A stretch of DNA of 64,000 nucleotides from Gemmatimonadales bacterium (GCA_035602245.1 DATNMO010000020.1:45648-109647); one strand, 5' to 3'; counted from the first letter of the stretch, positions 1 through 64,000 are shown. Numbers and translations: made by a program. Notes: a model not told the origin generated them from the sequence alone.

Positions 1-340
1 AGAGGAACAGGGGCGCGGCGAGGACCGTGAGGTGGCCGCGCTGCGCCACGAGGTCGCCGAGCGCCCGCTCGATGAAGCCGAACGTGCCGTTCTCGCCCCC
101 GCTCGCGTAGGGCAGGAACCGCTGCAAGAGCTCGTGGACGTTCAGCGAATGGATCGCGAGCTGATATTGGACGAGGTAGCCGACGACCGCCAGAATGAGC
201 CCGACGAACGGAATGGCGGTGAGGAGGATGTCGAAGGAGAGCGCGCCGGCGAGAAAGGGAATGTTGTCTTCGTAGGCCGCCTCGATGGTACGCCGGATGA
301 CGCCGGTGACCGTGCGATGCCAGCCGCCTTCGCCATTCAC
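1..340 (-). CDS. YihY/virulence factor BrkB family membrane protein (5' part; runs off window)
   Basis: Hand translation from GTG at 340 gives ...RRTIEAAYEDNIPFLAGALSFDILLTAIPFVGLIL..., the typical YihY N-terminus. GTG overlaps the upstream TGA (337-339). Not in the ORF track. Confidence 0.8.
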   Translation of the reverse strand, partial: MNGEGGWHRTVTGVIRRTIEAAYEDNIPFLAGALSFDILLTAIPFVGLILAVVGYLVQYQLAIHSLNVHELLQRFLPYASGGENGTFGFIERALGDLVAQRGHLTVLAAPLFL

Positions 341-669
341 GCGAGGGGCTCGTCCTCCTCCTCTTGCTCGCGGACGGCAGGCCCTTTGCCGCGGCGACGG
401 CGGGCGGCCTGGAGACGGCGCCGCAGCTGCTCGCGCGTGGCGACCTCCGGCTCCTCCTCGACCTCCGCCTCGTCGTCCTCCGCCTCCTCGAGCAGCCCCC
501 GCACCTCATCGACCTTCTCCTCCGCCAGCTCCTTGAGACTGCGCAGCCCTTTGCCCACGCGCTTCCGTGTGTCGCCACCGCCTTCGGGCGCGAACAGGAA
601 GCCGGCTACGGCCCCCAGGACGATCCCGAACAGAAACGCGCCGAAGCCTCCTCCTCCCCGCTCGCTCAT
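337..669 (-). CDS. YtxH-like general stress protein (110 aa)
   Basis: MSERGGGGFGAFLFGIVLGAVAGFLFAPEGGGDTRKR motif followed by an acidic helical tail. ATG at 669 overlaps the aldolase TGA (ATGA). Confidence 0.85.
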   Translation of the reverse strand: MSERGGGGFGAFLFGIVLGAVAGFLFAPEGGGDTRKRVGKGLRSLKELAEEKVDEVRGLLEEAEDDEAEVEEEPEVATREQLRRRLQAARRRRGKGPAVREQEEEDEPLA

Positions 670-2021
670 TCGCCCGCCTCCGCGTCGTCCGGCGCGGCCA
701 CGAGCGCCGCGCGCGGCGCGGCGTGCGACGCCAGCGCCGGCTTGACGTAGCGATCGGTGGCGGCGCGGGTGCCCTTCACCCGCAGCTGCTCGAACAGGAA
801 CGAGAACGTTTTTTCGAGGTCGGCGCCGATGGCCGCGCGCACGTCCGCGGCGAGCTCCCAAAAGCGCTGCTTGAACGGTCCGATCGCCTTCTTGCGGCTC
901 TTGTAGATGAATTGCTCCTCGGAGTCGCCCTTCTTCCAGTCGTCCTTGCACTCGGCCTTGACCCAGGCGTTCACCTCGCGGCGCAGGTCCGCGGGGAGTT
1001 TGGGATGATCAAAGACGAGGTTCTGGAAGTTCGTGGCGAGGTGAATCTCGACCGCCTCGCACGCCGGGAAATGTCCGAAGGCGTCGGCCGGCAGCGTCGA
1101 GGCGCCGTGCTGCACCGCCCCGCCCAGCCCATACTTGGTGCGCGCGTCGTGTGACAGCGCTTTCAACGCCGCGAGGTCGAGCTGGACCTTGGCAATGGAT
1201 CCGTCGGGAAGCACGAGGCCCCCGTGGCTCGTTCCCGTCTGGACCGAGATCTTCGAGATGCCCACCGCCACACCGAGCTGCTGGAGCGTCCGGTTGTAGC
1301 CGTCCATGAACGCCTGCAGCTCGTGTACGTCGGAGTTCTTCCCCCCGACCTCGCCGATTTCCGCCCCCACGGACACGGTGACGTCCTCGGGCTCGCGCTC
1401 GCGAATCAGCTGCGTCAGCTCCGCCGCGCGCTCGTAGTTGGTGCGCTGCTGCTCGTCGAGATTGGGTTTGGAGAGGTCCACGAGCGTGGAGGTATCCACG
1501 TCGATGTTGTAGAAACCGGCGTGCAGCTCTTCTTCGATCAGTGCCCGTAGCGCTCCGACCTCGCCCTCAGGGTCGGCGGCGTACTTCTTGGCGTTGACCT
1601 GGACGTGATCGCCCTGGATGAAGAGTGGGCCCGTGAACCCCTCGCGCAGCGCCGCCGCCGTCATCACCGCGACGTATTCCGCGGGTCGCTGGTCGGTGTA
1701 CGGGATCTCGCTGCGGGCGAGCTCACAGATGACGGCCCCGACGTCGAGCCGCTTCGCCGCCCGGAAGATCGCGCGGCCGGTGTCGTAGGCGAGCATGCGG
1801 ACGTTGATGGCCGGCGTCGTGAACGCCGGCTCCTCGCCGCGCCCCCGGGCCATATACAGCTCGTGGATCGAGGCCGGCCGCACGCCCGCCCGCTGCCCGA
1901 TCTCCCAGATGAGCCAGCGGGCGCGGGTCTTGGCGTCCTCGGTGCCGAACACCGCCTCGCGCACGAGCGCGTCCATCGCGGCGCTCATACGGACTGCGGG
2001 ATCATCGAACTGCTTCAACAT
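666..2021 (-). CDS. fba: Class II fructose-bisphosphate aldolase family protein
   Basis: FIQGDH, GAEIGEVGG, GTSHGG and VQHGAS metal/substrate motifs; GGAGG RBS; co-transcribed with pyk. Confidence 0.75.
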   Translation of the reverse strand: MLKQFDDPAVRMSAAMDALVREAVFGTEDAKTRARWLIWEIGQRAGVRPASIHELYMARGRGEEPAFTTPAINVRMLAYDTGRAIFRAAKRLDVGAVICELARSEIPYTDQRPAEYVAVMTAAALREGFTGPLFIQGDHVQVNAKKYAADPEGEVGALRALIEEELHAGFYNIDVDTSTLVDLSKPNLDEQQRTNYERAAELTQLIREREPEDVTVSVGAEIGEVGGKNSDVHELQAFMDGYNRTLQQLGVAVGISKISVQTGTSHGGLVLPDGSIAKVQLDLAALKALSHDARTKYGLGGAVQHGASTLPADAFGHFPACEAVEIHLATNFQNLVFDHPKLPADLRREVNAWVKAECKDDWKKGDSEEQFIYKSRKKAIGPFKQRFWELAADVRAAIGADLEKTFSFLFEQLRVKGTRAATDRYVKPALASHAAPRAALVAAPDDAEAGE

Positions 2022-2044
2022 ACGAGAGCCTCCCGCCGCGAAAT

Positions 2045-2833
2045 TTATGCCTCGGGTACGTCGATGACTAGTCCGTCGTAGGCCGGCGCGATCCCGGCAG
2101 GCAGCCGCGCCGCCAGGGCGGCGTGCGTCGCTTCGTGCGTCAGGTGCGTGAAGAACGTGCGCCGCGCCCCGATGCGTTGCGCCGCCGCGATCGCTTCGGG
2201 AATCGAGAGGTGCAACGGATGGGGGCGGGACAGCAAGGCGTTGAGCACCAGCACGTGGAGGCCCCCCTCCGCCAGATCGCCCAGGGCGGCGTCGGGAATC
2301 GTCTTCACGTCGGTCAAGTAGGCGACAGGCCCGACGCGATACCCGAAGACACTGTGGTCGCCGTGCGGGAACGACAACGGCACGACGGGGACCCCCACAA
2401 TCAACGCGGGTCTGCCGGGCTCGAGCACGTGCCCCGCAAGCTCCGGCTTGCTCGTGCCAGGCTGCGCCGGGATCGACGGGTCGAAGATATAGGGGAACTT
2501 GGCGGCGAGCTCGGCCATGGTCGCGGCCGATCCGTATGCCGGGAGCATCGCACCCTGACGGACCGACAGCGCCCGCAGGTCGTCGATGCCGTGCACGTGG
2601 TCCGCATGTGCGTGGGTGAAGAGCACCGCGTCCACCCGGTCCACGCCGGCGGCCACGAGCTGCAGCCGCAGCTCTGGCGGCGTGTCGATCAGCAGTCGCT
2701 TTCCCCGCGTTTCAATGAGCGCCCCTGTCCGGGTGCGGCGGTCGCGCGGGTCGGAAGAGGCGCAGGTGGGGCAGTGACAACCGATCTGCGGGACGCCGAA
2801 CGAAGTGCCCGTCCCGAGAAAGGTCAGGCGCAC
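2045..2833 (-). CDS. MBL-fold metallo-hydrolase (PhnP/YcfH-like)
   Basis: LGTGTSFGVPQIGCHC, IDTPPELR, FTHAHADHVHGIDD (HxHxDH), THLTH. Confidence 0.9.
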   Translation of the reverse strand: MRLTFLGTGTSFGVPQIGCHCPTCASSDPRDRRTRTGALIETRGKRLLIDTPPELRLQLVAAGVDRVDAVLFTHAHADHVHGIDDLRALSVRQGAMLPAYGSAATMAELAAKFPYIFDPSIPAQPGTSKPELAGHVLEPGRPALIVGVPVVPLSFPHGDHSVFGYRVGPVAYLTDVKTIPDAALGDLAEGGLHVLVLNALLSRPHPLHLSIPEAIAAAQRIGARRTFFTHLTHEATHAALAARLPAGIAPAYDGLVIDVPEA

Positions 2834-2834
2834 G

Positions 2835-4265
2835 TCACACTTCCTCGACCTTGATGAGGTTTGTGCTGCCGGAGACCTCCCACGGCACGCCGGCAGTCAT
2901 CACGATGCGGTCGCCCGGCTTCGCGAACTGCCGCTTGAGAATGAGGTCCCGCACAACGGCCAGCATCGCGTCGTATCCCGGCACATGGTCCACACGCACC
3001 GGCAGCACGCCCCACACCAGGGCCAGCTGGCGATAGGTCGCGAGCTCCGTCGTAACCGCGAGGATCGGCACCGGCGGCCGCAGGGCGGCCACCTTGCGCG
3101 ACGTAAACCCGCCCTTGGTGAGCGTCACGATGAGCGGCGTCTTGAGCATGCGCGCGACCGCGGCCGTTCCCCAGGCGATCGCGTCCTCGACGGTGACCTC
3201 GCCCTGCCCTCCCCGGACGCGCCGCTCCTCGCGCGCCGGCGGAGGGTGCCGCTCCATTTCGCGGATGATCCGGTCCATCGCCCGCACGGCCTCGACCGGA
3301 TACTTGCCGGTGGCCGTTTCGGCGGAGAGCATCACGGCGTCCGTGCCGTCGAGGATCGCGTTCGCGACGTCCGACGCCTCGGCACGGGTGGGCCGCGGGG
3401 CCTGGACCATCGATTCCAGCATTTGCGTCGCGGTGATCACCGGCTTGCCGAGGCGGTTCGCCTCCCGAATCAACCGCTTCTGCACGAGCGGCACCTGCTC
3501 GAACGGCAGCTCGACGCCGAGGTCACCGCGCGCCACCATGACCGCGTCGCACGCGGCCACGATCCGCTCGAGGTCGTCCAGCGCGGTCGCCTTCTCGATC
3601 TTCGCCACCAGCTTGATCTCCACGGGAACCAGCGCCCGCAGCTCCGCCAGATCCTCCGCCCGTCGCACGAACGACAGCGCGAGGTAGTCGACCCCGCGGC
3701 GCACCGCATCCCGTACGTCCTCGCGGTCCTTCTCGGTGAGCGCCGGCGCCGACACGTGCAGGCCCGGGAGGTTCATGCCCTTGTGTGCCGTGAGAATGCC
3801 CCCGTCCACGACGCGCCCCCGCACGCGGGGCGCGTCCACGACCGTCACCTCGACGGAGAGCAAGCCGTCGTTGAGCAGGATCCGGGAGCCCACGCGGGCG
3901 TCGGTCGCCAGGCCGGCGTAGGTCGTGGGCAGCTCGTCGCCGCGCGCGACCTCTTCGGGGGCGAAGACGACCGATTGGCCCGGAACGAGGTGGCGCGGTG
4001 CAGCGAGGTCGCCGACCCGGATGCGGGGGCCCTGGAGGTCCAGCAGCACGGCGACGGGCAACCCCTTCGCCTCGGCGACACGCCGGACAGCCGCGATCCA
4101 CTCACCTCGGGTCGTCGCGGTCCCGTGGGAAGCATTGATGCGCACGACGTTGGCGCCGGCATCGAGGAGCGCACCGATCTGCGCCTCAGTGCCGGTGGCG
4201 GGCCCCAGCGTCGCCACGATTTTGGTACAGCGGATCGCGGCGCCGCCGTCAGAGCGGTTATCCAC
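2835..4265 (-). CDS. pyk: Pyruvate kinase
   Basis: TKIVATLGPA, LLDLQGPRIR, AKIEK, VMVARGDLGVE, ITATQMLESM, DGTDAVMLSAETA. Confidence 0.97.
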   Translation of the reverse strand: MDNRSDGGAAIRCTKIVATLGPATGTEAQIGALLDAGANVVRINASHGTATTRGEWIAAVRRVAEAKGLPVAVLLDLQGPRIRVGDLAAPRHLVPGQSVVFAPEEVARGDELPTTYAGLATDARVGSRILLNDGLLSVEVTVVDAPRVRGRVVDGGILTAHKGMNLPGLHVSAPALTEKDREDVRDAVRRGVDYLALSFVRRAEDLAELRALVPVEIKLVAKIEKATALDDLERIVAACDAVMVARGDLGVELPFEQVPLVQKRLIREANRLGKPVITATQMLESMVQAPRPTRAEASDVANAILDGTDAVMLSAETATGKYPVEAVRAMDRIIREMERHPPPAREERRVRGGQGEVTVEDAIAWGTAAVARMLKTPLIVTLTKGGFTSRKVAALRPPVPILAVTTELATYRQLALVWGVLPVRVDHVPGYDAMLAVVRDLILKRQFAKPGDRIVMTAGVPWEVSGSTNLIKVEEV

Positions 4266-4477
4266 AAATTCTCAAGCGATGGGAGATGTGGAAAACTAGC
4301 CAGAATGGAACGAGCTGGCCGCGTCGTTCGATTGGCGACAGTGGAGGCCGCCGCGATGGCATTAACCCGTTGGAGACCGCGCGGATATCGCCACGACGTG
4401 AAGCCGCGTGTGAAGTCACAGTGGCGCGGGGCGGGCGAGCCGCTCAATGCATAAAGATTCACACATCTGTATTTGGC

Positions 4478-4939
4478 TCAGCGCACGACCTCGAGCGGCT
4501 TCAGTTCGAGCCGCTGGCGGAGCTCGCGCAGCAGGTGGACCGCCCTTGCCATGGCTGAGGCCGGCATGCCTTCGATCGTGCGGGCTGCAAGCCGCCGTTC
4601 CAGCTGTCCGACGCGCAGCAGGACCTCGAGCCCGTGACGGGTCAGCGTTACCCGCACGCCGCGATCGTCGTCGGGGTCGGTGGAGGTCTCAACGAGGCCT
4701 CTCGTCTCGAGGCGCTGGATGAACGTGGTGGCGGCGGCCCGGGACACGCCCAGCTGGCGCGCCACGTCGCTGGGGCGTGCCCCGTCGGGGCCGCCCAGGT
4801 CCACCGCCGAGAGGGCCGCCTGGGCCCGCTGCGACAAGCCGAAGCTCTTGTAGGCCCGATTACCGGCCCGCTGGATCGCCTGGTGCGCCGCGGCCACCGC
4901 GTCGGTGAGCTGGAGCGCGAGCTCGGAGCGATCAGCCAT
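4478..4939 (-). CDS. MarR family transcriptional regulator
   Basis: wHTH pattern SDVARQLGVSRAAATTFIQRLETRGLV...DDDRGVRVTLT. Confidence 0.9.
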   Translation of the reverse strand: MADRSELALQLTDAVAAAHQAIQRAGNRAYKSFGLSQRAQAALSAVDLGGPDGARPSDVARQLGVSRAAATTFIQRLETRGLVETSTDPDDDRGVRVTLTRHGLEVLLRVGQLERRLAARTIEGMPASAMARAVHLLRELRQRLELKPLEVVR

Positions 4940-4950
4940 CAGCGATTGGT

Positions 4951-4975
4951 TGTTAACATATTGATAATTAACATA
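4951..4975. promoter_or_regulatory. AT-rich inverted/direct repeat, candidate MarR operator and promoter
   Basis: TGTTAA(4951-56)-N11-TTAACA(4968-73); TTAACATA occurs twice (4953, 4968); lies 12 bp upstream of the marR ATG. Confidence 0.5.
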
Positions 4976-5019
4976 CTAAACACATCGCGAGGCCACAAGG
5001 GCCGAGCGCTGACCGCTCG

Positions 5020-5382
5020 TCAGCAGGTCTCCGACCAGTCGACTTTGGATTCCCGCCCGCAGCGGGTGCATTTGATCTTGTCGGGCCTGCCGGAGAACTC
5101 TTGCCGTTCGTGGCAGTGGGGACAGACAGCGTAGGTGGTGACCACATCGTGCCCTCCCCCGAGGGTGGGACGGAGGACCCCCGTCCGCACGACCACACTC
5201 CAGCGCTCCGGGGGCGTGTCGCGGACCGTCACGTCCACGCGACTCAGGCGCACGGGCTTCTCACGCACCTCGATCACCAGCTTCCCGTCGGGCGTCTCCT
5301 CGATGATGGGATACCAGGCGCCGCGACGCAGGACGTCAGCGACGTTGTCCAGGCACCGGGCCCAACCCAGGGGACGGTCCAT
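5020..5382 (-). CDS. Hypothetical protein, beta-rich N-domain plus C-terminal C4 zinc ribbon (paralog 1)
   Basis: GWAR..LRRGAWYP..PPERW..TYAVCPHCHERQ..KCTRC; shares motifs with 6001-6384. Start may instead be TTG 5394. Confidence 0.75.
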   Translation of the reverse strand: MDRPLGWARCLDNVADVLRRGAWYPIIEETPDGKLVIEVREKPVRLSRVDVTVRDTPPERWSVVVRTGVLRPTLGGGHDVVTTYAVCPHCHERQEFSGRPDKIKCTRCGRESKVDWSETC

Positions 5383-5420
5383 GAGGCGGGCCAATGTAGC
5401 ACATCCCGTTAGATTCCGTT

Positions 5421-5999
5421 ATGCGCGCGATTGGAACGATCGATCGGTTGCAGATCCAACGCTCCTCGCTCAAGACGGGCGAGAAGCCGACCCGCGTCTA
5501 CGACCCCGGTCCACTGCTCGCGGTCCCCCGACTCAGGGTGACGCCCGAAGGCGTGCTCGGCGGCGGCAACGACGGCGCCTGGATGGTGGACGTGCATCAC
5601 CGCGCTCACCCCGAGACCAAGAACGAGGACGGCCTCCACGGCGTGTCCCTCGGATTCACCTCCCACTACGCCGCGATGCAGGAGCGGTTCGGCAATCGGG
5701 TCGTGGTCGGGTGCGCCGGCGAGAACATCATCGCGGCGGCCGACCGGCCCTTCACCTACGAGGATCTGGCCGGGGGTGTCGCCATCCTCGCTCCCGGCGG
5801 GCGCGAGCGAGTTCGACTGCGAGTGCTCCAGGTCGCCCACCCGTGCCGCCCATTTACAGGGTGGGCGCTGGGACGACAGGTCGAGCCTGAGGCTCTCAAG
5901 TCCCACCTCCAGTTTTTGGATGGCGGGATGAGGGGCTTCTATTGCGTCGGGGAAGGTGCGGGAACCGTCGAGATCGGCGACCGGCTGGCGTTGCTCTAA
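5421..5999 (+). CDS. MOSC domain-like protein
   Basis: GCAGENII and QVAHPCRPF motifs, G.Y..V...G.V..GD C-terminus; GC3-biased ORF. Confidence 0.65.
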   Translation: MRAIGTIDRLQIQRSSLKTGEKPTRVYDPGPLLAVPRLRVTPEGVLGGGNDGAWMVDVHHRAHPETKNEDGLHGVSLGFTSHYAAMQERFGNRVVVGCAGENIIAAADRPFTYEDLAGGVAILAPGGRERVRLRVLQVAHPCRPFTGWALGRQVEPEALKSHLQFLDGGMRGFYCVGEGAGTVEIGDRLALL

Positions 6000-6000
6000 G

Positions 6001-6384
6001 TCAGCTCAACTCGTCCCACGCCAAGCCCGCCGCCTTGTGGCAGCGGTCGCATGTCATGTCGTTGGCGCGCGCCTCGATGCCCTGGCGGTGGCGGCAGCTC
6101 GGGCACACGGCGTACGTGAGCGGAAAGATCCGGCCGAGCTTTTCGATCACGCGCGGCTCGCAACGCACGATCGTCCAGCGCTCCGGCGGATGGTAGCGGA
6201 TTTCCAGGAAGCGGCGGTCCACCGGCACGTTGTGCCGGTTCACGTCGAGCACGACGATGTTGCTCGAGGAGATCCGCACGACCGGGTACCACGCGCCGCG
6301 GCGAAGCGTGTGCGCGCCCGCCGGGCCAACGCGCGCCCAACCCTTTACCTGCACACGTGTGGGGGTGATGTGGCGCAGTTCCAT
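6001..6384 (-). CDS. Hypothetical protein, beta-rich N-domain plus C-terminal C4 zinc ribbon (paralog 2)
   Basis: GWAR..LRRGAWYP..PPERW..TYAVCPSCRHRQ..TCDRC..W.E. Confidence 0.75.
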   Translation of the reverse strand: MELRHITPTRVQVKGWARVGPAGAHTLRRGAWYPVVRISSSNIVVLDVNRHNVPVDRRFLEIRYHPPERWTIVRCEPRVIEKLGRIFPLTYAVCPSCRHRQGIEARANDMTCDRCHKAAGLAWDELS

Positions 6385-6455
6385 AGCCTCTAGACTACCC
6401 TCGGGGGCGGGAACCCGTCGTGACTGGAGTCACAGCGCCCGCGGTCGGACGAGCC

Positions 6456-8933
6456 TCAGCCACACTCCGAGAAGCCGCACACGTGACATTTTGCACAGCC
6501 CTCGATGAAAGCCAGCTGCGAGCCGCAGTCCGGACAGGCGCCAATGAACTCCTGCTCGGGGCCGCGGGCGGCGCGCAACCCGGCGTCGCCCTCGGGGCCG
6601 CGGACGATCTCGCTCGCCGCCACCGGCGGCGCGGCGGAAGCGGGACCAAGCAGGTCCTGCTGCACGCCCTGCTTCTCCTGCATCCACTTCTCGATGGCGA
6701 TGCCGATCGCGTCGGGCACGGAGAGGACCTTGTGCGGTCCCAGCCCCACCGCACGGTCCGACGAGATGCCGCGGAGCTGGCGGTAGATCTCCTTCAGCGG
6801 GACCCCCGAGCGCAGCGCCAGCGAGATCAACCGGCCGATGGCCTCGACGTCGGCCATCAGCGCGCCGCCCGCCTTGCCCAACGACATGAAGACCTCGAAC
6901 GGCTGGCCCTTGTCGTCCTCGGTAATGGTCACATACATCGTGCCCAGCGGCGACTCGATGCGGCGGGTCGCGCCCTTGAGTAGATCGGGTCGAGAGCGCT
7001 TGGCGCGCCGCTGCAGGTTCTCGGCCTCGACGTCGTGCAGCCGCTCGCGCGTCAAGTGCAGCTCGGTCTCGAGCTCGGCGATGCGGCTGAGCGCCTCGGC
7101 CAGCGCGTCCTTCCCTGCCCCGTTACCGGCCTGCCCCTGCGCCTTCTTGGCGGTGGTGCCGGTAGAGAGCACCTGGTTCTCGCGTGCACCGTCGCGATAC
7201 ACCGTGACGCCCTTGCAACCCAGCTCGTAGGCGTAGCGGTAGATCCGCTCGACGTACTCCTCCGTCGCTGCGTGGGAGAAGTTGCACGTCTTGGAGATCG
7301 CCGAATCGGTGAAATCCTGGAACGCGGCCTGCATCTGGATGTGCCACTCGGGCGTGACGTCGTGCGCCGTCACGAACACGCGCTGCCATTTGGCCGGCAC
7401 CGCATCGAAGTGAATGTGGCCGGCCTCGGCGATCTGCTTCATGAGGGCGTCCGAATACCAGCCCTCGCGCTTGGCGATCGCGACGAAGTCCTCGTTCACA
7501 TCGGGCATCACGACACCGGCCTGGTTGCGCATGAACGCCACGGCGAACAGGGGCTCGATGCCCGAGGAGCAGCCGGCGATGATCGAAATCGTCCCCGTGG
7601 GCGCCACCGTGGTGAGGTTGCAGTTGCGCAGCCGGCGCATCGGGCGGATGCGCTGGCCCCGAGCGTCACGGGCGCAGGTCGCATCCGGCCCCCAGATCGA
7701 GCGTTCCCACTCGGCGAACACGCCGCGTTGCTCGGCCAGCTTCTCGGAAGCGACTTTCGACTCCTCGTCGATGAACTCCATCAGCTTGCGGCCCAGGGCG
7801 ACGCCGGCCTCGGAGTCGTAGGAAATGCCCAACCGCACCAGCAGATCCGCCCAGCCCATGATGCCCAGGCCGATGCGGCGGATACGCTTGGCGAGGTCGT
7901 CGATTTCCGCGAGCGGATACTTGTTCGCGTCGATGACGTTGTCGAGGAAGTGCGTGCACAGGTGCACCGCCGTGCGCAGGCGCTCCCAGTCCACGTCGCC
8001 CCCTCCGTCCTTCACGAACAGGCCGACGTTGATGGACCCGAGGTTGCAGACGTCGTACGGCAGCAGCGGCTGTTCGCCGCAGGGATTGGTCGCCTCGTAG
8101 CTGCCGAGGTGCGGCACGGGGTTGTAGTGGTTGGCGCGATCGATGAAGAACACGCCCGGCTCCCCCGTTTTCCAGGCGCCGTGCACGATCTTGCGGAACA
8201 CTTCGCCGGCGTCGAGCTGGCCCACGACCTTCCCGGTCCGGGGATGGATCAGGTCGTACGCCGTGCCGGCCTCGAGGGCCAGCATGAAGGCATCGGTGAC
8301 ACCCACCGAGATGTTGAAATTCGTCACCTGGGTGAGGTCGTCTTTGCAGGTGATGAAGTCCATGATGTCGGGGTGGTCCACGCGCAAAATCCCCATGTTG
8401 GCGCCGCGCCGGGTGCCGCCCTGTTTGACGACGTCGGTCGATGCGTCATACAGCTTCATGAACGACACGGGCCCGGAGGCAACGCCCATCGTCGAGCGCA
8501 CGACGTCGTTCTTGGGACGCAGCCGGGAGAACGAAAAGCCCGTCCCGCCCCCCGACTGGTGGACCAGCGCCATGGCGCGCAGAGTGTCGTAGATGCCCGA
8601 GCGACCGTTGGAGAGGGCGTCCTCGACCGGCAAGACGAAACACGCCGACAGCTGGCCCAGCGGCCGGCCGGCGTTCATGAGGGTGGGCGAGTTCGGCATC
8701 CACACCCGGGTCGCCATCAGCTCGAAGAACGTTTCGGCGAGGCTCTCCACCGCGCGGTCCGAGGCACCGTAGGCCCGATCGGGGGCGGCGATGGTCCGGG
8801 CCACCCGCCAGAACAGGTCCTCGGGGCGCTCTACCGGCTGGCCGTGGTCGTCCTTGACGAGGTAGCGGCGCTCCAGGACCGTGAGCGCGTTGGCGCTCAG
8901 GTCGAGATGGTCCTTCGAGGTGGAAGCAGTCAT
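6456..8933 (-). CDS. nrdJ: Adenosylcobalamin-dependent (class II) ribonucleotide reductase with C-terminal TSCPD-like domain and zinc ribbon
   Basis: PNSPTLMNAG, GQLSACFV, NPCGEQ, TVAPTGTIS; C-terminal CPDCG..CAKCHVCGFSECG. Confidence 0.95.
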   Translation of the reverse strand: MTASTSKDHLDLSANALTVLERRYLVKDDHGQPVERPEDLFWRVARTIAAPDRAYGASDRAVESLAETFFELMATRVWMPNSPTLMNAGRPLGQLSACFVLPVEDALSNGRSGIYDTLRAMALVHQSGGGTGFSFSRLRPKNDVVRSTMGVASGPVSFMKLYDASTDVVKQGGTRRGANMGILRVDHPDIMDFITCKDDLTQVTNFNISVGVTDAFMLALEAGTAYDLIHPRTGKVVGQLDAGEVFRKIVHGAWKTGEPGVFFIDRANHYNPVPHLGSYEATNPCGEQPLLPYDVCNLGSINVGLFVKDGGGDVDWERLRTAVHLCTHFLDNVIDANKYPLAEIDDLAKRIRRIGLGIMGWADLLVRLGISYDSEAGVALGRKLMEFIDEESKVASEKLAEQRGVFAEWERSIWGPDATCARDARGQRIRPMRRLRNCNLTTVAPTGTISIIAGCSSGIEPLFAVAFMRNQAGVVMPDVNEDFVAIAKREGWYSDALMKQIAEAGHIHFDAVPAKWQRVFVTAHDVTPEWHIQMQAAFQDFTDSAISKTCNFSHAATEEYVERIYRYAYELGCKGVTVYRDGARENQVLSTGTTAKKAQGQAGNGAGKDALAEALSRIAELETELHLTRERLHDVEAENLQRRAKRSRPDLLKGATRRIESPLGTMYVTITEDDKGQPFEVFMSLGKAGGALMADVEAIGRLISLALRSGVPLKEIYRQLRGISSDRAVGLGPHKVLSVPDAIGIAIEKWMQEKQGVQQDLLGPASAAPPVAASEIVRGPEGDAGLRAARGPEQEFIGACPDCGSQLAFIEGCAKCHVCGFSECG

Positions 8934-9619
8934 CCTAGCTCATCCCTTGTCGGTGAGAGCGTCCCGGGTCGCTATGGTGCAAGAGTTGAAATTTACCCTA
9001 CCCGCAGACCCACGAAAACGGCCATTCAATGGCGGAGGGTCAAGGTAGGCCAGCGAGTAGGTGCGGGCAAGTCTCTCAGTGAGTCACGCCGCGGCTTAAT
9101 CCCTGGCAATCAACATCACAAACTTGGTCGCTCGATCGGGAACGAGCCGCGACGATGGCGCTCGGCCTCCGCGACGTAGTGCTCCCAGGTGCTGCGGATG
9201 CGCGCGCGGAGACCATCATCGACGTGACGCACGACACGCGCGGGCACTCCCATGACGAGCGAGCCGGGCGGCACCTGCATCCCCTCCGGGAGAACAGCGC
9301 CCGCCGCCACCACGCTGCCCGTGCCGATGCGCACGTCGTTGAGCAGGATGCTGCCCATGCCGATGAGGCAGTCGTCCTCCACGATGCAAGCGTGCAGGAT
9401 GACCCGATGCCCCACCCCGACCCGCGCCCCGATCAACGCGGGTTTGCCCTCGTCGACATGAACGATCGTCGCGTCCTGAAGGTTCGTGGCTTCGCCGACG
9501 ACGATGGGCGCCATGTCGCCGCGCAGCACCGCCTGATACCACACGCTGGAACGGGGGCCGAGCGTGACGTCGCCGAGCACGATCGCGCCCGGAGCGATGA
9601 ACGCGCTGGGATGGACCTT

Positions 9620-9643
9620 GGGGGAGGGGGAGGGGGAGGGGGA
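9620..9643 (+). repeat. (GGGGGA)x4 microsatellite, G-quadruplex-capable
   Basis: Read directly; encodes SPSPSPSP at the gamma-CA N-terminus. Confidence 0.85.
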
Positions 9644-9648
9644 GCGGA

Positions 9649-11541
<1,893 letters not shown>

Positions 11542-11598
11542 TCCGGTCTCCGAAGAAGCCGGAGTAACTTAGGGTTCGCGTAGAGGACGGTCAACCAA

Positions 11599-13848
11599 CT
11601 AGCGCGCCACGACTTGAAATCGCTGCGTACGCGTGGCGCTCACGCCGGTTGCGGGATCAGTGATGACAACAGTGAGACGGTAGTTGCCCTTCGCCACGTC
11701 GCGCAACGCGATGCCGCGATGCTCACGGGTGAGCGGTCCGGTGGCCGCGGCGTCGAACTCGAGTAGCACGGGCGAGCGCCCGCCGCCGAACAGGCGGCGG
11801 ATCGCCCCGAACAACGAGCGGCCGCCCTCGCGGTCCAGCCGCACGATGGTGTGATACACCGCCCCGCTCGCGAGACCGTAGATCTCGTAATACAACTCGG
11901 CGGCGCTGCCTTCGGGGAAGCGATGCAGCGGGTTGAGCCGCACGGTGTCTCCGGGCGGCAGCCACACGAGCCCCGATCCTTCGCGTCCCACGACGACGTC
12001 GCTCACGGCGAAGCGGCGTCCGTCGAGCGCCTCGACACGCAGCGAATCGCTCACCAAGTCGCCCGCGGAGCCGTCGGGCGTGGTGACGAGCAAGCGGTAC
12101 CGGTAGTGCCCCGGCGGGACCGGCAGGGCGACCCGCCCGGTGAGATACGCCGGGTTGCGCAGCGCCTGCCGCGCTGCGAAGACGCGCAGCGTGTCGAGGC
12201 GCGCGACGATGCGGTCGGTCGAATCGGAGACGACGAGCCGAAACCGCAGCGGATAGCGAATGCCATCGCCACCCGGCTCGGCCGTCAACCGCTCGCCGGG
12301 AATTGCGAATACGACATGCAGCGTCTGTGCCACGCTGTCGGCCGTCTCCGCACCTTCCCTTTTTTCCCCACCCATGACGAACTCACTCGTGACGACGTCG
12401 AGCGGCAGGTCGAAGCGCTGGGCGTAGCTGTCGCTCGTCGTGCCCACCGCGATGTTGCGGCGGCCGAGGGCGCGCTCCTGGGCGAGCGCGCTGCCCGGGG
12501 CGCGCAGGGTGTGTCCCATGCGGCCGTACAGCGGCCCGAACTGGTCGCGGCTGGCGTACAGCTGGCTCACCTGCGAATCGGCGAACGCCCCGGCCCGCAC
12601 GGCGCGGCCGAAGCCGAGCACGTCTACGAGGCTTTCCACCAGTTTGAAGTCCTGCACGTCGCCGCGGGCCGCAAAGTGGAAGATCAGGTCGCCCGTTTCG
12701 CGGCGATACAGCCAGCTCTCGTTGGCCGCGCAGCCGTCGCCCGTGGGGCCTTCGGCCTCGGTGCAGATGAACCGCGCGCGCCGGTCCGGCTCGCCGTGCC
12801 GCAGGTAGATCACGCCCCGGTCATCGAACTCGACCTGCTTGGGCCGATAGACCTCGGTGATGTCGTAGTGGCGGTGCCGGCTGACGAGCCGGAAGTTGCG
12901 CCGCGCGTAGAACCAGCGGCGATAATGCTCGGCGAGCCGCTCGCCGACCTCGCGCGCCGCCACGACGTCGCGGCGCGTCCAGAACTGCTCGAGCCAGCGG
13001 TCGCGCGCGCCGGGATCCGGAAGCCCGTCAAAGGCCGCCAACTCCGCGGAGTCGGCGGTCCAGGAGAGATCGGTGCGGTACAGCGTGAGTGCTGCCGCAG
13101 ACGTGGCAGCCCGTGCGCCCGCAAAGTATGCGGCCCACCCCTGGGCGTCGCTGCGCGCCAAGTAGAACGTGCGCGCCAGCTCCAGCAATCCCACCCCCGA
13201 ATCGCCGCCCACGGTGATGTAGGCGCGAAAGGCGGCGAGGGCCGAGTCGGCTTCGCCGGCCTCGCGCTCCACGCGCCCGCGCACCAGCTGCACCTCCGCG
13301 TAACGCCCCGCGGGCGAGGCCGCGGCGAGCCGCACCGCGGCGAGCGCGACCTCGAGCCGCGGCCGGACGCGCTGGGTGAGGGCGGTGTTCGCGAGATCCA
13401 CGACCGCGGAGGCGAAGCTCGGGTCCGCCTCGGTCGCGCGTGCGAACGCCTTCGCCGCCTTGGACAGGTAATCCTTGCCGAGCATCTGCCGGAGATTCTC
13501 GATCGCGAGCACAGTGTGCTCACCGACGGCGAGCTCCGAGAGCCCCAGGCCATACCACGGGTACGGCCAGTCAGGTCGCAGCTCGCCGGCCCACTCGAAT
13601 TCTCCAGCCGCCGCATCGTAGTGCGACTTGGCCTGCGTGATTTCCCCCATCCGGTAGGCGATGAATCCCAGTCGCAGGTGGATGAGCGGATCGTTGCGGT
13701 GCTGCTTCGCCACTTCGATCATCGCCGACTCCACCCGCCCCAAGGCCGCGCTGTCCTGAACGGTGGCGAGAGAGTCGCGCAGCGACGCCAAGTCGGCACG
13801 CTCCGCGGGAGATTGCGCCAGGACTGCGAGGAGGGCGAGCAGAGGCAT
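11599..13848 (-). CDS. GWxTD domain-containing exported protein with TPR-like N-terminus
   Basis: Signal peptide MPLLALLAVLAQ; EQFWTRRD, EHYRRWFYARRNF, DDRGVIYLRHGEPD, NESWLY. Confidence 0.8.
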   Translation of the reverse strand: MPLLALLAVLAQSPAERADLASLRDSLATVQDSAALGRVESAMIEVAKQHRNDPLIHLRLGFIAYRMGEITQAKSHYDAAAGEFEWAGELRPDWPYPWYGLGLSELAVGEHTVLAIENLRQMLGKDYLSKAAKAFARATEADPSFASAVVDLANTALTQRVRPRLEVALAAVRLAAASPAGRYAEVQLVRGRVEREAGEADSALAAFRAYITVGGDSGVGLLELARTFYLARSDAQGWAAYFAGARAATSAAALTLYRTDLSWTADSAELAAFDGLPDPGARDRWLEQFWTRRDVVAAREVGERLAEHYRRWFYARRNFRLVSRHRHYDITEVYRPKQVEFDDRGVIYLRHGEPDRRARFICTEAEGPTGDGCAANESWLYRRETGDLIFHFAARGDVQDFKLVESLVDVLGFGRAVRAGAFADSQVSQLYASRDQFGPLYGRMGHTLRAPGSALAQERALGRRNIAVGTTSDSYAQRFDLPLDVVTSEFVMGGEKREGAETADSVAQTLHVVFAIPGERLTAEPGGDGIRYPLRFRLVVSDSTDRIVARLDTLRVFAARQALRNPAYLTGRVALPVPPGHYRYRLLVTTPDGSAGDLVSDSLRVEALDGRRFAVSDVVVGREGSGLVWLPPGDTVRLNPLHRFPEGSAAELYYEIYGLASGAVYHTIVRLDREGGRSLFGAIRRLFGGGRSPVLLEFDAAATGPLTREHRGIALRDVAKGNYRLTVVITDPATGVSATRTQRFQVVAR

Positions 13849-13884
13849 ATGCACAATTCTACCCCCCGCCGACGTTGGGGTGCG

Positions 13885-16650
13885 TCAGAAATCGGCGGTG
13901 AGGGCCGCGTACATCCGGGTGTGCCCGGTGGCGGGTTGCGCGACACCCACGCGCACGCGCAGCGGGAAGTCGTAGCTCACCATGAGATCGCCGATGAGCT
14001 CCACGCCTACCGATCGGAGGCGGTGCAGCCGCGCTTGCTGGCCGCTATCCCACGCGTCTCCGACGTCGCCGAAGACGGCGAGCGCGAGCTTGTCGGCGCC
14101 GAGCGGGAGGCGGCCCAGAGACCTCCCAAGCAGCGCGAGCGGCAGGCGGTACTCGGCCGTCGCCGTCGCGGCGCGGCGGCCGCGCAGTGCGCTCCCGCGA
14201 TATCCACGGACGGGGAACGAGCGCGTGGTGCCGAGGCTCTGTCCGAACCCCACGTCGATCGCGCCCGACGAAACGCCGCCGACCCCAAACCGGTCCGAGA
14301 GCGGCCCGTCGAGGGCACCGGCCGCGACGCGCACCGCCAGCACAGGGTATGCGAATCCGATGCGTGGACCGAGGCGCGCATACAGCGCCAGCCGGACGCG
14401 CACCTCGTCCAACCAACGCGGAGTGCCCTGCTCTTCGCGGCGCCGGTACAGGAGACTCGCGGCCGCGCCATCCTGCAGCGACACGGTGAGCGGCGCGCCG
14501 ACCACTGATCCCAGGGAGATGCTCGCGGACCCGCCTACGAGGTCGCGGTGCTGGCAGCCGGGACAGACAGCGGTGACCGAGGTATCGGGCGAAACGGTAT
14601 AGCGTCTTCCTTCATATTCGACGGCGAGCCGCGGGGTCACGAAGCTGCGCCAACGGTGCGCCAATACCGTCGCGCCGAGGGCGGCTTCACGGTGCTCCGT
14701 CGATACCGTGTGGCCCAGGCTGTCGGTGCCGACGAGCGACCAGTCGCTCGAGCCGGAGACATCGATCGTCGGGTCACCGAGGGCGTGGGTGACGAAGTAC
14801 ACCGAGCCGCGCGCGCGCAGCGGTGACGGGGAGACGAGGCCTTCGAGGAAATACGCGTAGCGGCCCACGGCGTCGGCGCCTGCCGTCGCCGCGCCGAAGA
14901 AGCGTCCGGCGGCGCCGGCGTCGAACGCGATGGGGAGCCAAAAGTGGGGCCGCAACGAGGGCCAGACAGCGTATCCGGTTTCGCGGACTGCGACGGGCGG
15001 CGCCGAGTCGAACGGCGCCGAGGGTGAGGGGACAGGCAGCGACGCCACGCTACGTGCAGACGGCGCGACCGCGCGCAGCTCCCATCCGCTCGGGCCGAGC
15101 GTCGTGAACAGGAGCGTACCGTCGGGCAGCGGTGCGGGCGCGCGCGCGCCGAACGGCTCCGCCGTCAGCTGCGCGACCCCACGGTCCTCAGTCCAGAGAT
15201 GGATTTGCGGAAACCCGGCGACGTCCGACACGTACAGCACGCCGCCGCGCATCCATGCCGGATCGGCGACTACGCCCGGCGGCTGGGCCAGGACGACGAC
15301 CGATTCGGGCGCGGCGGCGGGCCAGCGCACCAAGGCCCAGTGGCCGTCCCGGTGGCGGCTTGCCGCAACCCAGCGGCCATCAGGCGATGGGACCACCGCG
15401 CCCCATGTCGTGCCCGGCGGGTCCGGCACGCCCGGCATCGCCGGCGCGTTGTCACCGGGCGTAAGGGCCAGCGCTGCGAGCACGCCTCCCCCCGCGCGCG
15501 GCTCGGTGAGCCGCGCGCCCGTCGTGATGCGGCGCCAGGCCCCGCCGGGGGGAGGCTCCCACCGCCACAGGTCGCTGCGCAGCTTCCAGCGATCGATGTA
15601 ATCCAGCTGCGCGACGATCAACGTATCACCGAGCCAGTCGTAGCCCACCTGCGCCGTGACGCGGTGCGAACGGATGCTCCTGCCGGTTGCAAGATCCACC
15701 ACGCGCAGCCGCCGCGCGCCGCGGCCGTCATCACCCAGGAAGGCGACGCTGCGCCCATCCGGAGCGACACGCGGTACCGGCTGGCTGCGCAGCGCGCCGG
15801 CGATCAGCCGGCTGCGCGTCTCCGGCTGTTCCGGCGCCGCGGCGGCGATTGCGCGCGTCCACTCGTCCGTCAGCGTCGCTCCAACCTGGCGCAGCGGGCG
15901 GCCCACGCGGAACGGAATCAACTGCCCTGCCGTCGCCTCGGCGAAGCGCGGCACGACGGAATCACCTGCAGTACCCGCCACATGCTCCCAGAACCGACTG
16001 CCGTAGGCATACGGAGCCAGCCCGCCCGGCCAACGCGTGAACAGGAGCGCATCCCAGGGCGAGCGCGCGCTCCCGGCCGCGCCATCGGCGGCGACCACCT
16101 GACGGTGGAAGCTGCCCTCCGCGCGGCCCCCGGCCGTGAAGCGGGTCTCGTAGTAGGTGGCGAGTCCCTCCACGACCCAGCTGGGTTGGTATTGGTTGGG
16201 AAACAGTCCGGGTGCGCGACCGAACACCGACTGCAGCACCTTCCACAATCCACGCGAGCGGTCGAGATGAAAGACGTGCGTCAGCTCGTGCACGATCACG
16301 AGCCGCCGCCAGCTGTCGTAGACGTCCAGGTCGGGGTCGGAGACCGGAGGCGCGAGCAGCACCGTGAAGCGGTTCGAGGGATAGGTGGTCGCAAACCCAT
16401 TGGGCGTGTCCGCATCGTCGGCGAGCGTGAGATCGACGATCCCGCGCGGCGGGTGCAGCTCCGTGGCGAGCAGCGCATAGGCGCGCTCCGCCTCCGCCGC
16501 CGCCTCGACCGCGAGCGCGCGATAGGCGGGCCGAAAGTGAATGCGGAAGTGCGTGGAGTGGAGCGTGCGCCAGGGGCCGGACGGATCGACTTGGGCCGCG
16601 GCGCGCCCGGCGAGGAGGGCGATCGCCAAGAGCAGTGCGGCAACCCTCAT
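13885..16650 (-). CDS. Outer-membrane protein: gluzincin metallopeptidase - TolB-like propeller - Omp85/BamA-like barrel (921 aa)
   Basis: Signal MRVAALLLAIALL; IVHELTH...VVEGLATYYE; PRVAPDGR/VVPSPDGRW propeller repeats; barrel with VRGY, AVFGDVGDAW and terminal Phe. ATG 16650 overlaps the amidase TGA. Confidence 0.75.
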   Translation of the reverse strand: MRVAALLLAIALLAGRAAAQVDPSGPWRTLHSTHFRIHFRPAYRALAVEAAAEAERAYALLATELHPPRGIVDLTLADDADTPNGFATTYPSNRFTVLLAPPVSDPDLDVYDSWRRLVIVHELTHVFHLDRSRGLWKVLQSVFGRAPGLFPNQYQPSWVVEGLATYYETRFTAGGRAEGSFHRQVVAADGAAGSARSPWDALLFTRWPGGLAPYAYGSRFWEHVAGTAGDSVVPRFAEATAGQLIPFRVGRPLRQVGATLTDEWTRAIAAAAPEQPETRSRLIAGALRSQPVPRVAPDGRSVAFLGDDGRGARRLRVVDLATGRSIRSHRVTAQVGYDWLGDTLIVAQLDYIDRWKLRSDLWRWEPPPGGAWRRITTGARLTEPRAGGGVLAALALTPGDNAPAMPGVPDPPGTTWGAVVPSPDGRWVAASRHRDGHWALVRWPAAAPESVVVLAQPPGVVADPAWMRGGVLYVSDVAGFPQIHLWTEDRGVAQLTAEPFGARAPAPLPDGTLLFTTLGPSGWELRAVAPSARSVASLPVPSPSAPFDSAPPVAVRETGYAVWPSLRPHFWLPIAFDAGAAGRFFGAATAGADAVGRYAYFLEGLVSPSPLRARGSVYFVTHALGDPTIDVSGSSDWSLVGTDSLGHTVSTEHREAALGATVLAHRWRSFVTPRLAVEYEGRRYTVSPDTSVTAVCPGCQHRDLVGGSASISLGSVVGAPLTVSLQDGAAASLLYRRREEQGTPRWLDEVRVRLALYARLGPRIGFAYPVLAVRVAAGALDGPLSDRFGVGGVSSGAIDVGFGQSLGTTRSFPVRGYRGSALRGRRAATATAEYRLPLALLGRSLGRLPLGADKLALAVFGDVGDAWDSGQQARLHRLRSVGVELIGDLMVSYDFPLRVRVGVAQPATGHTRMYAALTADF

Positions 16651-18500
16651 CGAGCCATCTGTCTCAAGAACTCCTCGATCCCCCGCGCGATGCCGCGTGC
16701 GTAGCGCAGCTGGCCTTCCGGACTCCCGAGCATCGCCTCCTGCTCCGGGATCATCATGAACAGCCCCTCCGTCAGTGCCGAGGGCATCCACGGGTTGCGC
16801 ACCAGGGCGTAGTCGCCGCGTCCCATGCCCAGGTCGCGCACTCCCAGCTCGGCGACCAGCGCGCGATCGAGCGCCCGCGCCAGCGCCGCGCTGCGCGGAT
16901 GGAAGTAATAGACGCTCGTGCCGTTGTTGACGAACGGATTCACGCCATCGGGAAGCGCGTTCGCGTGAATCGAGACGAGCACGTCGGCGTCGTGCTGCTC
17001 GGCGAACCGGGTGCGGGGAAAGAGATCGACCGGGTTGGAGTCGGTGCGCGTCAGCAGCACCGTCGCGCCCGCACGCTCGAGCAAGGTCCGCGCCTGCAGC
17101 GCCACGGCGAGCGTCGCGACGGGCTCCCACAGCCCAGAGGGTCCCTTCGCGCCGATCGGCGGATGGCCGGGGTCGAGAACAATCGTTCGGCCCGCGAGCG
17201 GCCGGCGCGGGTCGATCGCCGGAGGGCGACGCACTTCGAGCAGCAGATCCCGACCGCTCCAGCGCGTGCGGTAGCCCCACACCGGTCCCGAGAGGGTGAG
17301 CGTGATCGTCACCTCGTCGGCGCTCGGTTGCGCGTAGCTCATGCGCGTGACGTACGGATCCGTGCCCCCGTGCTGCATCCAGTTGATGTCGGAGGCGACG
17401 CCATACAGCCGCAGCGTGAGGCTCCGGTCTCCTTCTTCCACCTGGAACGGCACGCGGGCGGGCAGCGGCACGCGCAACACCAGCGAACGCGCGTCAGCCA
17501 CGGAGACCAGGCGGACGGAGCCCACCGTCCCGCCGGGCGGCGGCGTCCCAGGCGTGAGCGGGACGACATCGGCCGTGTTCACCCACGCGACCGCCCCCCG
17601 CGAGAGCTGCAGTCGAGTCTGGCCATTCCGGCGGCCCGACACGACGGACGTCGTCCCCAGTGGGAAGAACCAATTGTAGGTGCCGTACGGCACCGCCCTG
17701 CCCACCGTCAGGCTGTCGCTCTTTCCCGTATGCGCGGTGTCGTCATTGAGCACGATCACGGCGGGATGCCCGCGATCGAGGGTGTCCACGAACAACGGCC
17801 AGAAGGCGCGGGCGATGTCGGCGCCCACGACGGCTTCGACGATCGCGTCGCACAGCGGCTGGGCGGGCAGCCATCCCACGTAGCGACCGGCGGCGGGGGG
17901 CAGGCGATAGGTGGCGGTGTCGGTGCCGAACGCGCGCACGCCCCACGCGGGCTCGTCCGGTTGCGTATCGGGAACGAATGGGATCGAGACGCCGCCTTCC
18001 ATTCGCAGTCGCACGGAGGCGCCCGGCGTGGCGCGCACCGAGAGCCGGATTCCTTCTCCCGCGGGAAAAACGAGTGTGTCGGTCGGCGCGAGGCTCGTCG
18101 TATCGATCCACGCCGCGGCACCGGGCGGCGGCCGGAATCGCGGCGCGATGCGCGCGACGAATGTGGTCTCGCGCCATTCGCTTCCCGCACCCGCGCGCGC
18201 GGCGATCTGGAACCGCGCGATCGTGTCATCGGGAAGCGGCACCCACGCGAGCCACGTTCCGCTCGGGTGCACGGGCACGGCCTGTCCATTGACGGTGAGC
18301 GCAGCGTCACCGCGGCCACGTCCCACGTTGCCGAACAGAAATACAGAGTCGTGCGACTGGATGGGCTCTGCGGTGTCGGGATAGATAACGTTGATGCGCA
18401 GCGGCTCGCGTGTGCTCGGGGAAGGAGGGGCGGACTCGCGTCGCGATGCGGCCGCGCACCCCGTGGCGGCGACGAGAAGCGCGGCGCGGACGAGTCGCAT
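16647..18500 (-). CDS. N-acetylmuramoyl-L-alanine amidase (Amidase_3), probable lipoprotein
   Basis: IVLDPGH, EPVATL, VSIHANA, LTEGLFM; lipobox-like AATGC. Confidence 0.9.
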   Translation of the reverse strand: MRLVRAALLVAATGCAAASRRESAPPSPSTREPLRINVIYPDTAEPIQSHDSVFLFGNVGRGRGDAALTVNGQAVPVHPSGTWLAWVPLPDDTIARFQIAARAGAGSEWRETTFVARIAPRFRPPPGAAAWIDTTSLAPTDTLVFPAGEGIRLSVRATPGASVRLRMEGGVSIPFVPDTQPDEPAWGVRAFGTDTATYRLPPAAGRYVGWLPAQPLCDAIVEAVVGADIARAFWPLFVDTLDRGHPAVIVLNDDTAHTGKSDSLTVGRAVPYGTYNWFFPLGTTSVVSGRRNGQTRLQLSRGAVAWVNTADVVPLTPGTPPPGGTVGSVRLVSVADARSLVLRVPLPARVPFQVEEGDRSLTLRLYGVASDINWMQHGGTDPYVTRMSYAQPSADEVTITLTLSGPVWGYRTRWSGRDLLLEVRRPPAIDPRRPLAGRTIVLDPGHPPIGAKGPSGLWEPVATLAVALQARTLLERAGATVLLTRTDSNPVDLFPRTRFAEQHDADVLVSIHANALPDGVNPFVNNGTSVYYFHPRSAALARALDRALVAELGVRDLGMGRGDYALVRNPWMPSALTEGLFMMIPEQEAMLGSPEGQLRYARGIARGIEEFLRQMAR

Positions 18501-18571
18501 GTGGCGCAAGCTATCATTGAGCAATAGATTGGGCCACCTTACTTTATGGCCCTAGTGGAGCACCCTCGCGC

Positions 18572-19483
18572 GTGAGCACCTGCCAGTATTGCGGCCGCCA
18601 GAATGAGGCCGGCGCGCAATTCTGCACCGACTGCGGGAAGCCGCTGACCAAGGCGGCGGCCGCCCGGGCCGCCGTCGCCGCCGGTGGGGGGGGGAGTGGG
18701 GGTGTGGTTTCCCGCACGAGCGGACCACCCTCCCCGGACACTACCCAAGTCGATACCGCCCCCTGCCCCGTTTGTGGTTCGATCGTCGCCTCCTACGGCC
18801 CTGACCGCCGCTTCACGCTGGATAAACGCTCCGACCATTCGCTGACCTTGGTGCTGATCTCCGACATGGCGACCGAGGTGCAGCGCTTCGAGCGCAAGCA
18901 CGCCTCGACGACGATCGGCCGGGCGGAAGGCGACATCCGGTTCCCGGACGACCCGTTCCTGTCGCCCCTGCACGCCAAGCTATCGTGGGAAGATGGCCGC
19001 CTCGAGGTTCGGGATCTGGGCAGCCGCAACGGCACCTGGGTGTTCCTCGAGGCCCCCTACCGGCTCGCGGACGGCGACCTGTTCCTCATCGGCTCCCAGG
19101 TGATCCGGTTCCGCCGCCTCGGCTACCCTGGGCCCCACGCTCCCGATGCGGACGCGACGAAACGCATGGGGAGCATGGTTCCGAGCGCCGACATCGCCAG
19201 TCTCACGCAGCTGCGCTCCGACGGCAGCTCACGTGACATGATCCAGCTGTCGCCGGGCCGCGACGTTCATATCGGGCGCGAGCGGGGCGACTGGATCTTC
19301 CCCTACGATCCCTCCATGAGCGCGCAGCACGCGACAGTGCGCTCCGAGGATGCCGACTTCGTGCTGCTCGACGATCACAGCCGCAACGGCATCGCGATCG
19401 CAGCCCGCGGGGCGATGCCACTACAGCACGGCTCCCGGATCATGGTGGGCGACAAGCTCCTGCGCGTCGAGCTGCCGACGTGA
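18572..19483 (+). CDS. Double zinc ribbon plus two FHA domains
   Basis: CQYC..CTDC; IGRAEGD..SPLHA..DLGSRNGT; IGRERGD..SAQHA..SRNG. Confidence 0.88.
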   Translation: MSTCQYCGRQNEAGAQFCTDCGKPLTKAAAARAAVAAGGGGSGGVVSRTSGPPSPDTTQVDTAPCPVCGSIVASYGPDRRFTLDKRSDHSLTLVLISDMATEVQRFERKHASTTIGRAEGDIRFPDDPFLSPLHAKLSWEDGRLEVRDLGSRNGTWVFLEAPYRLADGDLFLIGSQVIRFRRLGYPGPHAPDADATKRMGSMVPSADIASLTQLRSDGSSRDMIQLSPGRDVHIGRERGDWIFPYDPSMSAQHATVRSEDADFVLLDDHSRNGIAIAARGAMPLQHGSRIMVGDKLLRVELPT

Positions 19484-21077
19484 AGATCTGCCCCGTCTGC
19501 TCCACCGAGTACCCGGATGACGTGAAGTTCTGCCCAAACGACGGGCAGACGCTGCGGGCGGCGGCCCCCGCGGCGAACCTCGTCGGCCAGGTCGTAGCCG
19601 ACCGCTATCACGTCGTGAAGAAGCTGGGCGAGGGCGGTATGGGCCAGGTCTACCTGGCCGAGCACGTGAAGATGGGACGGCGGAGCGCGATCAAGGTGAT
19701 GAATCCGTCGATGGTGCATGATCCCGACGCGGTGGCGCGCTTCAATCGCGAGGCGTCGAACGCGAGCCGGATCACTCACCCCAACGTCTGCGCGATCTAC
19801 GATTTCGGTGAGACGCCCGACGGACTCATCTACCTCGCCATGGAGTTCATCGAAGGCGAGCCGCTCACCGATCTCCTGGAGCGCGACGGCGCGCTGCCCG
19901 TACCGCGTGCCGCGAGCATCTTCCAGCAAACGGCCGACGCGCTGCAGGCGGCGCACGATCTGGGAATCGTGCACCGCGACTTGAAGCCGGACAACATCAT
20001 GTTGACGCGGCGCAAAGGGGGCGGCGACACCGTCAAGGTGGTGGACTTCGGCATCGCCAAGGCGGTGGGAGGCGACCAGCCGGGCCAGCAGGTGACCAAG
20101 ACGGGGCTGGTCGTGGGCACGCCGGAGTTCATGAGTCCCGAGCAGCTGTCGGGGGACGCGCTTGACGGCCGCAGCGATCTCTACTCGTTGGCGCTGGTGT
20201 TCTACCGGATGCTGAGCGGCAAGCTGCCGTTCGAGGCGACGACCGTTCAGGAAACGATGATCAAGCGGCTCACCGACGAGCCGATGAAGCTCGCCGAGTC
20301 GCGCCCCGATGTTTCCTTCCCGCCGGGACTGCAGGCGGTGCTCGATACCGCGCTCGCGCGCAGCCCCATAGATCGCTACCAGACGGTAGCGAAGTTCGCG
20401 GCAGACGTCGCCGCGGTCACCGGCGGCCGGGCGCCGACCGCCGCGGTGCCGCAGACGCGTGACGGTAGCAGCGACACCGCGGGGAAGACGCAGCTGCTCG
20501 ACCCGTCCGCCGGCGCTACGCAGCGGATGTCGGGGAAACGCGCGCCGGGGGGGGGGGCGACCCCGCCGGCCAAGAAGCGATCGCTCGTTCCGGTGGCAAT
20601 CGGCGCGGTCGTACTCCTCGCCGCGGGCGGCGCCGGCGCGGCCTACCTGAGCGGCGGCAGCAAGACCAACGGCAACCCGGTGGACACCAGTCGCGTGTCG
20701 CACGACACGGCAAAGACGGTCGCGAATCACGAGATTGTGAGGCCACCGGCAAACGCCGGCACGCCGACGCGGAGCCCGGGGGGCGGACTCTGGCACAGGT
20801 CGACAGCGCCGCGCTTGATAAGCAGCTGGGCGACATTCTGGATCTTGTTCTTGATCCGCAGACCCTTGCCACCGGCCGCCTGCGCGCCACCGCGATTTAC
20901 GACAACGAGCGCGCCCCGGCGACGCGGCGCGCGCAGGCCGCTCTCATGGTAGCGCAGGCGTTCCTTCAAGAGTCGCAAACTGACCAGGCGTGCCGCTGGA
21001 ACGGACACGCTCTGCGCCTAAAACCGACGAACGCTACGTGTCAGACCTTCAAGCGTGACCAGAGGTGCGAGTCCTAA
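19480..21077 (+). CDS. Zinc ribbon - Ser/Thr kinase - TM - helical C-domain, with an apparent 1-nt frameshift near 20778
   Basis: GEGGMGQV, HRDLKPDN, DFGIAK, GTPEFMSPEQ. The ORF track stops at 20952, but adding one base at the G6 run (20778-83) gives a protein-like tail ending at TAA 21075-77, 2 nt before the PP2C ATG. Confidence 0.85.
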
Positions 21078-21079
21078 GC

Positions 21080-22120
21080 ATGTTCGGACGCTCCTCCTCC
21101 AAGCCCATCCGCGTCGAGGTCTTCGGCAAGACCGACCTCGGACGCACGCGGGACCACAACGAGGACCGCTTCCTCGTCGCGGACCTGACCCGCCGGACGG
21201 CATCGTTGCAGCCCCAGGTGCGCCAGCACGACATCGGCGAGCGGGGGTCGCTGTTCGTCGTCGCCGACGGGATGGGCGGCGCCGCGGCGGGCGAGCTGGC
21301 CAGCGAGATGGCGACGGACATCATTTACGCGCACCTCGTAAAGACCTGGAATGCGGAAGAAGAACTCACGCCGCAGCGTTTCGCGTACCGACTGAAAGAA
21401 GCGGTGGAAGTCGCGAATTCGAGCATCCACGCGCACGCCAAGGCCCACCCCGAAGTGCGCGGCATGGGAACGACGACGACCGCCGCTGGCGTCCTCGGCG
21501 ACCATCTCTACCTCACCCAGGTGGGCGACAGCCGGGCATACCTGATCCGCGGCGGCGAGGCGCATCAGATCACGAAGGACCAATCGCTGATGCAACGGCT
21601 GGTCGAAGCGGGTGAGCTGACCGAAGAGGAAGCGGCGCACAGCGAACGCCGCAACATCATCCTCCAGGCGCTCGGGCCAGACCCCAAGGTCAAGGTCGAT
21701 CTCACGCACCAGGAGGTGCGCCGTGGCGACGTCCTTGTCCTCTGCTCGGACGGGCTCTCCGGCCAAGTAAAGAAGGAAGAGATCGCGAAGATCGTCACCT
21801 CGGCGCCCGAATTGAGCGCCGCCTGCGAACAGCTGGTCGCGCTCGCCAACGAGCGCGGCGGCCCCGACAACATCACGGTGGTCATCGCCCGGTTCGACGG
21901 TGACGGCCTGCGTTTCGCGGTGGCCGGACAACAGGAGGAAGTGGGTCACCAGGTCTACCCGCTCATCGACACCGAGACGAGCACGGAACCGGTGCCCGTG
22001 TACAAGGGCAGCCCGCCCCCGGTGCCGAACAAGGAAGCCCGCGGCCGGATGAGGACCGCCGTTCTCGCCGCGCTCGCCGTCACCGCCGCCCTCGTCTGGT
22101 ACCTCACCCGGAAGCAGTGA
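21080..22120 (+). CDS. PP2C/Stp1-family Ser/Thr phosphatase
   Basis: TDLGRTRDHNED, VADGMGG, VGDSRAY, LCSDGL, GGPDNIT. Confidence 0.95.
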   Translation: MFGRSSSKPIRVEVFGKTDLGRTRDHNEDRFLVADLTRRTASLQPQVRQHDIGERGSLFVVADGMGGAAAGELASEMATDIIYAHLVKTWNAEEELTPQRFAYRLKEAVEVANSSIHAHAKAHPEVRGMGTTTTAAGVLGDHLYLTQVGDSRAYLIRGGEAHQITKDQSLMQRLVEAGELTEEEAAHSERRNIILQALGPDPKVKVDLTHQEVRRGDVLVLCSDGLSGQVKKEEIAKIVTSAPELSAACEQLVALANERGGPDNITVVIARFDGDGLRFAVAGQQEEVGHQVYPLIDTETSTEPVPVYKGSPPPVPNKEARGRMRTAVLAALAVTAALVWYLTRKQ

Positions 22121-23583
22121 AAGCCCAGTTCAAATTCCTCTCCGGCGCCCGGGCGGGGCAGATCGAGGCCTTCCGCAAGGGCTACATCGGCCTCGGCCGC
22201 CATCCGCTGTCCGACGTGCGGTTCGACGCCGAACGCGATCTCGACGTGTCCTCCCGGCACGCGGCCATCGTCCGCAAAGCCGAGGGATTCGTGCTGCAGG
22301 ACCTCGGCAGCCGCAACGGCACATTCGTCAACGGCCGGCGCATCAGCGGCGACACCGTGCTCACGGATGGGGACGTCATCGGCTTCGGAGCGAACGGCCC
22401 GGCGCTCGAGTTTCAGGCGATCGAGGTGGACATGGACACGCCGGCGACGGCGGCCGCCGAAGGGATGGCCCAGCGCGCCTCGACGCCGCGCGACGTCATT
22501 CGGGCGACCCCCCCGCCCGCCGCCGCGGCTTCCTCCCAGTTCCCCCAGGCGCCGGCCCGGCGCAGCACGGGGGTACGCATCGCGGTCGAGGTGGCACGCC
22601 AGACGGCGCAGCTACGCCACACCACCAAGATCCTGATCATCCTGCTGCTCATCGCCGGGACGGGCTTCACCTGGCTGCAGTGGGACGGTCGGCGGCGCGC
22701 GCGTAACCTGATCCATCTACAGGCGCGGGCCGACAGCCTGATGATCGAGGCGCGGGAGATATCCTCGCATTTCCGCTCCGAGCTGCAGGGGGTGCGGGAT
22801 GCGCTGGCCACCTCCCAGGCGGAGACCACGCGGCTGCGCCGCGAGCTGGCCAGCTCGGCCGGCGATGCGTCGTCGGTGTCGCGGCTGCGGACCGAGCTCG
22901 ATGTGGCGGAGCGCCGCCAGCGCGCGCTGGCCGGCGCCGTGGGGGGGGGAGGCGCGGACTACCGGGCCATCTCGCACAAGAACCAGGACGCCGTCGCCAT
23001 CATCCTCGTGGAGTACACCGATGGCGAGCGCTTCAGCGGCACGGGCTTCTCCGTGGACTCAAGCGGCACGATGGTCACCAACAAGCACATCCTGGCGGGT
23101 GAAGACGGCACCAAGACGCCGCGCCGCATTGGCGTGATCTTTTCGGGGAGCACGCAGACGTTTCGCGGCGACATGATCGGGGTGTCGCCCGACGCGGACG
23201 TAGGTGTCCTGCGCGTCGCCATCAAGGGCGGCACGCCGCGTGTCGCCGGGCTCGCGCGCACGCGCGAGGGCATCGAGCGCGGCGATCCCGTCGCCATCCT
23301 CGGCTATCCGCTCGGGTTCGACCTGCCGATGGAGGCCCAGGAGGGGCGTCCCATCGCCGAGCCCACGCTCACGGTCGGCATCGTGAGCAAGGCGCTGACG
23401 TCGGTCGTGCAGGTGGATGCGTATGGTGCGCCCGGCTCATCGGGCAGCCCGATCTTCGATCGTGAAGGGAAGGTCATCGCCGTGCTGTACGGCGGCGAGC
23501 GGGAGTCGCAGGGAAAGATCATCTTCGCCGTCCCTGCGTACATCGTCGCCGACTACTTGAAGAGTCTCAACCTGCTGCGGTAG
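22117..23583 (+). CDS. FHA - TM - coiled coil - trypsin-like serine protease
   Basis: GLGRHP..VSSRHA..DLGSRNGTFVNG; catalytic triad TNKH, DADV, GSSGSP. Confidence 0.9.
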   Translation: MKAQFKFLSGARAGQIEAFRKGYIGLGRHPLSDVRFDAERDLDVSSRHAAIVRKAEGFVLQDLGSRNGTFVNGRRISGDTVLTDGDVIGFGANGPALEFQAIEVDMDTPATAAAEGMAQRASTPRDVIRATPPPAAAASSQFPQAPARRSTGVRIAVEVARQTAQLRHTTKILIILLLIAGTGFTWLQWDGRRRARNLIHLQARADSLMIEAREISSHFRSELQGVRDALATSQAETTRLRRELASSAGDASSVSRLRTELDVAERRQRALAGAVGGGGADYRAISHKNQDAVAIILVEYTDGERFSGTGFSVDSSGTMVTNKHILAGEDGTKTPRRIGVIFSGSTQTFRGDMIGVSPDADVGVLRVAIKGGTPRVAGLARTREGIERGDPVAILGYPLGFDLPMEAQEGRPIAEPTLTVGIVSKALTSVVQVDAYGAPGSSGSPIFDREGKVIAVLYGGERESQGKIIFAVPAYIVADYLKSLNLLR

Positions 23584-24241
23584 CCGCGAGAATGTTGATG
23601 TCAGGATTCTCGAGCACGTGCTTCGAGTACCCGCCCGTCGCTACCTGGATCATGGCCCGACCAACGTTCTCCGTCGTCGTGACATGCCTCGGCAGCAGCC
23701 GCCTCAGTAATGGATAGAGCGGCCCGACTACGTTGTAGACCGCCTGGTAGAGGTTCGTCTTCGAGCGTACACCTTTGCGGGGCTGAATGAAACCCGGACG
23801 GAACATGTAGGCATGGAAGGGCATTCGCAGGAGATGATTTTCCGTCTTGCCTTTTATCCGGGCCCACAGGAAGCGTCCGCGCTCGGTACTGTCGGTCCCC
23901 TCGCCTGAGACATAGCAGAAGGTAAGTCTGGGGTTGAGGTCAGCCAGAGCCTCAGCAGCCGCCACGGTCAGGTCGTACGTCAAACGGTGATACGCAGCTT
24001 CCGTCATCCCGGCCACCGATGCCCCCAGGCAGAAAAAGCAGGCATCCTTGCCCTGCAGCTCGGCCTTGGCGTCGCTGTAATCGAAGAAATCAGAGCGGAT
24101 GAGCTCGCGGACCTTCGGATGGGCAACGCCGCATGGCGTCCGGCCCAGCACCAGTACCGATCGGACCCGCGGGTCCTCCAGGCACTCAATCAGAACCCCG
24201 GCCCCAACCATCCCCGTCGCTCCAAACACAATGACGTTCAC
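23567..24241 (-). CDS. NAD-dependent epimerase/dehydratase-like protein
   Basis: VIVFGATGMVG Rossmann motif; ARIKGKTENHL; FRPGFIQP. Confidence 0.85.
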   Translation of the reverse strand: MNVIVFGATGMVGAGVLIECLEDPRVRSVLVLGRTPCGVAHPKVRELIRSDFFDYSDAKAELQGKDACFFCLGASVAGMTEAAYHRLTYDLTVAAAEALADLNPRLTFCYVSGEGTDSTERGRFLWARIKGKTENHLLRMPFHAYMFRPGFIQPRKGVRSKTNLYQAVYNVVGPLYPLLRRLLPRHVTTTENVGRAMIQVATGGYSKHVLENPDINILAATAAG

Positions 24242-24261
24242 TTTGTGCCGGACCCTGCCGG

Positions 24262-24609
24262 TCAGGAAGCGTCCACGAACGGGTAGATCTCGTCAGCGAT
24301 CCAGTAGCAGGCGAGCAGAAGAGCGAAGAGCGTTCCGATCGTCCAGAGGATCCAGCGGCGGCGGCGCCACCTCGCTGCGGCGCCGGAGTGCTGGACCGGA
24401 ACGTCAATGAGATACGCCGCGCAGTAGCACAAGTTGGCAATCGCGGCGAGCGCGACAAGCTTGGGCACGACGTCCAGCCGAAACGCCGGTTGGAAGTGGG
24501 GCCACGTCAACACCACCCAGGCAGCGGCGAGGAGCGTGAGGGCGAGATTATACGCAATGCGCCGAGTCTCCCAGTAGCGCAAGGCGTCGCGTATGACCGG
24601 ATCAAGCAT
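24262..24609 (-). CDS. Hypothetical membrane protein (3 TM)
   Basis: GAGG RBS before ATG 24609; hydrophobic segments. Confidence 0.7.
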   Translation of the reverse strand: MLDPVIRDALRYWETRRIAYNLALTLLAAAWVVLTWPHFQPAFRLDVVPKLVALAAIANLCYCAAYLIDVPVQHSGAAARWRRRRWILWTIGTLFALLLACYWIADEIYPFVDAS

Positions 24610-24678
24610 TGTCGGATTCCTCAGATGCCATGATCGCTCCAGCGAGACCAAGCAGGAGAGCGGTGAACACTTGAAGGC

Positions 24679-25095
24679 TCATCGGGACGCACTCGTCAGC
24701 CGGGTGAGCACGGCAGCCGCGGCTAGCGCGACGACAAACGCGGGCAGCGCCGTGACCACTGGCCACAACGCGAGGGCGAAGGCGGGGAAATGTTGGTGCG
24801 TTCCCCGTGCATGCAGACTCGCTGCGACCGCGAGTCCGAAGGCCCCCAGGCCAACAGCCAACGATGTGTGTAATGCTGTTGTCCCCGGGGAGCTACGCAA
24901 CCGAACGTGTTCGTAACCGATGTGCGCCGCGAACGCGGCGGCGCTGATCACCCAAGCGGCTAGCCGCCAGGCAACTCGCCCTTGATCGGACGCGGCGGAT
25001 TTGGCGAGTGCCGCGAAGACGAGCCCGGCCACAAGGTACAGGACGCCCACGAGTAGCACAGCCCGGAACCACCGGAGGTGACCTGTCGCGTGCAT
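24679..25095 (-). CDS. Hypothetical membrane protein (4 TM)
   Basis: Four hydrophobic segments; co-oriented and closely packed with neighbours. Confidence 0.7.
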   Translation of the reverse strand: MHATGHLRWFRAVLLVGVLYLVAGLVFAALAKSAASDQGRVAWRLAAWVISAAAFAAHIGYEHVRLRSSPGTTALHTSLAVGLGAFGLAVAASLHARGTHQHFPAFALALWPVVTALPAFVVALAAAAVLTRLTSASR

Positions 25096-25107
25096 TGTGG
25101 TCTGAAT

Positions 25108-25569
25108 CTAGGCCGCGCCTGCGCGCAATCCCACGCAACTCGAGTTCGCAAGCGTCACATGCACCGGCGGTACCCCATGACGAAGCGGCGTTACGCCGTC
25201 CCCGCTGTAGCCGTCCGGCGTCGGACGCAGCGCCACCTCCAGCGTGCCGGTTGAGCCCAGGAAGGTCAGTACGAGCTCACGTCCCTCGACACGCCACGAT
25301 GCCCACTCCGGGTTCGGACCAACGCCCTGCCACGTCGCTTGTACGACGATTCGGCGACCACGTGGCCCGACCGGTGTAGCGTCTAACGCCACGTACGGCG
25401 GCAGGCCGCGCAGACCAGTGGCAGCAGTCACCCCCCCCTGCCAGCCGGTCGCGAAGAGAGCGTAGCACCCGGTGTTTGTGGCGACTAACGCCGGACGAGG
25501 CGCCGCCGCGCACGCTGCGGTGGCAGCCACCAGTGCGAGTGCAGAAAGGAATCGGGGAGAACCTGTCAT
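25108..25569 (-). CDS. Hypothetical lipoprotein
   Basis: Lipobox ATAAC; GGAGG RBS. Confidence 0.65.
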   Translation of the reverse strand: MTGSPRFLSALALVAATAACAAAPRPALVATNTGCYALFATGWQGGVTAATGLRGLPPYVALDATPVGPRGRRIVVQATWQGVGPNPEWASWRVEGRELVLTFLGSTGTLEVALRPTPDGYSGDGVTPLRHGVPPVHVTLANSSCVGLRAGAA

Positions 25570-25699
25570 GGCACACCTCCTGTGTGGCGCTTACGGTTGA
25601 GAAGTAAGGCCGTCACGCTCGCTGATCGTCGCTAATTGAAGCACGAGAAACCGACCGGTCAGAGCGTTCGATCGTTGCCAGGCATTAAAATGAAACGTT

Positions 25700-28246
25700 T
25701 TGACGAGCACAAGTCCCCAATTCGCCCCTCACCCACGTTATAATCAGCACGCAGCCGCTGCCACGCCAATTGTACCAGGAGATCTACTGACCGTACTGGC
25801 CCGCTCCGTCGCGCTCGCAACACTGATGGTCCTCGCGGCCTCCTCCCCGACCGCGGGCCAGGGCACTCCCGCCAGCGGCGAAATCCGGGGCCGTGTGGTG
25901 GACGCCGCTAGCAAGACGCCGATCGGCATGGCCACGGTGTTCGTCACGGACTCCGGCGCGGCAGCTGCGGCGGCCAAGACATCCACGGACGTCGACGGCG
26001 GCTTCCGTGTCGAGGGCCTCCGGCCGGGGCGCTATCGCGTGCGCGTCGTGGCGATCGGCTTCACCCCGCGGCAGCTTGCGCCGATTGAGATCGGTTCATC
26101 ATCGCCAAGCATCGACGCGGGGACGGTAACGCTCACGGCCGCGCCGCTCCAGTTGCAGCCAAAGGTAGTGACAGGGCAGCAGCAGGACGTGCAGCTCGCC
26201 CCGGACCGCAACACCTATGTCGTCCGCGACATGCCGACAACCCGCGGCGGAACGGCACTCGACGTGCTGCGCAACGTCCCGGCCGTCGACGTGGATATCG
26301 ACAACGTGGTGAGCCTGCGCGGCAACTCCGGTGTGGTTGTGCAGATCAACGGCCGCCCCAGTCCGCTGAAGCCGGCGCAGCTCGGCAACTTCCTAGCGCA
26401 GCTGCCCGCGGACATGGTGGACAAGGTGGAAGTGATTCCCAACCCGTCCGCGCGTGACAACCCGGAAGGCGTCGCGGGGATCATCAACATCATGCTGAAG
26501 CAGAACGCCGACGAAGGGACGAGCGGCGGACTCACGCTCGGCGGGGGGACCACTGGCCACGGGGACATCGGCGGCAACCTCGGCTACCAGCGCGGGCCGC
26601 TGTCGTTGTACGGCAGCTATGGCTTCCTGCGTGACAACCGGCCGCGACGCGACACGATCTATCGCGAGAACAGGTATGTCGCCCCGCGGACATACCTGGA
26701 GGAGGAAGGGACTCGCGCGCAGGTGCCGCTGGCGCACACGCTGACAGGCAGCGCGGGCTACGAGCTCGGGGATCACGACGAGCTCTCGGCCGACATGGCG
26801 TACAGTACTCGCACCGAGGCGGAGTCCTACGGCCTCTTGTACCGCGATCTGGACTCGGCGCGCCGTGTCACGGGACTGAGCGACCGGTTCACGCGCGGCA
26901 CGAACCATGAGTTCAACCTCGAGACGACGGTCGGGTACAAGCACGCCTTCGCCCACAAGGGCCACAAGCTGTCGAGCGAGCTGCGCGTCTTCCGGGCGCG
27001 GGAAGGCGGGCCGACCCGCATCGTCGCGCGCACGCTGGCGCTCGACGGAACGCCGAGCGACACGTCGGCCCTCGAGAGCCAGACGGGATGGGAGCACCCC
27101 GATGAAAACTCACTGAAAGTGGATTACGTCCGGCCGCTCTCGAGTCTGCTGCGGCTCGAAACCGGGTATCGCGGATCGCTGCAGCAGTTTCACACGACGC
27201 TGGGGACGCAGGTCTTCGACACGGCGCGGGGCACGTACGTGCCCGACTCTTCCCGCATCAGCGATTTCACCTACGACCAGCGCGTCCACGCCGCATACGG
27301 CATGCTCGTTGCGCAGCGCGGCAAATTCCTGCTGCAAGGCGGCGTCCGCGCCGAGCGCGCCACGACGCGGTTTCGCCTGACAACGAGCAACGCGACGTAC
27401 GACAACCCGTACAACAGCGTGTTCCCGAGCGCCCTCATCGCCTACAACATCGATGCCTCGCACCAGGTGAAGCTGAGCTACTCGACGCGTATCCGGCGCC
27501 CCGACGACACGGATCTACTCGACCCGACGCCGCACTATCTGGATCCGCTCAACATTTCCCGCGGCAACCCCTATCTGAAGCCGGAGTACATCCGCGCGCT
27601 CGAGCTGGGACTGCAGCGCACGACGGGGGGGGGCCGGATGACGATCCAGGTCACGCCGTTCTACCGGCACACGCTCGATGCCGTCCGCACGCTCCGGACC
27701 CTCGACAGCGCGGGCGTCATGACTAGGACGTTCGCGAATGTCGCCACCAGCGACGCCTACGGCACCGACGCCACCGTCGCCTTGAGTGGCGGACGGCTGC
27801 GTGGGTTCGTGAGCGCGAGCGGCTTCCGGCAGGTCAGCAACGCGGCCAATTTGGGCCCGGGGCTCTCTGCCAAGACCTTCGGCTGGACGGCCCGGACGAA
27901 CGCGTCGTTCCGCGTCTCGAGTACCCTCGATCTGCAGACGCTGCTGTCCTATCAGGCGCCGATGACCGTCGAGCAGGGCCGGGTCGCCAGCCGGATGCGG
28001 CTCACCGTCGCCGCACGCCGGAAGCTCATGAACGACCAGATGAGCGTGACGCTGCGCGTGATCGACCCGTTCAACACCTCTCGCGAGAGCTCCACGACGA
28101 TTGATCCGCGGTTCTACCAGGTCTCGGACCGGCGGCGCGCGATCCGTGGGCTGGTGCTCAGCGTCAACTGGAGATTCGGCAAGCCGCAGGAGGAGCATGG
28201 GCGCGATCCGAATGACTTGGGCGGAGAGGTGGGCGGCCCGCCGTAA
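25700..28246 (+). CDS. TonB-dependent receptor (carboxypeptidase-regulatory-like N-domain, plug, barrel)
   Basis: IRGRVVDA..GRYRVRVVAIGF; DVLRNVPAVDVD; KVEVIPNPSAR; RGNPYLKPE; LSVNWRFG. Start uncertain. Confidence 0.9.
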   Translation: MTSTSPQFAPHPRYNQHAAAATPIVPGDLLTVLARSVALATLMVLAASSPTAGQGTPASGEIRGRVVDAASKTPIGMATVFVTDSGAAAAAAKTSTDVDGGFRVEGLRPGRYRVRVVAIGFTPRQLAPIEIGSSSPSIDAGTVTLTAAPLQLQPKVVTGQQQDVQLAPDRNTYVVRDMPTTRGGTALDVLRNVPAVDVDIDNVVSLRGNSGVVVQINGRPSPLKPAQLGNFLAQLPADMVDKVEVIPNPSARDNPEGVAGIINIMLKQNADEGTSGGLTLGGGTTGHGDIGGNLGYQRGPLSLYGSYGFLRDNRPRRDTIYRENRYVAPRTYLEEEGTRAQVPLAHTLTGSAGYELGDHDELSADMAYSTRTEAESYGLLYRDLDSARRVTGLSDRFTRGTNHEFNLETTVGYKHAFAHKGHKLSSELRVFRAREGGPTRIVARTLALDGTPSDTSALESQTGWEHPDENSLKVDYVRPLSSLLRLETGYRGSLQQFHTTLGTQVFDTARGTYVPDSSRISDFTYDQRVHAAYGMLVAQRGKFLLQGGVRAERATTRFRLTTSNATYDNPYNSVFPSALIAYNIDASHQVKLSYSTRIRRPDDTDLLDPTPHYLDPLNISRGNPYLKPEYIRALELGLQRTTGGGRMTIQVTPFYRHTLDAVRTLRTLDSAGVMTRTFANVATSDAYGTDATVALSGGRLRGFVSASGFRQVSNAANLGPGLSAKTFGWTARTNASFRVSSTLDLQTLLSYQAPMTVEQGRVASRMRLTVAARRKLMNDQMSVTLRVIDPFNTSRESSTTIDPRFYQVSDRRRAIRGLVLSVNWRFGKPQEEHGRDPNDLGGEVGGPP

Positions 28247-28287
28247 ACTGCCTTAGGGCTGGCGGTCGTAAATAATCATCTTGATAG

Positions 28288-28689
28288 TTACGCGGATTCG
28301 CGCTCGGAGACGAACCCGGCCGCGCGGAACGCCACCAAGCCCCGGACCGTGACCTGTTCAAGCTCTCGAAACAGGGCCTCGTCGCTCGTCGTGAAGTTGA
28401 AGCACGTCTTGCCCTGCATACGAGCCTGCAATTGCTTGGACATGGTCCCGCGTACGTTAGGGTGGCCCACGCCCATGAGGTGATAGCTCACGTACGCCTT
28501 GCGAATCTCGACCCAGGCAACGGGTATCCGTTGCCGCCTCACTTCCCCGCCCCAAGCCCGCAGCGTCGCCGGGCCAGGACTTGCCTCGAGACCATAGTGA
28601 TCAGAGTCCGCCGAGACGAGAAAATCGGGGGCCAGCTTCCTCAAGATTGCCCTTAGCTCCCTAAAGATCGGTTGGAGCTCTGATGACAC
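28288..28689 (-). CDS. Cassette gene: DUF1801/YdhG-like protein
   Basis: KAYVSYHLM..ARMQGKTCFNF; GTG 9 nt after the GTTAGGC core; stop codon lies within inverse core GCGTAAC. Confidence 0.65.
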   Translation of the reverse strand: MSSELQPIFRELRAILRKLAPDFLVSADSDHYGLEASPGPATLRAWGGEVRRQRIPVAWVEIRKAYVSYHLMGVGHPNVRGTMSKQLQARMQGKTCFNFTTSDEALFRELEQVTVRGLVAFRAAGFVSERESA

Positions 28690-28699
28690 CCGAATCCGC

Positions 28700-29023
28700 C
28701 TAACGGGCAGATACCTCCACATTGGCATCTACCTGTCCGTAATCGATGAACTCGACCGGCGCCAGGCATTCCGGATAGAGGATCGACGCAAACTTCTTCA
28801 CCGCAGCGGACTCGGAATGCGCCCGATCCGCGGCGGCATCGCGAAAGACAAAGATGTGAACGAATCGCGTTGGGTGCGCCAGTTCCTGCCAGACTTCATA
28901 GCGCAGTGTGCCGGACTCATTGGCGCGCACGTAGGCCACGAACTCATGAATGGCCGCCAGACATCGATCCAGCGCTTGGGGACGGACTTCGTATCGAGCC
29001 AGCTGTCTAATCTGCGGACGCAT
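28700..29023 (-). CDS. Cassette gene: antibiotic biosynthesis monooxygenase (ABM)-like protein
   Basis: ANESGTLRYEVWQ..FVHIFVFRDAAADRAHSES; TAG stop lies inside the next core site; start uncertain. Confidence 0.75.
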   Translation of the reverse strand: MRPQIRQLARYEVRPQALDRCLAAIHEFVAYVRANESGTLRYEVWQELAHPTRFVHIFVFRDAAADRAHSESAAVKKFASILYPECLAPVEFIDYGQVDANVEVSAR

Positions 29024-29092
29024 GCTGCTGTTCTTCGCCATGTGCGGGCTCCGTAATCTGCGCGCGCCGCCAGCTTCAGGCGCGTGTTAGGC
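29005..29092 (-). mobile_element. Degenerate attC site (right arm deleted)
   Basis: Minus strand GCCTAAC-ACGCGCCTGAAGCTGGCGGCGCGCG...CCGCAG-ATTAGAC; left arm nearly identical to the complete attCs. Confidence 0.75.
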
Positions 29093-29101
29093 GGCGAGCG
29101 G

Positions 29102-29311
29102 CTAGTAGTGCAGGCGCAAGACAGTCGGTGGACCAGCGCGTGTCGGAAAGATTGCAAAGAGGTCGTCATGCGCCCGAGGACCAATCGTGACCTCCTGTTC
29201 GGCTCCCAACGCTTTGAGGATCATGGGCACGGTGTTCCCGTGACCCACAATGACGACGACGTCCTTCTGATCGAGGTCACGCAAGCGGGTGATAGTGGCC
29301 CATCGATTCAT
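29102..29311 (-). pseudogene. C-terminal remnant of a histidine phosphatase (phosphoglycerate mutase family) cassette gene
   Basis: VVVIVGHGNTVPMILKALG..DDLF..PTVLRLHY is the C-terminal half; the RHG-containing N-half is absent. Confidence 0.65.
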
Positions 29312-29334
29312 AAAACCTTTGCCCGATCGCTCAC

Positions 29335-30663
29335 TCAGTTCATCGTCGCCCGCGGGAGCGGGAAGCGCACGCGCAGGGTGGTGCCGGCCCCCGGCGCCGA
29401 CTCGATGTCGAGGCGGCCGCCGGCGAATTCAGCGCGCTCGCCCATGCCCACCAGCCCCAGACCGGTGCGCAGCCGCTCGACGCTGAAGCCAACTCCGTCA
29501 TCCCTGACCGTGACGTCGAGGGCAACGTCCTGCGCCGTCAGCGTCACTTCGACTTGGCGAGCGCGCGCGTGCCGGGCGACGTTGCTCAGGGCCTCCTGCA
29601 CGATGCGGAAGCAGGCGGTCTCGATCTCGACCGGTGCCCGCGCGTCGCGCGGCGTGGCCGTGAAACGCGCACGCACGCCGGCGCGCTCACCGTGGCGCGC
29701 CACCAGGTTCCGCAGCGCCTCGACCAGGCCGAACTCGTCGAGCAGCGACGGGCGGAGCTCAAAGGCAAGCGTTTGCACCTGTTTGAGCATCTTCTTGATG
29801 ATCCGCATGCTCTCAGGCACGCGCGCGCGCGAGGCGGGCGAGAGCTCGCCCTTGATCGCCTCGAGGTTCAGCGTGATCGCGACCAGCGACTGCCCGAGCT
29901 GGTCATGCAGCTCGCGGGCGAGCACGCTGCGCTCGTGCTCCTGTTGCTCCAGGAGACGGCGCGACAGCGCGCGGTAGCGCTCCTGCGACGCTCGCAGGCT
30001 GTCCTGCGACTGCTGCAGCTGCTCGAGGTTCGTCATCATCCAGTCGACTTCGTGCAGCGGCCAATCGGGCGAGAGGTACTGCTCGGGCGCTACGTAGTAC
30101 GGATTGCGGCAGATCCGATCCCCGATGACCACGAGCGGGTGCACGATGATCATCTCGCGCAGCGTGTCGGGCGTGAACCGCCGCACATCGAATTGACATA
30201 GACCGGCGCAGGCGTGACGTTCCCAGACCCGGTTGAGGTTGAGCCGCGCCTCGAACTCGGCAAGCGCCTTCAGGTCGCCGTTCAGCGTCCAGGTCATCTC
30301 CCCGACAATCCGGAAGCCGGCATGGCCGGCGGTGCGGGACCCGTTGGCATACTGCTCAATCTTCCCCAGCATGTCCTGCGTCTGGAGGCCCTGCGCGAGC
30401 GGCTTCTCGAAGATCTCCAGTCGGCCCTCGCGCATCGCTGCGTCGACGTCGACGCCCTCGGACGCGAGCGCAGCGAGAATGCTCGCCCCGCCGTCGTCGA
30501 CAACACAGACACACAGCTCGCCGCGATCGAGGCCGGCGCGGATATACGAGACGGCGATCGCCACCTCCTCTTCGCGCTGGTCGTACAACGTGCAGACGTG
30601 ATCAGCCGGACCGAGCTGCGCTATTGCTGCGCGAACTTGTTGGAAGCGACTATCGGCATGCAT
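29335..30663 (-). CDS. MEDS-domain sensor histidine kinase (HisKA_3 + HATPase), orphan
   Basis: DHVCTLY, RIVGEMTW, LCQFD; ARELHDQLGQ, QEALSNVARHA, VRDDGVGF, GLGLVGM; GGAGG RBS. Confidence 0.9.
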   Translation of the reverse strand: MHADSRFQQVRAAIAQLGPADHVCTLYDQREEEVAIAVSYIRAGLDRGELCVCVVDDGGASILAALASEGVDVDAAMREGRLEIFEKPLAQGLQTQDMLGKIEQYANGSRTAGHAGFRIVGEMTWTLNGDLKALAEFEARLNLNRVWERHACAGLCQFDVRRFTPDTLREMIIVHPLVVIGDRICRNPYYVAPEQYLSPDWPLHEVDWMMTNLEQLQQSQDSLRASQERYRALSRRLLEQQEHERSVLARELHDQLGQSLVAITLNLEAIKGELSPASRARVPESMRIIKKMLKQVQTLAFELRPSLLDEFGLVEALRNLVARHGERAGVRARFTATPRDARAPVEIETACFRIVQEALSNVARHARARQVEVTLTAQDVALDVTVRDDGVGFSVERLRTGLGLVGMGERAEFAGGRLDIESAPGAGTTLRVRFPLPRATMN

Positions 30664-30727
30664 GGTGTCCTCCCACAATCGACTATTGAAACACTATCAC
30701 GCCTGCACCGGTCCCGTTGAGACGAGT

Positions 30728-30747
30728 GCTTCAGGCGCGTGTCAGAC
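30728..30747 (-). mobile_element. attC stub (left arm only)
   Basis: Minus strand GTCTGAC-ACGCGCCTGAAGC, 7 nt after the TfoX stop, then unrelated sequence. Confidence 0.65.
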
Positions 30748-30754
30748 GGCGCGG

Positions 30755-31084
30755 TCACTTGGCTGGCAATGAAGAAGCGTACTTCGCGGCCACCTGGACC
30801 CATGTCCCGAGCTTCGCATCGGTCTTCAATCCCGCAGGCTCGACCAGGATCCAACCCTTCATCGGCCGCCCGGTAAGGTCGAAGCGTCTGGTGTGGGGCT
30901 GCGACAGCGCCGCATCCGTCGCTTCCGGAGCAAGACGCACGATAAGGTCGGACTTATGCACGCCCACGCACATGTTGCCATTAAGGAGGAAGGCGACGCC
31001 ACCGAACATCCTCTTCTCAACGAGACCTTTGCGCCGGCCCAGCGTGGCGCGAATTCGATCGGCTAACCGTTCGTCAAAGGCCAC
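30755..31084 (-). CDS. Cassette gene: TfoX N-terminal domain protein
   Basis: MAFDERLADRIR..EKRMFGGVAFLLNGNM..GRPMKGW. Confidence 0.9.
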   Translation of the reverse strand: MAFDERLADRIRATLGRRKGLVEKRMFGGVAFLLNGNMCVGVHKSDLIVRLAPEATDAALSQPHTRRFDLTGRPMKGWILVEPAGLKTDAKLGTWVQVAAKYASSLPAK

Positions 31085-31090
31085 GCCGCC

Positions 31091-31504
31091 TCACTGGATG
31101 GACGCGACGTAAGCGCCGGGTAGGCCTACACGCTGCGCCAGGGCGCGAAGCTTAGAGGCATATTCGGCGTTCCGTTCATCTGGCGACGGGGGCTCCGGGA
31201 GATTGAAGCAGAGGGCGGCTACGGTGCCCCCGTTGTGAACAACGGCGAGTACGGGCTCAGGCCGATACGCCCGCACGCTGGGCTCAGCGTACAGCTTCTC
31301 AATGTCAGCGTGTGACAGCTTCATTAACAGACCGTGCACTTCCCCTGCCGGAGTGGGAACGAGCGCGGCCCGCGCTCCGATGCGCAGGGTGAATCCAGGA
31401 ACGGCAGCGGGCCGAATATCAGTAAACCGGACGCCTTTGCCTTCCAGCAATTGCTGATCCATGAATAGCCCGTAGAAAAAGACGTCGAGGCGTCGTTGGT
31501 CCAC
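31091..31504 (-). CDS. Cassette gene: gamma-glutamylcyclotransferase-like protein
   Basis: VFFYGLFMD N-terminal motif, GEVHGLLM. Confidence 0.75.
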   Translation of the reverse strand: MDQRRLDVFFYGLFMDQQLLEGKGVRFTDIRPAAVPGFTLRIGARAALVPTPAGEVHGLLMKLSHADIEKLYAEPSVRAYRPEPVLAVVHNGGTVAALCFNLPEPPSPDERNAEYASKLRALAQRVGLPGAYVASIQ

Positions 31505-31511
31505 CTTGTCC

Positions 31512-31588
31512 TCAGATGCGCCTAAGCCGTGGCGCGCTGATTCATTCCTTAATCTACGCGCGCCGCCAGCTTCAGGCGCGTGTTCGGC
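31512..31588 (-). mobile_element. Degenerate attC site (variant R'' GCCGAAC; R' lost)
   Basis: Minus strand GCCGAAC-ACGCGCCTGAAGCTGGCGGCGCGCGTAGATTAAGGAATGAATC..GCTTAGGCGCA, then diverges. Confidence 0.8.
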
Positions 31589-31633
31589 AGCCCCGCGCCA
31601 TGCGATCCAACCGCTATCACGACAGCAACGCCG

Positions 31634-32062
31634 TTACTTTGACGGTATCAAATCGAACTTGCCGAACGTCTCCTGATAGAAGAGTGCCCCTTCTTTAGGG
31701 TCGCCGCCGCTCCAGTGTTTGTGGCCTCCCGGAATCCGGATGAAATCGCCTGGACCCACACGTTTGGCGCCGGCATCGTCCCTATAGAGGTATGCGCCTC
31801 GTAAGACCACCACCAAAACGTCAGCAGTGTGAGTGTGCAGGCCAGCGTCGAATCCGGGGCGGAACTTCGTAAAGCCTCCAAACGGCCCCGTGAGTGTATC
31901 TCCCCAGACCACAGAACTGGAGACGCCCGGAACCAGCGGCGCATACTTCGCCGAACGTGAACGGGCAAAGATTACGCCTGTGCCTCCCCTCTGCGCAAAG
32001 ACGACAGCCGTCGTCAACGCCAGAGCAACTGAGACTGCAGCGAGCGTCCAAGTGCGCTTCAT
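31634..32062 (-). CDS. Cassette gene: exported cupin-domain protein
   Basis: Signal peptide; cupin motifs LHTHTAD..VLRG and IPGGHKH; GGAGG RBS. Confidence 0.85.
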   Translation of the reverse strand: MKRTWTLAAVSVALALTTAVVFAQRGGTGVIFARSRSAKYAPLVPGVSSSVVWGDTLTGPFGGFTKFRPGFDAGLHTHTADVLVVVLRGAYLYRDDAGAKRVGPGDFIRIPGGHKHWSGGDPKEGALFYQETFGKFDLIPSK

Positions 32063-32096
32063 TTCGACCTCCGGTGTTTTGTTGCCTGGGATGATT

Positions 32097-32170
32097 GCCG
32101 AACAAGAATGAGCACAAATGGAATTCTACCCTAGAGGCCGGGCGCCGCCAGCTGCAGGCGCGTGTTAGAC
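32097..32170 (-). mobile_element. Truncated attC site
   Basis: Minus strand GTCTAAC-ACGCGCCTGCAGCTGGCGGCGCCCGG..AGAATTCCATTTGTGCTCATTCTTG-TTCGGC; near copy of 32575-32676 lacking the right arm. Confidence 0.8.
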
Positions 32171-32177
32171 AGCGGCC

Positions 32178-32555
32178 TCACCGAAAATGCTTCCAGTTCG
32201 CGCCAGCGAACAGGAGGGCCACAAACAGCAGGAGAGATCCGCGAACCGGCAGATGTTGAAGGACGGCAACGGCAGTCGGGATGGCCCAAGCCACAAGCAT
32301 CAGAAGGACGCCGATCCTCCGCTGTCGGCGAATCTGGACCGCTGCAACGCAGACGATTGCACCCGCAAGAACGTTCACTGCGATGAACAACAGCCCGGCC
32401 CCGGACGAAATCGCGGGGATACCGATGGCGAGGGCAGCAAGGATGGTGAGGACCCCAACGACCCAACACAGCGTCGAGGCTATTCGCACACCAGGCGGTA
32501 CCTGCGCCGACTGAGTTGACGGATTCGCTGGCTGAGAAGGAGCTGGAGTAGTCAT
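32178..32555 (-). CDS. Cassette gene: hypothetical 4-TM membrane protein
   Basis: Hydrophobic segments; GGAGG RBS just after the core site; flanked by attC sites. Confidence 0.75.
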   Translation of the reverse strand: MTTPAPSQPANPSTQSAQVPPGVRIASTLCWVVGVLTILAALAIGIPAISSGAGLLFIAVNVLAGAIVCVAAVQIRRQRRIGVLLMLVAWAIPTAVAVLQHLPVRGSLLLFVALLFAGANWKHFR

Positions 32556-32574
32556 GATGATGTCCTCCGCCGCT

Positions 32575-32676
32575 GCCTAACGGCGTGCGCCTAAGCTGCG
32601 GCGCCGAGCAAGAATGGGCACAAATGGAATTCTAACATAGACGCCGGGCGCCGTCAGCTTCAGGCGCGTGTTAGGC
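32575..32676 (-). mobile_element. Complete attC site (102 bp)
   Basis: Minus strand GCCTAAC-ACGC-GCCTGAAGCTG..CAGCTTAGGC-GCACGCC-GTTAGGC; imperfect palindrome with RYYYAAC/GTTRRRY ends and an unpaired base in the L box. Confidence 0.93.
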
Positions 32677-32696
32677 AGCAAGCCTCAACCCTTGGC

Positions 32697-33326
32697 CTAG
32701 TCGGCCACTCCAACGACGGTTCGAACGTAGCGACCATCTGTCAGCTGATCGAGCATGAAGGCGGCGACGTCCGCGCGCGAAATCCGCACGGTCCAGAGCC
32801 AATGACCCACGCGCGGCCCATGGCGGTACTGGCCGCGCTTCGGCCCATTGGTGAGAGCGCCCGGGCGCACGATCGTCCAGTCAAGCTCTGAGGCGCGAAT
32901 GACGGCCTCTTGGCGAATCTTGTCCCAGAAATACAGCGGCACGATGATGGGGCGGACGAACAGGGTGTAGTAGAGTCCCATTTGCCACCAAGCATCGGAG
33001 ATGCCGAGGGCAGTTTCGCAGACGAACCGGCCGACACCGTGGCGCCGCATCGATCCAATCAGATTTCGGGTGCCCTCAGAGAGAATGCGGGTGGGACGGA
33101 AGAACTGTTTGTGCCCGAGAGCAGACAACACGGCGTCCCGGCCGCGCACCGCACGGTCCAAGGACGAGGCGTCCAAGACGTTGCCCAGCACGGTGATCAG
33201 CCCGGGACGAGGCGCCGCCGACGGCTCCTTGCGGACCAAGGCGGTGACCCGATGACCGCGCTGGAGCGCCTGGGTCACGAGTTGCTGGCCAGTGCCGCCG
33301 GTCGCGCCAACGATCAAGAGATTCAC
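32697..33326 (-). CDS. Cassette gene: NAD(P)H-binding oxidoreductase (flavin reductase/BLVRB-like)
   Basis: LIVGATGGTG, DWTIVRPGAL, ISRADVAAFML. Confidence 0.9.
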   Translation of the reverse strand: MNLLIVGATGGTGQQLVTQALQRGHRVTALVRKEPSAAPRPGLITVLGNVLDASSLDRAVRGRDAVLSALGHKQFFRPTRILSEGTRNLIGSMRRHGVGRFVCETALGISDAWWQMGLYYTLFVRPIIVPLYFWDKIRQEAVIRASELDWTIVRPGALTNGPKRGQYRHGPRVGHWLWTVRISRADVAAFMLDQLTDGRYVRTVVGVAD

Positions 33327-33344
33327 AGAAAGGCTTGCTACCTG

Positions 33345-33806
33345 TTAGGCGGCGGGGCGGCTAAGCGCCAACCTGATTTGACTCAAGTGATGTTCATTAT
33401 GAGCGGCGGCGGCGTCGAATTCATCCCGCAACGTGCGCACGCCATCTACACTATGCACGAACTCAAGGTGGCCACTCCGCTCATAGTGCACGCCGGCATA
33501 ATAGATGATTGCGCTGCGAACCGATTCGTAGACATGCCGGGAGATATCGAGCGGCACCTGCGAATAATCGAGTCCCTTCGCCCAGGCATCCTGATCCATC
33601 ACCCATAGGACCGGACGAGGCTCACTGAGCACTCGACGGATGCGATCGAAGAAGACGGTCTCCTGATCGGAGAGGTGGTGGAGGATATAGCTGACTGACC
33701 ACTTGCCTGGCGCGTATGTTCGCGCGAGGTCGCGATGGTTGAGCGAGAAGCATTTCAGCGTCTCGTCTCGGGTCCGTTCAAGCTCTCGAATAAGTTGCGT
33801 GCTGAC
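33345..33806 (-). CDS. Cassette gene: DinB/YfiT-family protein; no canonical start codon
   Basis: Frame open from GTC 33806: TYAPGKWSVSYILHHLSDQE..RIRRVLSEP..DQDAWAKGLDY..HNEHHLSQI. In-frame TAG lies in the core site upstream. Confidence 0.7.
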   Translation of the reverse strand, partial: VSTQLIRELERTRDETLKCFSLNHRDLARTYAPGKWSVSYILHHLSDQETVFFDRIRRVLSEPRPVLWVMDQDAWAKGLDYSQVPLDISRHVYESVRSAIIYYAGVHYERSGHLEFVHSVDGVRTLRDEFDAAAAHNEHHLSQIRLALSRPAA

Positions 33807-33813
33807 TCCCGCC

Positions 33814-33906
33814 GCCTAACGGCGTGCGCTTAAGCTGCGGCGCGCTGAAGAAAGATTCATTCCTTTAATCTACGCGCGCGCCACCAGCTTCAGGCGCTTG
33901 TTAGGC
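33814..33906 (-). mobile_element. Complete attC site (93 bp)
   Basis: Minus strand GCCTAAC-AAGC-GCCTGAAGCTG..CAGCTTAAGC-GCACGCC-GTTAGGC. Confidence 0.93.
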
Positions 33907-33914
33907 AGCCTGCT

Positions 33915-34268
33915 CTATGATGAAGGAAACAGGGGCGCGATCGGTTGCGCGACTCCAGGACATTCGCCGCTCGCCCGTGCTCGGACCTCCAGAATCCGCT
34001 GCACCTCGAAGAAGCGCTGGCCGCCGTAGATGCTTCCCGAGTGTCCCTTGATCCCGCGGAGTCGGACAAACACCGGCTCGTTTGCCGTGGCAGTGGTGCG
34101 GTATCTCGCTTCGAGCGCCGAATCCTGGACTACGACAGTGATCTTCGAATCATCGCACGGAAAGAACGTCCCCGATCCGTCCCGATTGATATACAAGCCG
34201 CGGACTTCGGTCGGTCGGTGACAGGCGACCAGGACCACCGAAAGAACCAAAGCAGTGTGTAGACGCAT
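33915..34268 (-). CDS. Cassette gene: lipoprotein, NlpE C-terminal OB-fold-like
   Basis: Lipobox LVAC; GLYI..GTFFPC..ALEARY..EPVFVRLRG. Confidence 0.65.
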   Translation of the reverse strand: MRLHTALVLSVVLVACHRPTEVRGLYINRDGSGTFFPCDDSKITVVVQDSALEARYRTTATANEPVFVRLRGIKGHSGSIYGGQRFFEVQRILEVRARASGECPGVAQPIAPLFPSS

Positions 34269-34293
34269 GGGCTTGTTTAGGCCGCCGGTCGTC

Positions 34294-34752
34294 TTAGGGA
34301 CGTTCGACACGAACCCAGGTCCATTGCGCCGGGGCGTTTCCCCCGAGCTTCGTGCGAAGAGTGTCCCCCTTCAATCGTGCGACGACCGTGAATGGCGTTC
34401 CTGCCATGACCGCAGGATGCTTCGCGACACTCGGACTGAAGGTGATAGTTGAATCGCGTCGTTCGTAGGTTCCTGCATTCGCTGTAATGCGCAAAAAACT
34501 GAGGCCGAGTTGTTCATCGGTCGCGCTGTCGGAAGGTATCGCCCTAGGGGTAAAGCCTGTGACAAACGTCATCGAGTAGTGCCGCTTCGCAAAGATCAGC
34601 AGGCCCGGCTGGACATCACTCGTGTGATGTCCTCGATCTGCACCGCTATCGACGACCACTTCGATAGGCTTCCAGACGCCTCGGAGGGTTTGACCACAGA
34701 CTGGATTTGTACCTGCGGCAGTGAGCGCCAACAGCGCGATTGTTGATCTCAT
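34294..34752 (-). CDS. Cassette gene: exported lipocalin-like protein
   Basis: GAGGAGG RBS; signal peptide; LRGVWK..ANAGTYE..W.R. Confidence 0.7.
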   Translation of the reverse strand: MRSTIALLALTAAGTNPVCGQTLRGVWKPIEVVVDSGADRGHHTSDVQPGLLIFAKRHYSMTFVTGFTPRAIPSDSATDEQLGLSFLRITANAGTYERRDSTITFSPSVAKHPAVMAGTPFTVVARLKGDTLRTKLGGNAPAQWTWVRVERP

Positions 34753-34783
34753 CGATCCTCCTCGAGGTCTGAACAAACGGGCG

Positions 34784-34890
34784 GCCTAACGGGAATTCGA
34801 GATAACTGTTTTAGACGAATCGCAGTGCATGCTCCCCCGCCTAACCCTACGCTCCTAACACCCAGCCGACGTACGCCTCTTCGGCCTAAC
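34784..34890 (-). repeat. Cluster of GTTAGG core-like motifs at the array head (candidate attI or secondary-site remnant)
   Basis: Minus-strand GTTAGGC at 34884-90, 34839-45 and 34784-90, GTTAGGA at 34853-59, and CTAAAACAGTT at 34804-14. Confidence 0.5.
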
Positions 34891-35305
34891 CCTCCGGCGG
34901 CACCAAATAATCCTGCGCCCCGGCGATCCGCCAGCGCCCGCGACGCTTCACCCAGGTGTCGGTGAACCGATAACGCCGATCGAATGGACCACCCGGCCCG
35001 CGCCCCTGCACCACCAACCATCCTGTCACGAGCGCCGTCGTGCCAAACCGGTGTACGTGCATGTCCTCATTGCGCGCCGCCGTGACCGTGTCCGCTCCCG
35101 CGCCTACCTCGTGGAGCACCTCGGCACGCGTCATCGTGCGATCGTCCTCGGTATAGACGAATCCAGCGGCGAGCAAACGTTGAAACACCGCCGTGTCACG
35201 CCGCACCAACGCGCGCGCCCAATCGTCCTCCAGCCGCAGCAGCGTGCGAGCGTCCGCATCCTGTACGTTCGCGACGAGCAGCAATGCCACCAATAGCGTG
35301 TTCAT
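34886..35305 (-). CDS. DUF4440/NTF2-like exported protein
   Basis: LEDDWARALVRRD..RYRFTDTWVKRRGRWRI; strong RBS. Confidence 0.85.
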   Translation of the reverse strand: MNTLLVALLLVANVQDADARTLLRLEDDWARALVRRDTAVFQRLLAAGFVYTEDDRTMTRAEVLHEVGAGADTVTAARNEDMHVHRFGTTALVTGWLVVQGRGPGGPFDRRYRFTDTWVKRRGRWRIAGAQDYLVPPEG

Positions 35306-35328
35306 CGGGCCCTCCTTCGCCGCCCCCG

Positions 35329-36777
35329 TCAGGTATTCCGTCCCACCACCCACCTTGCCGCGGACCGCTGCATCAGCGCCTGACCGTGCCAACAACACAA
35401 CACCGGCGCCTCTCCCGGCACCTGCGCTGCCAACCGCGGGTGCGCGAACAAAATCACGAGCTCTGCCCCGGGGGCGAGCCGCGCAAGCTGCGCGAGCGAC
35501 CGCGGGCCCAAATCCGCCCTGCCCTTCCACGACCTGGGCTCCGCATACACGAGGACCACTCGGCTGACCCCGGGGCGACGCCCCGGGGTGAGCGAGACTC
35601 CCCCTCCCCGCAAAGCTCCGTGAAACACATCGCGCGGCGGAATGGTGTACGGTCCGCCCACGTCATCATCTACAATAGAGACACTGAGCGGCCCCGTCAG
35701 CCTCGGCGCCGTCCCACGCACGAGATGCACGGCCCGATCCGCCAAGCCATCCGCAAACCGTTGATGCTCGGCGAGCATGGCGTCGTCGAGCATCCCGAGA
35801 TCGCCGCGCCGCATGTCCCACTGCCGCAGCGCCGCCTCGTATCGCGCAATCGCCTCGGCGGCCCGGTCGGCGGGCACGGCGTCGAGGGCGCGCACCACCG
35901 CGGCCCAATCCGTCGGATACAGCAGCACGTCGCAGCCCGCGGTCACCGCCGCCGCCGCCGCGGGCCCCTCGCCCTGCGCCGCAGTCGCGCCCGCCATGAT
36001 AAAGGCATCCGTAACGACGAGGCCCTGAAATCCCAGCACGTCGCGGAGGTGCGCCAGGATCGGCCGCGAGAACGTCGCTGCGACGCCCGTCCCGTCCCAC
36101 GCCGGATACGCGACATGCGCCGGCATCACGCTGCCGACCCCGGCCACCACCGCGGCCGCGAATGGCGCGACATCCACGCGCTGCAGCTCCGCGGCGGCCG
36201 CGTCCACGACAGGGAGCCCCTCATGCGAGTCGGTCGTCGTGCGGCCGTGACCGGGGTAATGCTTGGCGCACGCCAGCACCCCGTGCTCCTGGCATCCCCG
36301 GATCCAGGCCGCCGCGTGCGCCCCCACGCGCTCCGCGTCGGCGCCAAACGACCGCGTCTGGACGATCGGGTTCCTCGGCTCGAGATCCAAATCGCACACG
36401 GGCGCGAACGTCCAGGTGAGCCCCACCGCGCGCGCCTCCGTGCCCGTGATCGAGCCCGCCGCGTAGGTCGCGTCCAAATCGTTCAGAAAGCCGAGCGCGG
36501 CCGGGGGCGGCAGCTCGGTGAGTCCCCGAAACTGCTGGCCGGGACCGCGCTCCAGGTCGGACGCGAACAGCAGCGGCCGCCCCGCCCCCCCCGCCCCCCC
36601 CGCCCGCTGCTTCAGGTCCCTCGTGAGCGCCCGCACCGCTTGGGCGGTGCCGCCAAACAAAATGAAGCCGCCCACGCCTTCATCGAGAGCGGCCGCGATC
36701 TTGTCCCGCTCATGCGCGAACGATCCGCCGCGCGACCGCAGCGCGGGACAGACGAGCCGCGCCCGCGGAGAACTCAT
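35329..36777 (-). CDS. nagZ: GH3 beta-N-acetylhexosaminidase
   Basis: ASDLERG, KHYPGHG..DSH, VVTDAF; in operon with anmK and murQ. Confidence 0.88.
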   Translation of the reverse strand: MSSPRARLVCPALRSRGGSFAHERDKIAAALDEGVGGFILFGGTAQAVRALTRDLKQRAGGAGGAGRPLLFASDLERGPGQQFRGLTELPPPAALGFLNDLDATYAAGSITGTEARAVGLTWTFAPVCDLDLEPRNPIVQTRSFGADAERVGAHAAAWIRGCQEHGVLACAKHYPGHGRTTTDSHEGLPVVDAAAAELQRVDVAPFAAAVVAGVGSVMPAHVAYPAWDGTGVAATFSRPILAHLRDVLGFQGLVVTDAFIMAGATAAQGEGPAAAAAVTAGCDVLLYPTDWAAVVRALDAVPADRAAEAIARYEAALRQWDMRRGDLGMLDDAMLAEHQRFADGLADRAVHLVRGTAPRLTGPLSVSIVDDDVGGPYTIPPRDVFHGALRGGGVSLTPGRRPGVSRVVLVYAEPRSWKGRADLGPRSLAQLARLAPGAELVILFAHPRLAAQVPGEAPVLCCWHGQALMQRSAARWVVGRNT

Positions 36778-37895
36778 GCCGGCGTGATGTGTCCGAGGAC
36801 GCGCGGCCCGCGGGCCCCGGTGGCCGCCGCGAGATTCCCCGGCCGTCCCAGCAGCGTCTGATATCCGAGAAACGCGAAGGCTACGGCCTCTTTGGCTTCG
36901 CCGTCGAAGAACAGCTCGTCGAACAGCACGAGGGGCTGGGGTTGCACACGCGCAGCGAGCCGCTCGATCAGGGCGGGGTTCCTGGCGCCGCCCCCCGACA
37001 TGACGATCTCTCCTCCCCCACTGGGGGGATTCGCGACCGCGCGAGCAATGGTCTCGGCCGTGAGCGCTGTCGCCGTCGCCACTGCGTCGTTGTCAGACCC
37101 GCCTGCCGAGCGCACACGCACGAGCAGCTTCTCGGCATACTCAATCCCGAAGCGCTCGCGGCCCGTGCTCTTGGGCGGCGCCTGCGCGAAGTACGGATCG
37201 GCGAGCAGCTCCTCGAGCAGCTTGGCGACCGGACGCCCGCGCCGCGCCCGCTCCCCATCCCGGTCGAATGTCGCCTCAGGATCCACGCGTCGCGTTACGG
37301 CGTCGATCACCGCCACCCCGGGGCCCGTGTCGAATGCGAAGGCCCCTGCGGTGACGCCGCGTTTTGGCACCCACGTGACGTTCGCCATGCCTCCGATGTT
37401 GAGGAGCCAGCGGCCCCGCTGTTCATGGCCGAACAGCATCACGTCCACCAGCGGCACGAGCGGCGCGCCCTGCCCCCCAGCCGCGACGTCGCGCGCGCGA
37501 AAGTCGCTCACGACTTGGACGCCGAGCCGTTCGGCCAGCACCGCCGCATCACCCAGCTGCAGAGTAGCGCGGCCCGGCTCGTGCCAGATGGTCTGGCCGT
37601 GGGAGGCGACGAACGACAGGTCACCGGGCTTCGTTTTGGAGGACGCAAGCAGGGAAAGTACGGCTGCGGCAAATCGCTCACCCAGCGCCACGTGCAGAAA
37701 CGCGAGCTCCTTGGGCGCGCCACGCGCCATCGCGTCGATGATGGCGCCGCGCTCAGCGGCGGTGTACGCCTCCTGGCGGAAGGCGACGAGCGTCGCCGCT
37801 GGCGCATCGGGGGGGGCGCTGAGACGCACGAGCGCGGTCGAGACGCCGTCCAGCGACGTGCCCGACATCACGCCGACGGCGAGCACGTCCGTCAC
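36774..37895 (-). CDS. anmK: Anhydro-N-acetylmuramic acid kinase
   Basis: GVMSGTSLDG, SHGQT, NIGGMAN, FDTGPG, KSTGRERF, EAVAFA. Confidence 0.96.
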   Translation of the reverse strand: MTDVLAVGVMSGTSLDGVSTALVRLSAPPDAPAATLVAFRQEAYTAAERGAIIDAMARGAPKELAFLHVALGERFAAAVLSLLASSKTKPGDLSFVASHGQTIWHEPGRATLQLGDAAVLAERLGVQVVSDFRARDVAAGGQGAPLVPLVDVMLFGHEQRGRWLLNIGGMANVTWVPKRGVTAGAFAFDTGPGVAVIDAVTRRVDPEATFDRDGERARRGRPVAKLLEELLADPYFAQAPPKSTGRERFGIEYAEKLLVRVRSAGGSDNDAVATATALTAETIARAVANPPSGGGEIVMSGGGARNPALIERLAARVQPQPLVLFDELFFDGEAKEAVAFAFLGYQTLLGRPGNLAAATGARGPRVLGHITPA

Positions 37896-38836
37896 GGGGA
37901 GGGGGCGGGACGCTGCGTCACGGGGGGCGGGTCGCCTGCCGCCGGGCGCACGAATCCGCCGGCCGCATCCAGCAGACGGCGCGCTTCGTCCTGATCCACG
38001 CCCCGCCGCACCATCACGATTGCGAGCTTGACGCTGCCGCCGGCGCGCTCGATGGCGGCGCGCGCCTCACCGCGGCTCACGCCGGCGCACTCCATCACGA
38101 TCCGCTCGCCCCGATCCTCCAGCTTTGCGCTCCACGCCATCAGGTCCACCATCATGTTCCCGTAGACCTTGCCCAACCGGATCATCGCGCCGGTGGTGAT
38201 GGTGTTGAGCACGAGCTTCGTCGCCGTGCCGGCCTTGAGCCGCGTCGAGCCGGTGAGGGCCTCAGGCCCGACGACCGGCACGACCACCACATCACACGTT
38301 TCGGCGAGGACTTGTGGAGGCGTCGCGCACGTCACGAGGCCCGTGGCGGCGCCCAGCGTCTGCGCGCGGGCGATGGCGGCGCGCACGTAGGGCGTCGTCC
38401 CACTCGCCGCGATACCGACCACGACATCCTTGTCCGTGACCGCCGCGGTGTCCATCGCCGCGGCGCCGGCATTCACGTCGTCTTCGGCGCCCTCGACGCT
38501 CTTCACCAGTGCACCGTATCCTCCGGCGATCACGCCGACGACCATCGCCGGCGGCGTCCCGAACGTGGGCGGGCATTCGGCGGCGTCGAGCACGCCCAGC
38601 CGCCCGGAGGTGCCCGCCCCGACGTAGACGAGGCGGCCGCCGCGGCGGAACGCCTCCACGACCAGGTCGATGGCACGGGCGATGCGCTCGTGCTCGCCGC
38701 GCACCGCCCCGGCCACGGTGGCGTCCTCGGCGTTCATCAGGTCCACGATCTCGACGCTCGAAGCGACGTCGATGCGCTCGGTGCGCGGGTTGCGTTGCTC
38801 GGTGGGACGGGGGTCGTGAAAGTCGCGGGTAGTCAT
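37892..38836 (-). CDS. murQ: N-acetylmuramic acid 6-phosphate etherase
   Basis: TEQRNP, GAGTSGRLGVLDAAECPPTFG, GSTRLKAGTATKLVLN. Confidence 0.96.
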   Translation of the reverse strand: MTTRDFHDPRPTEQRNPRTERIDVASSVEIVDLMNAEDATVAGAVRGEHERIARAIDLVVEAFRRGGRLVYVGAGTSGRLGVLDAAECPPTFGTPPAMVVGVIAGGYGALVKSVEGAEDDVNAGAAAMDTAAVTDKDVVVGIAASGTTPYVRAAIARAQTLGAATGLVTCATPPQVLAETCDVVVVPVVGPEALTGSTRLKAGTATKLVLNTITTGAMIRLGKVYGNMMVDLMAWSAKLEDRGERIVMECAGVSRGEARAAIERAGGSVKLAIVMVRRGVDQDEARRLLDAAGGFVRPAAGDPPPVTQRPAPSP

Positions 38837-38843
38837 GGCGGGA

Positions 38844-38853
38844 GATAATATTA
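38844..38853. promoter_or_regulatory. Palindromic AT core, candidate bidirectional -10 element for murQ and ggt
   Basis: TAATATTA at 38846-53 in a 20-bp gap; TATTAT (minus) 8 nt before the murQ ATG; TAATAT (plus) 5 nt before the ggt ATG. Confidence 0.55.
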
Positions 38854-38856
38854 CGA

Positions 38857-40608
38857 ATGCGCACGACGCTTGCTTTGCTCCTCGCGGCACTCGCCCTCTC
38901 CTGCGGCGGCGCGCCCGCCCCCGCCCCCGGGCCCGCGCCTCTCGCGCCGGTCGTACGCGGCCCGCCCGTCATCCCGTCCACCTGGACGCTGAAATCGACT
39001 CCGGTCACGGCGCCGCACGCGATGGTCGTGACGGCACATCCGCTCGCAACGCAGGCCGGTGTGGATATCCTCAAGCGCGGCGGCAACGCGATCGACGCAG
39101 CCGTCACTGTCGCCTTCGCGCTCGCCGTGGTGCTGCCAGACGCCGGCAACATCGGCGGCGGCGGCTTCATCGTGCACCGCAGCGCCGCGGGCGAGGTGCA
39201 GGCGCTCGACTACCGCGAGGCGGCTCCCGGCGGAGCGTCGCACGACATGTACCTCGACTCGGCGGGCAACGTCACCGATAAAGGCCTCACGGGCCATCTG
39301 GCCGTCGGCGTCCCGGGGAGCGTCGCCGGACTGTACGAAGCGTGGAAGCGCCACGGTTCACTTCCCTGGGCCACGCTCGTCGCGCCGGCGATCCAGCTCG
39401 CGCGCGAGGGCCACCGGATCGACGCCGAGCGGCACGGCGACATCGCGGCCGACGCCTCCCGGCTGGCGCGATTCCCCGCATCGGCGCAACAGTTCCTGCC
39501 CGGTGGGGGGGGTCATCCGCCCGCAGTCGGCACATTGTGGAAGCAGCCCGATCTCGCGCGCACGCTGCAGTTGATCAGCGACTCCGGACCGAGTGTGTTC
39601 TACCAAGGCCAGATCGGCGACTTGATCGTCGCCGAGATGCAGCGGGGTGGCGGCTTGATCACCAAGAACGATCTGCGCAGCTACAGGCCCAAATGGCGCA
39701 CGCCCATCCAGCTCAGCTACCGCGGCTACACGATCTACTCGATGCCGCCGGCCAGCTCGGGTGGGGTCACGATGGGCGAGATCCTCAACATCATGGAAGG
39801 CTACGATACCCTGCCGGCCTTCGGCACCGCGGCCTACACGCACCTGTTGACGGAAGCGATGCGCCGCGCCTTCATCGACCGGAACCGCTGGCTCGGCGAC
39901 CCCGATTTCGTGGACATGCCGCTGGAGCGGCTGCTATCCAAGTCCTACGCCGCGCAGCTCCGGGCCCAGATCGATCCCCACCACGCCACTCCGACACCGC
40001 CACTGACAGAGAGCGGCGGAGCTGGTAGCCACACCACGCACTACTCGATCGTAGACGCGAGCGGCAACGCCGCATCGGTCACCACGACGCTGAATGACGG
40101 CTTCGGCAGCGCGGTCACGGTGACGGGCGGCGGGTTCTTACTGAACAATGAGATGGATGATTTCACGTCGGCGCCCGGCAAGCCGAACATGTACGGCCTG
40201 GTGCAGGGTGAGGCGAATTCGATCGCTCCGGGCAAGCGGATGCTGTCGGCGATGACGCCGTCGATTGTGCTCGATCGTAGCGGGCAGCTGATGATGGTGG
40301 TGGGAACGCCGGGCGGGCCCACGATCATCACGACGGTCGCCCAGGTGATCCTCAATGTGTTGGACCAGCGGATGACGCTCGCGGAGGCCGTGGCGGCGCC
40401 GCGGATCCATCATCAGGCGCTGCCGGATACGATTCGCTACGAGCGGGGCGGCCTCAGCGAGCAAACCGTGAGCGCGCTCAGGCAGATGGGTCACGGCGTG
40501 CAGATGCGGCGCGGTACCAGTGGCATCGTGGCCGCCATACAACACACCGCCAGCGGGTGGGTCGGTGTTGCCGACCCGCGGTACGCCGGCGGTGCGTTAG
40601 GCTACTGA
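38857..40608 (+). CDS. ggt: Gamma-glutamyltransferase
   Basis: GGNAIDAAV, LDYREAAP, autocleavage HTTHYSIVD, NNEMDDF, LSAMTP. Confidence 0.95.
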   Translation: MRTTLALLLAALALSCGGAPAPAPGPAPLAPVVRGPPVIPSTWTLKSTPVTAPHAMVVTAHPLATQAGVDILKRGGNAIDAAVTVAFALAVVLPDAGNIGGGGFIVHRSAAGEVQALDYREAAPGGASHDMYLDSAGNVTDKGLTGHLAVGVPGSVAGLYEAWKRHGSLPWATLVAPAIQLAREGHRIDAERHGDIAADASRLARFPASAQQFLPGGGGHPPAVGTLWKQPDLARTLQLISDSGPSVFYQGQIGDLIVAEMQRGGGLITKNDLRSYRPKWRTPIQLSYRGYTIYSMPPASSGGVTMGEILNIMEGYDTLPAFGTAAYTHLLTEAMRRAFIDRNRWLGDPDFVDMPLERLLSKSYAAQLRAQIDPHHATPTPPLTESGGAGSHTTHYSIVDASGNAASVTTTLNDGFGSAVTVTGGGFLLNNEMDDFTSAPGKPNMYGLVQGEANSIAPGKRMLSAMTPSIVLDRSGQLMMVVGTPGGPTIITTVAQVILNVLDQRMTLAEAVAAPRIHHQALPDTIRYERGGLSEQTVSALRQMGHGVQMRRGTSGIVAAIQHTASGWVGVADPRYAGGALGY

Positions 40609-40622
40609 ACCTGCGAAAACTG

Positions 40623-41291
40623 TTACTTGCTGGCCGTGACTGTCAGCGGCTCGCTGACGGTGACCAGGATGTGCGCCCCGCTGGGAAGCACGATGTCAAC
40701 GTCCTTGGTCTCCGCGGCGTACCCTGCGCCGGCCATACCGCCGACAACGGCGCCAATCACCGTGCCCTTGGTGTTCTTCGACAGGACCTGGCCCACGACC
40801 GCACCGGCGGCCGCGCCCACGGCGACCTTCGCCGCGTCGTTGCCGTTGATGGGCTGATTACGGCGCTCGGTCGCGACTTCGTCGATCGTGGCTGAGATCG
40901 GATAGGTCCTGCCGTTCGCTTCAACCGTGGACAGCGCCAGCGTCAGCGTGCCCGGAGTGCGACGGTTAGGCGCCGGCTTTACGGCGATCACGAGGCCGTT
41001 CACGGTAGAGCCGGCCGCGATCACGACGTTGCCTGACGGGTCGCGGACGTCACTGACGATCTTCGCAGTGAAGGTGTCACCCGCCTTGTTCTTGCGGGAG
41101 GTGAGTTCGTTGTTGATCGTCATGTCGATCCGCGTCCCACTTGGGGCGGTGTAGGAGACGGGGGTGGCCGACTTGCTCCGCTCACGCACGGCGCGGTCGG
41201 GTTGGCCAGCCTGCCCGCCCTTGGGCGAACATGCACCTATGGCAGCGACACTCGCCAACAGGGCGAGGGCGATCCAGTTGTTACGGGTCAT
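40623..41291 (-). CDS. Lipoprotein with TrbI-like beta domain and glycine zipper (paralog 1)
   Basis: Lipobox IGAC; KAGDTFTA..GTLTL..AAAGAVVGQVL..GAVVGG..DIVLPSG. Confidence 0.75.
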   Translation of the reverse strand: MTRNNWIALALLASVAAIGACSPKGGQAGQPDRAVRERSKSATPVSYTAPSGTRIDMTINNELTSRKNKAGDTFTAKIVSDVRDPSGNVVIAAGSTVNGLVIAVKPAPNRRTPGTLTLALSTVEANGRTYPISATIDEVATERRNQPINGNDAAKVAVGAAAGAVVGQVLSKNTKGTVIGAVVGGMAGAGYAAETKDVDIVLPSGAHILVTVSEPLTVTASK

Positions 41292-41409
41292 GGCATTTCC
41301 TCTCGGGTGTTGAGTGAACTGTATGGAGCCAAAGGAAGCCGGTTATCCCGGGATGCGGTATTCCTCACAGGACTCCATTCCTAAGGGTGAAAAACGCTCA
41401 GTCCTTGGA

Positions 41410-41547
41410 ATGACTCGGCGACAATCTGACTTGCGAGCCGTGGACACCGCGGACGTCTGCATCGTGGGGTCGGGCGCCGGCGGCGGCATGGCCGCCTACG
41501 TGCTCACGCGCGCCGGTCTGCGCGTCACGCTGCTGGAGGCCGGCGAC
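41410..41547 (+). pseudogene. 5' fragment of a GMC-family FAD oxidoreductase
   Basis: [31 protein letters not shown] (FAD beta-alpha-beta fold), then abrupt loss of similarity. Confidence 0.75.
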
Positions 41548-41550
41548 GGC

Positions 41551-41616
41551 CCAACTCCCCCAGATGAAGTACTGGAGGAACATCATCGCCGATAGCTTGG
41601 CCCCCGCCCGAGGCAA
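41551..41616 (-). pseudogene. 5' fragment of an MFS nucleoside:H+ symporter (NupG/XapB family)
   Basis: [16 protein letters not shown] matches the family's first TM; TTG 5 nt after the upstream stop. Confidence 0.7.
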
Positions 41617-41621
41617 GGGCG

Positions 41622-42443
41622 TCAGGGCGCCGTGACCGCGAGTTCCTTCGTCAGCCTGACGATGATGTGCGCTCCGGCCGGCAACACGATGTCGGAGGCC
41701 TTGGTTTGCGTGGCCACACCGGCGCCCGCGATGCCGCCCACCACCCCCCCGATGATCGTGCCCTTCTTGTTCCCGCCGATCACGCGGCCGAGCACCGCGC
41801 CTGCGACGGCGCCTACGCCCACTTTGGCCGCGTCGCCCGACGTCACGCCCCGGCCCTTGTGCACGGTCTCGAGCGAGTCGATCGACGCCTCGATCGGATA
41901 AGTGTTTCCGCGCACCGTGATACTCGTTACCGTCAACGTGAGGGTACCGGGCGTCCGGGGATTCGGCGCGGGCTTGACGTCGGCGATCTTGCCATTGACG
42001 ACGGAGCCCGCCGGAATGATGACGTCACCCGAGGCGGTCTTGACGTCCTCCACCACTCTCGCGCTGAAGGGATCCCCCGGTTTGGCGGTGCGCGACGAGA
42101 TCGTGTCGGTCGCGGCCATATCGAACCGGGCACCAGGAGCGAGGCGCAGCGTGGCGCGGGCCGGTGTGTTCGGCCGCCCGGCGGCGGCGGGAGGTGCCGG
42201 AGGAGGCGCCGGCCGGCGGGCGGGCGGTTGCGTCCGCGGGGGAGCCGCAGGTTTCGCCGCGGGCTGATGCTCCGGCATGTCACGCATCGCGGCCGAGGAC
42301 TCGGCGGGCGCGAGGGTGAGGTTGCGCGCGGTCGAATCAGGCGACTGACTCGCCTGCTGCCCCTTCTGGCACGCGCTCATGCCGAACGCGGCGAGTGCGG
42401 CCAGGACGGCGACCGGGCGGGCGATCCGAAGTAGCTGCGTCAT
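41622..42443 (-). CDS. Lipoprotein with Pro-rich linker, TrbI-like domain and glycine zipper (paralog 2)
   Basis: Lipobox MSAC; KPGDPFSA..KPAPNPRTPGTLTL..GAVAGAVLG..DIVLPAG; leader resembles paralog 1. Confidence 0.75.
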   Translation of the reverse strand: MTQLLRIARPVAVLAALAAFGMSACQKGQQASQSPDSTARNLTLAPAESSAAMRDMPEHQPAAKPAAPPRTQPPARRPAPPPAPPAAAGRPNTPARATLRLAPGARFDMAATDTISSRTAKPGDPFSARVVEDVKTASGDVIIPAGSVVNGKIADVKPAPNPRTPGTLTLTVTSITVRGNTYPIEASIDSLETVHKGRGVTSGDAAKVGVGAVAGAVLGRVIGGNKKGTIIGGVVGGIAGAGVATQTKASDIVLPAGAHIIVRLTKELAVTAP

Positions 42444-42507
42444 GGGAATTCCTCTCTGTGGACGGGCGAATGTCAGCAATTGGGTACCCGGCAGGCCGTA
42501 GCAGGTT

Positions 42508-43233
42508 CTACAGCCGGCGCTTGAGGGACTCGGGTGTAAGTCCCTGCAGGTACCCTGCGAGCAATGTGAAGCTGTCGGTGACGAGCAGGATGCCCAGCAC
42601 GATCAGCATCCCGCCCGCGATGCGGTCCACCCATACGATGTAGGGCCGGAACCGTTGGAACCAGATGAGGAACCGGTCCAGCGCCAGGGCCGTGAGGAGA
42701 AACGGCACTGCCAGCCCCAGCGCGTACGCCGCGAGCAGGGCCGTACCCTGGATCAGCTCGCTCCGCGTCGCGGCCAGGGTGAGGATGCCCCCTAAGATGG
42801 GGCCGATGCACGGTGTCCACGCCGCGCCGAACGTGAAGCCCACGACCCCCGACCCGAAATAACCCAGCGGTTTCCGGGAGAGCTCGATGCGGCGCTCGCG
42901 CATCAGGAACGCGGGGCGCAGCACGCCCAGCAGGTAGAGTCCAAACAGGATGACGAGGACCCCGCCGACACGTCCCAGCCAGTGTTGATAATCCCGTAGC
43001 AGCGCCCCCAAACCCGAGGCGGCAGCGCCGAGCAGCACGAAGACGAGCGTGAACCCGGCGACGAACCACAGCCCGTGCAGCACGGCGGTGCCCCGGCGCG
43101 TCTGGAGCTGGTCCGCCGACATCCCGGTGAGAAACCCGACGTAGCTCGGGATCAACGGAAGGACGCAAGGCGACAGGAAGCTCAGCAGTCCGGCGGTGAA
43201 TGCGACGGCGAGCGAGACTCCGGGCTCGGTCAC
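42508..43233 (-). CDS. ccdA: Cytochrome c biogenesis/disulfide transporter CcdA
   Basis: AGLLSFLSPCVLPLIPSY and AWTPCIGPIL. Confidence 0.95.
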   Translation of the reverse strand: MTEPGVSLAVAFTAGLLSFLSPCVLPLIPSYVGFLTGMSADQLQTRRGTAVLHGLWFVAGFTLVFVLLGAAASGLGALLRDYQHWLGRVGGVLVILFGLYLLGVLRPAFLMRERRIELSRKPLGYFGSGVVGFTFGAAWTPCIGPILGGILTLAATRSELIQGTALLAAYALGLAVPFLLTALALDRFLIWFQRFRPYIVWVDRIAGGMLIVLGILLVTDSFTLLAGYLQGLTPESLKRRL

Positions 43234-43234
43234 A

Positions 43235-43780
43235 CTACCCGCAGAACGCAACCGCCGACACGACGGTCGTCCAGCGGGCGTCCGAGCCACACTCGGCGGT
43301 CGAGGTGACGTTCATGGTGCGAACGATCTCACCCGACAACAGCCATTGCTCGCGGCGCTCGTCCCATGCCTTGTCGGGATCGAACGGTACGCCGAGCACC
43401 GTGCCCAGCATCGAGGCGGCGAGATCCTCGGCGTATTCGCCCGCCGCGATTTCGTTTTGCCCGTAGCTGTGATGCTCGGAGATGTATCCGTGATGGGACG
43501 GATCGGCGGGAAGCGCCAGGCCGATCGACGCCGCCACCAGCCGGCTCGGCTCGTTCGTGGACGACTCCGCGACCACGGTGAACAGGATCTGACCGGGCTT
43601 GAGCATGCTCAGCCCTTCCTCGCGGTCCACCAGCTCACAATGGGGAGGGAAGATCGAGCTCACCCGCACGAGATTGAAATTGGCAAGATGCGCATCCCGC
43701 AGCGCCATCTCGAAGCTCGTGAGTTTTTCCTTGTGCCGACCCACGCCCTTAGTGAGAAAGGCCTTGGTCGGGATGAACAT
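43235..43780 (-). CDS. Pyruvoyl-dependent arginine decarboxylase
   Basis: [22 protein letters not shown] (Ser-Ser cleavage site), [15 protein letters not shown]. Confidence 0.9.
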
Positions 43781-43800
43781 TCGTGAGTCGATCAACCCAG

Positions 43801-44274
43801 TTACCTCGCGCGCGCTAGAGGGTTCGACTGCTGACAGCTCGGGCACAGGCCGTAAATCTCGAGGCGGTGGTGGTGGGGCCGGAACGCCACCTCCTCCGCG
43901 AGCAGGGCGATCATCCGCTCCAGCCGGTCGTTCGAAAACTCCGTCACCGCGCCGCACGCGGAGCAGATGCAGTGCTCATGCGGCTGTCCTTCTCCGTCCA
44001 CCGACCCCGGCTCGTAGCGCTTGAACCCGTCGCCGAAATCGCGCTCCTTCACCAGCCCGCTCCGGACCAGGAGGTCGAGGGTCCGGTACACGGTCGCGGT
44101 ACCGACGGCGCCGCCGCGGCCGGCGACCCGCGCCGCGATTTCTTCGGCGGACAGGTGCGCGCCGGAGACGAAGATCGCTTCCGCCACGGCGAGCCGCTGC
44201 TGCGTCACCGGCAGGTTGTGATCGTGCAGGTGACGCCGGAACGCCTCCAGCAACCGCTGACCGTCAACCTGCAT
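43801..44274 (-). CDS. Fur-family transcriptional regulator
   Basis: [43 protein letters not shown]. Confidence 0.93.
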
Positions 44275-44710
44275 ACCACGCTCCGGGACCCAGCTCCAGC
44301 GGCGGTTCCGTCTCGCCACCCCGGTCCGCCGCGGCCTGCATGACGTTCGCCAATACCGCCGCGGGACTGAGTCCGACTTCCACCACCTCGACCTTGGCCT
44401 GGCCGCGCTCCTTGCCGCGCACGATGAGCATGTATTTGGCCGTGTAGACTCGCAACCGACCCTCGGGCGACGCGCTCTTGCGCGTGACCACCGCCGTGCC
44501 CCATTCCCGTCCCTGCCGTTTGATCGGCCGGAATAGATAAATGGTCTCGATCTCCGCCGGAGGCACCTGTGCCTCCACGGCAGCGGCCACTTTGGCCCAG
44601 CCCGGACCCTGCCCCTCCGGCGCCCCTATCGGGAAAGCGGCGCGGGAGTCGGGTTGGGGGGACGCGGGGGGGCCGGGGGGGCTGGGGGGGCCGGGGGGGC
44701 CTGCTGCCAT
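44264..44710 (-). CDS. Conserved-looking hypothetical protein; start uncertain
   Basis: Protein-like core IETIYLFRPIKRQGREWGTAVV..RVYTAKYML; stop overlaps the Fur start. Confidence 0.6.
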   Translation of the reverse strand: MAAGPPGPPSPPGPPASPQPDSRAAFPIGAPEGQGPGWAKVAAAVEAQVPPAEIETIYLFRPIKRQGREWGTAVVTRKSASPEGRLRVYTAKYMLIVRGKERGQAKVEVVEVGLSPAAVLANVMQAAADRGGETEPPLELGPGAWYAG

Positions 44711-45795
44711 CGCTCGACGTAGAAGCGCAGGACGTGCATGAAATCCTGCGCGTTGGTGACGACGCCATATGCCTGGTGAGTGCCGCGGTCGCGCAGCTTG
44801 TTCACCACGAACTCGGTCTGGTCCACGCACACCGTGGTCAGGGGTCGCACTTCTTCGGGATCGGGCGAGTCCACGAACGCCGGCAGCATGTTGCCCACGG
44901 CGATCGCGTGCAGTGCCGTCGCGACGAACACCGCGAAAGTGGCGACGGCGGTGTGTGCGCGCATCGCGTCCTGGGCGGCCAGCGTATCGGGTATGACGTC
45001 CGGCAACGGCCCGTCGTCGCGGATCGACCCGGCGAGCACATAGGGGATGTGGTGCGTGACCAGCGCGTGCATGATGCCGCTCGTCGCGATCCCTTGCCGC
45101 ACCGCGGCCTCGATCGATCCGGCGCGCCGGACGGCGTTGATCGCGCGCATGTGCAGCGCGTGGCCGCCCTCGACGCCTTCCCCCGAGCTCGACATCCCGA
45201 GCGTCGTGCCGAAGATCGCCGCCTCGAGGTCGTGCACGGCGACAGCATTGCCGCCGAGCAGCGCGCCCACGTACCCGTTCTCGATGAACCAGATCATGTC
45301 TTCGCGGGCGCGGGCGTGCACGAGCGCGGGACCGATCACCCAGAGGATCTTGCCGCCGCGCTCTTTCTCCTCGCCGAGCAACTGGGCGAGGACGCTGTAA
45401 TCCACGGGCCGCTCGCGCGAGACCTCGGTCTGCATGAAGCGGAATTCGTTGGCGCTGTGCGTGCCGCCGAGGAAGCCCTCGGAATGGATGTAGATCCCTT
45501 CACTCCCGTCTTCGGTCGCCCCGATGGCGACCTTGTCGCCGCGGTGCACTCGGCGCGGCTCGAGCACGACGAGATCATCGGGCGGGTTATGCACGATGAC
45601 GCAGTCCATGCGCGGCAGCCGCGGCCGCCGCCACCCGCCGGACAGCTTCACGTACGTCGGCAGGTTCGTGGTCGAAAAAAAACCGTCGGGCAGAACCCCG
45701 TCGGCCGGTGCGGGCGTGAACCGCGCGTCGGGTGCCCCCGAGAACGGCGGCGCGGTGAAGTTGGGTAGCCGGTACTGAAAGCGGGGGCGGCTCAC
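44626..45795 (-). CDS. TIGR00300/LOR-SDH-like protein, related to the ArgZ/AgrE C-terminal ornithine cyclodeaminase region
   Basis: FFSTTNLPTYV, RMDCVIV, FRFMQTEVSRE, GNAVAVHDLE, VLAGSIRDDGPLP, ATALHAIAVGN. Confidence 0.8.
   Translation of the reverse strand: MSRPRFQYRLPNFTAPPFSGAPDARFTPAPADGVLPDGFFSTTNLPTYVKLSGGWRRPRLPRMDCVIVHNPPDDLVVLEPRRVHRGDKVAIGATEDGSEGIYIHSEGFLGGTHSANEFRFMQTEVSRERPVDYSVLAQLLGEEKERGGKILWVIGPALVHARAREDMIWFIENGYVGALLGGNAVAVHDLEAAIFGTTLGMSSSGEGVEGGHALHMRAINAVRRAGSIEAAVRQGIATSGIMHALVTHHIPYVLAGSIRDDGPLPDVIPDTLAAQDAMRAHTAVATFAVFVATALHAIAVGNMLPAFVDSPDPEEVRPLTTVCVDQTEFVVNKLRDRGTHQAYGVVTNAQDFMHVLRFYVERWQQAPPAPPAPPAPPRPPNPTPAPLSR
44656..44699 (+). repeat. 9-bp-period G7 tandem repeat, G-quadruplex-capable
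   Basis: G6 followed by four G7 tracts at 44666, 44675, 44684 and 44693. Confidence 0.9.
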
Positions 45796-45828
45796 AGGCC
45801 GGTGAAAATACCCGGAATGAAAGCGCTT

Positions 45829-48090
45829 TCACAAGAGTGAAACGGGGTCGCGGTCCACAGTCACCGCGCGGTGCGCCTTCGCCCGCCAGGCCCGTACGAC
45901 GCGGCCGAGCACCCGGGGCTCCGCAGCCTTCGCCAACACGTGCCAGCGCCACCGCCCCTTGAGGCGCATGATCGGACACGGCGCCGGGCCGAGCACGGTC
46001 AGCGCCCCTTCCAGGCGCTCCGCGGAGGCGCGCCGCAGCCACGCCGCGACCTTCTCCGCCAGCGCGCCGGTGCGCGCCTGATCCCGCCCGGTCACCACGA
46101 ACCGCACCAGCCCGATGCGCGGCGGATAGGGCGGTTGTGGCGGGGCGCGGAGCGGCAGCTCGGCTGCCGCGAACGCCGCCACGGAGTGCGCCGCCGCCGC
46201 CCGGATCGCGTGGTGGTCAGGCGCCCGGGTCTGTACGTACACCCGTCCGCCCCGGGGTCCCCTGCCGGCCCGCCCGGCCACCTGCGCCACGAGCTGGAAC
46301 GTGCGCTCGCCGGCCCGGAAGTCCGGGAAATGCAGGCCTGTGTCGGCATCTACGACCCCCACGACCGTCACGTTCGGAAAGTCGAGCCCCTTGGCGATCA
46401 TCTGGGTGCCGAGGAGGATGTTCACCTCGCCCCTCCCCACGCGCTCGAGGATGTGGTGGTGCGCCCATTTGCTGCTGGTGGTGTCGAGGTCCATGCGCGC
46501 GATGCGTGCGTGCGGGAATCGCATTCCCACGAAATGCTCCAGCTGCTGGGTGCCCAGACCGCGAAGTCGCTGCGTGACCTGGCCGCACACGCTGCACGTG
46601 TCAGGAACCGGCTCCTGGTGCCCGCAGTAGTGGCAGCGCAGGGCGGACGGCGTCTGGTGCACGGTCAGGGCAATCGCGCAGTGCGGGCAGCCCGGCACAT
46701 TGCCGCACGCTGGGCATTGCACGAACGTCGCGAAGCCGCGGCGGTTCAAGAGCAGTATGACTTGCTCATCGCGCTCCAAGGCGACACGTACCGCGCCGTC
46801 AAGCGCCTCCGTCCAGGGAATGACACCGGCTTCAGGCACCCGCGGCGCCGTCTTGAGGTCGATCACCTCGACAGGCGGCAGCGGCCTCGCGCCGATCCGC
46901 TGCGGGAGGGCGAACGTCGCCACCCGCCCCTGGGCGGCGAGGTCCAGGGTCTCGAGTGACGGGGTGGCGCTCCCGAGGATCAACCGCGCGCCTTCGAGCT
47001 GCGCCCGAATCGCCGCCGCGTCGCGCGCGTGATAGCGCGGCGCCGAGCCCTGCTTGTAGCTCGCCTCGTGCTCCTCGTCCACCACGATCGCCCCGAGCCG
47101 CTGCACCGGCGCGAACACGGCAGAGCGCGGGCCCACCGCCACGAGACGCTCGCCCCGGCGCAGGGCGCGCCAGGCATCGGCCCGTTCGCCGTCGGACAGT
47201 CCCGAGTGCAGCACCGCCACCTGATCCCCGAACACTCCGCGCACGCGCGCCACGGTCTGCGGCGTGAGCGCGATCTCGGGGACGAGCAGGATGGCACCGT
47301 TGCCCGACGCCACGACGCTACGCAGCACGTCCAGATACACCAGCGTCTTGCCCGATCCGGTCACGCCGTGGACCAGCACGGGCATGTCGACGGGAGTCCC
47401 GAGAATACCGGCGACGACGTCCCGCTGATCGTCGGTCAAGGTGGGCGGCGGCGGTGACGAGAGTCCGGCAAATGGATCGCGCGTCTCGGGCACTCGCTCG
47501 ACGCGCGCGAGCCCCTGGCGCACCAGTCCGTCCAGCGCGCTCGCCGACAGCTTGAGCTGCCCCACGAGATGCGAGAAGGGCGCGGAGCCCCCCAGCGCTT
47601 CGACCGCCTCGTAGGCGGCGCGCCGTTTGGGCGCGCGCTTGAAGCGCCGCTCGCGCTCGAGCAGCGACTCCATGCCGCTCCCCTCTCCCCCGGTGCTCAG
47701 TACGAGTAAGCGCTCGGCGGCGGGCGGAGGACCCGCGGGCCGCAGCACGCTCCACAATGGACCCGGCAGGATCGCGCGCAGCGCCAGGCCGAGCGGCGCA
47801 CCGTAGTAGTCCGAGATCCAGCGGCCCAGCTCGAGCAGCGCCGGGGAGAGGGCGGGCTCGGCATCAGGGGCGCCGGCGAGGGGCTGAGCCGCAACCCCCG
47901 GCTCCGTCGGGCGCGGCACGTCGACCGCGATGACGATGCCGATCACGTTGCGGTGGCGCAGCGGGACGACGACGCGCGCGCCGGGGACCACGCGGTCCGC
48001 CAGTGCGTCGGGAATCTGGTAGGTGTAGGCGCGGGAAACCGGAACGGGGAGGACGACGGCGGCGTAGCGCGCCGGCCCCGATGCCGTCAT
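45829..48090 (-). CDS. priA: Primosomal protein N'
   Basis: HGVTGSGKT, LVPEIALTPQ, DEEHE, CPAC..CPHC..CHYC..CSVC, GTQMIAKGLDFP. Confidence 0.97.
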   Translation of the reverse strand: MTASGPARYAAVVLPVPVSRAYTYQIPDALADRVVPGARVVVPLRHRNVIGIVIAVDVPRPTEPGVAAQPLAGAPDAEPALSPALLELGRWISDYYGAPLGLALRAILPGPLWSVLRPAGPPPAAERLLVLSTGGEGSGMESLLERERRFKRAPKRRAAYEAVEALGGSAPFSHLVGQLKLSASALDGLVRQGLARVERVPETRDPFAGLSSPPPPTLTDDQRDVVAGILGTPVDMPVLVHGVTGSGKTLVYLDVLRSVVASGNGAILLVPEIALTPQTVARVRGVFGDQVAVLHSGLSDGERADAWRALRRGERLVAVGPRSAVFAPVQRLGAIVVDEEHEASYKQGSAPRYHARDAAAIRAQLEGARLILGSATPSLETLDLAAQGRVATFALPQRIGARPLPPVEVIDLKTAPRVPEAGVIPWTEALDGAVRVALERDEQVILLLNRRGFATFVQCPACGNVPGCPHCAIALTVHQTPSALRCHYCGHQEPVPDTCSVCGQVTQRLRGLGTQQLEHFVGMRFPHARIARMDLDTTSSKWAHHHILERVGRGEVNILLGTQMIAKGLDFPNVTVVGVVDADTGLHFPDFRAGERTFQLVAQVAGRAGRGPRGGRVYVQTRAPDHHAIRAAAAHSVAAFAAAELPLRAPPQPPYPPRIGLVRFVVTGRDQARTGALAEKVAAWLRRASAERLEGALTVLGPAPCPIMRLKGRWRWHVLAKAAEPRVLGRVVRAWRAKAHRAVTVDRDPVSLL

Positions 48091-49115
48091 CGCCGCCGGA
48101 CGCCGAGCCCCGGCTCGGTGGGCAGGCGGATCTGACCCGCGTCGATCGTCGCACCGGCGAAGGGATCGTCTATCGTGAGGGCGGCGCCGTCCAGGTCGGC
48201 CGCGTCCACGAGCGGCGTGAAATGCGCCGCCGCCGTGATGCCGAGCGACGTTTCGATCATGCAGCCGACCATGACCAGCATCCCGTGGGCGCGGGCGGTC
48301 GCGATCATGCGCAATGCCTCACGCAGCGAGCCGCACTTGGCAAGCTTGATGTTGATCCCGTCGGCGCGGCCCGCGAGCCGCGGGATGTCCGCCGCGACGA
48401 GACAGCTTTCGTCCACGACGACGGGGAGATCGTGCGCGGTCGCGTGCCGACGCACCTCGGCCAGCCCGTCCAGATCCTCGGGGACGAGGGGCTGCTCCAG
48501 GAACTCGACGCCGTATTCCTCCAGGACGGGAATCATCTGCTTCGCCCGGGCGACGGTCCATCCCGCGTTCGCGTCCACGCGGATCGGCTTGGGGGTCGCG
48601 TCGCGGATGGTCCTTAGGATCTCTTCGTCTCGCTCGGTCCCCAGCTTCACTTTGAGAATCGGATAGGCCTCGGCCTCGCGGACCTTGGCGCGCATCTTTT
48701 CGGGCGTGTCGAGCCCGATGGTGAACGACGAGAGCGGCGCCTTCTTCGGATCGAGACCCCAGAGGCGCCACAGCGGCTGGCCGAGCCGTTTGCCGACGAG
48801 GTCGTGCAGCGCGGCGGAGAGCGCGGCACGGGCGGCGCCGTTCCTCGGCACCACCTGCTCCCACCGCGCCTCCGCGGCCTCGAGGTCGAAGGGATCGCGC
48901 GGCAGCTGGGCGGCCAGCCGCTGGAAGGCCGCGAGCACCGTCTCGAGTGTCTCGCCGTAGAAGGACGACGGATCGGCTTCGCCCCACCCTTCCAGGCCGT
49001 CGTCGTCGACGATCCGCACCCACGCGCGCTTGTACCCGTTCGTCGAGCCGCGGGCGATGACAAAAGGATGGCGAGTGGTGATGGAGCACTGCTCGACGAG
49101 CAGCTTCAGAGCCAT
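48087..49115 (-). CDS. L-Ala-D/L-Glu dipeptide epimerase (enolase superfamily)
   Basis: GWGEA, LKVKLG, RVDANAGW, FLEQP, VDES, INIKLAKCG, MVGCMIE, DLDG. Confidence 0.9.
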   Translation of the reverse strand: MALKLLVEQCSITTRHPFVIARGSTNGYKRAWVRIVDDDGLEGWGEADPSSFYGETLETVLAAFQRLAAQLPRDPFDLEAAEARWEQVVPRNGAARAALSAALHDLVGKRLGQPLWRLWGLDPKKAPLSSFTIGLDTPEKMRAKVREAEAYPILKVKLGTERDEEILRTIRDATPKPIRVDANAGWTVARAKQMIPVLEEYGVEFLEQPLVPEDLDGLAEVRRHATAHDLPVVVDESCLVAADIPRLAGRADGINIKLAKCGSLREALRMIATARAHGMLVMVGCMIETSLGITAAAHFTPLVDAADLDGAALTIDDPFAGATIDAGQIRLPTEPGLGVRRR

Positions 49116-50131
49116 CGATTCTTCTTGAGCCACAGGAGCATCACACCCGAAACGGCCACCATCGTGAGCAAGGCGCCGTAGAAGCCAAACGGGTGGTGCG
49201 TCCACGGCATCTGACTGAAGTTCATCCCGTAGATGCCGCCGACAACGATCAAGGGCAGCGCGATCGTCGCGACGATCGACAGCTGCTTCATCACCTTGTT
49301 CATCCGGTTCGACGTCTGGGACAGGTAGGTCTCCAGCACGCCGGCCATCAGATCGCGAACGGTGTCGACCGATTCCACGATGCGGATCGTGTGGTCGTAC
49401 ACGTCCCGATAGTAGAGCTGGGTATCAGCCCGGATGTGCGTGCAGGGGCGGTTCGTCAGGATGTTGAGGACTTCGCGCAGCGGGCCCACGTGCCGGCGCA
49501 GGCTGAACGCGGCGCGCTTGGCCTTGAAGATCTCGTGGATCAGTCTCTCGTCGAACTGCTCGAACAGCCGCTCCTCGAGCCCGTCCACCAGCACGTTCAG
49601 CTGCTCGACGAGGGGGAAATACGCGTCGACGGCTTGGTCGATGATGTTGTGCATCGTCATCTCGGCGCCGCGCGCGAGCAGCTCGGGATTGCGCATCAGC
49701 CGGTCCCGGACGGTCGCGCAGCTCTTCGAGGGGATGGCGTGCACGGTGACGAGGAAATTCTTCCCGAGAAAGAAATACATGTTCGACGTCGCGAGGTCGA
49801 ACGGATCGGGCGTTCCCTCGTCGAAGCGGACCACGGCCATCACCACGAACACATAGCGGTCGTATTCTTCGAGCTTGACGCGGGTGCCGGGGGACAGCGT
49901 GTCTTCGATCGACAGCGGGTGAAACTCGAACACTTTTTCGAGCAGCGCGTGCTGATGCATGCTCGTGCTGTCGATGTCCACCCACAGCTCGCCTTCGCCG
50001 GCCTGGAGAATCTCGCGGATGCGCGCGGGCGAGATGTCCTGCTCCAGCGTCCCGTCGGGCCGGCGGTAGATGCTGGCCGGCCAATGCTTGGAGGCTTGCG
50101 GCTGTTGCGGCGGTACGGTTGTGACGGTCAC
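49106..50131 (-). CDS. corA: CorA-family Mg2+/Co2+ transporter
   Basis: FHPLSIED, YRDVYDH, GGIYGMNF. Start uncertain (GTG 50131). Confidence 0.93.
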   Translation of the reverse strand: MTVTTVPPQQPQASKHWPASIYRRPDGTLEQDISPARIREILQAGEGELWVDIDSTSMHQHALLEKVFEFHPLSIEDTLSPGTRVKLEEYDRYVFVVMAVVRFDEGTPDPFDLATSNMYFFLGKNFLVTVHAIPSKSCATVRDRLMRNPELLARGAEMTMHNIIDQAVDAYFPLVEQLNVLVDGLEERLFEQFDERLIHEIFKAKRAAFSLRRHVGPLREVLNILTNRPCTHIRADTQLYYRDVYDHTIRIVESVDTVRDLMAGVLETYLSQTSNRMNKVMKQLSIVATIALPLIVVGGIYGMNFSQMPWTHHPFGFYGALLTMVAVSGVMLLWLKKNRWL

Positions 50132-50135
50132 ATCT

Positions 50136-51035
50136 TCAAGATAGCGCACGCACGTGTGCGACGACACCGGCCGCGAGCAGGTCGAGCCGATACCCGCCCT
50201 CCAGGACGCCGACCACCGGACGCGCGCCCATCCGCTCGCGCAGTGTCACGGTCCAGTGTGCGATGTCATCGGGCTCGAGCGTGAATTCGCCGAGTGGGTC
50301 GCCTGCCAACGAGTCGAAGCCGGCCGAAATGAGCAGCAGGTCCGGGCTCCAGCCCAGCAGCGCCGCGTCTACCGCGATCAGCAGGTCCCGGACGTACACG
50401 GTGCGCGCCAGACCGCCCGGTCGGGGCACGTTGAAGACGTTCCCCACACCGCGCTCCTCGGCCGCGCCCGTGCCTGGATACCATGGATACTGATGCATCG
50501 AGACGAATCGGATCGATGGATCTCGCTCGACGAGCGCCTGCGTGCCGTTGCCGTGGTGCACGTCCCAGTCGACGATCAAGACCCGGGCGCAGCCCAGCGC
50601 CTGCGCGTGGCGGGCGGCCAGCACGACATTATTGAGGAAGCAGAATCCCATCGCCTGGGTCGCAAGGGCGTGATGGCCGGGCGGCCGGGTCACCCCGAAC
50701 GCCGATCCGCCCGCCAGTCCCTGCTCCACCGCCGTGAGCGCAACGCCCGCCGACGCAAGCACGCTCTCCCAGCTGCGGGCGCCGAGGAACGTGTCCGCGT
50801 CCAACGCTCCCCCGCCACGCGCTGCCATCGCCTCGAGCATGTCGAGGTATGCCGCGGGGTGCACGCGCTCGAGCGCTGGGCGCGTCGCCGGTGGTGCCTC
50901 GACCCACTGCCCGAGCGTGGCAGGCTCGCGCCGCAACGCCTCCAGCACGGCTTCGAGGCGTTGCGGGCGTTCCGGGTGTCCCGCGCCGCCGTAGTGGTGC
51001 CGGCAAGCCGGGTTCCAAACGACCGAAGTGGACAC
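50136..51035 (-). CDS. Histone deacetylase family (AcuC/AphA-like) amidohydrolase
   Basis: HPERPQRL, RPPGHHA, GFCFLNN, DWDVHHGNGTQ, SAGFD, LEGGY. Confidence 0.95.
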   Translation of the reverse strand: MSTSVVWNPACRHHYGGAGHPERPQRLEAVLEALRREPATLGQWVEAPPATRPALERVHPAAYLDMLEAMAARGGGALDADTFLGARSWESVLASAGVALTAVEQGLAGGSAFGVTRPPGHHALATQAMGFCFLNNVVLAARHAQALGCARVLIVDWDVHHGNGTQALVERDPSIRFVSMHQYPWYPGTGAAEERGVGNVFNVPRPGGLARTVYVRDLLIAVDAALLGWSPDLLLISAGFDSLAGDPLGEFTLEPDDIAHWTVTLRERMGARPVVGVLEGGYRLDLLAAGVVAHVRALS

Positions 51036-51284
51036 CTAGTTCCGAAGGTGCGTGTGCAACAGGTCGCGGAGGGACTCTGCTTCGCGTTTCAGCTCCTGCC
51101 GGGCATCGGCGAGCTCCGCCAGGGCGCGGCGATAGCGCCGCCAGGCCAGGATGACGACGACGGCCACGACCGCGCAGACGGATGCGGGAATGAATCGGCC
51201 CGCCAATGCGAATAGCAACGCGTCGAGCACCAGAAACCCGACGGCAAACGTCGTAACGATTCGGCTTGCGGCAGGCGGCTTCAC
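51036..51284 (-). CDS. Small 2-TM membrane protein with coiled-coil tail
   Basis: GTG overlaps the upstream TGA; TAG abuts the HDAC start. Confidence 0.7.
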   Translation of the reverse strand: MKPPAASRIVTTFAVGFLVLDALLFALAGRFIPASVCAVVAVVVILAWRRYRRALAELADARQELKREAESLRDLLHTHLRN

Positions 51285-51571
51285 CGTACGGGCTGGCGCC
51301 GTGCCGGTAGCACGATAAACGGAGCGTTTGGCCCGGCGCCGAGGGTGCCGAGCGTCACCGCTTCGTCGAGGACCGCTGCGCCCCGGAACTTGACGACGTA
51401 GTCCTGCTCGTCCACGATGGCACGCTTGAGAGCCGCTACCAGCGCGTCGTGCTTCAGCTGCGCGACGGTCGTGCCCGCGTCCACGGGCACCACCACGGTA
51501 TCCCACACGGGCGTCACCATGACGCGCACCGGAAACCGCTCCGCCACCGACGCCGCGAGGGCGGCGCTCAT
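51281..51571 (-). CDS. Ubiquitin-like beta-grasp protein (96 aa), no C-terminal Gly-Gly
   Basis: VRVMV..DTVVVPVDAGTTVAQLK..YVVKFRGAAVLDEAVTLGTLG..FIVL follows the ubiquitin hydrophobic pattern; ATGA/GTGA overlaps on both sides. Confidence 0.6.
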   Translation of the reverse strand: MSAALAASVAERFPVRVMVTPVWDTVVVPVDAGTTVAQLKHDALVAALKRAIVDEQDYVVKFRGAAVLDEAVTLGTLGAGPNAPFIVLPARRQPVR

Positions 51572-51849
51572 GCGACCTCGACTTGCGAGGCGAGCGGCAA
51601 CGTCGAGAAGAAGCGGTCCACCGCCTGGTCGAAAAGGAGTGTCGATGCCCGGACCCGCGTCACGCCCTTCTCCTTGTCCTCCCACGCAGCGAAGACCACT
51701 TCCTCGCCTCCTTGCCCGCGCAGCACCACGAAATTCGGACCGCTCTTTTCCAAGAAGGCGGCGGCATTGGGCACCCGTTCCGCGAAGAACTTCTGGACGC
51801 GCGCCAATACCTCAGCCGGGGGCAGAGCGACCGTGGTCGTGTGGGTCAC
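51568..51849 (-). CDS. Hypothetical protein (93 aa)
   Basis: Coupled by GTGA and ATGA overlaps; alpha/beta globular-looking sequence. Confidence 0.7.
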   Translation of the reverse strand: MTHTTTVALPPAEVLARVQKFFAERVPNAAAFLEKSGPNFVVLRGQGGEEVVFAAWEDKEKGVTRVRASTLLFDQAVDRFFSTLPLASQVEVA

Positions 51850-52952
51850 GGCGTTGGCAGGATCGTGATACCGGTGGGCTGACGTGGCACCGCGGTGCTC
51901 GCCACCCGGACGCGCGTCGCCAGGTCGATGACATCCACGGCGCCGGGATCGGCACCGATGCTCTCCACCGAGATGAACGCCCAGCGGCCGTCTGGGGAAT
52001 AGGCGACGCCATGCGGCAACGGCTTGGACGTGGGGATGCGGGCGAGCTCGACCAGCGTCTGCGCGTCCACGAGCGACACGCTCCGCGCCTTCTTGTTCGT
52101 CACGATCACCCAGCGTCCGTCGGCCGAGGGCTCGACGTTGTACGCCCCCGTCCCGACGGGGATCTCCTTCACGAGCTCGAGCGTCGCCGCGTCGAGCACC
52201 TGGAGCGTGTTGCCATGGTTGCAGGCGACATAGAGGCGCTTGTCGTCGGGCGACACCGACACAAACGTGGGCGAGCAATCGCGGCCTCCCTCCCCCGCGG
52301 CGCCCGCCGCCGGCGCCGATGCGGGGGCGACTGCGTGCATGGCCCCCATGATGTGCCCGGTACCCTCTCCCGTCTTGTGGCGCCGCCGGATGCGGAACGA
52401 CTGCCGGTCGATTTCCAGAATCTCGTCGGAGTTCATGCAGGACACGTATACGAGCGTACCGGCGTGATTGACCTTGACGCCGTGTGGCATGTCGCACGCC
52501 GGCAGGTTCGTGAGCGGTGTCATCGTGGTGGTCTGCACGATGGTGACGACGTTGACCCGGGGGTGGTCGCCATGGAAATCCGAGTTCGCGACGAATGCCA
52601 GGGCGCCGTCGGGAGTCAGCGCGATCGTAGTCGGGAACATCTCGACCTGCGCGCGGCCCAACAGCGAGTCCGAGCCCGCGGCGAACTTCCACAAGGAGCC
52701 GTACGGGGTGCCATGCGCGATCGTCACGTACCATGCCGAGCCGTCGGGCGCCACGGTGACGTTGTGCGGCCCATCGATGTCCACCGGCATCACGCCGACG
52801 GGGACGACCTTGGCCGTCGTGAGGGTGGTGCCATCCCAGACCAGCTCGGTGACGATGTCGCCCGACTCGCTGGCCACCAGGATCCGATAGGACGGAGCGG
52901 GAAGGGTCAGGGCCAGACTGCCGAGGAGTGCGACGGCGGAAAAGAGGCGCAT
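51846..52952 (-). CDS. YncE/YVTN-type beta-propeller exported protein
   Basis: Signal peptide; repeats PHNVTVAPDG, PTTIALTPDG, PHGVKV, PTFVSVSPDD, PHGVAYSPDG. Confidence 0.9.
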   Translation of the reverse strand: MRLFSAVALLGSLALTLPAPSYRILVASESGDIVTELVWDGTTLTTAKVVPVGVMPVDIDGPHNVTVAPDGSAWYVTIAHGTPYGSLWKFAAGSDSLLGRAQVEMFPTTIALTPDGALAFVANSDFHGDHPRVNVVTIVQTTTMTPLTNLPACDMPHGVKVNHAGTLVYVSCMNSDEILEIDRQSFRIRRRHKTGEGTGHIMGAMHAVAPASAPAAGAAGEGGRDCSPTFVSVSPDDKRLYVACNHGNTLQVLDAATLELVKEIPVGTGAYNVEPSADGRWVIVTNKKARSVSLVDAQTLVELARIPTSKPLPHGVAYSPDGRWAFISVESIGADPGAVDVIDLATRVRVASTAVPRQPTGITILPTP

Positions 52953-52995
52953 CGAAAAAAAGATAGGTGGGCTGCGGTGGGCCGCAAAGCCCGGC

Positions 52996-54714
52996 TCAAC
53001 GAGCGGCGAGACGGCGCTCCGGCAGGCAGTGTTCCGTAGCGGTCAGGATCTCTTGCAGAACGTCCATCTCCACGGGTTTGGTGAGATGGTGGTCGAATCC
53101 CGCCTCCCGCGAACGGCGGCGGTGCTCCTCCTGGCCCCAGCCCGTCAAGGCGACCAACGCGACACGCTTGCCCCACGGCTGCGCCCGGATCTGCTTCGCC
53201 ACCTCGTAGCCGTTCAGCTTCGGCAGGCCGATATCGAGGATCGCGATGTCAGGTTGGAATGCCGCCGCCGCCGTCACCCCCTCGACGCCGTCGTGCGCCG
53301 TGCGGACCTCGTGACCAAACATCCGCAGCAGCATGCCCAGGCTGTCGGCGGAATCCTGGTTGTCGTCCACGACTAAGACGCGGCAGCGAACGTGCGCGTG
53401 GGCCTTCTGCTCCGCGCCGGCGGTCTGCCACGGCAGGTGATCGTGGCCCTTCGTGGCAGTGGGCAAGCGGACCGTGAACTCGCTCCCCATCCCCGGACCC
53501 TCGCTGTGCGCCGACACCGTGCCACCATGCAGGTGCACGAGCCGTTCCACGAGCGACAGCCCCACCCCCAATCCGCCTTGCGCACGCTCGACGGTGAGCC
53601 CCGCCTGAGTGAACATGTCGAAGATCGTTGGCAGGACGTCCGGCGCGATGCCGATGCCGTTGTCCTTGACTCGGATGACCGCCGCGTCGCCTTCGCGCGC
53701 CGCGGTCAGCGCGATGCGGCCGCCGGGATCGGTATACTTCGCGGCATTGTCCAGCAGGTTCGCGACGACTTGCACAAGGCGGGTCGGATCCCCATCGACG
53801 AAGACCGGCTCCGGCGGCAGCGTGACCTTGAGACGATGGCCCGCCTTGTCAATCAACGCGCTGCTCGCTTCGACCGCGCTCTTTACGATGTTTCCGATGT
53901 CCAGGCGTTCCTGGCGGAGATGGATCGTGCCCCGGGTGATGCGGGAGACGTCAAGCAGGTCTTCGACCAGCCGGCTCATGTGCTCCGCCTGCCGGTCGAT
54001 GATGCTCGTTGCCCATTGCAGCTCGGAGGGAGCGGGCGACCGCGCCCGCAGGATTTTGACGGCGTGGCGGATCGGGCCGAGCGGGTTGCGGAGCTCGTGG
54101 GCAAGCAGCGCCAGAAACTCGTCCTTGCGGCGGTCCGCCTCCTGAAGCGCGCGCTCCGCGTCTTTTTGCGCGCGAATATCCCGCGCGACCTTGGACACAC
54201 CCACGACCTTCCCCGCCCGATCGCGGATCGGCGAGATGGTCAGCGAGATATCAAGCAGACGGCCGTCCTTGGCGTGACGCACCGTCTCGTAATGCTCGAT
54301 CCGCTCGCCGCGACCCAGACGCTGGAGGATCACCTTCTCCTCGTCCAGTCGATCCGCCGGGATGATGACGGTAATGGAATGCCCTATTACTTCCGCGGGC
54401 GTGTATCCGAATAGCCGCTCCGCCCCCGCGTTCCAGGACGTGATGATCCCTTCGAGCGTCTTGCTGATGATCGCGTCGTCCGAGGATTCCACGATGGCGG
54501 CCAGCAGCGCCTGCGAAGGTGGTGGGCGCGGCGGCGATTCGAACGATGACGTCACCGGCTTCGCCTCACCCGCTTCATTCTCCGCGAGACACAATGAGTG
54601 GCAATACAGCGCTTCCCCCCCGTTCCGATCATCCGGGAGCGGGGCACGGAGAATGACCGGGTCACCAGGGGTCTTGGAAATCGGCTGGCCACACAAGCAG
54701 CACTTGTGGTCCAC
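52996..54714 (-). CDS. Hybrid sensor kinase: Cys/His-rich N-terminus - PAS - HisKA - HATPase - receiver
   Basis: AIVESSDDAIISKTLEG, LAHELRNPL, NLLDNAAKYT, DNGIGI, GGLGVGL, VVDDN..DIGLP. Confidence 0.93.
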   Translation of the reverse strand: MDHKCCLCGQPISKTPGDPVILRAPLPDDRNGGEALYCHSLCLAENEAGEAKPVTSSFESPPRPPPSQALLAAIVESSDDAIISKTLEGIITSWNAGAERLFGYTPAEVIGHSITVIIPADRLDEEKVILQRLGRGERIEHYETVRHAKDGRLLDISLTISPIRDRAGKVVGVSKVARDIRAQKDAERALQEADRRKDEFLALLAHELRNPLGPIRHAVKILRARSPAPSELQWATSIIDRQAEHMSRLVEDLLDVSRITRGTIHLRQERLDIGNIVKSAVEASSALIDKAGHRLKVTLPPEPVFVDGDPTRLVQVVANLLDNAAKYTDPGGRIALTAAREGDAAVIRVKDNGIGIAPDVLPTIFDMFTQAGLTVERAQGGLGVGLSLVERLVHLHGGTVSAHSEGPGMGSEFTVRLPTATKGHDHLPWQTAGAEQKAHAHVRCRVLVVDDNQDSADSLGMLLRMFGHEVRTAHDGVEGVTAAAAFQPDIAILDIGLPKLNGYEVAKQIRAQPWGKRVALVALTGWGQEEHRRRSREAGFDHHLTKPVEMDVLQEILTATEHCLPERRLAAR

Positions 54715-54748
54715 AGCGCGACCGTCTCTCCTGCGAGGCGCAGCGACT

Positions 54749-54764
54749 CGCAATTAGCGTGCCT
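54749..54764 (-). promoter_or_regulatory. Candidate sigma-54 (-24/-12) promoter of the hybrid kinase
   Basis: Minus strand AGGCAC-GCTAA-TTGCG (GG-N10-GC); overlaps one arm of a perfect 10-bp inverted repeat (54757-66 / 54777-86). Confidence 0.55.
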
Positions 54765-54800
54765 TAGCCTTGCAGATAAGGCACGCCGGCACCTGACGTG

Positions 54801-54995
54801 TCAAGCGCGAGACGGGTGTTGGCGCGGCACGTTAGCGCCCTTCTTGCGAGCCTCCGACAAACCGATCGCGATCGCCTGTTTCCTGCTCGTTACACGGCCA
54901 CCGCGGCCGCCCTTGCCGCTGCGCAGTGTCCCGCGTTTCCTCCGCCGCAGCGCGCTCGCGACGCGCTTGCTGGCCGCCTTTCCATACCGTGGCAT
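54801..54995 (-). CDS. DUF6496-like small basic protein
   Basis: GTLRSG..VTSRKQAIAIGLSEARKKGA.VP. Confidence 0.85.
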   Translation of the reverse strand: MPRYGKAASKRVASALRRRKRGTLRSGKGGRGGRVTSRKQAIAIGLSEARKKGANVPRQHPSRA

Positions 54996-55090
54996 AGAAC
55001 CTCACATACGAATGTGGATGCGACCCGTGAAATACCCGGCAACGGCAAGCGGTTCCACCACTTGCCGTTAGATCCTTCGGCGGGAAAGAA

Positions 55091-56020
55091 TCAGACCGGC
55101 TTCTTGGGAGCGGACGGATGCGCGTCGGGGTCTCGGCGCGCCACGTCGCTCGGCGGCGGCGCCACGCCCTCGCGGTACTCGGCATATACTCGCGTCAACT
55201 CGGCCCCGAGCAACACGATCTGGGCCGAATAGTACACCCACGTCAGCAGCACGATGACCGAGCCGGCGGCGCCGTAGCTGGACGCGACGGTCGAGCGGCC
55301 GAGGTACAGGCCGATGAGGTATTTGCCGATCGTGAACAGGATCGCGGTCACGAAGGCGCCGGTCCACACGTCACGCCAGGCGAGGCGGACGTCGGGAAGA
55401 AACCGATAGATCAGCCCAAACAGGAGCGTCACCACTCCGATCGAGACGATGACATTGAGCACCTGCCACAGCGCGGGCCCGCCGATCTCGCCGCGCTGAA
55501 TGCGGGCCGTGACGGCCGCCAAAGCCGCGCTGACCAGCAACGACACGAGCAGCAGAAACCCGATCGATATCACGAGCCCGAACGATCGCAGTCGGTTGAT
55601 CACGAGCTGCTTGATGCCGGACTTCTTCGGGTCGGTCTTGACGCGGAAGATGGTGTTGACGGCGTGCTGCAGCTCCAGGAACGCGCCGCTAGCCGCGAGG
55701 ATCAGGGTGGCCGTCCCGACAATGACGGCCAAGGTGCCGGTCTGGTTCTTGTGCGCGCCTTCGAGCAGCGCCTGGACTGCTCGCGCCCCCTCCGTGCCGA
55801 TGAGTTGATCGATCTGCCCCACGATCTCGCCGCGCACCGCTTCGGCCCCGAAGATCGACCCCGCGATGGCAATGGCAATGATCAGAATCGGCGAGATCGC
55901 AAACAGCGTGTAGTAGGCGAGCGAAGCGCCCAGGCGGGGGACGTTGTCGCTGGACCAGCCCTTGACGGCGGCCCACAGCAGCCGCAGGGCGAGCGGCGCG
56001 CGGACCTTCTTAAGATTCAC
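55091..56020 (-). CDS. YihY/virulence factor BrkB family protein
   Basis: DNVPRLGASLAYYTLFAISP, YGAAGSVIVLLTWVYYSAQIVLLGAE. Confidence 0.93.
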   Translation of the reverse strand: MNLKKVRAPLALRLLWAAVKGWSSDNVPRLGASLAYYTLFAISPILIIAIAIAGSIFGAEAVRGEIVGQIDQLIGTEGARAVQALLEGAHKNQTGTLAVIVGTATLILAASGAFLELQHAVNTIFRVKTDPKKSGIKQLVINRLRSFGLVISIGFLLLVSLLVSAALAAVTARIQRGEIGGPALWQVLNVIVSIGVVTLLFGLIYRFLPDVRLAWRDVWTGAFVTAILFTIGKYLIGLYLGRSTVASSYGAAGSVIVLLTWVYYSAQIVLLGAELTRVYAEYREGVAPPPSDVARRDPDAHPSAPKKPV

Positions 56021-56172
56021 GGGGGTGGTGCGGACTGGTGATCGACTTGGTCGTCATAGGAGGGGTTAAGCTTGCAAGTCTCCGTCCAACGCCGCAACGG
56101 CAATGCTGACAGGTCTTCTGCCACGACCGCCCCGCCCGCTTGTCAAAACGGCAACAAAACGGCCCCAATACG

Positions 56173-56188
56173 TGGCATGCCCATTGCT
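56173..56188 (+). promoter_or_regulatory. Sigma-54 (-24/-12) promoter of hsp20
   Basis: TGGCAT-GCCCA-TTGCT, a near-perfect consensus, 37 nt upstream of the ATG. Confidence 0.7.
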
Positions 56189-56225
56189 CCACGAAATGGT
56201 GTAACCCTTTCCGGAGGATGCACAA

Positions 56226-56828
56226 ATGTTCTTGACCACTCGCAATTTCTCGAGAGAATCGGCCACGGGGCTCTCCCCCCTCAGTGATCGGATCCAACGT
56301 CTGCTGACTGAAACGCTGGGCGGCGCAGACTGGCAGTACCGCGACAGTGCCGCGGCGTCATGGGTGCCGGCCGTGGACGTGTTCGAAGAGGGCGACAACA
56401 TCCGCATCACGGCCGAGATTCCCGGGGTCAAGCCCGAGGACATCAAGATTTCCCTGGAAGGCAACCTGCTGACGCTCCACGGCACGAAGCAGCAGGAGGC
56501 CGAGGAGCGCACGGAACGCGTCCACCGCTACGAGCGTATGTACGGGGCGTTCGAACGGACGTTCACCCTGCCTGCCTCCGTGGACCCGCAGCAAATCAAA
56601 GCATCGTATGACAACGGCGTCCTGACGGTCGTGCTCCCCAAGAGCGAGAAGGCTAAGCCCCGCCAAATCGAGATCGCGGTCGGTAGCGGGAGCCAGGCTC
56701 GCCAGGTCGGCGAGGGGAGCCGTAAGCAGGGGAGCCAAGCAAGCGAAGGCAATCAGGGCGGTCAGTGGAGCCCACAGCAGGAGCGCTCCACTTCCCGTCA
56801 GAGTGAGAAGGAAAAAACCTCGCGGTAG
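56226..56828 (+). CDS. Hsp20/alpha-crystallin small heat-shock protein with long Gln/Ser-rich tail
   Basis: WVPAVDVFE, AEIPGVK, ERMYGAFERTFTLP, YDNGVLTV, PRQIEI; GGAGG RBS. Confidence 0.95.
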   Translation: MFLTTRNFSRESATGLSPLSDRIQRLLTETLGGADWQYRDSAAASWVPAVDVFEEGDNIRITAEIPGVKPEDIKISLEGNLLTLHGTKQQEAEERTERVHRYERMYGAFERTFTLPASVDPQQIKASYDNGVLTVVLPKSEKAKPRQIEIAVGSGSQARQVGEGSRKQGSQASEGNQGGQWSPQQERSTSRQSEKEKTSR

Positions 56829-56851
56829 TTGGCGCGAGAGTTCGTCACGCC

Positions 56852-56883
56852 GGGGGCCTCAGCGCATCGAGGCCCCCGCTTTA
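56852..56883. terminator. Hairpin between convergent genes, probable intrinsic terminator
   Basis: GGGGGCCTC-N8-GAGGCCCCC followed by GCTTT. Confidence 0.6.
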
Positions 56884-56885
56884 TG

Positions 56886-57425
56886 TCAAGGAAGCAATTC
56901 CGGGGGGATCGGGTTATCGGGCCGCTCGTCATCCCAGATCGCGCCCGCGATCCACCAACGTCGGCCGTCCCAGAAGAGCTCGATGCTGTTGACACCGCGG
57001 CCTTGCACCGGCCCGGTGTCCGTGGTGCGGAATTCGTACGTGCTGAAGACGTGCGCGATGTTTCCAAACCGCCGCACCACTCTATGGATTTCCCGCTCAA
57101 AGAAGCCCTGCCGCACGAACCCCGCGTCCACACGCCGCACGAACTCGGCGTGATCCATCACGGCCGCGACCGGTCGGCCTTCGCCCACGCTCATCGCGAC
57201 GAAGCGCACGCCGGGGATGTAGAGGCTGCTGTCGCGGCGCCATTGTCGCGGCTGTCCCGCGGGCCCGGAAATCACCTCATAGAACGCGCGCAGCATGCCA
57301 TCCATCGTCGCCACGTCCTCCGTGCGGGCAGGAGGTGGCGGCGGCGGCGGCGGCGACTGCGCTGTGGCAAACGCGGGTACCGCGAGGGCGCAGAGTAGTG
57401 CGCACTGTCGTGAGTAGAAGCGCAT
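56886..57425 (-). CDS. Exported NTF2-like hypothetical protein
   Basis: Signal peptide; AFYEVISGPAG..FFEREI..FGNIAHVFSTYE..GVNSIEL..RWWI. Confidence 0.8.
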   Translation of the reverse strand: MRFYSRQCALLCALAVPAFATAQSPPPPPPPPARTEDVATMDGMLRAFYEVISGPAGQPRQWRRDSSLYIPGVRFVAMSVGEGRPVAAVMDHAEFVRRVDAGFVRQGFFEREIHRVVRRFGNIAHVFSTYEFRTTDTGPVQGRGVNSIELFWDGRRWWIAGAIWDDERPDNPIPPELLP

Positions 57426-57439
57426 TAGTCCCCTTTGTG

Positions 57440-58288
57440 TCACTTGATCAGCATAATGCCGATTTGGGGGGCCCAGTCGGTAGCCTTCGACGAGAGGCCA
57501 ATCGCGTTGTCGAGTTTCAGGAACAGGAAATCGCCGAGACGCCATTGCAGGCCACTGACCAGATCCCATTCGTCGGGGGCCCCCGTTTCTCCGCCCTCGA
57601 TGGCCAGGTTCACGCGCAGCGAGGACGACAGGCGCCGCAGGTACTCGATTGAGAATTCGCCCAAATCCCAGCTCTTGTCGTCGTGATTGTACTCCACGGT
57701 GACGCGCGTCGTCATGGTGCCCCACCCGAACCCGCGCACGAGCCCAACGCCCGGCCGCACGTCCCAGATGCCGTCGCCAATCAGTCTCTTCGCCCGCTGC
57801 GAGGGGGCCGTCACCTCGACGTAGCTGAAGATCTCCGGCCGGCGGTCGGTCTCCTGAGCCACGCGGTAGCGCAGTTGGCCTTCGATGTCGGCGAAGCCCG
57901 ATTGGGTGATGCTGGCCGGCAGCGTCGAGGCATCGTTGGGCGCCTTGTCGAGCTGCGCCCGGGTAAAGCCCGTCTCGAACTCCACTGCCAGCCTCTCGGT
58001 CAACCCGTATCCAAGAAACAGCCGCTCGTCGGTGCTCCGGAACCTGCCACGGAAGTCCTGCATGAGCCCGTACCCCAACTTGGCCGGATTGTACTCCCGA
58101 TTGTTATCCCGCGAATAGGCGAAAAATGGAAACACGAGCAGCTGCCCGCGGGCGATGTACGTCGCGAAGACCGAGGCGGGCACTCCCACACCGCGGTCCC
58201 GCGAGTGCCGCGGGCCGGTGTTGACTTGGGCGTTGCCCACAGCGCCAACGCCCGCCAGCAGAAGAGCGACCAGCAGAACGCCTTTCAT
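57440..58288 (-). CDS. Exported putative beta-barrel protein
   Basis: Signal peptide, alternating hydrophobic beta strands, AAGGAG RBS. Confidence 0.65.
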   Translation of the reverse strand: MKGVLLVALLLAGVGAVGNAQVNTGPRHSRDRGVGVPASVFATYIARGQLLVFPFFAYSRDNNREYNPAKLGYGLMQDFRGRFRSTDERLFLGYGLTERLAVEFETGFTRAQLDKAPNDASTLPASITQSGFADIEGQLRYRVAQETDRRPEIFSYVEVTAPSQRAKRLIGDGIWDVRPGVGLVRGFGWGTMTTRVTVEYNHDDKSWDLGEFSIEYLRRLSSSLRVNLAIEGGETGAPDEWDLVSGLQWRLGDFLFLKLDNAIGLSSKATDWAPQIGIMLIK

Positions 58289-58393
58289 AGGACAGTGCTC
58301 CTTTTAAGGTAGCCAGCGTCCCTTACAGGCAGTCCCTCCTGCATGGTTGAGCGCGCGACGGCCCAAGTTGTGACGACGCGAACCGTCCGGCTG

Positions 58394-58618
58394 CTAGATC
58401 GGCCTCCCCCCGCGACGGCCGGCGAACAACAGCGCTATGCCCGCGACGAGCGCCACCGCGCCGACCCAGGGTGGAATGAAGCCCCGCGTCTCCGTCGTCA
58501 CCGTCGCCACACCCAGATCCACTTTGTCCCTGTCCTTGACGTACGACACGCCCTTCAGAACGAGGACGATGGCACCAAAAACGATCAACAGGATCCCAAT
58601 GATACCGGCCGGACGCAT
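58394..58618 (-). CDS. Small membrane protein (DUF3185-like)
   Basis: GILLIVFG..KVDLG..IPPWVGAVALVAGIALL; GGAGG RBS. Confidence 0.75.
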   Translation of the reverse strand: MRPAGIIGILLIVFGAIVLVLKGVSYVKDRDKVDLGVATVTTETRGFIPPWVGAVALVAGIALLFAGRRGGRPI

Positions 58619-58679
58619 GGTGGTCCCTCCTTGGATGGTTGGAGTTCACTGCCTCGAGCGGACTGCGCAAAAAACGTAC

Positions 58680-58860
58680 TCAAAAAACGGCGCGGCCGTG
58701 GTCCGGGGGCCCGGCACCACGCGCCCCTGCACTATCGTCTTTGCGAATCACGCTGACGTGCCCATCGGTCTCGAGGTAGGCATGTTGACGACTGACAGAT
58801 CCTCGCTGCCCTGCTCGCGCAGCAGCGACATCAAATCCTCCACCGTCAACAGCACGGGCC
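58680..58860 (-). pseudogene. Frameshifted C-terminal remnant of a DUF421/YetF protein
   Basis: LLTVEDLMSLLREQG.EDLSV in one frame, then HAYLETDGHVSVIRK in another; the N-terminal membrane part is missing. Confidence 0.65.
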
Positions 58861-58924
58861 TTCCTGGACGCCCGGGAATGTGAGGAGCAGGCGCCGCGCG
58901 GTCGCGAATGGTAACCCCTTCCGC

Positions 58925-59440
58925 TTAGGCATCCGGTCGCTCGGGCCATTGCTTGTCCGGTCGCGCGGGCGGCGCCTGCTCGGGGCCGAGGCGGTCGCCC
59001 TGAATGTCGGCGTAGATGAAGTTCTCCGGGGCCACCGGCGCATCGGCCAGGCGGCGCAGCAGCGCCAGCTGCCCCACGTGCGTCATCACGTCGGCGATGG
59101 GGCCCTGCAGCAGCTGTTCGGTCGAGATCTCGCGCAGCGGCGTCTCGCTCGCGAGCACGTCGCCGACCGCTTGCAGATTCTCGTGGAAACGCGCGATCTC
59201 GTGCTTGAACGTGGGCAACGGGTCCGGTTTGACGGGGTAGGAGCCGCCGAGGAAGAGCGTGCGGACGTAGCCCATGAGGCTCGCCATGTGGCGAAGGAGC
59301 TCGACGGGCGTGCGCGCACGATGTCCGGCGGAAAAGCTGGCGAAGTGCTCGGGTGCGCCGCGCAGCGCCTTCTGCGTCCGATACGCGATGGCGGCGAGGA
59401 AATGGCGCAACAGCGCGCGATCGCGGTCCACGTCAGTCAA
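58925..59440 (-). CDS. DinB-like four-helix protein
   Basis: RTPVELLRHM, DVMTHVGQLALLRRL; TTG start. Confidence 0.7.
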   Translation of the reverse strand: MTDVDRDRALLRHFLAAIAYRTQKALRGAPEHFASFSAGHRARTPVELLRHMASLMGYVRTLFLGGSYPVKPDPLPTFKHEIARFHENLQAVGDVLASETPLREISTEQLLQGPIADVMTHVGQLALLRRLADAPVAPENFIYADIQGDRLGPEQAPPARPDKQWPERPDA

Positions 59441-59480
59441 AGATGTCGCCGTTCAACGCGAAGGGAAGTCGTCGCCTCTC

Positions 59481-59822
59481 CTACCGCCGGAACATGAAGA
59501 ACACGGCGCCGCACAGACACACACCGGCCCAGAGGTAGTTCAGCCGCACCGGTTCCTTCATATAGAGGGCCGCAAACGGAACGAAGACGCTCAGGGTGAT
59601 GACCTCCTGTAGAATCTTGAGCTGACCGAGCTGCAGCTCGGTGTGACCGATCCGGTTTGCCGGCACTTGCAGCAGGTATTCGAAGAGGGCGATCCCCCAG
59701 CTCACGAGCGCCGCGACGATCCAGGGCCGGTGGCTGAGGTGTCGCAGGTGTGCATACCAGGCGAATGTCATGAATACGTTGGACAACACCAGCAGGATGA
59801 TCGTCTTCGCGATCACGGGCAT
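59481..59822 (-). CDS. DMT-family membrane protein (DUF486)
   Basis: LSNVFMTFAWYAHL, SWGIALFEYLLQVPANRIG, QLKILQEVITL. Confidence 0.92.
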   Translation of the reverse strand: MPVIAKTIILLVLSNVFMTFAWYAHLRHLSHRPWIVAALVSWGIALFEYLLQVPANRIGHTELQLGQLKILQEVITLSVFVPFAALYMKEPVRLNYLWAGVCLCGAVFFMFRR

Positions 59823-59834
59823 GCTTGTCTCCCC

Positions 59835-61184
59835 CTACGTTGAGCGTATCGATCGCAAAACCTCCCGCGCGGCGCGGTGCCCGCTCGCGAGCGCTCCCGC
59901 GACGGTTCCGCTCTCGGCCCCATTGGTGGCCTCTCCCGCGAAGAACAGGGTTCCCGCGACCGGGCGCGCCAGGGCCTGCGGTGCTCCGCCGCCCCCCACC
60001 CCGATGTACGAGTAGGCGCCGCGGCTGAAGGGATCGGCTCGCCAATCGTGCGTCGCCCAGGCCTCGAGCTGGTCCTCCAGCTCGCGCCGCGGCACCGCGA
60101 GGATCGAAGCAAGCGCCGCCACGCTGCGCTCGAGCCTGATGGCGAGCGGTTGCGCAAGCAGCGACTCCGCGCGCTTCCCTCCGACCCACCCCGTGAGTAG
60201 CGCGGCGCGCGCCGGCGCCGCGGTCCACCACGTCGGCAACTCAGCCCCGTGCGCATGGAGAAAGTTCAGCCCGGCGCCGGTGGCGTGGCCGCGAGCGCGG
60301 CGCGTCGTGAGGAAGTCCGGATCGTCCCAGAATGCGCGCCGGAACAGCAGCACGATCTTGAAGACGTGGCCGGTCTCGATCCCGGCGAGCGCGCGCTGCT
60401 TGGCGGGGAGCGCCGGATCGAACCGCAAGCTACCCGCCCTCAACACCGCGTGCGGCAGGGTCACGACGGCTGCAGTTGCGCGCAGCGGCTCGAGCAGCGC
60501 CCCGTCGCCGCCACGGCACGTGAGCGTCACCTGGCCCGGCTTCCAGGTCAGTATCTCAGCGACCGTGCTGAGGCGCACTTCAGTCCGTTCGGGATCGAGC
60601 CCGTCCCGCAACCACCGGACCAGCGCGTCCTCGCCGCTGGCGATGCGGAACTGCTTGTGCTCGCGCCCACCCTCCTCGGCTTGTTCCGCGAGCGCGCGCG
60701 CGCTCAGCCGCTCGGGGTGCGCGGCCTGATAGCCTCCTATGAAATCCTCCAAGAACGCCCGCCGCGCGGGTGGGAGCCGCCCGTGCGAGAGGTACTCACT
60801 GACGGGAAGGTCCTTCCCGCGCCGGCCGATGCGCCGAGCCAGGTCGCGGTTCATTCGATCGATGGTCCCCCAGAAATTCCCCAGCGGCGTGAATCGGCCG
60901 GCGCTCGCCACTTCATGAAGGCCGGGCAGCTCGAGGACCAGCAGTCTTGCCGCCTCCGCGACGGCGAACGTTTCCGGCGCCTCGCCGTGGATGAACTCGG
61001 CTCCGAGCTCGACCGGGAGCGGCGCGCGAGGATCATGGAGCGTGAGGATGCGCCCGCCGATCCGCGGCCGCGCCTCGACTACTGTGAGTCGCAGCCCGGA
61101 GTGGGAGAGATCGCGGGCGGCGGCGAGACCGGCGGCTCCCGCCCCGATCACCAGGACATCGACACGTCTGCGCCGTTTGGGCAT
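59835..61184 (-). CDS. Flavin monoamine oxidase-family FAD oxidoreductase
   Basis: VIGAGAAGL, EARPRIGGR, LGAEFIHG, FSRGAYS, FFAGEAT, GTVAGALASG. Confidence 0.93.
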   Translation of the reverse strand: MPKRRRRVDVLVIGAGAAGLAAARDLSHSGLRLTVVEARPRIGGRILTLHDPRAPLPVELGAEFIHGEAPETFAVAEAARLLVLELPGLHEVASAGRFTPLGNFWGTIDRMNRDLARRIGRRGKDLPVSEYLSHGRLPPARRAFLEDFIGGYQAAHPERLSARALAEQAEEGGREHKQFRIASGEDALVRWLRDGLDPERTEVRLSTVAEILTWKPGQVTLTCRGGDGALLEPLRATAAVVTLPHAVLRAGSLRFDPALPAKQRALAGIETGHVFKIVLLFRRAFWDDPDFLTTRRARGHATGAGLNFLHAHGAELPTWWTAAPARAALLTGWVGGKRAESLLAQPLAIRLERSVAALASILAVPRRELEDQLEAWATHDWRADPFSRGAYSYIGVGGGGAPQALARPVAGTLFFAGEATNGAESGTVAGALASGHRAAREVLRSIRST

Positions 61185-61190
61185 TCTCGG

Positions 61191-61484
61191 CTAGAGGAGC
61201 GCGCGCAGGGCCACTTCGACCTCCGAATTCGGCACTGCGCGCGCTCCCAGCGCCCGCGCCGCGCGCAGCTCGTCGGCTTTCACGTGCGAGCCGAAGGCGA
61301 GTACGGGAATCCCCTGCCCCACCAGCGCGCGGATCTGATCGTCGACGCCGGCCGCACCCAATTCCACCACGGCAAGGTCGCAGGGCGCCTCCCGCGTCGC
61401 TTCCGCGCCGGCCGCCTGCAGGACCCCCTGAAGCTTGGATCGGAAGAAGAGATCCCGCGCCGCCAGGAGCACGCGCTTACCCAT
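61191..61484 (-). CDS. Small receiver-like (atypical response regulator) protein
   Basis: DLFFRSK, DLAVVEL, VLAFGSHV, ARALGA. Confidence 0.6.
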   Translation of the reverse strand: MGKRVLLAARDLFFRSKLQGVLQAAGAEATREAPCDLAVVELGAAGVDDQIRALVGQGIPVLAFGSHVKADELRAARALGARAVPNSEVEVALRALL

Positions 61485-62154
61485 TGAGTGGCTCCGCTTG
61501 CACCACAGCCTGCATGACCTTCGGCCGCCGCCACAGGTCGAAGAACGACGCCCGCTTGGGAAGAACCAGGACCGCGTCCCCATGCGGGGGATCGGCCAGG
61601 CCGTTCAGCGTCAGAAAGGCCGGCGGCTGCACGCCCGCGATGGGTGCGCGGTAGCGCCGGCCGTGCCACACGAAATCGGCGCCTCCCTCGAGGAACACGT
61701 CGTCATCCACCTTCCAGACCCCCGGCGAGAGAGACTCCCCCGACCGGTAAAACACGGCGTCGAACGCCTTGTCTTCGTGGCGCGCAAAGTTCTGCTCCCC
61801 GGCCCAGTCGTAGGCCTCGAGCGCCGCTACGTTCGCCCGCCACTCGAGATGGTGCCGCAGCTCGTGCGTGAGCGTCTCCCACGCCTCGGCGCGCCAGTCG
61901 AAGTCTCCTCCGGCGAGCCGGGCCAATGCCTGAAACGATCCGTGATAGAGGACGATGCGGGATTGGAGATCGGCCCCCCCCCCGGAGTCGCTCCACTCGA
62001 GCGGAATGCACTCGCCCAGGGTGTAGATGCCGTCGAGGACCGGATGGGGAACGGTTTTGAGACTCACTTCCACGCCCACGACGCCACCCTCGAACGCCGG
62101 TGGGATGTCGCGCTCCAGCCGCGCGACCAGGGACCGGAAGTCATCGAGCCTCAA
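61477..62154 (-). CDS. Zincin-like metallopeptidase family protein
   Basis: IYTLGEC, IVLYHGSF, TLTHELRHH (HExxH). Confidence 0.75.
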   Translation of the reverse strand: MRLDDFRSLVARLERDIPPAFEGGVVGVEVSLKTVPHPVLDGIYTLGECIPLEWSDSGGGADLQSRIVLYHGSFQALARLAGGDFDWRAEAWETLTHELRHHLEWRANVAALEAYDWAGEQNFARHEDKAFDAVFYRSGESLSPGVWKVDDDVFLEGGADFVWHGRRYRAPIAGVQPPAFLTLNGLADPPHGDAVLVLPKRASFFDLWRRPKVMQAVVQAEPLNG

Positions 62155-63524
62155 CCCGCGAGCTTCTCCTTCAGGTATTGCACCAGCTGCGCGCTCGCCA
62201 CCCGATCCTGCTTGAGCGTGTCCCGGTCCCGCACCGTCACGGTCTGGTCCTGCGTCGATTGGCCGTCGATCGTGATCCCGAACGGCGTGCCAGCTTCGTC
62301 CTGGCGGCGGTAGCGGCGCCCGATCGAGCCGCCGTCGTCGTAAAACGCGTTGTAGTGGCGCCGCAGATCGTCGTATATGCGGTGCGCCAGCTCGGGCATG
62401 CCGTCCTTGTTGACGAGCGGGAACACCGCCGCCTTGAGTGGCGCGAGCGACGGCTTGAGCTTCAGCACGACCCGTTGCGCACCCCCCTCGCCCTCGGCTG
62501 CTGCCTCGCCGGCGACCTCTTCCTCTCTATAGGCGTCGCACAGCACCACCAGCGCCGTACGGTCGGCCCCCGCCGATGTCTCGACCACGTAGGGGATGAA
62601 TCGCTCGTTGGTCTTGGGATCCAGATAGTCGAGCTTCTTGCCCGCGTGCTTCTGATGGTTCGACAGATCGAAGTCGGTGCGATTGTGAATGCCCTCGAAT
62701 TCCTGCCAGCCGAACGGGAACTCGTACTGGATGTCGTAGGCATCCGCGGCGTAGTGCGCGAGCTCGTCCTTGTCGTGCTGGTGCCAGCGCAGCTTCTCCT
62801 GCCGGATGCCCAGACCCTCGATCCATTTCATCCGCTCCGCGCGCCAGAACTCGAACCACTCCTTCTCGCTGCCGGGCTTCACGAAGAACTGCATTTCCAT
62901 CTGCTCGAACTCGCGCGTCCGGAAGATGAAGTTCCCCGGAGTGATCTCGTTGCGGAACGCCTTGCCGACCTGCGCGATGCCGAAGGGAATCTTCTGACGC
63001 GAGGACTGTAGCACGTTCAAGTAGTTGACGTAGATCCCCTGCGCCGTCTCGGGCCGCAGGTAGATCACCGCGGCCTGTTCCTCGACCGGCCCCATGAACG
63101 TCTTGAACATGAGGTTGAATTGGCGCGGCGCCGTGAGCGTGCCTTTGCTGCCACACGCGGGGCACTGCGCATCCGGCTGTCCGGGCGTCCCCTTGATGCG
63201 GGGATCGTCCGCACGGAAGCGGTTCTTGCAGTGCTTGCAGTCCACGAGCGGGTCGGTGAAGCCGGAGACGTGCCCCGACGCCTCCCACACTTTGGGATGC
63301 ATCAGGATGGCGGCGTCCAGCCCCTCGATGTCCTCGCGCTCGTGGACCATGGAGCGCCACCAGCGCTCTTTGATGTTCTTTTTCAGCTCGACCCCCAGCG
63401 GACCGTAGTCCCACACGGAGCCGAGGCCACCGTAGATCTCGGAGGACTGAAACACGAAGCCGCGCCGCTTGGCCAGCGACACTAGCTTCTCCATCGTTTT
63501 GTCGGTAGTAGCAGGCGGCGGCAT
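62151..63524 (-). CDS. glyQS: Glycine--tRNA ligase (alpha2, class IIa)
   Basis: KRRGFVFQSSEIYGG, LRPETAQG, FRTREFEQME, VETSAGADR, IGRRYRRQDEAGTP. Confidence 0.97.
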   Translation of the reverse strand: MPPPATTDKTMEKLVSLAKRRGFVFQSSEIYGGLGSVWDYGPLGVELKKNIKERWWRSMVHEREDIEGLDAAILMHPKVWEASGHVSGFTDPLVDCKHCKNRFRADDPRIKGTPGQPDAQCPACGSKGTLTAPRQFNLMFKTFMGPVEEQAAVIYLRPETAQGIYVNYLNVLQSSRQKIPFGIAQVGKAFRNEITPGNFIFRTREFEQMEMQFFVKPGSEKEWFEFWRAERMKWIEGLGIRQEKLRWHQHDKDELAHYAADAYDIQYEFPFGWQEFEGIHNRTDFDLSNHQKHAGKKLDYLDPKTNERFIPYVVETSAGADRTALVVLCDAYREEEVAGEAAAEGEGGAQRVVLKLKPSLAPLKAAVFPLVNKDGMPELAHRIYDDLRRHYNAFYDDGGSIGRRYRRQDEAGTPFGITIDGQSTQDQTVTVRDRDTLKQDRVASAQLVQYLKEKLAG

Positions 63525-63537
63525 AGGGAGCCGGAAG

Positions 63538-64000
63538 TTACAAGCGGAGGGCCTCGCGCGCGACCTGCTCGGCCATGTGGGCAAGCGCGGGACCGTCAAG
63601 CCGGCGCCCTTCCGCCCCAACCGCGTGCACGCCGAGCAGTCCCTCGACCCGGCCCGCCACGACGGCGACCTTTTTCTTCGCCGCCTGGGCGCGCCGCACG
63701 ACTTCTCCCGGTGCTTTGCCTACGAGCGATGTCCGATCGAAAACGCCCTCTGCCGTGATGACAAGATCGGCCTTGGCGAGGGCCGAGTCGAATCCGACCC
63801 GCTCGAGCACCCACTCGGCCCCGCGCACGAGCTCAGCGCGCGCAAAGAACGCGAGCCCTGCGCCGAGGCCGCCGGCGGCGCCCCCCATAGGCATCGTCGC
63901 CAACTCGGGCCGGCCCGCTTGCGCCCACAACTCCGCGAGCCGGGCCAGCCCCTGGGCCAGCCGCGGGATCTCCTCGGCACGCGCCCCTTTCTGCGGACCG
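63538..64000 (-). CDS. Glycerate kinase (GlxK family), 3' part
   Basis: GPQKGA, GGAAGGLG, ADLVITAEG.FD..S..GK.P; gene enters from beyond the window edge. Confidence 0.9.
   Translation of the reverse strand, partial: GPQKGARAEEIPRLAQGLARLAELWAQAGRPELATMPMGGAAGGLGAGLAFFARAELVRGAEWVLERVGFDSALAKADLVITAEGVFDRTSLVGKAPGEVVRRAQAAKKKVAVVAGRVEGLLGVHAVGAEGRRLDGPALAHMAEQVAREALRL

Follow-up and report, generated by a model that had tools for sequence, protein, structure and literature searches.

The chromosome of a Gemmatimonadales bacterium from soil carries about 12 small genes in a row, all on the minus strand and with attC-type sites between them, at positions 28287-34790 of the 64,000-nucleotide stretch analyzed here (the window). 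A first-pass annotation had read this run as a cassette array with no integrase nearby (CALIN). Are these sites truly integron recombination sites, and if so, what became of the integrase?

Cassette genes and cargo

The region is a genuine integron gene-cassette array, with 12 co-oriented ORFs in 6.5 kb and sites lying 3′ of ORF stops, a pattern repeated in the other arrays of this genome. Its G+C content is 0.59-0.64 apart from one kilobase, that of the kinase gene (0.67), and the value for both flanks is about 0.67-0.72. From the distal end, the ORFs are:

28288-28689, minus: cassette ORF of 133 aa from a GTG start, no Pfam match
28700-29041, minus: ABM (antibiotic biosynthesis monooxygenase-like) cassette ORF (Pfam PF03992, E 3e-13)
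29102-29311, minus: ORF of 69 aa, no Pfam match
29335-30678, minus: MEDS-HisKA_3-HATPase sensor kinase (Pfam), atypically large, with a core-genome-like G+C of 0.676
30755-31084, minus: TfoX_N cassette ORF (Pfam)
31091-31504, minus: GGACT/AIG2-like cassette ORF (Pfam), fused to the TfoX cassette through a 6-nt spacer, attC absent between them
31634-32062, minus: cupin cassette ORF with a signal peptide (Pfam Cupin_2, Cupin_7)
32178-32555, minus: small membrane-protein cassette ORF, no Pfam family
32697-33326, minus: NAD(P)H-binding (NAD_binding_10) cassette ORF (Pfam, E 4e-46)
33345-33809, minus: DinB_2 cassette ORF (Pfam)
33915-34268, minus: lipoprotein cassette ORF, weak NlpE_C match (Pfam E 3e-4, just under the cut-off)
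34294-34752, minus: lipocalin-like lipoprotein, the first (attI-proximal) cassette, weak Pfam Lipocalin_5 match

The cargo had been described as typical of environmental cassettes. Pfam agreed for ABM, TfoX_N, GGACT, cupin, NAD_binding_10 and DinB_2 and was weak for NlpE_C and lipocalin, while the DUF1801-like label given to the 133-aa ORF was dropped for want of any Pfam match. Resistance genes were absent from this environmental-type cargo of an ordinary integron remnant. The ABM ORF runs directly into the core at 28691-28704, so that its cassette has lost the entire attC. The sensor kinase, for which relatives gave only weak partial matches, probably arrived by some path other than cassette insertion.

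Some cassettes recur in related genomes. The DinB_2 cassette is common to the syntenic array of relative G016 (88% identity), and a 78% identical copy of the TfoX_N cassette lies directly after nagZ in MAG L036. The syntenic arrays differ in their cassettes, DinB alone being common with G016 and TfoX standing at another position in L036; this differing content therefore reflects past cassette turnover.

attC sites and their state of preservation

Two sites in the array were complete, one lacked only R′, three were truncated and four were core-only junctions; 2 of about 11 junctions were intact. Scores were obtained with R1, a lineage-specific covariance model built from the 13 complete copies in the genome, which fits its own training sites by construction. 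The sites are:

28287-28300, minus: R″-type core GCGTAAC ending the last cassette, remaining attC missing; distal array end; 12/13 complementary to the cassette start at 28691-28704
28691-28704, minus: R′-type core GTTAGGC and start of the last cassette
29042-29096, plus: truncated attC with R″, spacer, L″ and loop start, L′ and R′ gone; R1 19.3 bits (28993-29092)
30726-30750, plus: truncated TfoX-cassette attC, keeping part of L″ and a degenerate R″ (GTCTGAC); motif only
31508-31591, plus: cupin-cassette attC, whole except for a missing R′, its R″ being the variant GCCGAAC; R1 46.7 bits (31508-31588), fold z -3.2
32093-32176, plus: truncated membrane-protein-cassette attC retaining R″, L″ and loop, in repeat family D2, joined straight to the cupin cassette start GTTCGGC; R1 23.3 bits (32069-32170)
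32575-32676, plus: complete attC; R1 109 bits on plus versus 40.7 on minus; ssDNA fold -30.7 kcal/mol, z -5.3; plus is the recombinogenic bottom strand
33332-33356, minus: eroded junction, DinB cassette R″ CCCGCCGCCTAAC abutting AGGTAGCAAGCC (the next cassette start minus GTT); L″, loop, L′ and GTT deleted
33814-33906, plus: complete attC, short-loop subfamily; R1 87.9 bits on plus versus 32.5 on minus; ssDNA fold -25.5 kcal/mol, z -3.3
34275-34286, minus: degenerate R″ GCCTAAAC of the lipocalin cassette, a few L″ bases, then the ATG of the next gene

Strand asymmetry of R1 scores, folds and R″/R′ motifs all upheld the two complete sites that had been proposed. R″ GCCTAAC and R′ GTTAGGC, which conform to RYYYAAC/GTTRRRY, are present in both and in 11 of the 13 genomic copies. 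Bottom-strand folding had been suggested as a check: the plus strands of both sites folded (z -5.3 and -3.3) into an R stem of 7-8 bp, an unpaired asymmetric 3-nt spacer, an L stem of 19-20 bp and a variable loop, with two single-nucleotide bulges along the plus strand's 3′ arm. The partial sites annotated near 29005, 30728, 31512 and 32097 were recovered by R1 score, or by motif only at 30726-30750, with the first now re-read as 29042-29096; the lone cores at 33344-33356 and 34275-34286 were likewise recovered. Both loop subfamilies noted earlier are real, and contig C15 holds a third, longer one.

The genome's 13 complete attCs have nearly invariant stems. Pairing was kept in 97% of pair cells across these copies, versus 23-43% with slid partners, and compensatory changes occurred at 3 pairs. 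The sites are 90-137 nt long and stand 3′ of individual ORFs that share one orientation. On the bottom strand, the bulged base beside their R box is a C, as against a G in VCR and aadA7 sites. Rfam contained no family matching the attC sites. Judged by motif and fold, they belong to the integron attC family. That IntI would recombine them is suggested indirectly, by the TIGR02249-positive IntI next to such sites in congeners and by the differing cassettes of syntenic arrays.

Cassette ends provide a further signature. In 13 of 15 cassettes from the window genome and one congener, the two ends pair 5-9 nt past the 7-nt core, and this cassette-specific complementarity lengthens the R stem to 12-16 bp. 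All five complementary pairs reported previously were reproduced: DinB (33344-56/33808-20, 13/13), membrane protein (32164-76/32569-81, 12/13), the cassette of the formerly DUF1801-like ORF (28287-99/28692-704, 12/13), cupin (31582-89/32096-103, 8/8) and lipocalin (34275-86/34780-90, 11 bp plus one extra base).

An attI site and an integrase stub near nagZ

No integron integrase above the TIGR02249 cut-off (265 bits; IntI of congeners score about 435-450) was found in the window or in the 97.6%-complete assembly, a 66-contig MAG. The tyrosine recombinases of the assembly are XerC/XerD-like, plus two weak phage-type matches, all on contigs other than that of the window. Matches to PF00589 fell solely on C7, C62, C19 and C32, in line with the earlier statement that the 64 kb hold no such enzyme. 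With two complete and four partial sites on a 132-kb contig that lacks a tyrosine recombinase, the array falls under the CALIN definition, and the claim of a cassette array without nearby integrase in a Gemmatimonadales chromosome is supported. The label is correct but incomplete, as synteny places a deleted intI between nagZ and the array. The relevant features are:

25700-28246, plus: left flank, TonB-dependent-receptor-like outer membrane protein gene (Pfam OMP_b-brl_3, TonB_dep_Rec), a core gene outside the array
34783-34861, minus: attI-type site; GTTAGG boxes at 34851-34861 and 34837-34847, 3′ part GTCTAAAACAGTTATCTCGAATTCCC-GTTAGGC, crossover core 34784-34790
34859-34885, minus: intI stub of 27 nt, AEEAYVGWV, matching the conserved N-terminal TEEAYV(G/W)WV of congeners' IntI
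34886-35305, minus: DUF4440/SnoaL-like gene (Pfam) in place of the intI 5′ end; single-copy, moved from its usual place after yjbQ
35329-36777, minus: right flank, nagZ (GH3; Pfam), which anchors the ancestral integron locus, with anmK and then a murQ-like gene upstream

An attI, as predicted from its sequence, thus heads an array in which intI itself is missing. This site aligned to the attI downstream of congeners' IntI (83% over 36 nt in G011:C4; 70% over 61 nt in G011:C2) and formed no hairpin fold (z about 0). The stub is collinear between nagZ and attI, shares 22 of 27 nt with the IntI genes of G027 and G036, and is the sole match in the genome with at most 5 mismatches. Its length, just 27 nt, is far below what a profile search needs. 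Contigs of the independent sample X3 spanned the junction region unbroken.

Related genomes supply the missing context. Among 61 relatives searched, 47 carry the attC family and 32 have IntI above the curated cut-off; the sites adjoin TIGR02249-positive IntI in G011:C4, G022, G034 and G027. In four relatives (G022, G027, MAG065 and AG42, the AG42/G036 copy being frameshifted) intI directly follows nagZ, in the order nagZ, intI, attI, cassettes. Three points of the window, namely the nagZ end, the intI stub and attI, are collinear with such intI-bearing relatives. In G016 the homologue of the left-flank receptor-like gene shares a contig with nagZ, 9.5 kb away from it. The nagZ-linked location is common to G022, G027, G036, MAG065, G011, G016 and others, and the attCs within this genome are highly similar, both marks of a sedentary chromosomal integron. 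The region is thus very probably the cassette array and ruined platform of an ancestral sedentary chromosomal integron just downstream of nagZ.

A covariance search of the genome placed the attC family on C14, C15, C20, C32 and C55 only, in clustered arrays. Further attI loci lie beside rtcB on C14 and after a MoeZ-like gene on C15, both without intI. Contigs C55 and C32 carry well-kept attCs, 9 of them complete, which suggests that an integrase was active recently. In relatives, IntI is frequently found on contigs of 2-5 kb at the edges of arrays, so an unassembled or unbinned integrase is conceivable in this MAG. It is accordingly possible, if unlikely, that the array is a working satellite cassette bank, whose attI and two intact attCs are acted on in trans by an IntI encoded elsewhere. 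G011 has the same layout, with an intI-less, nagZ-linked attI and 8 complete attCs, along with an intact integron with intI (C4) at its rtcB locus. The 13 complete, highly similar attCs kept on five contigs, several at contig ends, also fit such a bank, as does the frequent placement of relatives' IntI on tiny contigs that binning would lose. However, both ancestral integrase loci (nagZ in the window, rtcB on C14) are present here, as is the C15 attI, all without intI, and the nearly complete assembly yielded zero IntI matches. Of about 11 junctions only 2 are intact, against 8 complete attCs in the nagZ-linked array of G011. In the source sample, no contig at least 80% like the intI of G027 occurred at the depth of this genome, a weak test that a diverged intI would escape.

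Very improbable is a history in which the array never had its own integrase and an integrase from elsewhere put the cassettes into secondary chromosomal sites. Such a route to CALINs, which Cury et al. also mention, has been proposed and demonstrated (bioRxiv 10.1101/2022.09.11.507474). Here, however, the array head is a full attI-type site homologous to the IntI-adjacent attI of congeners, the stub directly upstream contradicts an integrase that was never present, and relatives have intI at the identical place after nagZ. Virtually no credence is left for the view that the repeats have nothing to do with integrons and are intergenic palindromes of the REP/BIME or MITE type: they are GC-rich imperfect palindromes between genes, but they are confined to arrays on five contigs rather than genome-wide (the distribution that the first-pass annotation had asked to be checked), keep a single orientation relative to single small ORFs, have strand-asymmetric bulges, adjoin integron integrases in congeners and separate cassettes whose ends are complementary one by one, so that genome-wide distribution and IntI association refute this identity.

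Integrase loss, erosion and comparison with known integrons

The ruined nagZ-linked platform suggests the following history. The ancestor would have resembled intact relatives, with nagZ, intI, attI and cassettes in one direction (the 'inverted integrase' arrangement). IntI would have inserted circular cassettes at the attI core G/TTAGGC (slash, crossover) and excised them by recombination of folded attC bottom strands. About 0.9 kb of intI has been deleted in place, leaving 27 nt of the 5′ coding region and attI, and the DUF4440 gene has moved in beside nagZ. With no integrase in cis, erosion is under way: ordinary small deletions have taken away most attCs wholly or partly, thereby fusing cassettes into fixed multi-gene blocks. 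Site 32093-32176 is 28 nt shorter than its sibling, having lost this stretch between CTCGGC and TTCGGC, two short direct repeats. This loss lies off the G/TT crossover, as does another that runs from just past AAC through GTT. We infer that the array no longer recombines and that erosion came after integrase loss. Transcription of the cassettes probably depends on read-through from the nagZ side, which runs in the same direction.

A more specific proposal, which we consider doubtful, is that integrase loss is a recurrent, near-precise event sparing attI rather than random decay. All 3 attI loci of the genome (after nagZ, rtcB and the MoeZ-like gene) lack intI, and so does the nagZ locus in both G011 and MFD02809. 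At these intI-less loci the break falls either at the first attI GTTAGG box or no more than a few bases from the stop codon of intI, and the window junction GGGTG/TTAGG is at the canonical G/TT position. The integrase could have self-excised its own gene by recombining attI box 1 with an upstream secondary site; if true, integrons would have a defined path to becoming CALINs.

The element is an ordinary, well-documented example of an already known type. The closest known systems are the ilvD-linked integrons of Xanthomonas with repeated intI loss (Colombi et al., bioRxiv 10.1101/2025.06.18.660453). Both have a fixed platform beside a housekeeping gene, inherited within the genus, integrases lost independently in some lineages with cassette arrays stable thereafter, and mostly small cargo genes that are functionally unassigned or stress-related. 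In contrast to Xanthomonas, the anchor gene here is nagZ rather than ilvD, and rtcB precedes a second locus; the Gemmatimonadota integrase is co-oriented with the cassettes; and intI is not pseudogenized but almost wholly deleted, with 27 nt left and attI kept.

As in other CALINs (PMC4889954; IntegronFinder 2.0, bioRxiv 10.1101/2022.02.28.482270), at least two attCs lie out of reach of an IntI, and the array is small like most, with fewer than 6 complete or near-complete sites. Cury et al. 2016 (PMC4889954) proposed that CALINs arise by integrase loss, and found a recognizable intI pseudogene near only 5% of them. Unlike those cases, the origin of this array is demonstrable only by synteny because the stub is too short for profile detection. 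The intact congeners, with co-directional intI, attI and cassettes, resemble the 'inverted integrase' chromosomal integrons of the Treponema type (grouping, PMC3575428; gain and loss, PMC3607928) in gene order only. Highly similar attCs within one genome, a sedentary hallmark, and arrays that break short-read assemblies recall the Vibrio cholerae superintegron (VCR), although the arrays here are far smaller and are spread across several loci.

The suggestion that integrons are little documented in this phylum was overstated: Gemmatimonadota already figure among the phyla listed in print as having integrons (PMC8618304), Gemmatirosa kalamazoonesis is reported to carry a large attC element (bioRxiv 10.1101/2022.02.28.482270), and IntI is present in the 32 relatives counted above. 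For this phylum, in which integrons are listed but hardly described, the locus adds two ancestral platform loci (nagZ and rtcB), an integrase co-oriented with its cassettes, a conserved attI architecture and the cassette-end complementarity that lengthens the R stem. It also offers a clean, traceable case of a CALIN arising from a chromosomal integron. Profile searches for intI pseudogenes would miss such cases, and the stub and attI come to light only through synteny with relatives.

Cassettes and attC sites of the array

The segment at 28287-34790 of the window is a genuine integron cassette array, and the first-pass annotation was correct in labeling it a CALIN. The source organism is an uncultured Gemmatimonadales bacterium from soil. 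The G+C content of the array is 0.59-0.64, with 0.67 in the kilobase that holds a kinase gene and about 0.67-0.72 in the flanks. The features referred to below are as follows.

28287-34790, minus strand: cassette array of about 12 short ORFs, all on this strand
29335-30678: gene for a MEDS-HisKA_3-HATPase sensor kinase (447 aa), inside the array, with a truncated attC on either side
34861 down to 34783, top strand: attI region at the right end of the array
34859-34885: 27-nt segment, the intI stub
34886-35305: DUF4440 gene, between nagZ and the intI stub, single-copy in the source genome (G000)

On the top (minus) strand, the two best intergenic elements read GCCTAAC-AC-GCGCCT[G]AAGCTG[A]CGGCGCC, loop, GGCGCCGCAGCTTAGGCGC-ACGCC-GTTAGGC, such that an RYYYAAC inverse core and a GTTRRRY core flank an imperfect palindrome. 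The two extra bases on the top-strand 5' arm form two single-base bulges on the plus-strand 3' arm, as in the bottom strand of an attC. Folding of the plus strands as single-stranded DNA gave -30.7 kcal/mol (z -5.3) for one and -25.5 kcal/mol (z -3.3) for the other. A covariance model of the lineage attC (R1) was trained on the bottom-strand sequences of the 13 complete copies in G000. In the underlying alignment (A1), 97% of pair cells were paired, compared to 23-43% when partners were slid, and compensatory changes occurred at three pairs across the 13 copies. As R1 scored the plus strand at 109 bits and the minus strand at 41, the strand asymmetry is real. Rfam, which itself has no attC family, gave no match over the window at gathering thresholds.

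The G000 assembly (2.68 Mb, 66 contigs, 97.6% complete), in which the window is C20:45648-109647, was searched for the element using motif searches and R1. It was found only in arrays on contigs C14, C15, C20, C32, and C55, plus two fragments on C24 and C52. The first-pass annotation had held that genome-wide dispersal would mark the element as REP-like. It is instead confined to arrays, and the REP-like reading was rejected.

Cassette ends were compared in G000 (C55, C32, and C20) and in the arrays of its congener G011 (loci L021 and L026). In 13 of 15 cassettes, the start paired with its own R'' flank for 5-9 nt past the 7-nt core; non-self combinations of start and flank gave no pairing. 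This self-specific pairing is the exact prediction of a circular cassette intermediate. Judging from these sequences, the R stem in the excised circle would span 12-16 bp.

C14:1-141 and C15:1-141 share an identical 141 bp (a cassette ORF start) before diverging into different attCs, an assembly fork that represents either a duplicated cassette or array variants in the population. Logan contigs contained attC-attC joints (e.g. 29092 to 32648 and 32676 to 33815) with sides shorter than 30 nt and lying off the crossover point. These were rejected as excision products and treated as k-mer links among repeated attCs.

Erosion and turnover of the array

All coordinates in the first-pass annotation, including those of lone cores and complementary cassette ends, were reproduced. 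Its cargo assignments were upheld by Pfam for ABM, TfoX_N, GGACT, cupin, NAD_binding_10, and DinB_2, with weak matches for NlpE_C and lipocalin. The name "DUF1801-like", proposed for the last ORF of the array, had no Pfam support.

Among the approximately 11 cassette junctions, two have complete attCs and one lacks only R'. R'' and L'' are retained at three (with the loop present or absent), and the core alone at four. Breakpoints of the eroded sites lie off the G|TT crossover. For example, the membrane-protein attC lost 28 nt between the repeats CTCGGC and TTCGGC, and in the DinB attC everything following AAC is gone, up to and including the GTT of R'. Such losses look like ordinary deletions, not integrase products. 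Integrase-mediated insertion of the cupin cassette inside the preceding attC loop was weighed against the 28-nt deletion between CTCGGC and TTCGGC and rejected as less parsimonious. The sensor kinase gene has a core-like G+C content (0.68) and only weak partial matches in relatives; no response regulator was found beside it.

Array content was compared with that of related genomes. In the relative G016, both flanks are present 9.5 kb apart around an array more eroded than that of the window, and only the DinB cassette is common to the two (88% identity). In another MAG (locus L036), nagZ is immediately followed by a TfoX cassette. These differences in cassette content indicate past cassette turnover. 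Within the source sample, a minor path joins 34255 to 34715 (depth 5.8 vs 12.6 for the main path; sides of 30 nt). The skipped stretch runs from one lipoprotein signal-peptide region to the other and holds most of the lipocalin gene. This path may conceivably be a subpopulation variant.

The nagZ locus and remnants of intI

To the right of the array lies nagZ, then anmK and a murQ-like gene. The order nagZ, intI, attI, and cassettes, with intI directly after nagZ, is found in G027 (the closest relative), G022, MAG065, and AG42/G036, the last with a frameshifted intI. The window is collinear with these loci at the nagZ 3' end, the 27-nt segment, and attI. The 27-nt segment encodes AEEAYVGWV, is identical at 22 of 27 positions to the conserved TEEAYV(G/W)WV codons near the IntI N-terminus, and is the sole genome-wide match with at most five mismatches. 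Between this stub and attI, intI lacks about 920 bp. At the junction the window has GGGTG|TTAGG, compared to TGGGTG in intI and TGAGTG|TTAGAC at attI box 1 of G027. The junctions of this locus are bridged by contigs of both the source sample and an independent sample of 2025. Secondary-site insertion was rejected as the origin of the array.

Past the IntI stop, the attI shared by congeners combines a GTTTAGGC-N6-GCCTAAC box with one or two additional GTTAGR boxes; these are followed by ..TTAGACAGGTATGTCTAATTCNC-GTTAGGC, the point at which the first cassette starts. The right end of the array has the same layout, with 83% identity to G011:C4 in a 36-nt alignment and 70% to G011:C2 in one of 61 nt. 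Unlike the attCs, it shows no fold (z about 0).

The DUF4440 gene follows yjbQ in four inspected relatives, and the yjbQ locus of G000 (C8, about 51400-51900) lacks it. From loci L110-L113, a stretch of about 450 bp seems to have been moved in cut-and-paste fashion. The gene was rejected as a gene cassette, being an ordinary post-yjbQ gene in those relatives, upstream of attI, without an attC, and with a G+C content of 0.66. Its stop codon falls inside a GTTAGGC core. A source-sample contig of G000 (depth 16.8) diverges from the G027 template right at the nagZ stop codon, continuing into DUF4440. No subpopulation carrying intI at the nagZ locus was found among source-metagenome contigs matching at 80% identity or above.

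Integrase loss in the genus

Profile searches of all G000 contigs with TIGR02249 and PF00589 found no integron integrase. TIGR02249 matched only XerD- and XerC-like genes (C7 and C62), and PF00589 gave two further weak phage-type matches (C19 and C32). The contig of the window had no PF00589 match, in agreement with the initial observation that the window contains no tyrosine recombinase.

Among 61 genomes from the genus and order of G000, 32 had TIGR02249 matches above the curated cut-off, and R1 found the attC family in 47. In the four-contig G011 assembly, an attI region lies downstream of IntI (C4:321896-322846; 435 bits, cut-off 265) in the same orientation, and beyond it R1 sites are arrayed from position 319894 to 296416. 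IntI also adjoins R1 sites in G022, G034, and G027, and this adjacency makes the attC assignment independent of the R1 model. The first cassette of the intact G011:C4 integron carries an IS30-family transposase insertion (L021, 5995-6948). At both nagZ-linked and rtcB-linked loci (L014, L018, L021, L027, and L029), a conserved motif, GCGTTTTT-N2-3-GGT(A/C)C, precedes the intI start by about 40-55 nt. It may be an integrase promoter or operator.

Two further attI-type sites occur in G000, at C14:484-620 directly after rtcB and at C15:726-880 after a MoeZ/ThiF-like gene. Each is preceded by apparent last intI codons (..CTGTGAT..), and no integrase gene was found at either locus (L007 and L009). 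Intact rtcB-linked intI genes are carried by G011, G004, and G030. At the nagZ locus of G011, attI is present with eight complete attCs, and intI is absent. Integrase loss is therefore recurrent in the genus. In G000 the loss appears complete. An unassembled integrase is possible, as the IntI of relatives is often on contigs of 2-5 kb; the read-level test of the source sample is insensitive to this, since a diverged integrase elsewhere would escape its threshold of at least 80% identity. One oddity is that the intI losses are near-precise and always spare attI.

Gemmatimonadota are already in a published list of integron-bearing phyla (PMC8618304), and a large attC element has been reported in Gemmatirosa kalamazoonesis (bioRxiv 10.1101/2022.02.28.482270). 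Cury et al. (PMC4889954) described CALINs and proposed their origin by integrase loss, with pseudogenes near only 5%. The orientation of intI, the same as that of its cassettes, is as in the "inverted integrase" group (PMC3575428), a likeness in gene order alone. The closest analogue is the ilvD-linked integron of Xanthomonas, with its repeated lineage-specific inactivation of intI (bioRxiv 10.1101/2025.06.18.660453). The array is best read as a sedentary chromosomal integron that decayed in situ.
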